64,000 bases of DNA from the NCBI GenBank assembly GCA_951406725.2, contig OX597833.1, positions 72,478,001 through 72,542,000 of the forward strand, in the 5' to 3' direction. Positions 1-64,000 of the stretch are shown here, piece by piece. Below the pieces are notes generated by a model. The model did not search any database, was not told where the DNA came from, and saw nothing but the letters and a program-made list of their open reading frames with translations. The stretch comes from Octopus vulgaris. Lineage: Eukaryota. Numbering within the stretch: the first letter of the stretch is position 1; each line of letters opens with the position of its first letter. Made by a program: the position numbers and the translations under genes.

Positions 1-67
1 CAAGGCTCTAATTAATCTGTTAATTGTTTGCATTTGATAAATGCAATTACAGAGCTTAAACAGTTTA

Positions 68-250
<183 letters not shown>

Positions 251-894
251 TTAATGAATCCTTCTTTGTAGCGTATTTCTGTTTAATTACATTATTTTTG
301 TTCCAATTAAGTTTTAAATTAATGAAGAATTTGTGATTGGAACATATCAACATGATGGGAAGGTTTTAATTTACAGAACTTTAAAGCAGGAATCTGTGTC
401 TCATACGACTGAGGACAACTTCAGGGGGTGGTGGTGGGGGTGTTGGTATTAAAATCGTTCCAAACGAGCTCTACCGTAATTTAGGACTAAAAAGAAAGAA
501 AAAAAAAAAATGTAATCCAGCAAAAACACAAAAATAGTTGGTATCAGAAATGTCCAGGTCACTTGGTCTGTCGTTCCAACCGTTCTGAGCAATTACTTAA
601 TTAGTTATGATAAGATATTGTGGAAGCCTCTTCATCAGGCTTTCCAAACCAGACATGCCAACCCCTGTTGAGGAGGGGGTGGGGTGGTTGGGTGTCTCTT
701 CATCTTCACATCTTGTGTTGGTTGTAAATGAGCACCACTGTCATACACGCAGGGTTTGCATCCAGGCTTGCATGAAGACCATGTCTGGCCATGGAGAAAT
801 AGGTGAAGGTTGGTGACTGCAAAGGTATCCAGCCAGAAGCAATTTGGCTCAATATAATCTGCGACTCATACAAACATGGGAAAATGAGAGTTGT

Positions 895-1120
895 TAATAA
901 TAATAATCCTTTCTACTATAGGCACAAGGCCTGAAATTTGCGGAAGGGTATAGTCGATTACACTGACCCCAGTGTTTCACTGGTACATAATTTATCGACC
1001 CCGAAAGGATGAAAGGCAAAGTCGACCTGGGCGGAGTTTGAACACAGAACATAGCGGCAGACAAAATACAGCTCAGCATTTCGCCCAGCGTGCTAACGAT
1101 TCTGGCAGCAGCTCACTGCC

Positions 1121-1122
<2 letters not shown>
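895..1122 (-). mobile_element. tRNA-derived SINE with Nin/Deu-like core
   Basis: Core GCCTTTCATCCTTTCGGGGTCGATAAATTATGTACCAG and a tRNA-like head. Many related copies in the window. Confidence 0.75.
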
Positions 1123-1160
<38 letters not shown>

Positions 1161-2215
1161 TAATAATAATAATAAATAAGGAAGTATAAACTTTATTATT
1201 TCATTGAAATTATTCTTCAGAATAGAATTAAGCTGATCTGTTAATCTCACCAACAACTTTGATGATTATGGTGATTAGCGTGGTTCAACCTTTTTTAAAA
1301 CTTAATTAGAAAACTGATTTTTCTCTCTTCAAATGTGAAACGACTTTTGTAATTTCTTAGGGGAGCGGGTGTGGGGAAGAGTGAAAAGCCCCTTTTCTCT
1401 ACACGAGGGGTCAATCAACTTGCCAAAACAGCTAAATCTCTCTTGGCTTACATCCTAGCATCTTAATTGAGCCAATATGGAAGCCTCTACGAGGTCAGTT
1501 GACCTGCTAGAAATAGAAGCTGAATCTTCCTCAAATCATATACTGCCATATAGATGTTGGTATACCGACAGAAGGAATGATCGTAGCAGAAATGCTTTTG
1601 TTTGGTTGTTTAATCCATGTGAATTGACCTGGGTTGGGACAAAACAACAATATGCTTATTTAGCCCCAGGTCGAGCCTGATTGAGCATACCTCATAATCC
1701 AAGACCTTATCTTTTTTTTTCTATATTTAGGACTGCATTCTGCACTTTGTTCTTGCTTTTTAAAGATAGTAAGATGCGATTCAAGGGGATTTGGTTGGTG
1801 TTTCTAGCAGGTTGAGTGACTACCTAGAGTCTGCCTTGCTAGCTCAACCCCCCTCCCTCCCTTATATCATGTAGGTGTGGATTTGCTTATTAAAGAAAAA
1901 CAAAAATCTGTTATAAAGCCTATATCCACACAGCACACCCACACACTGCCTGCCTGCCTGCCTGACGGGTGTCGATGCCCCTGTTAAATGTACTTTAATC
2001 CATCCAACAGATGCAGGGCTGCCAGATCAGGTTCCGAAAAAAAAGTAGCCCAGATTTCTTTTGAAAAGTAGAAGATTTTGTTAGAAAGGAGTCGAAAGGG
2101 GAAAATTGGTTTTAATAAATAAATAATCCTTTCACACACAAATAATAATAAAGAGTTTGGAGACTTGGACATCTGTAAAATTTATTCTACAGTTATAGAC
2201 AGCATGTTATGCTGT

Positions 2216-2940
2216 ATCATCATCATCATCATCATCGTTTAACGTCCATTTTCCATGCTGGCATGGGTTGGACGGTTTGATGGGGTCTGGGAAGCCAGGA
2301 AGCTGCACCAGGCTCCAGTCTTGATCTGGCAGTGTTTCTACAGCTGGTTGCCCTTCCTAATGCCAACCACTGTGACAGTGTAGCGGGTGATTTTTTACAT
2401 TCCACTGGCACAGGGGCCACAGGAGTTGGCATTAACCATGATTGGATGGTGCCTTTTATGTGCCACCGGCACGGGGGTCACAACTACAATTTCCATTTGA
2501 TTTGATTTTGATATTGCTGATGTTGATGTACTTGACTCAATAAGTCTCCTCAGGCACGGTAAGTCACCCTACGATCCAAGGTACTTTTTTAAGTGGCTGG
2601 TTATGCAACACTGGTGTAGGTTACAGCTGTGATCTCACTTTCCTTGCCGGGTCTTCTCAGTCATAGCAAATCTCCAGAGGTTTCGGTCTTTTGTCATTGC
2701 CTCTGAGAGGCCCAACGTTTGAAGGTCATGCTTCACCACCTCATCCCATGTCTTCCTGGGTCTCCACTGTTTGGGAGTGGCACTTCTTCACACAGCTCTC
2801 CTCGTCCATCCACAGTACATGACCCTAGCAATGCAAACGTCTCTCTTGCACGCCACATCTGATGCTTCTTATGTCTAACACTTCTCTCACAGTGCTTACA
2901 TTCTGCCGTGTGTGCACACTGACATTTTCTTGATGTACAG
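2216..2940 (-). mobile_element. RTE-type LINE 3' fragment with (GAT)n tail
   Basis: Encodes a remnant RPRKTWDEVVKHDL, followed by the shared 3' UTR ending ...GACGTTAAACGATGATG. Confidence 0.75.
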
Positions 2941-3283
2941 GTCTCCATACTCACCATCATCATCATTATTATTATTATTATTATTAAACTCTCCAGACAA
3001 TTTTTACTGTCCAGCAAAGAGAACCTGGAATTACCCATTGGATGAATTCACAGAGTGACTAACAACTAAATGTAGTCACAAATGTTATATACTGATTGTT
3101 GTGGTTAGCCATTAACTGGAACTTAACACAGAGCCAAAACAGTATCAGCCCAGATAAAAAACCCCTCCAAAATCATTGATATATACATATATACACACAC
3201 ATGTATATATATATATACCTCGTCAGTGGATCATACATCTGAAAAAGAAGCAAACTCTAAATGCCAGAGCAGGGATGTACTTA

Positions 3284-3592
3284 GAGGAGGTTACTTATCT
3301 GGTCAGTTATAGAGTGACCAATGGTTTCGCATCCATAAAGTGCTTAGCCTTGTAGACGACTCATCTACAAGACTAAGGGGGGGGGAAGGGGTCATCGCCT
3401 TCCCCACTTAAGGCTCAGGCAGATTATCTTTGTTTACAAAATTAACTGACCATAATGGTTTTCTATCTTCTGTTTGAAGAGAGGTTCTATGTCGATGGTC
3501 ACTGGAATCTAACGAGTTGTTTACAAGGCCGAGTGCTTTATGGATGTGAAACCATTGGTCACTCTATGACTGGCCAGATAAGTAACCTCCTG
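3284..3592. mobile_element. MITE with ~78-bp imperfect terminal inverted repeats, TA-flanked (Tc1/mariner-like)
   Basis: GGAGGTTACTTATCTGG...GACTC on the left mirrors GAGTTG...CCAGATAAGTAACCTCC on the right. TA on both sides. Confidence 0.75.
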
Positions 3593-4784
3593 TAATATAT
3601 TCATACGAGTGAGTGGACAAAGGAAAGAAGGGCACTCGACCAATTGATTGGGAGTTACATGTCTGGATCAAAACATTAGTATCGGTAAAATTAGTCAAAT
3701 TAGTGTCTGTTTTTTTTTATGTCAGAGTTTCTGATTTTATTCAAGAATTCCTTCTGATTAATTCCTCAGCCCTGTTTAAGACAATAAGGATAATTTGAAG
3801 GAGATTAAGGGAGCCTCCACATCAGTGCTTCTCAAGATGGACAGTACTGCCTCTAGGGGCCAGAGTATAGTTTGAAAAAAAGAGAGTGAGAAATTGTCCT
3901 GATTTTCAAAACTATTTTTAGTTTTTTATTCTGTGTGCAAATAATCAGACGAAGTTACAAGTTGAAAGGACGTTTTTTGCCATTCTGCATCAGATGTGAA
4001 TGAACTGGATTATGATGGACAAGTAATCTTTTAATGGGGATCAACCAGTTGGCAGCAATTTCTCTTGGAGCATTGAAATAGGGGTTAGAAAAAGAAAAGA
4101 GAGCAATGCACATAAGCTCTCCCTTGTTCAGTCTTCTTTCATCATCATCATCATCATCATCATATATATATATATATATATTAGTTGCTAGCCAAGTTAA
4201 ATGTGCTGGCTTCTTCTGTATAGAGATTTGCACTAAACCAGCCAAGCATGACCCTCAATGAAATCCCCAACACATTTTTAAAATAGAAAGCACAGGTTTT
4301 AAGCCTTAAGCATCTTGGAGTGGTTGCCAATGCCGGTCTGCATCTGATTAAAAGGTAGCTCTCAGTATTTTCTTGTTGTTAAGAGGGTTCCAAACTCTCT
4401 TCTTCACCCTGGAGCCATTCATTAATGAATTTAGTTAATGAGAAGAAGAATCAGGAGACCAATGTGCAGGGGAGCCAGGTATTCAAGGCCCTTGTCTGTA
4501 GCAGAACCCTGGTGAGGTAACTGGGGAGTCTGTTCAGACGCAGAGGGACGCCCGTGGTCTGCCTCCGTTTGTCTTCATCTTTTCCTTCAGCAATGACAGC
4601 CGGGGTCACCACCCTGACATGGGGTAGTTTCAGTACAGCTGGGCTCCCTCACCCTTTTAAACAGGGACCAGTTTAGCTGCAGGCAACCTGGTCAGTGCAG
4701 TTCCATACCAAATATCTCAGGTGTTTGTAGATCTGTTTTATGTGCGAAATGCAATTAGAAAACCACTCCTGCCAACAAAGAAAA

Positions 4785-5005
4785 CTCTGTAGTGACACGA
4801 CCTGCTAGAAGTAGCAGTGAAATCTCCCTGAAACCACACTCTGTAAGCTTTAAGAAATAAAGAATATATTGAATAATGGAGTTCCAGATACACTATGTCT
4901 GCCAAAAAAAAAAAAAGAAAAAAAAAGGTAAACATAAAACAGGATAGTCATGGTTGGAAGGCCTTTAATTGTAACTCTGCTAGATCAGGACTGCTGCTAT
5001 TGTTT
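4785..5005 (+). repeat. Representative of a very abundant ~200-bp interspersed repeat (GACCTGCTAGAAATAGCAGCCAAATCTCCC...)
   Basis: Related copies in both orientations near 1480, 1660, 10230, 20830, 21040, 23950, 36400, 36890, 38945, 40780, 40930, 45840, 54910, 56470 and others. Confidence 0.75.
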
Positions 5006-5184
5006 TAGACTCCCTCAACAGAAGTGGTCAAGATAATAATGACTTTGATTGCAAAATCCTTAATAATTAATTATATTTCAAATGAGAGATGGAACAACAT
5101 TAAAGGCAAAAGTGAAATCCTCCACACCCTCACACCTCTATCAATTAAGGCCCTCAAACGAAGAAATTAATTGCATGTGCTTAC

Positions 5185-5291
5185 CTTTTAAATCCGCAAC
5201 ATTTATATTCAAGGCTTTCAGGTTTTCAACAGCTTTGGACAAACATGTAATAACAGACTGCAGGATTTCATTGGGATTCTGCTCCACCCAG
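5185..5291 (-). CDS. GK: Glycerol kinase coding exon 3 (WVEQNPNEILQSVITCLSKAVENLKALNINVADLK)
   Basis: Acceptor ttcttgcag, donor G|gtaagc, 107 nt. GWVEQxP motif; phases join exons 2 and 4. Confidence 0.95.
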
Positions 5292-5634
5292 CTGCAAGAA
5301 GAGGGAGAGCAACGGGTTAGGGGGGAGGAAGTGCTACGTTCAGGTATGTGCATGCATGCATGCGTGTGTGTGTGTGCGTGCACACGGAAGGTAAAAAGAG
5401 AGTAATGTAAAAGTTGTGAAATAGGATTAAAAAGTATATTTTATAAGGGGGCAAATATTGTCTGATATGGAACTCAATACATTGGGTTGAGTGCCCAGAT
5501 TTAAGTTTATTGTATCACACTCCTGAGTTTTGCCCCAGGATGGGGATTTTATGACAGCTGTGAATAACACAACCTGAGCTGAAACTCATGTCGACTTTTG
5601 ATATAATACAGGATAACAGAGGGATTGGGGGGCA

Positions 5635-6480
5635 GTTCTGGTGGTCAGTTAAGAAAAGTTGGTGTTGAGGAATGGTTTGTAAGAGTTATGTACAGAGATG
5701 CCATCAATTCAGGAATTTGAGGTGCAAGTAGAGCCCATCACGGCTTCGTTCTCAGTTCCCTCTTCTGAATCACAGTTCTCTGGGACAAAGCAGAAGAGTT
5801 TAAGCCTGGTTGTCTGTGGGAGCTGTGTGTTCTAGACTTGGTTCTCACAGGTGAATCAGTCAAAGAATTTCCTTGAGTGGAAGCAAAACCTAAAACTGAA
5901 GGGGTTTCAAAGTAAAAAAAGGAAATCTGGGCAAAGACAAAGGTTTAGTTTGCAAGGTGGAGGACGGGCCCCTGGGTATGAGCTATTGTAGATATACAGA
6001 AAAGGAGCAGGGAGAAATTCTGTTTGGTGTACACCCAATGCCAGCACAAAAGACTGAGTTTGCTGGTCACAAATGCACAAAGGCAGGTTTAGCAGTAAAA
6101 GAACCCATGAATTGCTTTCAAATGGTTACAAGGATCCCCTCATAGTCGAAAGCTTTTAATACCTTGGTAACCAAATAAGTAGTGGAGGCAGGCATTCCGA
6201 AAGCATAGCAGGGAATTCAGGGAGTCGTTAGCAGCACCAGTGATGCACAGCTCCCAACATGACGACAATCGACAGGGCCATTTCAGCCTCACCGTTTCAT
6301 ATGGGGTCAGAGACACCCCACCCTCTGCTGGACGAGACATTATTGTAGGTGGACAGTGGAAAAGATTTGTGGCAACAGAAGTCGAAAGAAGAGAGGAGGA
6401 GTTAGGGTTAGATCCCAAGACTGAAGAGGTTGGATGTAGGGCAGCTCACAAGAGACACCTGAGGGCCTGATAACAGATTA
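5635..6480 (+). mobile_element. Decayed RTE-type LINE reverse transcriptase fragment
   Basis: Frameshifted remnants such as LRKVGVEEWFVRV, MYRDA, EFEVQV, GFVLS, GCLWEL. Confidence 0.65.
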
Positions 6481-7254
6481 GAGACAGAGGCATTCAAGAT
6501 GATAACAAGCAGTGTGTGTGTGTGTGAGTGTGTGCTCATATATAGACACCAGTAACTGTTTTGAGAGGTGGGTCAAGGTGAGAGAGTCTCTAAATATTTA
6601 CTCAATCATGGCTGACTGGCAGCTAAACCAACAACATTTACTCTGAACGAACAACCTCCAACATAGTAAATGAAGAAAGAGAAGGACAGATTGGACAGAA
6701 TGGTCTGAAAAGAGAGGAACCACAACTGGAAGGTCTTTGATCATAGGCCAGCTCAAGCAAGGACGACCTCTGGTTAAACAACCACAAACTTTCTCAATCC
6801 AAAAGGCCCTAAACACATCTACAACACTTCAGACCACCACCACACTTTCCTTTACACACACAATAACATAATTAGACCTCAAACTGGATTGTGCACCAGG
6901 AGACATGTACTCCGAGTTCATTTTATCCATTTCTGTTTAGCCTGTCATAAACAACCACCAAATGTCATTTCCCTAGAATGAAACCCTAATGAATTAAAAG
7001 GGAAAGAAAAGTAGGACACATTGGACAGTGTAGTCCTAGATATACATAATGACATTTATGGCCACAGTTGCAGTATCTTTGATTATATGTCATATATGGG
7101 TGGTGGTTTTTTGGAGTTGACCTAGGGCTAAATAATCACCACTTAACATAACATGTTGCAGATTACTCAACCAGAACTGGCCAACAACAACGGTCAAAGA
7201 TAAAATCAATCACAATTGATCAGCAGGAACAACAGCAACATGCAATATTAATGG

Positions 7255-7289
<35 letters not shown>

Positions 7290-8534
7290 ATAGATGCATA
7301 ATTAGGCAGATCGGTGCAGAATTAGCTGAGGATTATTGTTCAGGTTGTTGCAGTTCTGCTTGCACCCCATGGAATTTATTATCCGTTGGGCAGATATCAG
7401 CTGACTATCACATATGACGAGTGTGTGTTCACACCTGCCCACCTATTTAAGGTAAAATGCTAATTAGATTCTTCATTGGTTCCCACAAGACACATTTCTC
7501 TTGGCCAATCAAGCAAATATTCATTAAATTATAAGAGTCTGTTAAATTCCCCCGGCCATGTCTACCTTGAACGTAATCCTTAGCGCAATGACAAAGCTGG
7601 CTCTTTGAATTACAGGTATAATCTTTCAGACAGGCTTCCTCACAGTTTCCACTGACCTGATTTCACTCGCAAGGCTTGACCTATTAAAAGTCTGGGATCC
7701 ATGAAGACACATGGCAGGAGGTGCGGGGGGGTTAAAGCTTGGAACCTCGTAATTGCTAATTACTCAACCACTCAGATATGGGGATAGACATAAACACACA
7801 CACAAAGTGTGTGTGTATCATATGTCGGTGTGTGTGTGTGTGTGAGGGGGTGGTAGGGGGTAGGCCTAAGTTTGTGGTCAACAATTTTGCTTTGCAACCA
7901 CACAGTCTCAGGTTCAGTCCCACTTTATGGCACTTTGGGGCCAAGAGCCTTCTACTATAGCTGGAATGTTCCAGTCAGCCTGTGGCCACACTGGGGCACC
8001 ACATGGAAGGGTTTAGTGGAACAAATTAACCCCAGTAGTTACTTTTTTTTTTTTTAATCTGGTACCTATTCTATTGGCCTTTCTAAGTTTTGGGGACATA
8101 ACCCAACACAAGTGGTAGTGTTTCTGTCTACCAAATTCCCTCACCAGGCATTTGCTGACCTGGGGCTAAAGTAGACAAGGACACTTGTCCAAGGCACACT
8201 GGGACTCGACATGGTTGCCAATGGGGTTTGTTAACCACACGGCCGTTTCTGTGGGTGGATGTGGAGCCTCTGCTTTGTCGGTTTCAAACCGTCCAACCCA
8301 TGCAAACATGGAAAAGAGGATATCAAATGATGGGTGTGTGCGTCACTGCATGACAAACGCTGTTGGTTTGCTTATGTCCCTGCATCTTCGCAGTTCACCA
8401 CAAAGAGAGGAATATAATTAGTGGCAGACTTGAAAAGCTAAGCTTTGGAGTCGATTCGATCGACCAAAACACCCTATCGCAACTGATGCTCCCCCCACAA
8501 CTACACCCCCAACAACTGAAACCACACACACATT

Positions 8535-8542
8535 AAATATAC

Positions 8543-8582
<40 letters not shown>

Positions 8583-9233
8583 ATACATACATATATACAT
8601 ACATACATATATACATACATATATACATACATATATATATATACATACATATATACATACATATATATATATACATACATATATACATACATATATATAT
8701 ATACATACATATATACATATACATACATATATACATACATATATATATATACATACATATATACATACATATATACATACATATATACATACATATATAC
8801 ATACATATATATATATATACATACATATATACATACATACATATATATATACATACATATATATATATACATACATATATACATACATACATATATACAT
8901 ACATACATATATATATATACATACATACATACATACATATATATATATATATACATACATATATACATACATACATATATATATATATACATACATACAT
9001 ATATATATATATACATACATACATATATATACATACATACATATATATATATATACATACATACATATATATATATATACATACATACATATATATATAT
9101 ATATACATACATATATATATATATACATACATACATATATATATATATACATACATACATATATATATATATACATACATACATATATATATATATACAT
9201 ACATACATATATATATACATACATATATACATA

Positions 9234-9269
<36 letters not shown>

Positions 9270-9273
9270 CATA

Positions 9274-9309
<36 letters not shown>

Positions 9310-9716
9310 CATATATACATATACATACATATATATATATATACATACATATATACATACATACATATATACATACATACATATATATATATACATACAT
9401 ATATACATATATATATATACATACATATATATATATATATATACATATATACATATATACATATACATATATACATATATATATATACATACATATATAC
9501 ATATATACATATACATACATATATATATATACATACATACATATATACATACATACATATATATATATATACATATACATACATACATATATACATACAT
9601 ACATATATATATATATACATATACATACATACATATATACATACATACATATATATATATACATATACATACATATATATATATACATACATACATATAT
9701 ATACACACACACACAT
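8535..9716. repeat. ~1.2 kb compound (TA)n/(TACA)n microsatellite
   Basis: Seen directly. It produces the spurious Tyr/Ile/Cys/Met/Val ORFs in the track. Confidence 0.97.
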
Positions 9717-11138
9717 ATGCATTATTTATTACTAGAATGTCGTCGTCAGAGAGTTGGGTGTTTCTGACAAAGCACAACAAACCTGTGTTGGTTCCTTCCT
9801 CTCCTAGCCTCCCCCTCCCCCTTTCCCGTTCTCTCGAATACAGACACACATCATGCGTCTGTGCGTCCATGTGGCTATATGTGTTGCCTCACATGCATCA
9901 TACACACATGCACATGTGCCTATAGACATAAGTTATATGCCTATATAAGGAAATCAATCCATGCACACACACACACATATATACACATACACACATATAT
10001 ATATATATATATACACATACACACACACATATATATATACACGCACACACCCACACACACTACAGGCTGATAAATTTATTGATTTATTGATCCGGTTGAG
10101 GCCAGCCTTGCTGTACTGCTACTCCACAACACTAAGAGTGGAGTAAGAACTCAACTGAGTGTTCACTTCACTCTAATACTCTTCCACTCAATCTCAACAC
10201 CGAACTGAGAAGAGCTCGAAACGATTGATTCACCTGCTAGAAATAGCAGCTAAATTACCTTAAATCATGTTCAGAACATCTTTAAAAAACAAGAGTACAT
10301 TAGCTAATATATTAAAGAACAGTATAGGATAGGGTGGTCATGGCTGGAATGCTTCTGGTTACAGGTCTGCTCAATAGGATTGACCTGGGGTCAAATAACC
10401 CCCACCACCACTACTAGGCTGCTTGGATCCGTGGATTAGGGATGAGGGGTGGGTGGAGTAATAGAACACAGAAAATATGTGAATATCTCTCTCTCTCACA
10501 CAATTTTTATTAAATCTTATCAGAAGACAAAATGGTGAACTGGCAGAATTGCCCTTTTTTGCATTTCTTGTTCTTTACATTCTAAGTTCAATTCCCAGCA
10601 GGATTGCCTTTTATTCGTGAGGTCAATAAAACAAAAGTACCAGTCATATACTGGGATCAAACAGATTTCACCCCTCAAGTGTTGGTCTTGTGCCTAAATC
10701 AGAAAAACCAAGAAACCCTTTATCTCATGGGACCCCAGATTCTTTCAAGTAATACAGGGCTTCCTCACAACGCACACTGAAAAATATTGGCTTAAGAGAC
10801 CAAAGCTGAAGGCAGTGCCCCAACATGGCCACATTCCAAAGTAAAAAAAAAAAAATCAATAAATAAATTTTAAACAAATAAAAATTAATATATCTAATTC
10901 ATTGACCCCCACCTCCTAATCTGCCAAATTGAACTTAAAACTCAATCTTGTCAAGTTATTTTGATCCGCCCAATTTAGATAATTCCCCCCCACCCAGCAC
11001 TTCCCCACTGAAACTAAAAATATTAAATAGTTGAACAGATTAAAAGATAATGTAATCTAAAGTTTCTTACATAACATGGCAACGAACTTACGGGAAGTGT
11101 TACCTTAGACTTTATAACTCACATCTAGGACACCTGTA

Positions 11139-11167
<29 letters not shown>

Positions 11168-11169
<2 letters not shown>

Positions 11170-11421
11170 CATCGTTTAACGTCCGCTTTCCATGCTAGCA
11201 TGGGTTGGACGGTTCAACTGGGGTCTGGGGAGCCCGAAGGCTGCACCAGGCCAGTCAGATCTGGCAGTGTTTCTACAGATGGATGCCCTTCCTAACGCCA
11301 ACCACCCCGTGAGTGTAGTGGGTGCTTTTTATGTGCCACCGGCACAGGTGCCAGACGAGGCTGGCGAACAGCCACGCTCGGATGGTGTTTTTTATGTGCC
11401 ACCGACACAGGTGCCAGACGA
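11168..11421 (-). mobile_element. RTE-family 3' UTR fragment
   Basis: Nearly identical to 59007-59240; (GAT)n end. Confidence 0.7.
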
Positions 11422-13277
11422 CTATATATATATATACACACACACACTCTCAGACACACACACAATATGGTAGTCAGGGCCAGAACAGATGCCATGAAAC
11501 ATTTTGTTCAATGCTCTAATGATTTGGTCTATCTACTGCCTCTTTAATAATATGCCTACAGAAAAAGACACACACACATAGTAACTTTCAGGAATAAAAA
11601 TCAGTCTGACAGGAGTTGTTCCTCTGAAGATTTCTGCTGCTCTTCACTTGCCCTGCAGTGAACTTCCACTCATCGTGTGTGTGTGTTTCCACAAACACTT
11701 CTTTGATTTAGTGCCATTAAAGACGTGTGGGAATAAGAGATCCCTTGTTTGAAAAAACAAGTAATGGTTAACAACAAGAAGGGGGCATCCAGCTGTAAAA
11801 CAGGGCCTCAACATATTCCTGCAATCCATGGAAGAATGGAAAAATGGGTGGAAAAAAAGAAATATAAAAGAAAATAATGAGCACAGCACATTACGACACC
11901 CACCCACCCAAGGAAAATGTCCCATTTAATATAATGGACTGCTTTGATCTCATATTTCAGTTGGTTACATAAAAAAAGAATTCAAGTTATTTTTACTGAA
12001 ATTGTCAATAAAAAAAAAGAAAAGAAAGCCGTCACATTGCATTTGGTGGCCACGAAATAGAAGAGAAAGAAAGAAAGAAAGGAATGGCAAGTGAAAAGAA
12101 AAGGTTTTATTTTATTTTTTTTATTTGGCTGAACTGATTAAGGCAAAAGTACAAAGTACAGAAGAATGTTTTGGAAGAGAATAAAAGAGGGAGAAGTAAA
12201 ATGTTTCATAAAAACTGTTTTGTTGATTCAGTTCAGAAATTCTTAGAGGGAACTGAGATGCTGTGGAGTTCATGCCTTTCCCCATAAAATAAACAGATTT
12301 GTTGTCAGTTTAATCTACTTCTGGTTATTTCTCCATGAAAATTACGATGAGACCCACGAGCCAATGGAGGAGCATGCATCTAGACACTCACGTGGTTTGA
12401 AATAGTAGCCAAATTGCCCTCAAATAGCACTCTACTGTCTTAAAAACAGGAAATGCTATATAGAGAATAATGTAGTCTTAAATACACTTATTTCTAGTTA
12501 ACTCTTATTGCCAGCAGATCAATACCAATATATAAAGGGTTGGGGTATCACCCTTCCTCGTCCCCACGAAGCAACAGGCTGGACAAATGGGGACATAACC
12601 ATTTCTAATGACCCTGATTTTCGGTCAACGTTTCTGTGACTCGCAGAACTGCAAGATAAGAAGAGGAGGAGATGAAGGGGACCCTGCAGCTATAAGCCTT
12701 TGTTGATCTCTTAATCCAGCTACCCTGGATTTAGGGTCAGCAGGTGCAAAAACCACAGAGAAGAGGAAGAGAACTGCAACGTGGTTAAAGTTGTTGATTG
12801 GAGAGAAGAGGACTACACGCTGACCCCAAACTGGGAGAACCCATCCAACCATGGACATCATGCAAAGTTAACATAAAATAATGAATATGATTATATATAA
12901 CCATCATTGTCCATTTTTGCAGGGGTCAAGCAGATCCCCTTCCTGGCACCAATCCTTACCCATTTCCAAGCCAGGGGTTATTTCCTCACAACCAGACAAG
13001 GTGTTTTATTTTTTTTTAAGATTGGAAACAAAAGGGATCCCTTTTAAGTCAGGTTATATCAAGATAAGGAGACAGACAGACAGACACACACTCACACACA
13101 TAACAGCATCATCCAGTTTCCATCCACCGAACCCATTCAAAAGACTTTAATCAGCCTGGGACTTTAGGTAAAAGACCAAGGTGCCACAATGGGGGGACAG
13201 AATCTGGAACCAACACCAGAGTTTATGAAGCATTAAATGGACATTAAAACCTGTTTGTTCATGAGTATATATGTGTA

Positions 13278-13330
<53 letters not shown>

Positions 13331-13774
13331 GTGTGCAGACAAATATTAGATATAAAATAAGTGGAAAAGACGAAAGGAAGAGAAAGCCAATGAAAGCCAA
13401 AAAGTATGAAGATGAAGGGAGACAGAACCTGTTTGTAAAGAACAAGTTATGTGGCTGGGATGTTGTTTTGGTTGGAAGCCCAGAGCAGAGTGATTAAATA
13501 TTTATTGGGAAAGTGAATCGGTTCAATCAGTGAATGTTGTTGTGGATTTGGTTTAACCATTTGCTTGCAGAGATTTTGGCTTTTTTTAGACATGAAATAA
13601 CATTTTGGGTTTTAACATAAAAGGAATCACAAAAATATTTGAAAGAAGGCTGAAGTGGAAACTTCTTGAAGAAGGGCGATGGACTGGAACCCTTCTTCTT
13701 TAAGTGCTTAATTAATACAATAATTGATGAACCTTGTTGTTTGCTTTCTTTTTGTCCATTGCCTTCACAACATA

Positions 13775-14330
13775 CATCATCATCATCATCATTTAATGTC
13801 TGCTTTCCATGCTGGTATGGGTTGGATGGTTTGACTGAGGACTGGCAAGCCATTGGCTGCACCAAGCTCCAATCTGATTTGGCAAGATTTCTACAGCTGG
13901 ATGCCCTTCATAACACCAACCACTCTGCAAGTGTAGTGGGTGGTTTTTACATGCTACTGGCACAGGGGCCAGTCAGGCTTTTTACATTCCACTGGCATGA
14001 GAACTAGTCAGGCGGCACTGGCGATGACCACGCTCAAACGGTGCTTTTTACATGCCACTGGCACAGGTGCCAGTCAGGTGGTACTGGCACTGGCCATGAT
14101 AATGATTTCAGTTGACTCAACAGGTCTTCTCAAGCACAGTTTATTGCCCAATGATTGAAGGGTACTTTTAAACAGGCCAGTTATGTGACACTAGCATAGG
14201 CCACGGTTACGGCCTCACTTGGTTTGCCGGGTCTTCACAAGAGCAGCATACCTCCAAAGGTCTTGGTCACTTGTTGTCACCTCCATGAGGCCCAACGTTT
14301 GAAGGTTGAGCTTCACCACCTCATCTCAGG
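13775..14330 (-). mobile_element. RTE-type LINE 3' fragment
   Basis: Same 3' UTR and ORF-end remnant (DEVVKLNL) as 2216-2940. Confidence 0.7.
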
Positions 14331-14331
14331 T

Positions 14332-14378
<47 letters not shown>

Positions 14379-16639
14379 CACACATACGTCCTTGTCCATA
14401 CTGGTCTGGAAACTTAAATGTTAAATCTGAATGAATGAATATACATGCATCTGTAAAAACGAGGTGGTGGGGGGTCAGATATGAAAGGATGAAATGGATA
14501 AAGCTTACTCTTAGTTTATCTCTTGGAATGTATTTTTACTTTAGAATATTTAAATGTTCCAAGTATTTTAAGCTGGGAATAGAAAACCCTGAATGTCCAT
14601 TGACAATAGACTTCTGACAAAACTAAAATTGAAACTTTCAGTTGTACACAAGTTGCAGAATAGTTTTTCCATGTCATTACATCACCTGTGGGGCACTCTA
14701 TGATTAAAATCTTTGTCTGTGACCATCTTACCTTTATTTATCAGGGATACAGTATCTAGGTCGGTTTTATTCAATGTGTCCTTTTTTTTTCTTTGATAAT
14801 TGGTTAAGTTTTAAAGGGAGATTTGGCTGATGTCTTTAGCATGTCAAGTGAGGTGGAAAATCAAGAGGCCACCATTTACAGGTGAAAATATTTCATAATC
14901 CCTCTTCTCAATTCATTTAATTATTGAGAATAAAATACTGTGATGGAGATCATCATTGTCATTTAACTTCTGTCTTCCATGTTGACATGGATGGAAAGGC
15001 TTGACAGGAGCCAGCAAGTCAGGGGATGGCACCCCAAGTGCCACCACTCCCAATGCTTGTGTGGTTTTGACAGCTGGATGTCCTCCTTAACACAAACCAT
15101 GTTTGTGAATCCTAAACACTTTTGTGTTTCAGGATTCACTAATTAACAGAAACCTCATTATTTTCATACAAACTCATGCCCACAAAAGGGTACTTGTTGG
15201 CATAAAGTGTTAAGATGGTATGGTGAGATTTAGTAGCTATTTCTAGCAGAGAAACCACATACAGACTCCCTTGTCGGTTGTGTAGCCCTAGTTAAACCCT
15301 GATCGAACAGACCAATGGAAGGAAGGTCAAACAACTGCATATGATCTACAGATTATTATTATTATTATTGCAGATCCACCCCAAATCTGTCTCACGGACA
15401 AAAACAAACTCTGCATTTGGCTACAACTGGATTTAATCGTATTGCATGACTGTTTAAACGAGTCATCGTCTCTCTAATGGCTGCAGTAAGAGACAGAGAG
15501 ATCCTGTTAATTAATTGGGCAGAAAATCAACTACTTTCAAACATTTCAGGTCATCTAAACCAATGAAAGGGTCTCTGTAGGGCCCATCGCCTCCCAAATC
15601 ACATGCACCATTTTAAAAGGGGAAGGGAATATTAGATAATGAGGTTCCTGAATTTACTCTGAACACCAGATAAGATGACCTGGGTTTCCGGGGTAACGAT
15701 CTCGGGTCATCCAAAAGTCAAGAACACTTATCTGATAATGTTGCTTGCAAAGGGAGTCCATTATCTTATCTGGGGCAGAAGGATTTCCCTCTTGCCTTTC
15801 ATTTAAAAATTAAACGAGCAGAGCAATTACAAGGCTCCTCAGACTAATTAATGTCTGGCATATATTGTAATATACGCTGACATTAAGGGTGTCAAGCACT
15901 TCCTTGCTAGACACCCTTAATAACATCCTATGTTACATCAGTGGAGCACCCTGATGTGTTTATTTTTGTTGTTGTTGTTTAGCTCCAAATGTGAACTAAT
16001 CAAGAAGAAAACCTACAAAGACCTTCCAACTGTGACTATCCCCTCTTTCTTTTTTCTAGCCAAGTGTATTTACAACTACATTACCCAATGTGGTATTTCC
16101 TTTCTTATGCTTGATTTGAGGAATATTTGGCTGTTATTTTCAACAGATCAATGAACCATGTAAAGGGAAATCCCAGGTCAGCCCTACCTGAGCAGGCCTA
16201 TTATCAAAGGGGTTCTATTGTTCTAGAGCATCTAGGACCACATTATCCAATGTGCCATGCCTTTTCTTTATTGAAGAGGACAGGTTTAGTCCCACGGCAC
16301 AGCACCTTGGCTGAGTGTCTTCCACCACACCTCTAAACTGACCAAAACCGTAAAAGCCGATTTGGAAAGTGGAAACTGAAAAGAAGCCCGTCATAATAAA
16401 TAAATGTGGGTGCATGAACCTGTCTCCTTTTGTGCACTAATTGCAAGCAATGCTGGTTGTTTGCAATCTCTCATGAAAACGAGTGTGGAATATTATTTCC
16501 TTGCTTGGAAACCGGTGACAGTTGGCAATGAGAATGGCCTCTGGCTGTGGAAAGTCTGCTTCAACAAATTCCATCAAAGCCATGAAAGCATGGAGACGCA
16601 GACATCACGATAATGATGATGATGATATTAAGGCCTAAG

Positions 16640-16874
16640 AAGGCGGCGAGCTGGCAGAAACGTTAGCACACTGGGAAAAATGCCTAGCAGTATTTCGTCT
16701 GCCGTTACGTTCTGAGTTCAAATTCTGCCGAGGTCGTTTTTACCTTTCATCCTTTCAGGTTCGATAAATTAAGTACCAGTTACGCACTGGGGTCAATATA
16801 ATCGACTTAATCTGTTTGTCTGTCCTTGTTTGTCCCCTCTGTGTTTAGCCCCTTGTGGGTAGTAAAGAAATAGG
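16640..16874 (+). mobile_element. Full-length tRNA-derived SINE (Nin/Deu-like core) with 14-bp target site duplication
   Basis: TSD TATTAAGGCCTAAG at 16626-16639 and 16875-16888. A-box TGGCAGAAACG and B-box GAGTTCAAATTC. Confidence 0.88.
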
Positions 16875-17178
16875 TATTAAGGCCTAAGCTGTATAACAAT
16901 AACAAACACAAGAATCAGTTTTTGTGGCTGAGGGAATAGGAATATGGTTTGCCTTTCATTTAGAAATAAAGGTCCCTAGTTCGAATCCAGTTTGGTACCA
17001 TTTATACATACTTGTAAAGAGCAAACCAACAGAAGCATAGTGTAGATATAAAACATTTATAAAAACCCCTATTCATTTGTCTGTGAAGAAGGGACCAACA
17101 GAGGACATTTATGATGGTTTGGTAGCTTATCTGAGCGAATTAAGAATTTAATAAAGAAAGAAAGCCATTTGCTCTTAC

Positions 17179-17252
17179 CCTTCTTTCGGGTAGATCAGCT
17201 TGACGTTCACTTGATGATATGTTATCAACTCTCCAGTTTTACTTGCAAAGAT
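17179..17252 (-). CDS. GK: Glycerol kinase coding exon 2 (IFASKTGELITYHQVNVKLIYPKEG)
   Basis: Acceptor ttctcttgacag, donor GG|gtaaga, 74 nt, phase 0/2. Matches the HQ...YPxEG segment of glycerol kinases. Confidence 0.93.
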
Positions 17253-20026
17253 CTGTCAAGAGAAAACAATGAAGTCTTGTTAGAAGAAAGCAAAGCATTA
17301 AACATTACTGACACACCACCACAACCCTCATTACTACTACTACACAAGGGACAACCATTCCCACAAGAAACGAAGAGAGAGATGTATGAAACAAATTCTG
17401 TACTGACAGTCGTCTTCCCTGAAAATCTCAAATTTACAAGCAGTGAGGTTATTTTGTTCACAAATCATTGAAGTTACAAAGCCATTTACACTGAGGTGAA
17501 ATAATAAAAAAATTACATTTATTTAAAAAGAAAAACTGGTAAGGGTTAGTAACAGGAAGGGCATCCAACTGTAAAACAATGCCTCCATAACCCACTCCTC
17601 TAACCCCTGCTGGCAGAGAAAAGCAGACGTTCAAATGAAAAGATGAGATGGACATGGTCAGTAGGGGCCATGTCTAGCGATGGATCTATTTCGGGTCAAT
17701 AAATCTGATTGACTAAAAAATCTTGAGAATTTCGAAAACTGTTTGAAATTACAAACCCAGCTTTAAACTTTTTGATCCCATTAAACATCAATGAAAGGTG
17801 GAATGGGTAGGAGGCCTTTCAATGTGGCACATGTATTCCTGCATGTTATACATGTGCACACACACACATTCCAACAAGTTAGCAGGTGTAAGGCGTCAGT
17901 ATTGAATAATATAAGGGAACTCCATTAACGCTTTACATCACTGCCATCTTTATTGAAACAACAAAGCTGAAAGTTCAAATGATCCCAATTGAGCCCTTGG
18001 TCACCTGGAGGCTGCGATCAGTGGAAGACAGATTGTAAAGATCTTCAATGTACACATTTCTACCATTTATTACCTGCAGCATTGTGCCAGAGTCGCTGGG
18101 ACTGCAACTGATGGCCCACAACTCAGAAAACTTCAGATCACAACAGCATAAGACAACTTATGCAGGGCAGCATTCAAAGAGTTAAGGACAGTTCTACGGC
18201 TGCCTGAACACCCCCACGAATACACCAGCATCAATATTGTCTACCTCCATCAGAATGTCTGGTAAATAGGTATGCTCTACAGTTGTAACTAAAAGACATT
18301 CATAGACTGAACTCCAGTGGGGCCCCTAGCAGGTTTAGGTAACCCTGGGGAGGTGTCCTGCTCTAAGACAAACGTCCCTTTTGTGGTAACAAGGTTTATG
18401 GTTGAGTTACAAATATGATGTTGACAAGAATTGTTTAATGCGGCCTGTGTAGTTGAGAAAGACCCACGGGGAGTTCGAAATCTCCACGGGGAGACAAGTT
18501 TGAAATATATCAAGTTTTCTTCAAAAACATTAGTTCTAGTTGTAGACATGAAGGTAGATGCACATTGTTACATTAAGCAGGTATCAAGATTGCATGATCT
18601 GTTCTAACTACAAGCTATCAACCAGATGTGTATCTCTGTTCCCAGGATTAAACGCCTGGTGAACGGTCACCCGTGCAAATACTGGTCACGCCCCATTATT
18701 GGTGTTTCTAAGGTCCACTTATTTGAGTGGCACGTTCAAAACTATCAGTCACTTCTTGAAAATGGTTCGGTTCTTATTTTCATACATTCAACAAAATCTT
18801 TTGTCTAACGTTTGCTTAAAAGTTTCAGAGATACCCCCCCGCCATTGGCTTTTCGAGTTATTTTTATGGAAGTTTTATACAGAGCAAGAGACACCCAACT
18901 GATATATATATATATATGTGTGTGTATATATATGTATAAATGCGTGTTTGTAGCTCTCTCTACATTCGATTTGATATGCTACATATGTGTGGAATAATAA
19001 AAGAAGACTTGAGTTAAGAGCTAAACGAAGAAGGGTGGGACTTCTGTCGAGATATGAATCACTGGCCGTCAAATAGAAAACGAATCCATAAATACTGACA
19101 CAAAGACAACGTTTTCGGTTTTCCTTCATATTTTATGGCTGTAAAAACCACAAAAAAGGAAAATACGAAAAAGCAAAACACAATATATTTTAAATAAAAG
19201 TGTTTTTTATCGTTAAATATAAAATACGTATTTAATGGAAATAATATTGTTTGGTCGAATAAAGAAGTCGACGAAATTGTTTTTGAAAGTTTAAAACAGA
19301 AGAATTCTTGTTTTGTCTCCCAAAAATAATAATTCGGTGGATCAAGAAATACTTGGATCTTTTAAACTAAAATATTTTATTAAATTACATTTTTTCATAA
19401 ATTAACAAAAAAAAAAAAACGACTGAAGCGAAATTTTTCTTTTAGAAAAACAATAAAGCAACGACTGTCAGGTTTTATTTCCTGTTTGAGGGTGAGGGCC
19501 ACAATAGGAAGGGTTTCCGTGCTTAAGTGGTCACCAGGAAGGAAATAATTAACGAAATTAAGACCTTCTCCCGGGGACTTGACTGGGATTTTATCTTTTC
19601 TATCGTTCGACCCTTTCTGTTTCTTTCATTCTTTCAGGGGTCAATAAAATAAAATAGCAGTTAAATACTGGTGCGATATTTATTGCGATTCTCGCAAAAC
19701 ATCCAAGAAGTGAATGAAAGAGGAAAAAAGAGGAAGAATGGAAGAATGAAAGAGAAATTCTTGTGAAGAAGCAAAACAGAAATAAGAGAATGGAGACGAG
19801 TGTCTGTCTATCTTTCTATCTTTCTATATATTGTGTGTGTTTGTAGGATGAAGATTTATTGACACGGTTTATAAAATAGAAATAAAACCCTAATTTAGCT
19901 TTTAAAAAAAACCCAAGGAAATATAAATGTAAAAAAAAGGATAAATCGAAAGAAATAAGGCAAAACTGATCGCAAAAGACACCGGTTTGGGAGGAGAGGA
20001 AGATTTTGATAAAGAATTGAACTTAC

Positions 20027-20095
20027 CAGAACACGGGTACTGCTGGTTCCTTGGTCTATGGCCCCAATTAAGGGGCCGTAAGAGGTGAGAGCCAT
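20027..20095 (-). CDS. GK: Glycerol kinase coding exon 1 (MALTSYGPLIGAIDQGTSSTRVL)
   Basis: ATG at 20095, DQGTSSTR phosphate-binding signature, donor CTG|gtaagt, 69 nt. Confidence 0.96.
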
Positions 20096-20179
20096 GGGAG
20101 GGTTTCTATGGTCCTTTAAAACAGAGAGAAGTGAGGGTTCGAACCTCTCTCTCTCCCACACAAAACCAGTTTCTTTGCC

Positions 20180-20240
20180 TCGACACCGCGCGCGCGCGCA
20201 CGCTGTTGACCTGGTGACCTTGGCTGTCACGTGACCTGCT
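20180..20240 (-). promoter_or_regulatory. Putative glycerol kinase proximal promoter (CG tract, AGGTCA direct repeat, GTCACGTGAC E-box)
   Basis: (CG)n at 20187-20199; TGACCT at 20207, 20215 and 20232; GTCACGTGAC at 20226-20235. CpG-retaining region 90-140 nt upstream of the ATG. Confidence 0.55.
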
Positions 20241-21595
20241 CGAAACCGCGCACTTGCCTCGCTTTCCCTTTATTTCTTATTCTCAATGGTTATCTGGAGA
20301 TCTCGAGTTCACATCCACCCCACGCTCCGTATCAAACTTTATTTATTAATAATCGTTGTTATTCTAACAGATGGCGGAATCGTTTGATCGGCAGCGAAGA
20401 CGGCTTTACCGCATTCGTTCTGATTTCACATCCTCCCGACGTCCAAATACTAAAGTACCCCACGAGGGAATGACCAGCCTCCCTCGTTCTTCAAAAGAAA
20501 ATTCCTAATCTTGTTCCTAAATCAGAAACCGTTATTTTAATCCTGAATAACTCTGCTGTTTCTCTCTTCTTCTTCTTCTTCTTCGTTGCTTTCGAGGCGG
20601 TCTTTGGTCGCCGACCGAAAACCTTTCCCTTCTCTGCTTTTTTCATAATAAACTTTGCAATTTTGGTAACGAAGTAAAACCAATTGAAAATAATCTGGGA
20701 ACCAACTTTTTCCCCTTTCTCTCCTCCTGAAAAACGAAAACACAAACACACACTCTCTCTTTTATTGTTTATTTTTGTCATATTCGCAGCAACTCATTTG
20801 TCGAGCCAGGGAGGAATCCTCTATGTGGTCATTCGACCTACTAAAAACAGCAGCCAAATCTCCCTTCAAAATTAGATTAGGGATTCTTGATGTGAATAGA
20901 AATGTGATAGACGATGATGTAATTCTAGAGACACTCGAAAAAGACAATCGTCACGGATGGAATGCTTCTGATCAAACGTTTGCTCCGTTAAAATAAAACT
21001 CATTCTACCGAGCTAATATGGGAGCATTTATGCAGTCGTTCGACCTGTTAGAAATAACAGCATAACCCTCATGCTTCTGTAGTTTTCAAAAAGAGTAGTG
21101 AAGGCACATTAGACAATAAAGTCCCTCATATAGACAAAACGGTCACGACTGGAGAGTGCTTGATCACAGGTCTTTTCGATGAGATCTGATCTAGCCCTAA
21201 ACAACAAATTCTATCGCTTTTTTTTTTTTTACCTCTTCGATCTTTTTTCCTTCAAAGACGAAGATATAATTTAATCTCTTCGAGATTTACTTTGCAGTCT
21301 TTTTGAGATCGATAAAATAAAGTCTCAAACAAATCCTTGGCATGATTTTGGTCGCCTATATCTTCCCCTAAAATTTAGGGCCTTGTATCAATGTTTAAGC
21401 TCATTTGTATTTACTGTATTCGGAAAATTGTTGCAAGCAATTAGCATTAAAATAGCTGAAATTTTGGTAAAAACACTGCAACTCGAAAGAGAATTCCTAG
21501 AAAAGTTTCGAAAGAAGTTAAAAGCAAATTTGGTGAAGGTGGAATTAAAAACATTTTATTTTTGACAAAAATCGTAAACTGTTGTTAGTGTAAAG

Positions 21596-21916
21596 CAGAG
21601 GTTGTCAAACTTTTGGGGTCATCGCCCCTCTCATGCTCACATAATACCCTCAGCGCCCCCACCCCCTATTTTTATGTGTAAATAAATATTTTACTAATTT
21701 ATATAAATACTATGAATCATTTGGTATTTAATATAATATTATATAATTTGTATACAATACTATAAGAATATTATAAATTCATAAGCGTCCCCTAATCCAC
21801 TGCCTTCCTTCCAACGTCTCCCCTTTCTCTACAGCTCCCTTAGACACCAGCGCTCATCTGGACCCTCTCAATGCCCACCGGGGGGGGGGGTGTAGCGCCC
21901 ATTCTGAGAACCTATG
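21596..21916. mobile_element. hAT-like non-autonomous DNA transposon
   Basis: Imperfect TIRs CAGAGGTTGTCAAA / TCTGAGAACCTATG. The flanks share TGTAA, a possible degenerate 8-bp TSD. Confidence 0.5.
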
Positions 21917-24834
21917 CTGTAAGCTTAACCTCCTCCTCCCCCCCAAAAACTTGAGAAAATGTTTGAAAATAAAAGTAGGGTTAGGCGGGGGGGGTACCTA
22001 TTGGAGAGGGCGAAAAAGGGGTCAGTTTTTATATTTATATTTTATCAGTATATGCCGAAAGAAAACTGGAATAATAATGGTTTCAAATGTTGTCATAAGA
22101 CCGGCAATTTCGGGGGAGAAGTTACCCCAATCCCCCGTATTCAACTGGTACTCATCGACTCCGAAAAGATGAAAGCTGAAATATATATGGAAACAGGAAG
22201 ATTAAACGATAAATTGGGTTTTAGTGGGATTCGAACTGCGAAAGTAAATGGCCATAACTAAGCACTGTTTGGCGTCTTGCCTAATCTTATAACGATTCAA
22301 AGGAGTCAGGAAAGAATTCCTTCAGGTTTCGTGGATTCCTTCAGCTGTGTGGCAGAGTGTGCGTGGGGGGTGGGTATGTGTGTGTGGGTGTTATATCAAA
22401 TAATGATTTTGCTTCAGATAAAGTTATTGTCGATGTGTTTGTTTAGCCCTAGGTCTGTCCTGATTGAGCAGAACGATATCCAAAGACATTCAAACCATTA
22501 CTAATGTATCCTTCCTTTCCCTTTTTTTGAGGGGTGGGGATACATGACTTTGCCTTTCGTCTTTTGAGGTTTGATAAAATAAGAATTGGTTGAATAATAG
22601 AGTCCGCAGGGGCTGGATCATGTCACCTGTGCTTGAAAGTCCAACCATGGCCATTTGACAGAAATGCTGTATTCACTAGCGTAGCTAGAGTGTGTGCCGC
22701 CCGGAGCGGCCCTTCCGTCTGCTGCTCCAAGACTCCACAAAAAACACATATTACCTACTGCAGACCCAAAAGTGACGCCCCTTTAAAAGCGCCGCACTAG
22801 TGTCTGTGTTCACTGCATTAACCCTACTCTTATGAAACACCTCATAAATCTCAATGGAAGCCTCCTCTATTATATATCAATTAAGGCCGATTTTACCAAT
22901 CAGTTTGGCAGTTGGGGGTTCAACAGCCTGATTATGTAACCCTGACCTATTTGAGCCTGACGAGCAACGGTTCTGCAACCAAGCCTCCGAAACTTCAAGT
23001 CGCAGGGGGGCGGGGGAATCACTCTGGTTTAAATAATACATACATAGATATCTCTATCTATCTGTCTGTCTGTCTATCTATCTATCTTTTTATCTATCTA
23101 CCTCTATCTATATTTATCTATCTATCTATCTATCTATCTGTCTGTCTATCTGTCTGTCTATCTGTCTATAGTGGCTAAGGGCACTAGTCAGCATCACTAT
23201 TGCTAGAAATGAGAGTCAAAACAACTCTGACGTCTATATTTCTGTATTTTGGTTGTAAATTGCGAATAAGTCACTTTTATTATGTATGTATGTATGTATG
23301 TATGTATGCTGCGCGCGTGTGCGTGTGTATGCAGCGCTCGCGCGCGCAGGAACTGAAAGTGTGAGGTTTGTAGGTTAAATCTTTGAAAACTAATTAAACA
23401 TTTTCGCTTCGTGGATGTTTTCCGTTTCGTTCAAAGAATCTGATACACTTCGACTGTGAAATATCACAGATATTTAACTTATATATATATTTTCTTAAGC
23501 AATCGCTGTTGCCATCACAACAGCTTGTTGCTACGGGCAACTGTGTGTAGCAGGGTGGGACGGGGGTAGCGATAGACGGTAAGCTGGGCTTTTTTTAAAA
23601 ATAAACTCTGGCAGGGAATGAAACAAGGACCTCCTCCTCGGAGTAGATCGAGTTGTTTGTTGTTGTTGTTTCCGTCCAGACCAATCTTGATTAAGCTGGT
23701 TTATTATCAGAAGGCGTTCCAGTCCTGACCTCTCTGCTTTTTTCTTTTCTTTTCATTTATATGTACCTTGGACTATATTCTCCAATGTGACCTTCATGAT
23801 TATTTTTATAAAACACACACAGACACACGTATGTCAACATACATAATTACATACACACACATACATACATATATATATATACACACATACATGCATATAC
23901 ACATACATTTGTATACACATTTACATACATGCAAGCTCTCAACCTGGTCCTATGATGCACACATGATCAAAGACATTCCAGCCATGACTATCTTGTAGAT
24001 TTTTGTGGGCATAGTGTATCAAGGAGTGAAATATCCAATGTCTTTCCTTTTTAAAAATAATCAGGAGTGATTTAGTTGCTATTTTTAGCATGATGAGTGA
24101 CCAATTGGTGGTTCTCTATTGAATCCTTCTATATTTCTTTTAAAAGTTGGACCCTTTTCCTATCAACTTACCTGAAGCTGACCCTGGTTCTGTCATACAA
24201 ACTCTGGGTTATGATAAAACCTTTCACCAAAATTTCTGCATTTCTTTGCATCCCAGTCGGAGATGCTGAGCTGGGAAAATGATTGCAAGTATTTTGTCCA
24301 TCTTTGGGTTCCAAATTCAAATCCTACCTACGTTGAGTTTGCCTTTATATAAAATAAAATACCAGTCATATCCTGGGGTCTATGTAATTGACAGGCTCCC
24401 TTCCCCCAATATTGCCTGGCTTTATACCAGTCAATATTGGGTATGGAGGTGGGAAGATGCGGGGTTCTTGGCAGGAATGTAGGAACAGGAGCAGTTCTAA
24501 AAGCCTGAGCCTGCTGTGATCCAGCATGGCCAGTAGTGGTGGTGGTGAATGACAGAGTAAATGTTATGTTAATGCTGTGCTTGCTGCAGATCCTCCTTAC
24601 TCGTCTGCTGGAATAGGTAAGACAGTATAGCACAACACCTGTTTCACATCTTGCAAAAGATCTCGTAATTTAATAGCATCAGTGAGTTCTAAATGCTTCG
24701 TGTTCTCAACACCTGCATTCACACACACACACACACACCACATACATGCACACCACATACATACACACACACACTCAACTGTTTTAAGTATGTCCTCACT
24801 TTTTCTTTTATTAATATTCTTCCTAGAAGGAAGG

Positions 24835-25278
24835 AGTTTCCAACAAACACACAAAAGCTCCAACACTGGAATTTGGATAACAATAATGGTAAGTGTTGCA
24901 CATTGAACTTTGAGGAAGTCTCATATATTTTTACTGTTCCACTTACAGACCATTTCTGTAAAGCTTGTGTCTTTCTTTATTCAAAATCCTTTGCTTTTTT
25001 CTCTTAGACTTTCACTAATATAACCAAATGCATCATTAATTACTGGTATAAATGCAAATTTATAATCTGGGTAGAAGAGCTACAACTTTCAAACAGTTGT
25101 CTATAAATTTTCTCCTTTCCACCAATATCGGAAGGGACATTCACCTCTGCAGGGCAACCAACCTCCACGGCTGTACAGAACTTTTCTTTTCTGTCCCAAA
25201 TAATTATGTTGGGTCTCTTTGAAGTTTTGATGGGAATATTTCACCAATACTCTTTGTGCTCTGAATGTATTCCATAGT
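24835..25278 (-). mobile_element. Decayed C-terminal restriction-like endonuclease of an R4/Dong-type non-LTR retrotransposon
   Basis: Remnant KEYW*NIPIKTSKRPNIIIWDRKEKFCTAVEVGCPAEVNV...KEKIY..L...YPDYKFAFIPVI, a PD..E..K-type layout. Confidence 0.65.
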
Positions 25279-26289
25279 GGAGGCGTTGTTTATACTTATC
25301 TTGGAGCAGTCTTTTCTGTGGTGTGTGTGTGTGTTAGAGACATCCCATGAAACTCCAATGAACCCTCAAAGCTAATGTGGTGTGAGTTCATCAGAGCCCC
25401 AAGCATCTGGTATTTTCAAAGTGATTGTGTGTGTGTGTTTATTTGAACCTTAAACAGAACTGAAACAATAAAACCCAAAAATGTTCACATACTAACACAC
25501 ATAGCTTATACTGCAGGAATTTCCCTTTATCAAGGGAAATCGCCGTAGTTTCAGCACCTTCTGATAAGACCACTCCATGATGCTATCAGGGAATGTTCTG
25601 GTTCTTCTCACTCACATCATGGCACACTTTTTCATCCTGTTATTGATGGAGTCATCCAAAGAATGTTTTATTTTACCAGTTGTTGAGAATTTGTTCAGAG
25701 TTGCTAACACACTTTTCTACCTTCATGTCATTGGCATATTTCAGTTTCGTCCCTTGGCGTCCATAATGCATAAATTTTACTGACCAAAAAAATTATTTAT
25801 GTTCTTTCAATATTTAAAAAAAAATTGTCAACTAATCAATTCGATTGATGAGGCCTAATTAGGCTGAAACTTGTCCATAGTTGCCCCTTGTTTGAACAAA
25901 GATAAAGTTTTTTGTCTACTGAATTTCCAGTTTGAAGTCTTCATCATTTCACTGACATAAAAAGTGGTGAGATGGCAGACTTGTTAAAGCATCTGCCTTC
26001 TCCTAGTTCTTTATATTTTGAGTTCAAATCCCCCTGAGGTCAGCTTTTCCTTTTGGGGTTATAAAATAAAATACCAGCCATGTATTGGGGGTGATGGTAT
26101 CAATTAGTCTCCTCTCCTCAAAATTGTCTTGTACCTAAATCAGGAACCATTACAATGCACTGATGTATTTAAACCAGTTATATTTCATGAACTTGGTTGA
26201 AAAGAACACTTAATTTCTTAAAAATATATTCCTTTTGAAATATGCTCACAATTGCTGCTGGGTTTTTTGTTTTGGGGAAAATCTCAATT

Positions 26290-26640
26290 ATCCTTGCACG
26301 TGACTTGATCCCTTAACATCTTCATCATCAACTTCTGTCTTGGTCATGTGATTTTGCATTGCATCCAGCAACATCCTGTGTTTGTATGGAACTGGTTGAT
26401 GAAGGATTTTTATAAGACAGCCATTCTGTGTCGACCCATGTTGCAGTATCCATAGAAACGTATCATTAACGAGTTCTTGATTAGCCCCCAAGCAATGTCT
26501 TCTAAGGTCGCTGGTGATTTTAGGACTGCCTTCTTTGTTTGAATGATTTTCATGAGATATTCAGAATGGTGTGTAACCTGAGCGTGTAAGTGCTGACAAA
26601 CTTTGCTCCCAGATGTTTGGTCAGTGTCCAAGCAAGGGAT
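26290..26640 (-). mobile_element. Decayed RTE-like LINE C-terminal fragment
   Basis: Remnant ELVNDTFLWILQHG resembles the RTE HCWR..ELVSD.LLW.P.HG region. Confidence 0.45.
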
Positions 26641-28758
26641 TCATGTAAGAGGAGCACTGATTCTACAAATATGGTGAGCTGACAGAGACACTGACTTTTG
26701 CAGCATCAATGCAAGTGTCTTGCTGAGTAACAGCCATGAACCATTCCTATTTATCATCTAAGTAGTTCATCTATTGACTCCATGAGGTTCAAAGTAATGC
26801 CAACCTCAGCAGGATTTGAACTCAGAACAGAGAAGTGGAACAAATACCACAAGGTATACTCTTTAATGCTCCAATGACTGCAAGTTTGCTTCCTTCTGAG
26901 GCACAATCACACTTTTGTGCGAAGGGAAGAAGATCTGATTACATTTTACCCGGCCCCTTAATAACCGGTACTTAACCAATTCTAGAAATATAAGGGGCAA
27001 GCGAACCTTGGTGGGATTTGAACTCCTATCATAAAAACCGTTTGAATATTTAATGCAACATTCTCTACAAAGTGTCTGTCACTCAATTCTCTTTCAATAA
27101 ATGTTTGTTAACAAAGGCCACAAAACCACAAATACTCTTTTCTTGTAGATGCAGGAGGAGAAAATAGAGTTAGATTTCATTCCAGTACACAATATTCTAT
27201 TGGCCCCTAAAAAGATGAAGGACCAACTCAACATTTTGTGGCTTTTGGTTCAGTTTGTAAAGTGATAAAATTAAATTAAACACAACAAAACATTTTTTCT
27301 CACCTCCATGTTTTCCCCTTTCTTCATATTCTTAACTGCTTTATCAAACTGGTGTTGATTAGGATAGCTGGTCCCTGTTGCAAAGACCCCCCCCCCCCCT
27401 CCTTCCATTCATTCTCTACATTTAACAGCCTTTCATATTAACACTTTCATTTCACAATCTCAGCTGTTTCTACCATTTGACTCAGAGCTGAGAGCTGAGT
27501 GCAACATCCGGCAGCTAAACAGACTTTCCATTTTAATGATTTCAAAAGAAAATTGTAGGATGTTGCACAAGCACTCAGCTCTGAGTCAACTGCTTCTAAT
27601 AACAGAAACAGCTGTAAGCCAATGAAAGCAATTCTGAATCTTCTGTTTACATACATATCACACAGAATGTCCTGGGTGCTTATTTTGTGGCACCTGTCCT
27701 AGTAAGGTCACCTGTGTAGCTGTAGGATCCTCTTCAAATAAATACAAGGACAGTCTTCATCATATTTCTCAGCAAGTACACATTGCCTGCGGGATTCAAT
27801 TACTTTTGTAAAATAATCATCAATTTGGAAGGGTTTCATTATTAAACTGGTCAAACAAAAGGCAACCGATTTCAAGTCGTTGAAGGGTCGGATGGAAAAC
27901 CTTAAGGATTGCTTCTGACCCTCAGCATTCAGGATTCCAATTCATCCTTCCAAGACTGATAATGTAAAAGTCAAGCAATGAGGATTAACCATTCTTCTCT
28001 CTCTCCCTGAATGAGTTATGTGACATCATGAGAAAGGAGGTTATAAGGGAACCCCTCACAGTAACCCTTTTCCCAGAAATAGAGAAGGGTTGAATAAGGG
28101 GCCAGCAACTCATTCTCATAAAGACCCTGATATGACGCCAGAACTGCCCAGAGACAGACTGATGAACGATATAAGAGAAAAGAAAAAAAAGAAGTTTGAA
28201 AGATAACAGAGCTCCAGCCTGGCCACAGGTTGTGGGCTGAAACAGGTAAAAGAGTATAACATCAGCAAATGTTTGGTGAAGCTGGAAAACGCTTTCCTAA
28301 GAAAATGAACAGCAGTAATTAACAGATTCTGTTTTAGTGATTGGTTTGCAGGATTCTTGAAGTGAATTCATGAGTTTGTTGGATCTTGGGAGGGTCATCA
28401 CACCAATAATAAGAAACACCCACATTGGTTATAAATTCATACTTGTTGTTTAGCCCCAGATCAACACTGATTAAACAGATTTATGAATAGACATTCCAGC
28501 TGTGGCCACCTCACCACTACCCTTTTTTAAAGTTGTAAACTATGTAATCCAGTCTTCAGCACAATCTCCATATATTTTTGTATGTTTACAGGGCAGTGGT
28601 AGTGTTATTATTATTATTCAGTCTTGGCCAGTCCTCATCAAAAGTATTTTAGACAAGACTTAATGACACTCGTTTAAACAATCGTCTGATTAAAATACAA
28701 TGACACACATCACCGATTTCATGTCCATTTTCCATGCTTGCATGGGTTGGACACATAT

Positions 28759-28817
<59 letters not shown>

Positions 28818-29282
28818 CATCGCTTGACAACTGATGCTGGTGTGTTTACGGCCCTGTAACTTAGTGGTTCAGCAAAAGAGACTGATAGAATAAGTACTAG
28901 GCTTACAAAGAATAAGTCCTGGGGCTCGATTTGCTCGACTAAAGGTGGTGCTCTAGCATGGCCATAGACTGAAACAAGTAAAAGAATAAAAGAATATATA
29001 TATACACACACACATATAGGTTAAGACTGCTTGCCCTATGATTTTGCTGTCCCTTTTTATTTCAATTTTCTTCTCCTTTTTCTTTCCTCCTCTCTTATCT
29101 TCTGTTTTCCAAATTTTCAGACTTTTGTTATTCTCTGCATATTTTTCCTTAAATTATTTTCCCTGAATAGTAATTAGCTGGATTGCCCTTAATTAAAGTT
29201 AATATTCTAACAGTTCTTCAATAATTAACCAGAGCACTTTAATCATGAGGAATTAAGTAAATGAATAAATGTGTGTGTGTTT

Positions 29283-29316
<34 letters not shown>

Positions 29317-29990
29317 CATACATATATACACATGGAGTAGAGACAGCAACCCCACTCTCCCGCCAGTTTTGAATGAGCATGGGATTGTACCTAGAGATTT
29401 CCCCTCTAGGGCACAAGTCTGGGCAAGGCTGTTTGTGGAAGCCCACCAGTTGCCTATGCCTACCAGCCTGCCCTCTACATGCCACTAATGTTGTCGCAAA
29501 GGATAAAATAAAAGGGCCGACACAACTTGGCACCAGTGACGACGTCACAACTCATTTCTGCAGGTTAAGTGAAGGGGAGCAATGTGAAATAAAATAAACA
29601 CAACACACAGCCCGGCCTGGGAACTGAACTTGCAATCTCATGATTGCAAACCCAATGCTCTAAACACAGCTGTGTGTGTGTGTGTGTGTGTGTGTATAGT
29701 CAGACAAACAGGCTTTTTTCAGTTTCTGTCTTTAAGCAAATCCACTGACATGGCTTTTGTGGGCCGCCTTCTCCCATTGTCTCAGACCAAGGAAGCCTTG
29801 AGAGCAGGTTTGGTGGACGGAGGACTGTTATGGATCCGTCCGACCCATGACAGCAGGGAAAACGAACGTCAAAGGACGGTCACCATCATCATCATCATCG
29901 TCATCTCCTTGGCTTTTATTATTAAGACAAAAACTATTTTTGCTGATTTGTTTTGGTTTCTTTTTATCATTTGTTTCTTCTTTTCATATA

Positions 29991-30010
29991 TTTATTTATT
30001 TATTTTTATT
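29991..30010 (-). terminator. Candidate poly(A) signals (clustered AATAAA) for the USP-like gene
   Basis: Several overlapping AATAAA hexamers on the minus strand, about 500 nt after the stop codon. Confidence 0.35.
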
Positions 30011-30132
30011 TTGTCTCTCGTTATTTCAAATGAAAATGAAAAAGAAATTAAATTAAATAAAATATTAATTTAAATACTAAAAATGTAAAAAAAACAAAAA
30101 GAACAATACATACATATATATACATATATATG

Positions 30133-30164
<32 letters not shown>

Positions 30165-30507
30165 ATGCTTGATAATGTAAATCGTTGACAGGATAATCGT
30201 TGCATTAAGTTTATAAAGACGGAGGTTTGAGAGAGAGAGAAAGGAAGAGGGAAGTGGGGGGGGCATAGAAAAAAGGGGAGGGGTAGAAAGAAACAAAAAA
30301 AAAGGAAAATAAACAAACATAAAAGCTTCTCAAATAAAAAAAAAAAAGGTTCTTTTATGTGTTTGAAGAAATTATTTAGAGAAAAAGGCACCGGTCCATT
30401 GGCACAAGTCAATAGCAGAGTGGGTTTGGTTGTGCAGCCTGGAATGTGGCTTGTCGGCTGCTTTCTCATTGTCAGTGATGCTGGCTGAATGGTGGCGCTA
30501 GGAGCAT

Positions 30508-30580
30508 TCACTTTCTCTGGTAAAAGAAGACGCATTCCCGACTGCCTGTTGCCGTGGTTCCCTTCAGGATGCTGCTCACC
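30508..30580 (-). CDS. USP2: USP-like terminal coding exon (VSSILKGTTATGSRECVFFYQRK*)
   Basis: Acceptor ttttgtacag. Ends ...FFYQRK-TGA, matching the LFY terminal motif. Confidence 0.88.
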
Positions 30581-30821
30581 CTGTACAAAAACAAAAACAA
30601 AAAAATTATTAGAATGTCATAATTCTCAGTAAAATAATAATAATAATAATCCTTTCTAGCATAGGCAAAGGGCCTGAAACTTTGGGGAAGGGGGCTAGTT
30701 GATTACATTGACCCAGTACATAACTGGTACTTATTTCATCAACCCCGAAAGGATGAAAGGCAAAGCCGACCTCAGCAGAACTTGAACTCAGAATGTAGCG
30801 ACAGATGAAATACTGTTAAGC

Positions 30822-30985
30822 CACCCACTACACTCTCGGAGTGGTTGGCATTAGGAAGGGCATCCAGCTGTAGGAACTCTGCCAGATCAAGATAGGAGCC
30901 TGGTGCAGTAATCTGGTTCACCAGTCCTCAGTCAAACCATCCAACCCATGCCAGCATGGAAAGCGGACGTTAAACGATGATGATG
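30822..30985 (+). mobile_element. RTE 3' fragment nested inside a SINE (30645-31010, minus)
   Basis: Interrupts the SINE sequence ...TACTGTTAAGC|ATTTCGCCTGG... and ends in (GAT)n. Confidence 0.75.
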
Positions 30986-32821
30986 ATTTCGCCTGGCATG
31001 CTAACGATTAATGTTAATAATAATAATGATAAGTTTCAAATTTTGGCACAAAGCCAGGAATTTGCAGGGTAGGAATAAGTTGATTGACCCCAGTGTTCAA
31101 CTGGTACTTATTTTATCGACCCTGAAAAGATGAAGAGCAAAGTCAACCTGGGCGGTATTTGAATTTAACCCAGAGAGAGGTAGAAACATGTTGCTATGCA
31201 TTTTGTTTAGCCCACTGATGATTCTGCCATAGTCTCGAATTTTGGCAAAGGGCCAGCAAAATCCTATTTCAAAAGGTTCAAAGGTAAAGCTGACCCCAAT
31301 GGAATTTAAACATCAAGAATCAGGAGAAAACATTAAGTCTAAATTTGTAAGAAAGGATCAGTTAATAAGGGACCAACCTCTGTACTTTACTGATCAACCC
31401 CAAAAGGACAGAAGGCAAAATTGACCTTGGCGAGATTTGAAAATCAGGAAGTAAAGAGTCAGGACAATTACCACAAAGCATTTTGTCTGATGTGCTAATG
31501 ATTCTGCCAGCTCAGTGTCCTTCATAATGATAATCCTTTCTGCTACAGGCACAATGTCTGGAATTTTAAGGGAAGGGACCAGTTGATTACATTGACCCCA
31601 GTACCCAATGGGAACGCATTTTATTGACCTTGAAAAGATGAAAGGCAAAGCTGACTTTGGTGGAATTTGAATTCAAAATGTAAAGACATTCTGTCAGCTC
31701 ACTGCTTTAATAATAATAATAATTATAATAATAATAATAATAATAATATTCCCCCACCCCACTCTTGCTACCCCTAAAAAACAGACAGTGAAAGAATTAA
31801 CCCAAAGAGGGAGCTTCCATATGGCTGAGTTGTTCAACTATTTTTTTCCTGTGGCTTTCTCATAGGGGAGAGAGAGAGAGAGAGAGCAAGATGCAAGAAT
31901 ATTTTGTCAGCTGTTACCTGGCCACCCCCAAGTAAAATGGAAGGGAATATGGTGTTCTGAGATTGAACTCCACGGCCAAAAGATGGTAAGTTCATTTTGC
32001 TAAAGACGCCCAATGTTTAGATGATAGCAGTGTTCAACAATCCACGAAAGGGATGGTCAGATGGTCATGGTCCATCCGATGGGATTCCATACAGTTTCAC
32101 TCTCAAAGCTTTGACTGATGAAAGAGGAAGAGGAGGAGGAAGAAGAAGCTACTGTTGTGCAGTGGGATTGAACCTGGAAGAATCTCAGAAGAAAGATAAA
32201 CTTGTAAACTCTACACTCATGCCTGCACTTATACAACTAGAAAACAAGAGTAAAATTCCCTCAGGTCATACCAGACTGTCTTCAAAAAACCGAAAGAACA
32301 CATTGCATAATATAGTCCAAGATAAACTCTGCCAGAAAATAAAATAAATAAAAAACATGTAGAATACCATTGAGCAGAGTCCCATCTGTCTCTATGTTAA
32401 TGTTTAAAGACTAATTTTAGGCATAAAAAGTGAATGAAGTGATTCAGTTGGGAATTGAACCTGTACTGCAGATTTCCTTTGAACTTAATACAATTTGAAG
32501 GTGGATGTTTTGTGGAGGTGGCCAAGGAAAGAAGGCTGGGGAGGCACGCAAACTGTTCAGCTGTTGGTGTTGCTTAGGAATAACTGATTGGCAAGAACAG
32601 GGAAACGTTTCATAGCCCATCCACCCACCCATCTACACTCTGCTCCTTTGTCTGTCTGTGTGTCTATCAGTCTATCTATTCATTCTGTAAATATCTGTTT
32701 TCTAATCAAATATGTCAAGTCAGAGCAAAACTAGATACAACTCACCCCACCCCCACTTCTTTTACTAGACAGAAATAGGAGGTGGTTGCCATGGTGGGAT
32801 TTACTTTTATTGTCTACTTAC

Positions 32822-32954
32822 CGTGTGTCGTTGTATTTGTTCCATTCTGAGGTTTTCGGGTGTCGACACTCTGCCCAGTAATGTCCACTTGTGGCACAGT
32901 CCCCGGCATGGAGACAAATAGCGTACAGGGTATACGTGGCCAATTTAGGGTTAC
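32822..32954 (-). CDS. USP2: USP-like exon (GNPKLATYTLYAICLHAGDCATSGHYWAECRHPKTSEWNKYNDTR), His box
   Basis: Acceptor ttcttcag, donor CG|gtaagt, 133 nt. Y.LYA...H.G....GHY.A.C......W..YND motif. Confidence 0.95.
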
Positions 32955-33261
32955 CTGAAGAATAAAGGAGTCAATTAGGGTTTTGGCAATTTAAGGCTTC
33001 ATGGATGACAGGTGAAATGATGAACGATTGGAGAACTGGAATTCGGGTTCAAGTCTTGTCTGGTAACATGTCGACAGTCAAGGGACACTTGAGAGGAGTT
33101 AAAGGTTGGAGATCAAAGAAAGCGAAATGAAGACTGAAAGAGAGATAGAGTTTAATGTTTAACTCTAAAACCGAGGATAATCGTCTGAAGAATTTTTATC
33201 TTAAATATTGATGACCCACAATATTGCCATTTGTGGAACAACACACACACACACACACTCT

Positions 33262-33440
33262 GTGTTATATAAAATCCGTTCTGTCTGTCTGTGTGTGTGT
33301 CTTCTAGGATCTCGGGCATCCTCCATCCGATTGCACTCAAATTTGACATGTAGATACCGATGGTATTAGGGCGTCTATAAGTCTTGAAAAAATTACAAAA
33401 ATCGATTCCAGGTGAGAATGCGATCGATAAAGCCGTTTTT
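33262..33440 (+). mobile_element. Helitron/Helentron-associated (DINE-1-like) 5' fragment
   Basis: TATATAAAA followed by (GTCT)n and CCGATT...AAATTTG.CATG, a layout typical of these non-autonomous elements. Confidence 0.4.
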
Positions 33441-33827
33441 GTCCTGATTTTCTTCCGTCAACCTGTACATAACTGCACCTTCCATTTTTTGTTGTTTTTG
33501 TACTGCTTAAAGGCACGTTTCTTTCCTGCCAAGCTTACTGTTTAAACCAGGTTTGTGTTCTCCCAGTCAACAGCCTTATCATTACTGGTACTTTAAACTC
33601 TTCGGTTGCATATCTGTGTGAATAAAATCGTTTTTCTTTGGAATAGAAAAAAAGTCTATCTTTATTTCTTCTTTTGCTGGTGTCTCAAATTTAGGTTAAA
33701 TCAGTGTTTCTCAAAGGGGAGGCCTATGGGACGGTCGGACAAGTTGTTTTGAGAAACTTTGGTTTAAATGTTTGACAACTCAGCACCATCCATTGGACAG
33801 GGTGGGGGTGGGGGTGGGGCTTTTGCT

Positions 33828-33863
<36 letters not shown>

Positions 33864-34313
33864 CACATACACATATATGTACATATAAACAAATATAACA
33901 AAAATCCCTGAGATTAATTACTCAGAGACATCATCTGCATGAAGAACAATAGTTAATTTAGTATTAATATATTTAATGTCTAATTAGAAATACTGATGCT
34001 GCGAAGAGAAAACATTAACTCATATCATACTAATAAAATTTTCAAAACCTTTTTTAGCAAGTATGAAAGCCAAGTTTAGATATGTTTTGGTCTTATTCTG
34101 ACCTCTTCAAAAGAGCATTAAACTTCACAATACAAGCCAAATTAGTGACAACTACATCACTAACGAGGTGTACAATATCATTAAACCAAACAATGCACTG
34201 ATAAAATTAATATCAGTCATTGAGTCCATGTTGTTTTTTCTTCACCACACAGTTATTTCTCAGCTTTTAATTACTCATTGCATTAATTACTTGATTGGTT
34301 TTATATAGCTTAC

Positions 34314-34403
34314 CTTTTATGGCATATTTCGTAAAATTTAAATTTTCAACAGGGTATTGCATCTCTGTTTTTAATTTACCCAGCTTCTCTGCTCGTTGGA
34401 AAT
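34314..34403 (-). CDS. USP2: USP-like exon (YFQRAEKLGKLKTEMQYPVENLNFTKYAIK)
   Basis: Acceptor ctctttag, donor G|gtaagc, 90 nt. KL...x.YP..L pattern. Confidence 0.87.
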
Positions 34404-35312
34404 CTAAAGAGGTTGGTCAAGGTAGGAACTAGAAATATCGACTGAGGGTAGAACTTTCTGTAAGGGTGGCAGGAAATGTAAAGGGGACAATGGTGGGTGG
34501 TGGGGGTTTTGAGAATCTTTTTATATTTGAAGACCACATTAAATTAATTAATTGTGAACTAATAGAGGGGCATTAAAGAAACATTAATTTTATGAAGAAA
34601 TTGTAAAAACATTTATTGGGGAAAATAATAAAGGTAAACTCTCCTTTAATAACTTAATTATAATTCTATACATAAATAGGGAGCTGGTGCCATGTAAAAA
34701 GCACCCAATACACGCTATGGAGTGGTTGGCATGTTAGGAAGGGCATCTAGCCATAGAAATCATGCCAAAACAGCCAACAGAGCTTGGTGCAGCTCTTTGG
34801 TTTGTCAGCTCCTGTCAAACCATTCCACCCATGCCAGCATGGAAGACAGACATTAGATGATAAAGATGTATTCCTTGTTGCTGAGAGCATAATGCATTCC
34901 TAGTCTTTAGAATAGGAATCGTGTAATGCTGTGGGTTGAAAGAGGTGAGCGAAAGTGTTGGTGCCAGGGAAGGGCATCTGGTAAAAGTTTGCATACAACT
35001 CATGCCAGCATGGAAAAGTGAAAGTAAAAGCAATGATGATGATGATGATGATGATGATGAATACAGTGCATTCAAGAAAACGTTTCTTTCTATGAAAAAT
35101 CCAAAACATCTTTCAGAAGGCCATATCTAAGTGCCTCAAAAGCCACACCTGGCACAGGTGCCTCATCTCTGGTGTAGTTACCATAACGAAATGGTCTCAG
35201 TTTAAACAACAAATTAATTGCAATGGAACCCAAGATCCAAGGGTTCACAAGTCCAACCCCCTATTCACTCAGGTTATTCTTCCAGCATCTTCTTTTGTCA
35301 GGAAAAGGATAC
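34404..35312 (-). other. U12-type (minor spliceosome) GT-AG intron, 909 nt
   Basis: 5' splice site GTATCCTTTT (35312-35303). Branch-like CCTTGAC (34422-34416), about 13 nt before the AG, with little polypyrimidine tract. Confidence 0.85.
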
Positions 35313-35391
35313 ATAAAACTAATACTTCAGGTAAATGAACAAATTCTTTTTTACAATTATGTAGAGTTAGTTTGGAACATTTCTTGCACAT
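35313..35391 (-). CDS. USP2: USP-like exon (MCKKCSKLTLHNCKKEFVHLPEVLVL), second CxxC
   Basis: Acceptor cttttccag, donor T|gtatcctttt (U12-type), 79 nt. C..C......K.....LPEVLVL motif. Confidence 0.9.
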
Positions 35392-35413
35392 CTGGAAAAG
35401 AGAAAAAAAAATA

Positions 35414-35450
<37 letters not shown>

Positions 35451-36057
35451 GGAGAGAGAGAGAGAGAGATAAGTACAATTCAAGCCAGCATGGAACACAA
35501 ATGTTATGTTAAACAATGATATATTCTGTATTTTAACGTGTATAAGGAACCCTTTTTTGTCAAAAATTAGGTTAAAAAAATATGGGAGTTTCTTATACAT
35601 GGATAGTATTATAATCCCCTACAAAACCTTTTTTCCAAATTTTAAGCACCAAAAATTAGGGGGCTCCTTATACACGTTAAAATACAGTATATATATATAT
35701 ATATATATGTGAAAAATTACTTAATATAGTTTTTAAGTATAAAGAGGATTTTAAAAAAAGTTATAAAATCTTTTATTGGGATGTTACTAAGCTTTTTGGG
35801 AAGAAATTTTTTTCCTAGTGTGAGTACTTTCCATTGACCTTTCCAAACACACACAAGCATGCTTCCATCCATTTCTCCATCTACAGACACAGACACACGG
35901 ACACATTTATACAAATGAAACTTGGAAGTCACTCCTTATGAAATTATTCCTCACACCTGACTACACTCGTAATAAGTCCTTTCTTTTAATTAATATCTAC
36001 AGGTTTTCATAATTACAGAACACCCATATATGTGTGTGTGTGTGTGTGTTTGTTTGA

Positions 36058-36352
36058 GGGTGCATGGTCCAGTGGTTAGGGTGTTGCACTCATGATCGCG
36101 GTTTCAGCTCCCAGAGCAGGTGGTGTGTTGTGTGCTTGAGCAGAACACTTCCTCTCACGTTGCTTTGTGATCACTTCAACACCTGACACGTGGTACACCT
36201 GTGCACCTGTTCAGACAACATTGATTTGATGAAGGGACAGGTGACCTTAATGTGCAGCACAAACATTCGATCCCCAGAAACAAATCCTTTGTGCAGCTCG
36301 TTCAGCAAAAAGGCTGAATACTCCTAAGTCGTCTTCGACAGGAGAGTCCATC
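36058..36352 (+). mobile_element. tRNA-derived SINE
   Basis: A-box TGGTCCAGTGGTTAGG, degenerate B-box, CTTGAGCAGAACACTT core-like motif. Confidence 0.6.
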
Positions 36353-36733
36353 ACAAATATCGATGCAGACACTTGTGATTATCTGAGGTTGTTTCCATTT
36401 AGCTCTGGGTCAGACCTATTCCAACCATGGTCATCTTGTCATTTTATATTTTTGCTTTTAACCAAAGTGTGTATATGACTACACTATCCAACATATCCTT
36501 GTTTTTCTTATTTAGGGTTAGGAGGTGATTGGAGGGAGATCTGGCTGCTGTTTCTTGCAAGCTGAGTGACCACAGAAAGACTCCTTCATAGGGTTGTATA
36601 AATATTCATTCACATAGATGTATTTAGAGATTTATTCATCAATAATTTTGCAAATATGAAGATTATTTCACTGATGAGGTTTGAATGAAAGTGAAACATG
36701 CCCACCATCTGTTTCTGATTATCAACAGAATTC

Positions 36734-36770
<37 letters not shown>

Positions 36771-38030
36771 TTCTTAGACTAATATTGCTAATGTTTCCTC
36801 TCTGTTTATTTAATTCTGGCCAAATCTTAAATGATGCATGAATTAAACATCTTAACACTAACTTAATTATGATTCATTAAGGGAGCTCTAAGTAGCTGCT
36901 CAGCCCATTATAAATAGAAAGTCAAATCTATTTAAAATCTTAATAACATCTTAAAAAGGACATATCGGATCTTATAGTCCAAGGTACACAATACCTAAAA
37001 AAAAATACAGAGGGGTGGACACAGGAATGCCTTATATTATAGTTCTGTTTGTTCAAGGTTTACTTGAACCTAAACAACAACAAACTTGATGATGGTGAAG
37101 TCCATCTATTTAATACTCACTGCATTAAATGACAACACTAACTTAACTATTGTTTTTACCATACAGATGGTGTCTCTGAGTAATGTCAGTGATTCATGTC
37201 TATTCATGTACTTAGTGGCTATCTTTTCATTACCTCAATATATTTGAAGTCTATATTTAACTGAAGAGGTTTAATAATACAGAAATGTGTCCAGAGTTGT
37301 CTTCCATGTTTACTGAAATAATTAAAATAATACCAGTCATTGAGCTAATCCTTGTCTTTTCTTCTGCCACATATACATTTCTAATTAGAATTTTCATGCT
37401 AACTACAGTCAATACCCCAACACTAACTAAACTATTATTTTTCTACAGCTTTTACAATCTGGGACCGTAACAGGCAGACTTATCTATGAGCTTCCTTCAG
37501 TTTCTGTTGACCAACTCACAAAGCTTTGGTCAGCCTTAGACACATGCTCAAAGTGCCACACAGTGAGACTGAACCGAAAATCATGAGGCCTAGAAGCAGA
37601 CTTAAATCCACAGCCATGCTTTCACCTCAATTAAATTAATAAAACTGGTCCCTGCCATGGGTTGCACTTTATGACAAACAATAGCAATCATTTGTCATAT
37701 TCGCTCGTTCGCAGTGTCCCTTAGAAGCCTGTAATGAATGAGAGTTGTTTTTGTTGACAAAATATTTGGTATAAAAGTTTAAAATTGCTCGAGAAAATCC
37801 TGCAGACTCGAATGACTGGCTGGGACCTTCTAGAATGTTTGATCGTAACTAAATGTTATTGATTGAGATGTTGGAGTCATCTCCCCTGTTTGCCTTGAAC
37901 ACTTGTTTCCCTCTCCACACTGGGAGATGGAAATCTTCTTTAAATGAAGTTATTTTGGCTCGCTCTATTAGGTACATTAGCGTTGCCATAACAACCGCTG
38001 TATGGTGGATGACACAAATAAATCACTTAC

Positions 38031-38093
38031 ATTATTTGAAGTAGATTCTATAAAATCTTCAATAATATCTTCCATGTTTATAGTGCGGAATGC
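38031..38093 (-). CDS. USP2: USP-like exon (AFRTINMEDIIEDFIESTSNN)
   Basis: Acceptor ctctttcag, donor AAT|gtaagt, 63 nt, phase 0/0. Sits in the expected L.D.L..F position but is divergent. Confidence 0.72.
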
Positions 38094-38654
38094 CTGAAAG
38101 AGAGAAAGGAAGCCACGAGTGAGAGAGGAGCATCGGATTAGATGGTGGTTGCTTGAAGGAAGGGTGATGGGGGGAGGGAGGGGTGAAGGGATTAACAGCT
38201 TCATGAGGGGACAGGGATTATCAGATTTAGTATCTATGGTAGACTGGGAGAATCAACAGAAGATAGTGGATTAATATCTGTGATGTAGTGATGTTCAATA
38301 CTGAGCACTGGGGACTGATTAAATAGGTTTTGTCCCTTATTCAAGGAGATGTAATCTTGTGCTAAATGTAAGGGATCCTTATTTGTTAGGGTGTTGGACA
38401 AAATGCCTGGTGGTATTTAGTTGTGCTGTACATTTAAATCCCAATGAGCTTGACTTTGCCTTTCATCGTTTCAGAATCAGTAAAATAAGTACCAGTTATG
38501 GACTGGGGTTGATGCAATCAACTGCACCCCACCTCATCATAATTGCTGGCCTTGTGCCAAAATTAGAGAAAATTGTTCTTATCGTTATATGTTTTGAGTT
38601 CAATTTCTTGTCAGGGATGGACATGCCTTAAACCCCTCCAAGTACCAGTAAATA

Positions 38655-38875
38655 TTGATTTCAAATTTTGGCACAAGGCCAGCAATTTTGGGGGAGGGTG
38701 TAAGTCGATAACATCGATTCCAGTGCTTAACTGGTCCTTCTTTTATTGACCCTGAGAGGGTGAAAGGCAAAGTCGACTTCAGAAGAATTTGAACTCAGAA
38801 CATAAAGACGACAGGCGAAATGCTGAAAAGCATTTTGCTTGGTCTGCCAAGAATTCTGTCAGTCCAGCGGCAGAA
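38655..38875 (-). mobile_element. tRNA-derived SINE (Nin/Deu-like core)
   Basis: Same family as 895-1122 and 16640-16874. Confidence 0.65.
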
Positions 38876-40387
38876 AGTAAAAGTTAGCACAATTTGAGTG
38901 ATCAAACTGATGTCTGCTTCCTGGCATGAGAGCAACATAGAGTTGCTCACCCTGCTAGAAATAGCAGCCAAATTTCTCACAAATTATACTTTACTACCTC
39001 AGAAAAGAAGGATATATTGGATAATGTGATCCTGAGAAGATTGTGTCCAGGAAAGAAAGAACTGGATTTGCAAAGTTGGAATCACTTAGACAAAATGTCA
39101 GCTCAATTAAGGTTGAATCAGGGGTCAAACAACCCCACCACAACTGACACAATTTCAATCATTTATAATCTTCTTTGTCTCTTATAAAATGTTTTTACTA
39201 GTTGCAGGCAGCCATCAACCTGCAGCCTCCCACCTCATAGCTGTCCATCACACGAGCTGCTATAGACATGCTGGACCATTCCACCAGGGCTTTACTCTCT
39301 CATTTGATGTAGAAGTTGCAAGCTGGAAGAGGCCCCGTGACTAGCTCCATACCAGATGGCTGGACGTGCTTAAGGAAGATCAGACATCCCCTTGGAGGAC
39401 GCAGAGGGGCTGGCATGGGACTTCCAGAGATGGAGAGAACTGGTGGACCTGGTTGGCTCTATGTATGATGATATCTTTGGGATCCCTAACCTGGGATGAC
39501 CCCAGCCCCATCAAGCAAGAGCATGGAGGGAGCAGTCTTTGGGTTGTGGCCATGCAGGGTCACTCACTTTTAGGTTCTTTTCTTTAATTTTTTTCTTAGT
39601 CAGGGGAGGGAAAATGCAGGGCCTACGAATCTTCAGAGGATCTCCAAGAATAGTGAGAGGGAGGAAGGTATTCTTAAACCAGAGACTGGTCTGAAGACTT
39701 TGAACAGAATGGACTCTGCTAAAGGTACTCAAAGTATTAGATTAGATGATGGATTAAGTCTCCCACCCAAACAGGCCATGATAGGATTTGAACTCAAAAT
39801 ACAAAGATTCAGAACCAATATTTCAAGGCATTTGGTTCCGCAATCCACCAACTTGGATTAATACTTTATTTATTGACCCCGAAAAAGACAGAGTTGATCC
39901 AAGGAGTATTTGATCTCAGAATTCCAAACATCACAACAAATATTGCAAATCATTCTACCTGATGCCCTAATGACTCCCAATTCACAATCTACAAAGCTGG
40001 TACATAATTTTTTATCAACTGGTACGTGTTTTGTTGACCTTGGAAGGATGAAAGGACAAGAAGTGAATTCAGAACATTCTACAAGGAATTTTATTGGATG
40101 CTCTACTAATTCAACCACCCACCACATTATCTCCTGTCCTTTCAAAATTGCAATTGATACTAATCAACCACACAGGTTACCACTTTACACCCTATAAAGT
40201 GGTTGGCATCAGGAAGAGCATCCAGCCATAGAAACTATGCCAGAGCAGACACAAGGGCTCAACATAGTCCTTCAGCTCACTGGACCCTGTCAAACTGACT
40301 TACGTGTCCGATGACGATGATGATAAGAACAGAAAGTGAGAAACTGATGTTGTAATATAGACAGATGATGAGAAAACAAGGGCCTAC

Positions 40388-40491
40388 CTTCTTCATGGGC
40401 AAGGACATATCAAAACTTGTGTGGTACTCAGTTGATTTTGAGTAACACTCAAGACATTCATAATTGTGCTTCATCTGCATAGCGAAAATAT
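40388..40491 (-). CDS. USP2: USP-like exon (DIFAMQMKHNYECLECYSKSTEYHTSFDMSLPMKK), first Zn-finger CxxC
   Basis: Acceptor tgttgcag, donor AAG|gtaggc, 104 nt. D.F......C..C......F.DxSLP motif. Confidence 0.9.
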
Positions 40492-41449
40492 CTGCAACAG
40501 AGCAAGAGATCGTCATTGAGCGGTTAACACTAGAATGCATAAATTACTCACAGGAAGACATTTAAAAAACAGCAAAACACTGGCAAATCTAAAAGCTTCA
40601 CTGAAAAAAGCTGCAACAATTTCCAAGTATTCCAACTGCGTCCAAAAAGAGTCTTTCACAGATTCTCCATGCTTTTGCATTTTTCAGTTTTCTTCTTCCT
40701 CTAAGAAATGTAGATTTTCCTGTTTCGAGGATTGTGAACCAGAAGAATCAGAGTTAAAAAAATAGAATTGTTATTTAGCCAGTGGCTAGTCGTGATTGAG
40801 CAGACCTATAATCCAAGGCATTCCAGCCATGACCCATCCTATCTAGGTCTACATTATCTACTGAGGTGTTTCTTTTTTTAAAGTGTGGACGGTTGTTTCA
40901 AGAAAGTGGTTGGAGCAGGTGTTTGCTCCCAAACCTGATTAAGCAGATCCATGATTAAAGGTATTCTTGATCTGACCATCCTGCTTAGCTACCAAGGACT
41001 ACATTATCTGATTTGACCCTTACTGTTATTTAGTAGAATGTGATCGCAGAGACTTGGCTGCTATTTCTAACAGATTGAGCAACCATGTAGAAACTTACTT
41101 GGTGGCTCATTAAAAGATATGGTGTCCAGCTGAAGTGAGGGTGGTGTTGAAGTAAGGGAGATGGTGTTGCTGATGTTGTGGGAAGTGATGGGAATATGGA
41201 GGTTGTCCATCAAAGTGTCAGGTGTTTGACATAATCTGAGATTTTGATGTGAGATGAGGGGGTTAGCCCTGATGAAACAGATCTACGACCAGAGGTACAC
41301 CAGCTGTCTGGGACCATTTCGTTTTTTACTCAAACATAGTATATCTAAGACTAAGCTCCTTCCCTAAACTCATTGAAAGATCTGTGTCCCCCAAAACAGA
41401 CATTCCCCCCACCTAACTTATTGAATTTACAAATACTTTTAGATTTTAT

Positions 41450-42030
41450 GTTTCAGACTTGTTCCCTTGGACATCACCAAACCCTTTGACTGGGTCTGGT
41501 ATGCAAACTTCCTACCAATGGGCTCCCCTCTCCCCTTTCGGAATGGTAGCTTCTTATCTGATCCCATCATTACAACATGTGTAGATGCAGCTCCTCCTGT
41601 CTCATTCTGTAAGGCCCCAGGGTTTAGTTTCTGCCCCATCCTCTTCTTTCTGTACACCAATGACCTATTTGTTTCCATATCCATCAATACTCACTCCTAC
41701 ACAGATGAGAGAAACCTCCATTCATTCCAAACTTTCCCCAACCATTTATCATCCACACAACAAACCTGCATTGGTTCCATAAAGGGAGACCTTAAGAGAA
41801 TCCTTCAGCAATGCCAGGCCATTCTTGGAAAAGTCAAGACCTACACCTATTGAGAAAACTCAACCACAGCCCACCCCACTAAACATAACAGACACTCAGC
41901 TAGGGCCTTCAGTTTTCCAAATGCTGGGCTTCGTTGTCATCAAGCATTTCTCTTGACAAAAGCACATCCTTAACAGTTAGAATCACATCCTAAAAATTGG
42001 AACTTCTCTTAAGGGCCAAAAACTATGTCA
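41450..42030 (+). mobile_element. Decayed CR1/Jockey-like LINE reverse transcriptase fragment
   Basis: LDITKPFDWVW (LD..KAFD.V), PQG, PILFFLYTNDL, HSYTDE (YADD-like). Confidence 0.75.
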
Positions 42031-42944
42031 GCCCTGTGTTTCAGAAATAATTTGAAACCCACATGAACATGGGTGTTTACGTGTTATAGGTGTGTTCTTT
42101 TGCATTCCATTCAGTTATATGGAACCTTGAGCAAATGTCTTCCTGCTATAGATTTCACTTCACCCAATACTATTGCATATGAAAGAATAAAAATGTACAT
42201 TTAAAAAATATTTTTTTCGTCACAGTTCATCATTATCAGTGCAGAACATTTCATTCAAGTTTTTCTGTATTCAATGAAAAATCAATTTTACTTCATTTTT
42301 CAATAATCATTTGATGATCAGCAACAACTCAGAATAACATCAATTTGTGAAGACTCAGTTTTCAATAATTTAGAAATCCTTCCAATCATAATTCTGAGCA
42401 TTGCTCCCATCCCCACCCTCGTTTATATTAATGCATGTCTATATACACACATACACGTGTGTGTGTGTGTGTAGGGCAGACAAAAACCAGTGCTGTGAAC
42501 AAAAAATACCTTGTGGTATTTAGTTCAGAGTGATCTTCCTTTACAGACACCCTGCCTTTCCTTTCTTATGGGATCAATAAAGTAAGTACATCAAAGAGCT
42601 GGGGTTGATATAATCCCCTAAAACCCCTGAAGGTAGTAGCGCCCCAGCATGGCCACAGTCCTATGATTGCAACCAGTGAAAAAAAAAAGAAAAAAAGAAG
42701 ACTACACTGAATCCCTTTTTGCTTTCACCAACATTTCTTAATAAATTGTCATAAATTGTGGTAGAAAAGGTTAAGAGTGTTGGATCAGTGTGGAGCAGAG
42801 AGCCAAGGGTTCAAATGTACCTTCATTGTGTTGTGGTCTGCTGTCCTGCTTGCTGCAGTTTACTCGACTGATGTGTTGAGGGGGGGGGGGGGTATAAAGT
42901 CATTTGCACCCTCCACCTACCCACATATGCAGTTATATTATAAA

Positions 42945-43294
42945 TCTCTCTCTATATAAAGCTGGTACCCTTCACCTAACACTATCTCCTCCGAGACCCT
43001 GCAGCGCAAGTTGACCAAAATTGAGAGTATGATAGAAGAAGGCTTGCTCCTCCATCCGTAGAAAAAAAAAATCAAATCGGACCATGTTAACACCAAAAAT
43101 TATTTACATCAAAAAGGTGCTTTTTTTCTATGAAAATCCCTATTTTTTTACGATTTTTTGACTGCCGTCTTGCCATTTTTCGGTGTATTTTAACAAAAAA
43201 AAAAAAAGCTACATAGTGCAAAATTTTTACTTTCCAAAAGTTCCAATTCTAAAGGATCGAAACAAACCCGAGCAACGCCGGGTGATACTGCTAG
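42945..43294 (+). mobile_element. Non-autonomous Helitron
   Basis: A|TC start, 3' hairpin CCCGAGCAACGCCGGG, CTAG|T end. Confidence 0.78.
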
Positions 43295-43666
43295 TATATA
43301 AGTAAAACCAGTGGAAGACGTTCATACTACGAAGGGAGATAACTGTGTGTGTTCCTCTTGTTCAATTACCAACAAGCCATGGAGGGGGGGGGAGCGGTTG
43401 AGTTCAGGATATTGGGAAGTCAACGATACATTTATCCCAGTTAGTCATGCTTCTCTCTCTCTCCAGTTGCTTACAGTGTTGAGGCTGTACCAACCACTGT
43501 TGGTATCGACTTACAACCAAACCAACGTCAGGTACCGGTACTTTTTGCCAGAGAAAATACAGTAACTATGAAGCCCTTCATTTTGCTAGCCTGACACTTT
43601 ATGGGCTTTTAACTCCCTATAATTCTGATAAGAAGAAGCAAGGGTTAATTAGCTAAAGACACTTAC

Positions 43667-43719
43667 CTGTAATTTTAGTGTCACCTTTACAGAAGTCATA
43701 CCAAGATGCTTGGTTGATC
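43667..43719 (-). CDS. USP2: USP-like exon (INQASWYDFCKGDTKIT)
   Basis: Acceptor ctttccag, donor G|gtaagt, 53 nt, phase 2/1 fits both neighbours. Confidence 0.82.
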
Positions 43720-44302
43720 CTGGAAAGAAAAAAGAATATCATCATCATCATCATCATCACCATCATTTAACATTCATGTTCTCTGCTGGTATGGGTTGGA
43801 TGGTTTGACAGGATCTGGTGTATTCAAGGGCTGCATTAAGCCCCAGTGCCTGTTTTGGCATGGTTCCCACAACTGGGTGCCCTTCCTGATGCCAACCATT
43901 CTACAGCATGGATTGAGTGCTTTTTTCCAGAGATTATTACTTGTCATGGAATATCAACTTTAAAATACATCTTACCCAGCATGCATTATCCGTTTACCTT
44001 ATATATTACCATAGCAACCTATCTCTATCGTTAACCCCATATGGATTTCTAACATAGGTACAAGGCCTCATTGTCTACACTGACCCCTCTACTTGAGATG
44101 TACATATTTTATCAACCGAAGAATTCAGCTTTACTTTCCATTCTTCTGGGGTTGCGAAAAGACATACTGGGGTCAATTTACTGTTCATCCCCTCCCCTAC
44201 TCCCTACCTCAAAAGACCTTTTGTCATGTATCAATAGCAAGGATGGTTTCTTTTCTAGATTAGAAATGTCTATGAAATAAAAGTAGAAGAGTATTCAGGT
44301 AC

Positions 44303-44389
44303 CCTTTGGGTCCGGATTTCTTCGTTGTGTCAAGTTCTTCATGTAAGCCATTGATCAGGTGATTGTAGAACTCATGGGCATCTTCTTGA
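44303..44389 (-). CDS. USP2: USP-like exon (QEDAHEFYNHLINGLHEELDTTKKSGPK), QDE box
   Basis: Acceptor cccaatag, donor GG|gtacct, 87 nt. QxDAxEF..L..GLHE motif. Confidence 0.9.
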
Positions 44390-44452
44390 CTATTGGGAAA
44401 AAAAAAAGAGATAGAAAATAAACAAACAGTAAATACAAAAATTTGTTAGCAG

Positions 44453-44490
<38 letters not shown>

Positions 44491-44492
44491 GT

Positions 44493-44911
44493 AGAATTGG
44501 TTCGACTGTGGCTCAGAAACCTGGACGTTATCAAAGAAGCTTGAGAGGCGGTTGGATGGAACCTACACTCGCCTCCTTATGAGAGCTCAAAATCTCTCGT
44601 GGAAGCGCCATCCAACCAAAATGCAAATATATGGGAAACTACCACCTGTGTCATCTCTTGTGAAAGGTAGGAGAGTCCAGTTTGCTGGACATTGTTGTAG
44701 AGCTGAAAAAGAAGTAATTTCTACTCTTCTCCTCTGGAAGCAATCTACTCGCAATACCAGAGGGCGCACACTCTCCTACCCTGATGTAATCTCCAGGGAT
44801 ACAGGCATCCAGCAACAGGACCTCCGTAATGCCATGATGGACCGTGAAGTCTGGCGTAGCATGGTAAATTCCATTGTCTCGACCACGGTCGAACAATGAT
44901 GATGATGATGA
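44493..44911 (+). mobile_element. Young 5'-truncated RTE-type LINE with uninterrupted ORF end, (TGA)n tail and 11-bp TSD
   Basis: GSETWTLSKKLERRLDGTYTRLL...FAGHCCR...DREVWR. TSD TGTGTGTAAGT at 44482-44492 and 44912-44922. Confidence 0.9.
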
Positions 44912-45235
44912 TGTGTGTAAGTGCATACAGACACATGCTCTGTCATCAATTCACAATAAAGTATACGTGTTTGTATTAGTGTGGCTTCAATCCTGTTTCT
45001 GGTGGCCACCCAGTCACAACCAGACATAAATAGATCCTTGATCCAGCAGAATCTCAAGAACACGACAGCTGGATTGAGAGAGAGCTGTAACACACACACA
45101 CATACACACAATTACTTAAAGGAAATAAGGGACTCACAATGTCACCCTTATACCAAGGTCGAGAGGACATAAAGTTAATTTCAAACGTTAAATAAAGAAT
45201 TTAGAAAACTGAAAATAAATCCGAGAGGAACTCAC

Positions 45236-45341
45236 CCAAAACCTTGGTAAATACTATTTAATTTTTTAATACTGTTTCTAAACACAGCTGGTGTGACTTC
45301 CATGCGGGATGTCCACAACTTTTTCATCACTTCAGAAAAGG
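45236..45341 (-). CDS. USP2: USP-like exon (AFSEVMKKLWTSRMEVTPAVFRNSIKKLNSIYQGFG)
   Basis: Acceptor tattttcag, donor GG|gtgagt, 106 nt, phase 1/2. F..L...LW...P..F pattern. Confidence 0.9.
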
Positions 45342-45625
45342 CTGAAAATATATAAAAGCATGGAGATCAGTTAATATACACAGAATTTAAGTTCCAGTTT
45401 CTGCTAGTTTCATGCTATGGAAACAATAAACTGACAAGCTTGTATAGCTTGCCTTCTGTTTCCAGGCAATCTTTCAAACTCCATAAATGCACAACACACA
45501 CACACACACTCACACACACACAGAGGAATTTTCCAACAGTATTGATGCTACCAGGAAATGCTCTGGTTACTTTAGCCCACACTGTAGTAGTATGATTTCT
45601 ATTTTTCCTTGAGTTATGTGTGAGC

Positions 45626-45669
<44 letters not shown>

Positions 45670-46257
45670 TACAAATAAGAAAATGGAGAAACAAATTCAT
45701 TTCGATTATCAACTTACGGATATTACAATTTCCCATTATTTATTAATTATGCAAATGGGAACATCAAAACAATATACATCAATATGTAATATAATAATAA
45801 AAAATAACTGCTGACCTGGGGATTAAACAACCCCTACACCAGACCTGTGATCAAAGGCTTTCCAGCTGTGACCATCCTACCATTTTCCAATGTACAGAGA
45901 ATTCAAGACCACAATTATGCAATACGTCCTTTTTCAAGATGGTAGCATATGATATGAGGGAGATTTGGTTGCTACTGCTAGCAAGTCAAGTAACCATGTA
46001 GAGGTTTCTCAGAGGCTGAATTTCAAGGTGAGTGAGCTAAGGGTGCAGACGGTGGGAGTGGTGGTGATGATGATGATGGTAACAATGATGCTAGTGCTGG
46101 GAAAGTGATTTTTGAGAGGAGGCTGTGACACGAATGAGGATGGTGGTGGTGGTAGTGGTGCCGGTGAATATGGTACTTGGTGGAGTTGCTGGGGGTGGGG
46201 GCAATGACTACAGTTAGAGAACAACATCTACATAAATACATCATAGATGGCATGTAC

Positions 46258-46387
46258 CTCTTAAAAAATTTCCTTCAAAGCGGGCGGCCCCTGGTTTGGC
46301 AATGTCCAGTTTGTAGTGGTCACTGATTATGTAGTTCAGCAGCAAAGGGGATTTGTTCAGACACTGGAGAATACTGTTCATGAAACA
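46258..46387 (-). CDS. USP2: USP-like exon (CFMNSILQCLNKSPLLLNYIISDHYKLDIAKPGAARFEGNFLR), catalytic Cys
   Basis: Acceptor ccgttttag, donor G|gtacat, 130 nt. CFMNSILQCL motif. Confidence 0.94.
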
Positions 46388-46952
46388 CTAAAACGGAAGA
46401 GAAAAGTTGACGGTTTAACAACGAATTACTTGAAAAGAAAGCTTTGTTCAATGTGACCCCCACCATCAAATTTTTTTCAGAATGTTTTTGATACTTTATT
46501 GCTTTGAGAGATGAAGAATGGTTGGGCCTAAACAAAAACCAAACCCAAATCAAAATGGTGGAGTCTGTCTTTACTTTATTGTTATTATTACAGCCTCTGA
46601 CATTTGAGGGAAATTCTATTACCCCCCCCCCCAAATACATGATTCCCTTGCATCACTTCCTCAATAAAAGGCTTGAAACCCATATATTAGGCATGTCCCC
46701 TTCTTTTATTAAACTACCCTCACCTCCTTCTAAATGCTGACCCTCATCAGTCTCCTCTCATTCTCATCTTTATCCTGGACTACCTTTTCGCATAGTTGTT
46801 TATATTTCTATTGCCGGTCGTTTCACATAGATTTTCTTTTCTTGACAAAACACCCAACACCTCCCGTCAGACCATCAATCTGTACCAAAAAAGTTCCTCA
46901 CCAAAATACAGGCAGGTGTAAATGGTTATCATCATCATCATTTTTTTTATTC

Positions 46953-47158
46953 GTCTGGCACCTGTGTCAGTGGCACATAAAAAGCACCCACTACACTCTC
47001 GGAGTGGTTGGCATTAGGAAGCTGTAGAAACACCACCAGACCAGACCAGACTGGGCCTGGTGCAGCCTTCGGGCTTCCCAGACCCCAGTTGAACCGTCCA
47101 ACCCATGCTAGCATGGAAAGCGGACATTAAACGATGATGATGATGATGATGATGATGA
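46953..47158 (+). mobile_element. RTE-family 3' UTR fragment with (GAT)n tail
   Basis: Reverse-complement match to 11168-11421. Confidence 0.7.
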
Positions 47159-48000
47159 TTATGCAAGGCCAGCAGATGTCCCTTCATGAAAGTCTCTCCC
47201 CTCCACACTTGTATTAGCCCTTGAGTTTTTCCAAAGGGAACATCTACGGCCAATCCACCTTCATACAAGTGCCACGTCTGTTTCTATCAAAACACAAACA
47301 GATGCAAAATATCATGGCTGACATTCCAAGAATTCCATGAACCCCCCCCCCCCCCCCGGACACCCCCGCCCCACTGAAATTACGCAAGGCAGAGTTGACC
47401 TTGGTAAGATTTGAACCCACAATGCAGAGTGCTGAAGCAAATACCACAATGCACTCCCTGAATCTTCTTCAACTTCCAATCTGCCTCCTATAAACTGGAT
47501 CATCCAGAATACGACCACAGCAGTTGTTGTTGTTGTTGTTGCAGACTTAATTTCTAACATTTCTGAATTTTAGAGGAAAAAAAAAAAGTTATGATTTGCA
47601 AAAAGAGTCCAATTCTTATTTTATCTTATTTTGGGATTAGTTGATTAAAAAAACCGTTGTGCGCACATCAACTTCACCACTACTACTACCACCACCACCA
47701 CCACCACCACTGCCACCACCACCTACAGCATATACATTGTCAATAGAACGTAACGTTTGTTACTTGTAGTGTGTGTATATAATGTGTATATAATGTGTAT
47801 ACAACCTTATTAGAGGATTGACTGTTACAGATTAACTTTATTAGCAGTAAGAACAATTTTCTACATCCAGAAGTGTTTATTTTCCCAATTTTTATTTAAG
47901 GTTTTAAAAATATCCTATCTTAGTGATTGAAGCAAAATTTGTAGGAAGAGAAAAAAAAAGAAAAAAGAAAAAGGAAAACCTGAAACAGAAACAACGAAAT

Positions 48001-48042
<42 letters not shown>

Positions 48043-48081
48043 TAGCTGTGAACAGATTACATACATATATGATGTTAATAT

Positions 48082-48392
48082 CACCGTGATCACCATGACT
48101 GACCAGGCAATCAGATGTTGCTACACATCGCTGGTCACAATGCGCTTCACATTGTTTTAGCCTTCAAATGACGCCACCCCGCTGGCTAAGCGAGCAGGCC
48201 AACAGAAGAAAGAGTGAGAGAAAGTTGCGGTGAAAGAGTACAGCAGGGATGGCCACCACCCCCTGCTCAAGCCTCGTGGAGCTTTAGGTATTTTCACTCA
48301 ATAAACACTCACAATGCCCGGCCTGAGAATCGAAACCATAATCCTACGACCGCGAGTCCGCTGCCCTAACCACTGGGCCATTGCGCCTCCAC
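48082..48392 (-). mobile_element. Full-length tRNA(Arg)-like SINE with 13-bp TSD
   Basis: A-box TGGCCCAGTGG and B-box GGTTTCGATTC. TSD ATGATGTTAATAT at 48069-48081 and 48393-48405. Confidence 0.88.
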
Positions 48393-49109
48393 ATGATGTT
48401 AATATATGCATTCCTATATATTGCCATCGATAGAATGAGTTCTTAGGGGTGAATATCTGCTGCAGGAAAATAGTTAAGTCTATAATAAATAAGGAAAAAT
48501 ATTCAAAAATTCAGTTTTAATGCAACAAGTGTCATTGCAGACATCCTTGAAGAGTGTTTGTTCTAGGGAAAGGCTCTGTTACAATTATTTGACCTGCTAA
48601 AAATAACAACCAATTTTCTCTCAAGTTACATCCTACTGCCTTAAATTGAAAAAGAACAGACAAAAAGACAAGATAATGCATGTGGACACACACACACACA
48701 CACACACATTACATAAATTTGGTTTGTTTAAAAGTTATTAAATGTTTTAAAGTCATCTGTATATCTGTATGTATAAAAATGGTTGTAGATGTAACTGAAG
48801 TTTTATATGTATAGAATTACATGTGTATAAAAAGTAGTGCATTTGTGTGGGTGTATAGTTGTGCATAAAAAAGAGTGCCAACTTATACACACACACAATT
48901 GTATATATGTGTGTGTATGATTATTTACAAACATGTGTATGAGCATATATACATAATTATACAAGCACACATACAGATCGATGTGAGGAAGGCAGATATA
49001 ATTGCAAGTCAAAGGGAACACAGAAAGGAACAAAAAGTAAGTAAATAAATAAAGGGAGAAAAAAAGGAGCAAATTGTAGAGAAAGAAAAGTTTGGCTGTT
49101 CTTACTAAC

Positions 49110-49166
49110 CGTGTTTCCGAGATTTTGAAGGCCAACCATTCCATCAAGATCATCTATCTTATTGAC
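49110..49166 (-). CDS. USP2: USP-like exon (VNKIDDLDGMVGLQNLGNT), Cys-box first half
   Basis: Acceptor tgtttcag, donor ACG|gttagt, 57 nt. GLxNLGNT motif. Confidence 0.93.
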
Positions 49167-49289
49167 CTGAAACAAAGCAGAGAATTGGAATACAATGATA
49201 AGGACAAAAAACAAAGAAAAAGAAAAAAATTGAGCTGAAAGAAATAACTGAAATGAGTGAAATATATGTGGACGATGTATGTGTGTGTG

Positions 49290-49356
<67 letters not shown>

Positions 49357-49367
49357 TTTAAAGAAGG

Positions 49368-49418
49368 AGCTTCTACAGGACTAGAACTGTTTCATTCAAA
49401 TGAAATCATCAGGAAGCT
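49368..49418 (-). ncRNA. Type I hammerhead ribozyme motif (mirror copy, sense to the USP pre-mRNA)
   Basis: The reverse strand reads AGCTTC-CTGATGA-tTTCAttTGAAt-GAAA-CAGttctagtcCTG-TA-GAAGCT. Confidence 0.7.
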
Positions 49419-49463
49419 TGCTGTCAAAATAAGTTCTGGATCTTAGAACTTATTTTGACAGCA

Positions 49464-49514
49464 AGCTTCCTGATGATTTCACTTGAATGAAACAGTTCTA
49501 GTTCTGTAGAAGCT
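49464..49514 (+). ncRNA. Type I hammerhead ribozyme motif
   Basis: AGCTTC-CTGATGA-tTTCActTGAAt-GAAA-CAGttctagttCTG-TA-GAAGCT: conserved core, stems I-III, GUA cleavage triplet. Confidence 0.7.
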
Positions 49515-52500
49515 CCTTCTATAAAATAAATTACTTTACTCTGCTATGTATTGAGTACCTTATTTACTGTGGTTAACCCCGACTCAACCCGGGACCTACA
49601 CATATATATATATATATATATAGATAGATACACACACTTGTGTGTGTGTTTTAGAAAAACTTGAGAATCCTTTTGACAATTTGAGTTAGTTTTACTTTAC
49701 CTGGCGGCATGAGTGAGGGGGTCACTTATGTTGTTTATTCTTAGGATGGAGTACGTGATGGCCTCTGTGGGTGTCTGGCATTCACCAACTGCCTATTATT
49801 GAACAGCCAGCCATGCCACTCACCACACACAAGCAATGTAACTCAGTCTTATATATCAAGTACCAGTATTTGTATATCTATTATGAACCCTTGAAATTTG
49901 AAAGACAAAGTCAACTTGACCAGGGTTTGAACTCAGAACCTAAAGAGCTGGAACTAAATACTCCTAAAGCACCTGTCCGACATTCTAATGCTTCTGCTTC
50001 TGAGACCCCCTACTTACTTTATCTCAGGCAGAAATAAGAGAATGAAAGAAAAAAAGAAATAAAAGACTCGTTTCCTGAACACGTCTGGTTTTATCAGTGG
50101 AGTTTATTGCAAGAAAAATAGCAGAAGTTTTAGGAAAGATTATTTACAACTGGTTTCGTTAGTGAGACAGCTTGCAATTGAAACAGGTGTGATTGGATCT
50201 TAGAGAGGTAATTAGAGAAATTAGTCTGCAGACATCAGATGCATTGCTTCTTATATTTCAGCAAACAAATTTCGAGGAATTATGGAAGTATAAAAAAGTA
50301 ACCCCACCTTCCGTATGGTTTTGGTCCTTAGGTTTTTGACAGGATTAACATACTGCTTGGTTGAACAACACCATCACATCTTTGGGTACCTTTAATGCAT
50401 TTGGATTAGAACCCCTTTCCAGTTGTGATCCCACCAAAGACACTTATCTGAAGATGTCTGAGCTAGGCATCAGCCACACTGAATGCTCCAGTTTGGGAGG
50501 GTCTAAATAGGTCATGGCTGTTAGCCTCATTCTTCTAACTCCTAAAAGATATACATCCACATTCCTTTCTCTCCAATTATCAAAAGGAGACAGACAAGCC
50601 AGATGCTTGTTTGCTTCTTTCATGGTTTGAGACAACATTTGGCCACCCCTCCTGACTCTTCTGTCACTGTGTCCTTTCCTATTCACCTTCTTTTGGAACA
50701 TGTTACATAGAGAGTATGCTCTGGGTCCTCACCCCAATCTACCCATACACAACACAGAGTAACCCTCAATCTCATCCTACTTGACCTATCCCTGTCCTCT
50801 TTATCTCTCTCTCTCTCTCCTCTAACCCCAGTGACACTCCTCTTTCAACCATTGCCCCCGCCTCTCTTATTCCTCTGCTCAGCTCTGATGGTGGTGTTCT
50901 TTAATTCTGCAAGCTACAAAGTGACCCCCAATAGCACTGATGTCATGGGAGAAGCACACATGATCCTCTGCAAAGGGACTGGCACTAGAAAAGGCATACA
51001 ACTGTAGAAGCTAATGCCAAACATCAGACAGTGGAACAAGATGTAGTCGCTTGACTCCTTGGATTCTACCTGCCTATCCAACCTATGCCAGCATACAAAG
51101 CGGACATAGAATTATTTTATACATCCATGCACACACGCACATAAATGCATCAAACATGCAGAGTTATAATCTTCCAATATTTATTCTAACTCTCTACATT
51201 CTGTGTTCAAATTCCATGAAAGTGAATTTTGTCTTTCATCCTTTCAGGGTTTCTCAAGGGCCAGTCCACGCCAATGGATTAACTCACAGACTCTACTGAG
51301 TAACAAATGTTTTTTTGTCTTTGGTCAATGTTATTTCCTATTTGCTACTCTTCCATTCAAACTTTGCTTTTCTGACCTGGACATCCATGTTTTGAAACTG
51401 ACCTATTTTCCATTGCATTTCAGATAGATCCACTGCTGATTTGCTTAAATAGAAATATCGTTATAGCAAATATTCTGCTGAATACCTTTGATTTGTTTGT
51501 CACTGGCTTGACCTTAATCACTTGAGCATGTCCCTTAGTGGCTGACAAAACGTGCATCTCTGATGATGAGCAGAACTAGTAGGAGAGCATCATAGCCATG
51601 TGTTGAGAGGGACCCTTTGGGGTTTAAATAAATATAACAAAAGCATAGTTTGAAGGAAGCCATTTTTCATAGTTTCTAAGGGTAAGCAAATCAGAAAGAA
51701 CAGTTGCTACCCAAGGACAAAACATTGTGTTGCACAGTTATTGGTTGAGCTGCCTTATTGTATCTGATTTGTGTCTCTGTGTCCTGAGCTTAAATTCTAG
51801 TCCCTTGCTGAGGTCCTATGAAATGTGTTATTCAGAAAACTGCTTCCGGATGATGAGGGCTGAGCAATGGTCTCACAACACGGTGCCTGAAGCATGTGTC
51901 ATTTATCGCAGCCCCAGGTTGATTCAAGCAATCGTACTAAAGTTGGGTTGATTGATATTTTACAGAAATCAGCCACATGGACCTGTTCTTATGCGATAAA
52001 CACAATCTTCCCTTTGTTTAACTGCATTGCTATCACCACCACCACCACCACTCTGGCACTTGGGTGACCTTTAGAAGAATCCATCCTAAGGTAAGCATGT
52101 GGACGAGGTCTTCAACCTGGAGTGGGTGAGTTGTGGTTTCTTTTAACCTGTTATCCATGTCGAAGGCCCTAGAAAAAGGTCATAGATCCTCCTTCACCTT
52201 CCAGTTAAACCATTAAAAGAACCAAGATAATGATATGAGAACTGTTGTATAACACCAGTTCTGGTCAAAAGTGTTGTCATTTAGCCAGAGTTCAGCTGTG
52301 GTCAAGCAGATGTCCAGAACAGAAGTAGTTGGTCAAATGACTTAGTTTAGTCTTTAGTACCATAACAAGAATTTATTATGTATGTACAATGCCAGAAATT
52401 TTGAGAAGTAACAGTTGATTGTGTTGACCTCTGTTCTTATTTTTAGGGGCATTCATCTGGGATTAATTGATCCAGTTTTAACCAGTAAATCCAGAGCATC

Positions 52501-53874
52501 ATGGACAGAAGCCAATCATACTGTCAAGGGTCTCGGATGTCCAATATGGAAATCATCAAGCAATTGTGATTCTAATGATGGATAGCATATACGCAAGGAT
52601 CAAATATTAATTCAAGATCCAAATTAATCATATTAATCCATGTTTTTAGTTTCACAACTTATCAATTATGCTACCTTGCGAAAGGCTCCAGTGGAACTGC
52701 ATCTGCCAATGATGAAATGCCAAAGCAACAAAATCAAATGTCTGAGCAACAGTTGTTGAAAGATGTGAAACTTTAGAATTTGACCTAAAACCCAAACCAT
52801 AAATACGGAAAATTCAGCAAAGGTAAAACTGGTGAAACCCTTTCAGCTTGCATAAGTCAGCCGCTCGCACACATGCCAGATGCTCAATAGATGACCCTTC
52901 ACTTTAACAGATGTTTTCACCAATAAGCCATATTTCCAAGAGATGTTCTGCATATGGTTCTTGACATCAACACTTGCCCTCAGACACTCTTTGACATCAA
53001 CAGATGTCATGCAAACGGCTACACGTTTCCAGCACAGCTTCTTCGGCCAGCTAGTGATGTTAATTCATGAAAACATTGAGCAGAGGTGTTTGTTGATATT
53101 CCCCACTAGGAAATCATCCTGTAGCTATTTGCTTTCAAAGATGAGGGGAATGGGGGGAAAAAATGAAAAACGTATGAAACAGTTAATGAAAGAAAAATTC
53201 ATTTAAGACGGTGTTTTTGGGGGTGGGGTGGGGAAGAAGACCAAACACTCGTAATAAACGAGGATAGATGTATCAAACTATTTTTGTTTCGTTTCATGCC
53301 AGCATACGTAAGACGAATGTATTGTTTTACAACTGGATGCTCTTCCTCTCACTAACCTTTATGTTGTTTTTTTCAAACAAGGAATCTCTAATTTAATACG
53401 TTAGCTACACAACACAAAGACCTCATTTGAGTTTCCGTCAATGAAACCTACTTACAAAGGCTTTAAGCAGTCCAGAGTTATACTAGAAAACATTTGAGCA
53501 GGTGCGGTGCAGTGAAACTGAACCTGAAACCAGCTGATCGGGAAGCAAACTTCGAGACCACAGTCAGAATTAATGAGAACAAGCCTGAACACAAAAGTTT
53601 TCTTCTCCAGATGTAGCTTACTTCCTAACAGATGTCTAACAGACTGAAAACTCGAGAGATAGTTTAGCAAAAGTTAATCAAATGAAAGACGTAATCTTAA
53701 TTTGACATCATAACAATAACATGGAAAACAAGACCAACAGCTGCGTATTTTGATGTTAGTAAGGGACAGCGTGAAACCAAAGTGACAATGATCTTGGAGG
53801 ATAACGTGCTACTTTCACTTTCTCACACTTCAGTTGGCAGAAGTTCGTAGGCTGCAGGAGATTACTATTATTAC

Positions 53875-53926
<52 letters not shown>

Positions 53927-55987
53927 TAAACACTATGTTTGAGGCTAGCTCGTTGTTTAAGATGGAAAAGTGTAGAAATTTTGCTGTTCATTTTCCAGTA
54001 ATTTATTTCACAATCGAGCCTTAGTGGTTGCTCAGTCAGTTACAAATCACAATAGAATCTCTCTCTAATCATACATTTCCATCTTAAACTATACAAACAT
54101 GAACAAAAAATTCTACGCAATTTGATAGTCACAAACCTTCCATCTTAAAAAAAAAAACATAAAAAATTTTAATTGCACCAGAAAATATTTTCTACAACAA
54201 ATTAAGTGATAACAAGAAAGCACACACAAAAAAAATTCTTTGACGGCAACCAAAAGAAAAGATATCAGCTAAAATTTGAGAAAGTAAAAGTGGTACGCTA
54301 TTATCAAAGACTGCCCAAGTTAGTTGCGAGGAAAAAGGAAAATATGAAACACTAACATGTAGTGAAAACAATGTCCGTCCCAGGATGGGTACCATTTCTT
54401 TGTAGTCTAACAGCAAGTTATCACTGATGCAACAGATGTTTGAGATATAATCCATGAAAAAATGTTCGAATTTCATGGCTAGTTATCTTTGGTTGTCGAA
54501 GTTACAGATATTCTGACAGTGTTTTAGATTTCATAAGACACTGTAATGTCTGACGACAAAAAAGGACGCCATCTTTTTTGTTTCTTTGACTTTTGAAAAA
54601 AGGTAAAAAAAAAATGTATGACGGGAAATTACGACCGCTTACGAAGAGAGATGGAATTTATAGAGATTGTGGATAGATTGAGTGAGAGTTCGTATCCCGT
54701 CAACGATGCTGTGTTGTTGTATAAACAGTTTTGGTTGCTAACTCTAAGTGGCAATCATTCCTTGGTCTCTGCAATGTGTCCATCTTCTAAAAGACGGTCG
54801 GGTATGACTCGAGTGAGATTCGTCTCCTGTTACTACCAGGTTGCAGAGGTTCTCTTATTGGTTTGTTGTTCTTGTTGTTTAGCAAGTTTTTTCGTCTGGC
54901 AGACTTAAGATCAAAGCCAGTCCATCATGAGACCATATCGTCTTATATTCAGACACAGTTATGTTGAACGATTCCTTCGTTTTTAAGACACAAGGGTATG
55001 AATCGAGTGACAAATGGACTGCTATTTCCAGCAGGTCAAGTGAACACGTTGATGTTCCCTCGTTGGACCAAGTGCAATTAGTTTCGTTAGTTGGCAGTAC
55101 CGAGTTCAAATCATCTCTGAGGCACAAAGAAGCCAACAGCCAAACATTCAAATATATCAATTCTTGCGGAAAAGCGAAAATTTTAGTCTTTTACAAACGA
55201 TTAAAAGGAAACGATCCCTGATTTGCTGCAGAGTGAATTTAAGGTCCCGGTATAAAGAGTTTGATTCAATTTCGATCCACATTCTTTTATTTTAATGATT
55301 GTATTGTCTGGCTCCAGGTCAAGCTTGATTGAGTAGACTTATCTATGATCAAAGGTACCGCAACCATAAATATCTATCGGCCCCACCGCCCGCAGCTCGA
55401 ACGAATTCAAAACCATCAAATTTGTCCCTGCTTTTTTTCTTCTTAATGACTAGGTTATGATTTCAATGAAATTATTTTTCTATCATTTCTATAGAGTCGA
55501 GTTAACTGCCCAAGCTCCTTCGTTAATTCGCCTTTTCTATGATGGATGCAACAATCGAGTGCTTTTAGACAGCATTTTGTTGCAGAGGTGAATTAAGTAC
55601 AGGATTCTAATAGGTTTTGCTTCTTCATGGTTTCGCCTAGAGGAAGGAGATGTGGCCATGGTCTTCAGAACCACTCCGATATCGATGTAAGTTGAATAGT
55701 TGCAGGAAAAAGAAAGCTTGGTAGACATTCTCGGAAGGAGGAACTGGACGTCGTGGTCAGCGAGTTGACATAATATGAGGAGGAACAACGAAGGAACCGT
55801 GAGTATTTGGTGAAGGTGACACGGGTGCTGCCAATTCGGAGGAGTGGAGGTCATTGTAGGAGAGGAGAAGAAGCAAGATGGCGAGGAGACCGCAGCAGGT
55901 CTGTCGAGGTTGGCCGGTTTCGGTGATTTCGAGTCGATGACGATTTCTTTTTTAATGATATGAAACCATAAGGCGGCGGCGGCGGCG

Positions 55988-56188
55988 GCGGCGAAGTGGC
56001 AGAATCGTTGTCAGCAGAATGGAAGATGAAGAAATGCTTGGCAGCAGTTCGTCCGTCTTTTACGTTGATTTCAAATTCCGGCCAGGGTCGACTTTGCCTT
56101 TTCATCCTATCGAGGGCGATTGTGGGGTTGATGTAATCGATTCATCCACGCCTTCCAAATTGCTGGCCTTGTGCCATAATTTGAAACT
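55988..56188 (+). mobile_element. tRNA-derived SINE (Nin/Deu-like core)
   Basis: GGCGGCGAAGTGGCAGAATCGTT head and GTCGACTTTGCCTTTTCATCC core. Confidence 0.65.
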
Positions 56189-57304
56189 TATACGAAACAA
56201 AAACTATTCGAGAGGATTGTATTTAGTCCGGAATCCAAGTGGAGTTTTAGGGGTCTGTGTTAGCAAAATAAATCAATAGGTGAGAGAGAGAGAGTTCAAT
56301 AAGGGGTCGATCGGAAGGATACAGGTTAACATTTTGTGTCTTGTTCTTCGTATGAGAGTGAGGAAAGAAGAAAAGTCGGGTAAGGTTCGCTATTAATCAT
56401 CGTGTTTTCTAGTCTATTATAAGAACTAGCAAAGTTTAGGCGCAGTAAATGGCGAAGCCAACGCAGTCATATCATCTGCTAGAAATAACAGCAAAATCTC
56501 CTATAAATTAGACACCAACGTCAACGAAAGGCAAATTAGACAATGTAGTCCTGGAGATATTGTGTTAAAAAGTGAGAGAGAGAGAGAGAGGGATGAGAGG
56601 GATGGCGCTGTTCAGTCGGAAAGCTTTTGATCAGAGATGTGATTGATTAGAGATGACCAGGTCTACCGTCCACCTCTTTAACATTTTGGAGACAACCCAA
56701 CAAGGGAGCATCCATGTGATTTCTTGACCTGTTAGAAATAACAGAAGTAAATGTTTCTAAAATCTCATCATTTCGTCCGAAATAAAGAAAGGATTTGGTT
56801 GTTTACAGTGATTTATTGGGACGAATTTAAAAGGAAAAAGCGAAAAACGACCAATTTTTGATTATTTTTTTAAACTTTTACTTGCGTTTCACTGAGTCGC
56901 TAAAATGGGGGAATAACAGAAAAAAGCGTCGCAGAAAAGGAAAAACTATTTAAAGAAACAACTGGAATTTGCAATTACATTAAAAGAATTGAAAATAATG
57001 ATAAGAGTCCGTCTTTGAACTAATCCATCTTGTATATCCCTCTCCTACCAAAAACCAGCGAATATAGGGGAGCGGGGAGGCATCGCTCAAACTGCTAGAA
57101 ATAGCAACCAAGGCTCCAGCAACTTATACCTTACTTCTTTGAAGTGAATGATATAATTAATGCCAGATATTCGTTGTTGGGCTTATCTCAACTGGAATCC
57201 CTTCGATCGGAGCTGACCAGCATAACCATGAATTGATTGGTTCCCCAATCTCACCTGATTTCCACACACCTTTCTGAAAAAGGCGTATTTTGCAGATAAG
57301 ATGG

Positions 57305-57456
57305 ACTTCTTTCAGATTCCAGCCACCGAATCCACTCACGAGGCTTTGGTCAGTGCAAGGCCATAGTAGAGGACACTTGCCCAAGGTGCCACACAGTGGG
57401 ACTGAACCTGGAATCATGCAGTTGGGAAGCAGACTTCTTACCACACACCCATGCCT
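57305..57456 (-). mobile_element. tRNA-derived SINE with CORE-like segment
   Basis: GGTTCAGTCCC B-box followed by CACCTTGGGCAAGTGTC. Related copies near 7880, 16285, 37500 and 53430. Confidence 0.6.
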
Positions 57457-57489
57457 ATATATATTATTTATATTCATATTTATATAATA

Positions 57490-57888
57490 CTAGCAGTATC
57501 GCCCGGCGTTGCTCGGGTTTGTAAGGGAAATAACTATATAAGCATTTTTAGAGATGTAAAGTATAATAGCCATCTCAATATGGCTAACCACAAAGGCGGG
57601 GTGGGTGTTACTGTAGCTTTTTACGTTCTGAAATTTAATAATAAATTTTTAGAGAGTTACTTCCCTTATATATGCCAAAAATGCATTAAAAATGGGAAAA
57701 TTGATGGTAAATCTTTTTTAAAATCGTAGACTCATCGTAGACGCGCGCTAATACCCAGAAGGGCTCGATATGAATCACGACTATAAGATACCCGGTTTTG
57801 GTTACACTGCACCGCAAAATGTGGGAGTAGTTAGGAATCTAAATCGTAGGAGACAGACAGCACACAACCTCACTTTTATATATAAAGA
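57490..57888 (-). mobile_element. Non-autonomous Helitron
   Basis: Minus strand reads A|TCTTTATATATAAAA ... CCCGAGCAACGCCGGGCGATACTG-CTAG|T. Confidence 0.82.
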
Positions 57889-58089
57889 TGTATAATTATA
57901 GGAGTATGTGTGTGTGTGTGTGGGGGGGGGCACATTGTGTAACATTTATTGCATTTTTGACTTTGAGAACAAAAATGTTTGCCGCCATACAAAACTATAT
58001 CAGCCAAGCAACTGAGCTTCTCTGAATGCATTGAAGGCATCGTAGCATAATCTGAAGACTATTTCAGAAAGTTATCTCTCATTCTCTTT

Positions 58090-60235
58090 GAGCAAAAAAA
58101 GACAAATTTAGATGGGGCAAAATGAGTAAGACAAGACAAGGTAAATTTGCCTCTTCAATTCTCCAGGATAATATTTGGGAAAAAAAACTCATAACACATC
58201 AATATCCATCTTTAGAAATTGGAAAGATTAGAAATTCAACAAAAATTCGAAATATATCAGTCAAATTGTAAAAGGATCGTGGAAAAATGGTACCTGATAT
58301 GAAATTAAACGAAACTTGACTAAATCTAAAAGCTTAACATAAAATATTCTGTTTAGCTTCTTCAGAATCTGCTGGAATGGGTTTTTCATGGTAAAGGGAA
58401 GAAATTATTGAAACTGGTCATTGCTCCTTTTATGCCAGTTTAGACTTAATTTTTGGTAATTGAAAATTATCATATTAGACATTAGTGTAGGAAAAAAATT
58501 GTCTTAGAATCCAAAAGAGAAAAAGCCTATTGGTTGTTGAAGAGCAAAAATTATCCAGGTGTTTAATTAGCAACCTCAATTGCAATTAGGTCAAAAACGA
58601 AAGGGAATTTCTTGGAAAACAAAACCCTAATCACCTGACTATGTTCCAAACCCTCTCAACCTCAACAACTATGCTAACCAATTTTTATTCCCAAAGAAGA
58701 TGCAACAGAATAAAAGGATGAGGATGTGGTACTTGCAATGGAATGGTTTCAAATGGACAGAGAAAAAATAACAAGAAATCAGAAATTACTCATTTTGCCC
58801 CGGTTATAAAATAATATAATATCGTCTTCCATAATGAGAGTCTAATAAAGAAGCTAGCTATTGTAAATGCTTCAGTGTTAGTCTGAGAAATACAAATAAA
58901 TCCATGAAAATAAAAGACAAAACTTCTATAAAATGTCAATGAAACAAAAATTGTTTTGATGAGTCTAAATCATTTGTTGACAAACAACTCGTCATCATCA
59001 TCATCATCATCGTTTAACGTCCGCTTTCCATGCTAGCATGGGTCGGACGGTTCAACTGGGGTCTAGGAAGCCAGAAGGCTGCACCAGGCCAGTCATATCT
59101 GGCGGTGTTTCTACAGCTGGATGCCCTTCCTAACGCCAACCACTCCGTGAGTGTAGTGGTTGCTTTTTATGTGCCACCGACACAGGTGCCAGACGAGGCT
59201 GGTGAACGGCCACGCTCGGATGGTGCTTTTTACGTGCCACCGGCATGGAAGCCAGGCGAGGCTGGCACGGCCACGATCGGATGGTATTTGTTACGTGCCA
59301 CTAGCACGGAGGCCAGTCGATGCGGTGCTGGCTACAGCCACGTTCGGATGGTTCTCTTATGTGCCACCAGCACTGGTACCACAAAGATACAAATTCCATT
59401 GATGTTCATCGATTTTGATTTTGATTTGATTTTTTGATTCTTTGATTTTCACTTGCCTCAACAGGTCTTCACAACTAGAGTTATGTGTCCCAAGAAGGAA
59501 GGTATGCACAGGTGGACTGACTACATCCCAGGTAGGGGCCACGCAATTTCTGATAAAATGAACGACCCAACAGAAATGGAACAAACAACCAAAAGAGGTT
59601 CTGCTGAATTCCATTTTGCCAAACATGTTTCTTTTGCAAACATTGATCATCTTCTGGCATTTATGGGACGGTAAAGTTGATGCCAAAAATTATCAATGGA
59701 AAGAACCAAACTTTTCAATGGAAACATTCTAAATGGAATTAGTTTTGCATGGAAAAAGAATGGTAACAGATGCACAGCACAAACATTTTCTATCGTAATT
59801 GAGGAAAGAACAGATATTTTTCACTGAGCTGAATTTTGGCAGTATTTGCAAGAATGACATGGATCCACTGTTAGATGTTGTTGGAAATGGAACGGCTCTA
59901 GGGCCGCTTCCCAAGGCTGTCAAATTGTGGTTGCAAGAAAGAAAGATTCATTTTAGAAAATATTGTAAGATTTTCAAGTGATAATTATTCTACTATAATG
60001 GATGCTCAAAAGTGAGTTCCAGAAATCCTTGAAATATGATGCATCTGTTTTTATTATGGGACGTGGCCAACATTCTTTCACTCTTTGTGGTGGTCATATA
60101 GTTAGAGATTTCACATCTTTCTTTTCCTGTAGTAGCAACAGTCAATGGGACCTGACATTTATTGGGGAAAATGATTGTGACAACTTGCCCTCTAAAATGT
60201 CTAACTTTAGACAAAGGGGTTTTGCTGATAAATAG
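58090..60235 (+). pseudogene. Decayed coding sequence, candidate orthomyxovirus-like (Quaranjavirus-like) nucleoprotein endogenous viral element, split by a LINE fragment
   Basis: Collinear frameshifted peptides: AGMGF..TG.IAPFM, LDISVG, FVDKQL|AISDKMND..TTKRGSAEFHF, EQIFF...FGS.CKND, IHFRKYCKI[SSDN], SVFIMGRGQHSF. About 1.6 kb once the insertion is removed. Identity rests on recalled motifs, not on a search. Confidence 0.5.
58992..59543 (-). mobile_element. RTE-family 3' fragment inserted into the candidate viral ORF
   Basis: (CAT)n tail at 58992 and the shared 3' UTR. Removing it restores a continuous frame. Confidence 0.8.
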
Positions 60236-62570
60236 TTATTGTAGTGATGTATATATATATAGCTATACTGTAATATAAATATATATAAATATATATAAAT
60301 ACACACACATATATATGCACACACACACATATATAAAACTGTGTATCTATAGTTATAGTTATAATAAATAGTTATTGTAGTGACATGAGAAGAACTTGAT
60401 GTGTTGTTTGTTTGTTTCACAAGGTGACAAAGTTGATAGAACCAGAATTGATGACATAAAAAAAAAACAACCATGGAACAAAATACATAATAATGCTTTC
60501 CTTCAGTTCTACAGAAAGTAAATTTAATGAATGTCAAATTCTAATCTGAGTATTTCAACTTTCATCGTTTGCATTGACTGACATCATTAAAATATAAAAA
60601 TATCTCTTGATTTTTTGTTTTTAAAGATGAATTAGCAAAGAACATTAAACCACCCGAAATTGATCCAAGACACTGAAACATTGATGATGTTTACCTTGCT
60701 GGAAAGGTAACAAAACATTTAATTAATTAATTGACCTTTGAATAATGAAATCAGTGATCATTTGAAACTGCAAATGGAATTTTTGTGTTCAAATAATAAA
60801 GAGGTTTCCTTTCCATCGCTAAACTAGAGAGAGACAGCTCATAATTTAGGCATAGCTCCTATGTCTAGCATCCTACCAGTTGTTCATTTCCTGTCCATTA
60901 TGCTAGAAAGCAACAGATGAAAGGATCTTAATGATCAATGGAAGAGTTTAACTGAAGACAATGTGACAATTTCTATAAAAAATATTTTTGAATATTGATG
61001 GCCAAAATAATGCCAAAGAAGACTTTGGAACACAGCCCTGTCCTCTGCCATGTCACATATTGTCAGACTGTACAACCCATGCCAGCATGGAAGACAGATA
61101 TTGAAAGATGATGATGATGATGATGATGACTGATACAAATTAGAAGACATGAAAGATCGATTTTGTATTTGAAAATATAACTTGTTATTCTATTCTTCTG
61201 ATTGACAATGTTTCCAACTTTGTCAGTTTTTGTGAAATGAATATTCTCTCAACTGAGGAATGAAAACAACAACAATAAAGAATCAAATATAAAGGGCTTA
61301 TTGATTTCTTGCATGTGTGTAAACCCGAAAATATTGATTTCCCAAACTGGAAGTTTTGGGTGGAGGCGGGGTAATCAGTTTAAATCTACTTCAGCATGTG
61401 TAGGGTATCTTAGTGACACCCAGGTAGAATATGATAATAAAGAGGACCCCTACGCTACTCGTTCCCTCTTTCAAATTAGAACACAGAAACCTTAGAGGCA
61501 CAACTGAATTCCACAAAGCATAAAATGTGAAAGAATTAAAACAATTTTCTGGTATGTCTCATGGAATTCTAAGTTTGCATATGTATAGGAATGACAGATC
61601 TTTAATGGTGTATAACTAAGGGAATCCCATCAGACAAGCTGTGGTATTATCCACATGAGTTTATTTGGAATCAGTCAAGTAAAATTACCCAACAAATGAC
61701 TGATAACTCATTTCAGAAATATTGAAACGCAACAACAGTGCTGGCAATGTTGATAAGATGTCATACTGTGGATGGTAGAATCAAGGGTTCACATACTGCT
61801 ACTGGCACTGCAATGATATTTAGTTTCCTCTAACTCAAACCCCTCAACTATAAATAGGTACCATGGTGAGGTACATTCAGATTACTACTGCACGGGGTAG
61901 GAACACTAGAATATGTTTTGTTAGAAAAGGTTTTTGTTTTAGTTGCTTTGTAGTTCTGAGTTCAAACTCTTTTCTTACCAAATTTTTGCTGAATACAATG
62001 TCTTTGTTTCAATTGATTTCGAAAACAATAAAAAATTTATTATAAATTTATTAATTTATTATAAAGCTGGTGTTTGGAACATAAATTACCATGAAGTTTT
62101 GATGAAAAGTTTTAATTACGATCACTTTAAAACAGAAAGCATGTATCATACAACCAGGGGTGGTTTCAGGTGGGTTGGTATAAAGAATGTTCGGCCCTTT
62201 TTCAAGTTCTCAGACAACAGAAAACCAATACAACTGAACTTTAAATGCTTCAAAATTAAAAAAAAAAGATGTTTTATCCCCCTACAACATTCTTCAATCA
62301 GTCCCCCACTTTAAGACCATCATCTGACCTTTGGATGTCATTCGTGGAGTTGAGTCTATTGCCAGCATTCAGTGCTGACCCCTGGACAGTGAATAACTTT
62401 CTCCCATAAGTCACTGAAGCTTTGAAAAGGGTCATGGGCATTACTCTTTCTCCCACCTAAATTAATTTTTAAAAAGCAAAGAGGCAGAACCCCCCCCCCC
62501 CTACCACCACCACCACCACCACCCACCACCACCACAACAACAACAACGTAACAATGTATCGGTTACTCAC

Positions 62571-63362
62571 CGGTCTTCTGGCTGTAGTGCTGATGTGATT
62601 GACTGTGTTGTTGATGTGATTCGTCTGGTCCGAGAGTGGCTCCACAGGACTGTATCGGTCACTGTACACCTTGGCTCTCCAACCCAATGTGTTTAAGCTG
62701 CTGCTATTGTAGTTTTCCAATGTCGAAGTAGGATCGTTCTTTGTTGATTTGTTGGAGACTCGTTCCATGGCAACATCCACACTGGGTGCCCGGCTTCTTG
62801 AACCTGTTTGATTATGTGACTCTGGGTTTACAGTGCGTGATTGGCTGGCAGCTCTTAGGCGGGAAGAACTATAGGCATCTGAAGAACGAAAGTCCGAGTA
62901 CCGACTTTGTGTGCTTGGCAAATCGACAACGCTTGAGGCTCTTGCGCTACGTAAAGTGCTACCACTATATAGACTGCTAGGGGAGCTCTTATAACTCCTA
63001 GATAAAGGGGACGAATAGTTTGATGTAGAATACTTAGAGCTACTGAGAGGTGTGTGAGTATATTCTGTTGGTTTTTGAGTTTTTGTGTACGAAGGCAAAC
63101 TGACATTTTCACTGTAACGTGAACGGTTGGTGCGTAAGTCCGATAAGAGTTTGCCTTTTCTGTCGAGTGGACCCGGTCCATCAGGGAGCCGACGTGAGTA
63201 AAGTCTGTCGATGGTTGAAGCAGGACTGCAGGAATAGCCATGGTATTTTAAATATCCAGAATCAGGGCGATAACTTTTCAGATAGCTTGATGTAGAGCTG
63301 GATGGCCCTGAAAGAGATAGCTCGAGAGAAGCCCGCCTTGAAGCAACAAGTGAATTTTGCAT
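62571..63362 (-). CDS. USP2: USP2/USP21-like deubiquitinase, large first coding exon (264 aa Ser/Arg/Tyr-rich disordered N-terminus)
   Basis: Long non-repetitive ORF. Exon acceptor tttttcag at 63432, phase-0 donor CCG|gtgagt at 62570. The layout matches USP2-type long isoforms; the join to the catalytic exons is inferred from phase. Confidence 0.75.
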
Positions 63363-63774
63363 GCCTGGTTCTAATCAGTTCAACAGCCAAAATGTATCAA
63401 ACTTTTCCAAGTGGTGCCTTCATCTCACTAGCTGAAAAACAAAGAGACAATATAAATTATATATCCAAATAGAGATTATAGATTAGAAAAATCCCCAGCA
63501 AACAAAAATTTCATTTAACTGGGTGATCAATGAGATTTTACTGGGTACAAAACCAATAATGATATTTAACAAAGAATAAAATCAAATTAGATACATTGTA
63601 AGCAAGTGTCACTGTCATACAAGTAATATTGCCTGTCTCAAATCTTGTGAAAAATATGTTTGACCATTAGGAAACAATACCTTATTTGGAAACAAGTGTC
63701 AGTTGGCAACAGGAAGAGTATCAAGCTGGAGGAAAATTTGCCTCAACAAATTCCATCTGATCCATGCAAACATG

Positions 63775-64000
63775 GAAAAATGGAAGTTAAAATATTGGTG
63801 GTGAAGCATGATCTTCCAACGTTGGGCCTCACAGAGGCAATGACAAAAGACAGACCTCTGGAGATATGCTGTGACTGAGAAGACCTGGCAAGGAAAGTGA
63901 GTTCACAGCTGTGAGCCACACCAGTGTCGCATAATCAACCCACTCAAAGGTACCTTGGATTGTAGGGTGACACGCCAAGCTTGAGGAGACTTACTGAGTC
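63775..64000 (+). mobile_element. RTE-type LINE ORF end and start of 3' UTR (runs off the window)
   Basis: VVKHDLPTLGLTEAMTKDR..WRYAVTEKT. Reverse match to 2540-2750. Confidence 0.75.

Follow-up and report, generated by a model that had tools for sequence, protein, structure and literature searches.

A head-to-head, hammerhead-bearing insertion in a USP2 intron of Octopus vulgaris, probably derived from a Penelope-like element

Introduction

Insertions of Penelope-like elements (PLEs) have been described with an inverted, 5'-truncated copy, a tail of 30-40 bp at one end and a bias towards (TA)n (PMC8557442). Their head-to-head junctions contain palindromes that have been read as a sign of self-priming (PMC3846280). 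According to a further report, two start sites define the PLE tail, both strands are nicked and extended at A+T-rich DNA, the PLE hammerhead ribozyme is protein-assisted and insertion proceeds from uncleaved RNA (PMC11167929). PLE hammerheads with a weak stem III are reported to act as dimers (PMC6765202, citing Lunse and colleagues), and hammerheads on opposite strands occur in pairs 100-700 bp apart (PMC4209133). Position 10.1-11.1 of the hammerhead is usually G-C, with U-U as a published natural exception (PMC3088659, PMC7229834). Natural U10.1-U11.1 hammerheads have been reported (PMC3088659), and the axolotl has about 60,000 motifs with U-U, of which the HHR_Amex2 monomer cleaves 22% in an hour and the dimer more (PMC7229834). 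Hammerheads are not new to cephalopods in themselves, since 235 Hammerhead_1 matches are on record for the giant squid (PMC6962438). Two further observations bear on ribozyme-bearing repeats inside genes. Octopus hyper-editing is reported as very high and a lizard Penelope as heavily edited (PMC5625713), young repeats being the main editing targets (PMC9989829), and retrozymes are described as under-represented in Xenopus introns (bioRxiv 10.64898/2026.07.22.740005).

How does the octopus locus compare with these systems? We analysed a 64-kb stretch of the Octopus vulgaris genome, referred to here as the window, in which an inverted-repeat unit of 250 bp (49352-49601) carries a hammerhead motif on each strand. 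Like the insertions of endonuclease-bearing PLEs (Penelope/Poseidon and Neptune) described in PMC8557442, PMC3846280 and PMC11167929, it shows a hammerhead-bearing terminal repeat that is truncated at the 5' end and adjoined head-to-head by an inverted copy, with a tail on one side only and (TA)n as the target; unlike them, it consists of the terminal repeat only, has a tail of 70 nt and shows no ORF start in the motif. Naiads share the (TA)n bias, but they are reported to lack canonical hammerheads and to survive in cephalopods as old remnants (PMC8557442). The axolotl HHR_Amex2, as characterized in PMC7229834, likewise belongs to the canonical type I hammerheads of metazoans, carries U-U where helix II meets the core and is present in high copy number. 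Its stem III has 2 bp and a tetraloop, whereas in the octopus motif the core pair is followed by 3 bp and a loop of 8 nt, and axolotl retrozyme copies are tandem, whereas those at the octopus locus are inverted. The minimal hammerheads (min-HHRs) of PMC4209133 resemble the octopus motif in type I topology, a palindromic centre of loop III, dispersed truncated copies and close opposite-strand pairs. However, the octopus motif lacks the helix II of 7-8 bp, the short helix I, the extra base between 9 and 10.1 and the G10.1-C11.1 pair given there, and it has a real stem III where that of min-HHRs is absent or tiny. Finally, the edited Harbinger repeats of the frog and Penelope repeats of the lizard are, like the octopus copy, young and form a tight duplex with a short loop in the transcript; for these repeats editing has been demonstrated (PMC5625713), whereas the octopus duplex is known from a predicted fold and buries a ribozyme motif. 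Below we document the anatomy of the locus, its membership of a repeat family, the recurrent ends, the host gene and the folding energies; we infer how the element inserted, its Penelope-like parentage, the probable activity of the hammerhead in the parent, and the editing and neutrality of this copy.

Results

The unit lies in an intron of USP2, which is encoded on the minus strand. A 57-nt exon (49166-49110, acceptor AG at 49168-49167) reads VNKIDDLDGMVGLQNLGNT and ends just before the catalytic Cys; the next exon opens with this residue and starts CFMNSILQ. Both exons match Octopus sinensis USP2, and a large upstream exon has 100% identity over 99% of the query to isoform X1 of the same protein. 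Because the 57-nt exon directly follows that upstream exon in O. sinensis USP2, from which the exon order was taken, the hairpin falls within a minus-strand intron of 13.4 kb (49167-62570, donor GT at 62570). The distance from the near arm to the Cys-box exon is 185 nt, so that the preliminary description was right to place the palindrome about 185 nt upstream of a catalytic-domain splice acceptor. No other near-perfect hairpin was found in the intron; two further inverted pairs are 74-81% complementary and 2-6 kb apart.

The palindrome consists of two arms of 87 nt (49351-49437 and 49445-49531) that are 97% complementary across a 7-nt spacer, with mismatches at 49361/49521, 49379/49503 and 49400/49482; our inverted-repeat comparison thus reproduced the arm length and the three mismatches given earlier. 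The left arm is on the minus strand, sense with respect to the pre-mRNA, and corresponds to a tail-less 3' end of the element. The spacer (49438-49444) forms the head-to-head junction and fold-back point. The right arm is on the plus strand, antisense in the pre-mRNA, and corresponds to a 5'-truncated 3' end. The insertion extends past 49531, where it had been taken to stop, to about 49601, because the right arm alone continues into a tail of 70 nt on the plus strand (49532-49601) that belongs to the repeat family, stays unpaired and ends with a small stem-loop whose loop is A/C-rich. The right edge of the tail, 49601, was taken from the window sequence, as the contig comparison stopped at 49600. 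TA repeats flank both sides: on the left a (TA)n run (49322-49351), the probable target site, with (TATC)n and (TG)n before it, and on the right an (AT)n run (49602-49621) followed by (AGAT)n and (AC)n. No ORF start was found within the hammerhead motif or the tail, neither the tail nor the upstream motifs occurred a second time in the 64-kb window, and a Pfam search of five frames of the window gave a match in none (0/5). The arms differ at one family-variable site, 49482, where the letters fit two templates or one source with four later changes equally well. Contigs covering the hairpin turn (49425-49442) were absent from runs X1, X3, X9 and X11, a hole that proves nothing.

On the plus strand the motif occupies 49464-49514. 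Stem I pairs 49464-69 with 49509-14 over 6 bp and is followed by CUGAUGA (49470-76). U49477 stands opposite U49488 as the U10.1-U11.1 position, stem II pairs 49478-80 with 49485-87 around loop II (49481-84), GAAA lies at 49489-92, and stem III pairs 49493-95 with 49504-06 around loop III (49496-49503), which has CUAG at its centre. The cleavage site is GUA, with a predicted cut after 49508. The mirror motif on the minus strand, which is the transcribed one, occupies 49368-49418 and is predicted to be cut after 49374. In both arms the core (C3-A9, G12-A15.1, U16.1 and H17) is intact and is surrounded by stems of 6, 3 and 3 bp plus the 15.1-16.1 pair, with stem I open. Run over both strands of the 64 kb, a custom type I hammerhead descriptor gave exactly two matches, the two arms, in agreement with the earlier reading of a type I core on each strand with a 6-bp stem I, a 3-bp stem III, a CUAG loop and a GUA site. 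The hammerhead core pattern likewise matched twice in the window against 0.02 expected by chance; since the two matches mirror each other, we count them as one observation. Judged by its architecture, the putative ribozyme is a canonical, retrozyme-like type I hammerhead. The label of a minimal PLE hammerhead had to be dropped, for a 6-bp stem I, a four-position stem II and a real stem III do not fit the definition given in PMC4209133.

The Rfam check that had been suggested for the arms gave no hammerhead: at E up to 10, none of 46 matches for a 1.4-kb stretch and none of five for one arm alone was to a hammerhead model. Rfam, a convenience rather than a defining criterion, is a weak test here, because the same library missed five type III motifs with strong covariation (see below). 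The matches that it did return, to mir-5444, WsnRNA46 and other hairpins, were generic, lay far under the gathering scores and were rejected. Isolated arms fold at -13.7 and -13.5 kcal/mol, no better than shuffled sequences (z from +0.4 to -0.7). The predicted folds keep stems I and III and misplace stem II, which in the minus arm slips into the GAAA core, an inactive register. The minus-arm fold also shows a distal extension of stem I that was not seen in the second subfamily described below.

The U-U apposition at the base of stem II had been singled out as atypical. It is present in both arms and in the family consensus and is invariant at the 3% level among contigs, and it is a published natural variant (PMC3088659, PMC7229834); it is thus neither a local oddity nor a sign of decay. 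The core combined with this stem II pattern was found at six metagenome loci, five of which are complete type III hammerheads; the sixth, L008, was dropped as a chance match. When the five were aligned, 97% of the cells paired, nine of 15 pairs had changed on both sides and none of 500 shuffles reached the score, figures that come from five sequences and a structure drawn from those same sequences. A loose hammerhead pattern matched three times in viral contigs, in each case with stems absent by eye, and a tighter one gave two matches in prokaryote genomes, neither a clean hammerhead; these were set aside. The tighter pattern also matched four times in viral contigs, always as repeats of the sequence of one metagenome locus (L006). 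No octopus copy was found among the matches from the metagenome, prokaryote and viral collections.

The stretch or part of it is contained in 20 of 24 public sequencing runs from 11 studies, seven of them with at least half of its words. Four of the 20 positive runs were compared over 49425-49600 at 80% likeness, with organisms C and E left out. Matching contigs, most of them 90-99% identical, numbered 5638 in X1, 784 in X3 and 156 in X9 (organisms A, B and D), and 28 in X11. The window itself holds a single locus of the family, and the contig numbers point to thousands of copies in at least three organisms. Counts of contigs with loose ends rest on 24 of 76 rows and hence are lower bounds. 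A tail-less end at 49531 followed by (AT)n, the mirror image of the outer end of the left arm, was seen in at least 15, 12, 6 and 1 contigs of X1, X3, X9 and X11, respectively, and unrelated, non-palindromic sequence upstream of 49445-49449 in at least three contigs of X3, four of X9 and two of X11. A second subfamily diverges at 49464, just 5' of stem I (at least 21, 10 and 2 contigs); by eye, 8 of the 14 bases 5' of stem I differ and the divergence ends at the first base of the stem. Other contigs, at least 14 in X1 and one in X11, fold back at another short palindrome, 49459, and these could be library or graph artefacts. As other copies continue beyond this point or turn at another, the hairpin is a trait of this insertion and not of the family.

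Six positions vary among contigs at 3% or more, three of them in loop II (49481, 49482 and 49483), one in loop III (49503) and two downstream (49524 and 49534). Counted by eye, four of 12 loop positions vary, three of these four being adjacent, as against none of 39 in core and stems and two of 86 downstream. Because the 3' flank is nearly as invariant as core and stems, invariance alone is weak evidence of selection, and no compensatory stem changes were seen among the family contigs, the family being young. Nonetheless, the distribution of the variants, together with the divergence of the second subfamily that ends at stem I, favours selection on the motif in the parent element. We found no paper devoted to an octopus Penelope with a hammerhead or to an octopus retrozyme in a literature search whose scope excluded repeat databases, and it is quite possible that a consensus for the family exists elsewhere.

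Folded as RNA, the palindrome gives a single hairpin of -138.1 kcal/mol (z = -23), which none of 200 shuffles equalled in stability. Both arms folded apart reach about -27 kcal/mol, leaving a gap of about 110 kcal/mol. In the minus-strand context the hairpin persists, and the microsatellites on either side pair with each other in an outer helix of about 35 bp; in the centroid fold roughly the last 150 nt of the intron are unpaired and the 3' splice region is open.

Discussion

Based on these observations, we propose that a Penelope-like octopus retroelement, present in high copy number, gave rise to the unit at 49352-49601 by a single recent insertion, in which its ribozyme-bearing terminal repeat was truncated at the 5' end and arranged head-to-head, a reading that we hold with considerable confidence. 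The locus combines a dispersed, hammerhead-bearing terminal repeat with a copy that is inverted and 5'-truncated, a one-sided tail and a (TA)n target; the last three traits lend support to the Penelope-like inverted terminal repeat that the preliminary description had suspected as the source. Against the fit, the tail has 70 nt where 30-40 bp are described. That the locus works like a Penelope insertion is well supported. In such an event a GIY-YIG endonuclease would nick the (TA)n run; reverse transcription would start at the tail end of uncleaved RNA, cross the hammerhead and halt some 20 nt upstream of stem I, whereupon the cDNA would fold back, copy itself and end at the usual tail-less point of the family. 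The cleavage site is contained in each arm, as it has to be if the template was uncleaved. We lean towards such a snap-back as the source of the second arm, and two separate priming events, one per strand, constitute a less probable though substantial possibility. The palindrome would most likely be an ordinary by-product of the insertion mode of the element. A Neptune-type parent is a guess, and we propose that the parent was either an autonomous element or a non-autonomous, retrozyme-like derivative.

The nature of that parent is where the closest alternative enters. A non-LTR retrozyme, which is non-coding, is arranged head-to-tail and carries a canonical type I hammerhead, might have been moved in trans by a Penelope-like enzyme and have left the locus as its inverted offspring. 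The 6-bp stem I, the four-position stem II with U-U and the short stem III bring the motif nearer to the axolotl HHR_Amex2 than to min-HHRs, motif and tail are free of the ORF start described for anole Poseidon (PMC11167929), and a 2026 preprint derives animal retrozymes from PLE terminal repeats (bioRxiv 10.64898/2026.07.22.740005). However, the locus is head-to-head rather than tandem, head-to-tail monomers of about 170-400 nt are absent here, and copies, among the rows listed, stop in (AT)n at a fixed point instead of entering a next monomer, so that we regard a retrozyme parent as possible and rather doubtful. This alternative overlaps with the preferred one and differs from it in the nature of the parent. 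Far less probable is an artefact, in which a lone copy would have been folded back on itself in the library or the assembly. Inverted PLE structures are reported to trouble assemblies (PMC8557442) and the best run contains 0.73 of the sampled words, but a copying error would leave no differences between the arms, and a return to unique sequence at such a point would be unexpected. The three differences between the arms, the tail on one of them only and the left end, which is joined to (TA)n at the natural end of the family, argue for a real insertion. Still more improbable is a palindromic MITE, a DNA transposon with a TA target and a chance likeness to a hammerhead. It would account for a near-perfect inverted repeat within TA repeats, and the frog has palindromic DNA repeats that are heavily edited (PMC5625713); yet the family copies seen here are non-palindromic at this point, continue or turn elsewhere and have a one-sided tail, fixed shared terminal inverted repeats are missing, and chance would rarely produce a full core with its three stems.

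What becomes of the ribozyme in the USP2 transcript? On the reading of a Penelope-like insertion, the hammerhead would belong to the parent element, where it probably acts as a slow, dimer- or protein-assisted ribozyme. In USP2 pre-mRNA the antisense arm would be made first and would zip up with the sense arm. The order of the arms and the folding energies agree with the earlier suggestion that the sense motif is trapped in a long duplex, and since the hairpin outcompetes the separate arms and forms in the minus-strand context, trapping is very likely; on these folding models the USP2 copy would very probably not cleave. The notion of a built-in lock, in the sense of design, fared less well. 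Any head-to-head insertion puts the antisense arm first on either strand, so that every copy would be locked whatever its host; a lock that follows from geometry is no evidence of function or selection.

ADAR or Dicer action on the hairpin is a reasonable expectation. By analogy with other young inverted repeats, this duplex is probably a target of ADAR, with no selected role. If the sense arm were edited, core adenosines would be affected, and loss of the ribozyme would be a more likely outcome than its release. Among the 28 contigs of X11, which we guess to be RNA, no A>G rows were seen; contigs cannot show editing, ends or strand. The insertion might nonetheless have been recruited, the duplex locking a ribozyme that editing or slow transcription frees to cut the intron or to alter use of the 57-nt Cys-box exon. 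A hairpin 185 nt from the acceptor, the only near-perfect one found in the intron, would suit such a role, as would the very high hyper-editing reported for octopus (PMC5625713) and the under-representation of retrozymes reported for Xenopus introns (bioRxiv 10.64898/2026.07.22.740005). On the other side, the arms are only about 3% apart and come from a young, abundant family, the lock follows from geometry, a difference of about 110 kcal/mol is not easily overcome, sense-arm editing would strike those same core adenosines and the splice signals lie outside the duplex. We consider recruitment very improbable. The antisense arm has an A-C mismatch at 49503 on the minus strand, and a specific editing-gated version can be imagined, in which ADAR edits the antisense arm first and loosens the duplex, after which the sense hammerhead cleaves the USP2 intron or alters how the in-frame 57-nt exon beside the catalytic cysteine is used; this we hold to be very unlikely. 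A function at USP2 is unlikely, and the single locus is probably neutral. Overall, we conclude that the origin is as the preliminary description guessed, that the U-U pair was already known and that the lock is real but incidental.

At the level of the whole genome, fold-back insertions might be self-silencing and hence the tolerated form of ribozyme-bearing Penelope ends in octopus introns. This is an unlikely though by no means negligible idea, and the intron depletion reported in Xenopus (bioRxiv 10.64898/2026.07.22.740005) makes it testable. We found no literature on a self-locking role of head-to-head Penelope hammerheads in introns, in a search whose scope excluded most subscription papers. 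At face value, this work adds to octopus a repeat family that is abundant, has spread recently and carries a hammerhead with U-U, as in the axolotl. The family offers a test of whether the head-to-head palindromes of PLEs arise by snap-back or by two primings, and of whether selection acts against sense hammerheads in introns except where each is covered by an antisense copy of itself.

Arm architecture and target site

In the predicted fold of the minus-strand arm (87 nt), a 9-bp distal helix closes the structure between bases 6 and 85; each arm (see 49445-49531) would correspond almost exactly to one extended hammerhead domain. A short quasi-palindrome centred on AAGCTT lies at stem I (49459-49472), and 15 contigs from public runs fold back perfectly at this point. 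It is possible that the quasi-palindrome is a second self-priming point, or else that these contigs reflect a library artefact. The compound microsatellites flanking the insertion (49283-49351 and 49597-49637) are mutually inverted (83% over 41 nt), and in the predicted RNA fold they pair as an outer helix of ~35 bp that encloses the insertion. The target may therefore have been a quasi-palindromic, cruciform-prone site.

Hammerheads with U10.1-U11.1 outside octopus

Where else does the U-U at the base of stem II occur? Five metagenome loci carry type III hammerheads with U10.1-U11.1: L004 (5997-6049, minus strand), L005 (184-236, plus), L006 (5997-6049, minus), L007 (2707-2759, minus) and L009 (346-398, minus). 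All have a 3-bp stem II, U as the first base of loop I and A as the last base of loop II, and in their alignment stems I and III covary strongly. None of the five was listed in a comparison with Rfam at E <= 0.5. The L006 hammerhead, whose cleavage-site triplet is GUU, is flanked on both sides by genes that we take to be phage-like, and its sequence recurs in the viral matches L012-L015.

Other features of the window

A minus-strand frame (19895-20269) contains a stretch that, in our judgement, resembles the start of glycerol kinase, and two plus-strand frames (44495-44899 and 41443-41853) resemble fragments of LINE-type retrotransposons; all three returned no matches in Pfam. The LINE-like frames gave no sign of membership in the hammerhead family. 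A 1.2-kb TA/TG/CA microsatellite (8530-9730) is 73% self-complementary. Copies of a second dispersed repeat, 71-87% alike, lie at 30931, 34736, 43755, 47097 and 51077 in both orientations, so additional duplexes are possible in this part of the sequence.

Host exon and a possibly transcribed subfamily

The neighbouring USP2 exon (49110-49166, minus strand) is 57 nt long; its skipping thus preserves the frame and removes the residues directly N-terminal of the catalytic Cys, among them the Asn of the oxyanion hole. The letters of the left-arm subfamily at 49481, 49482 and 49524 predominate in run X11 (28 contigs), which is RNA by guess only, and have a minor or half share in runs X1, X3 and X9. 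If X11 is indeed RNA, the left-arm subfamily may be the transcribed one.
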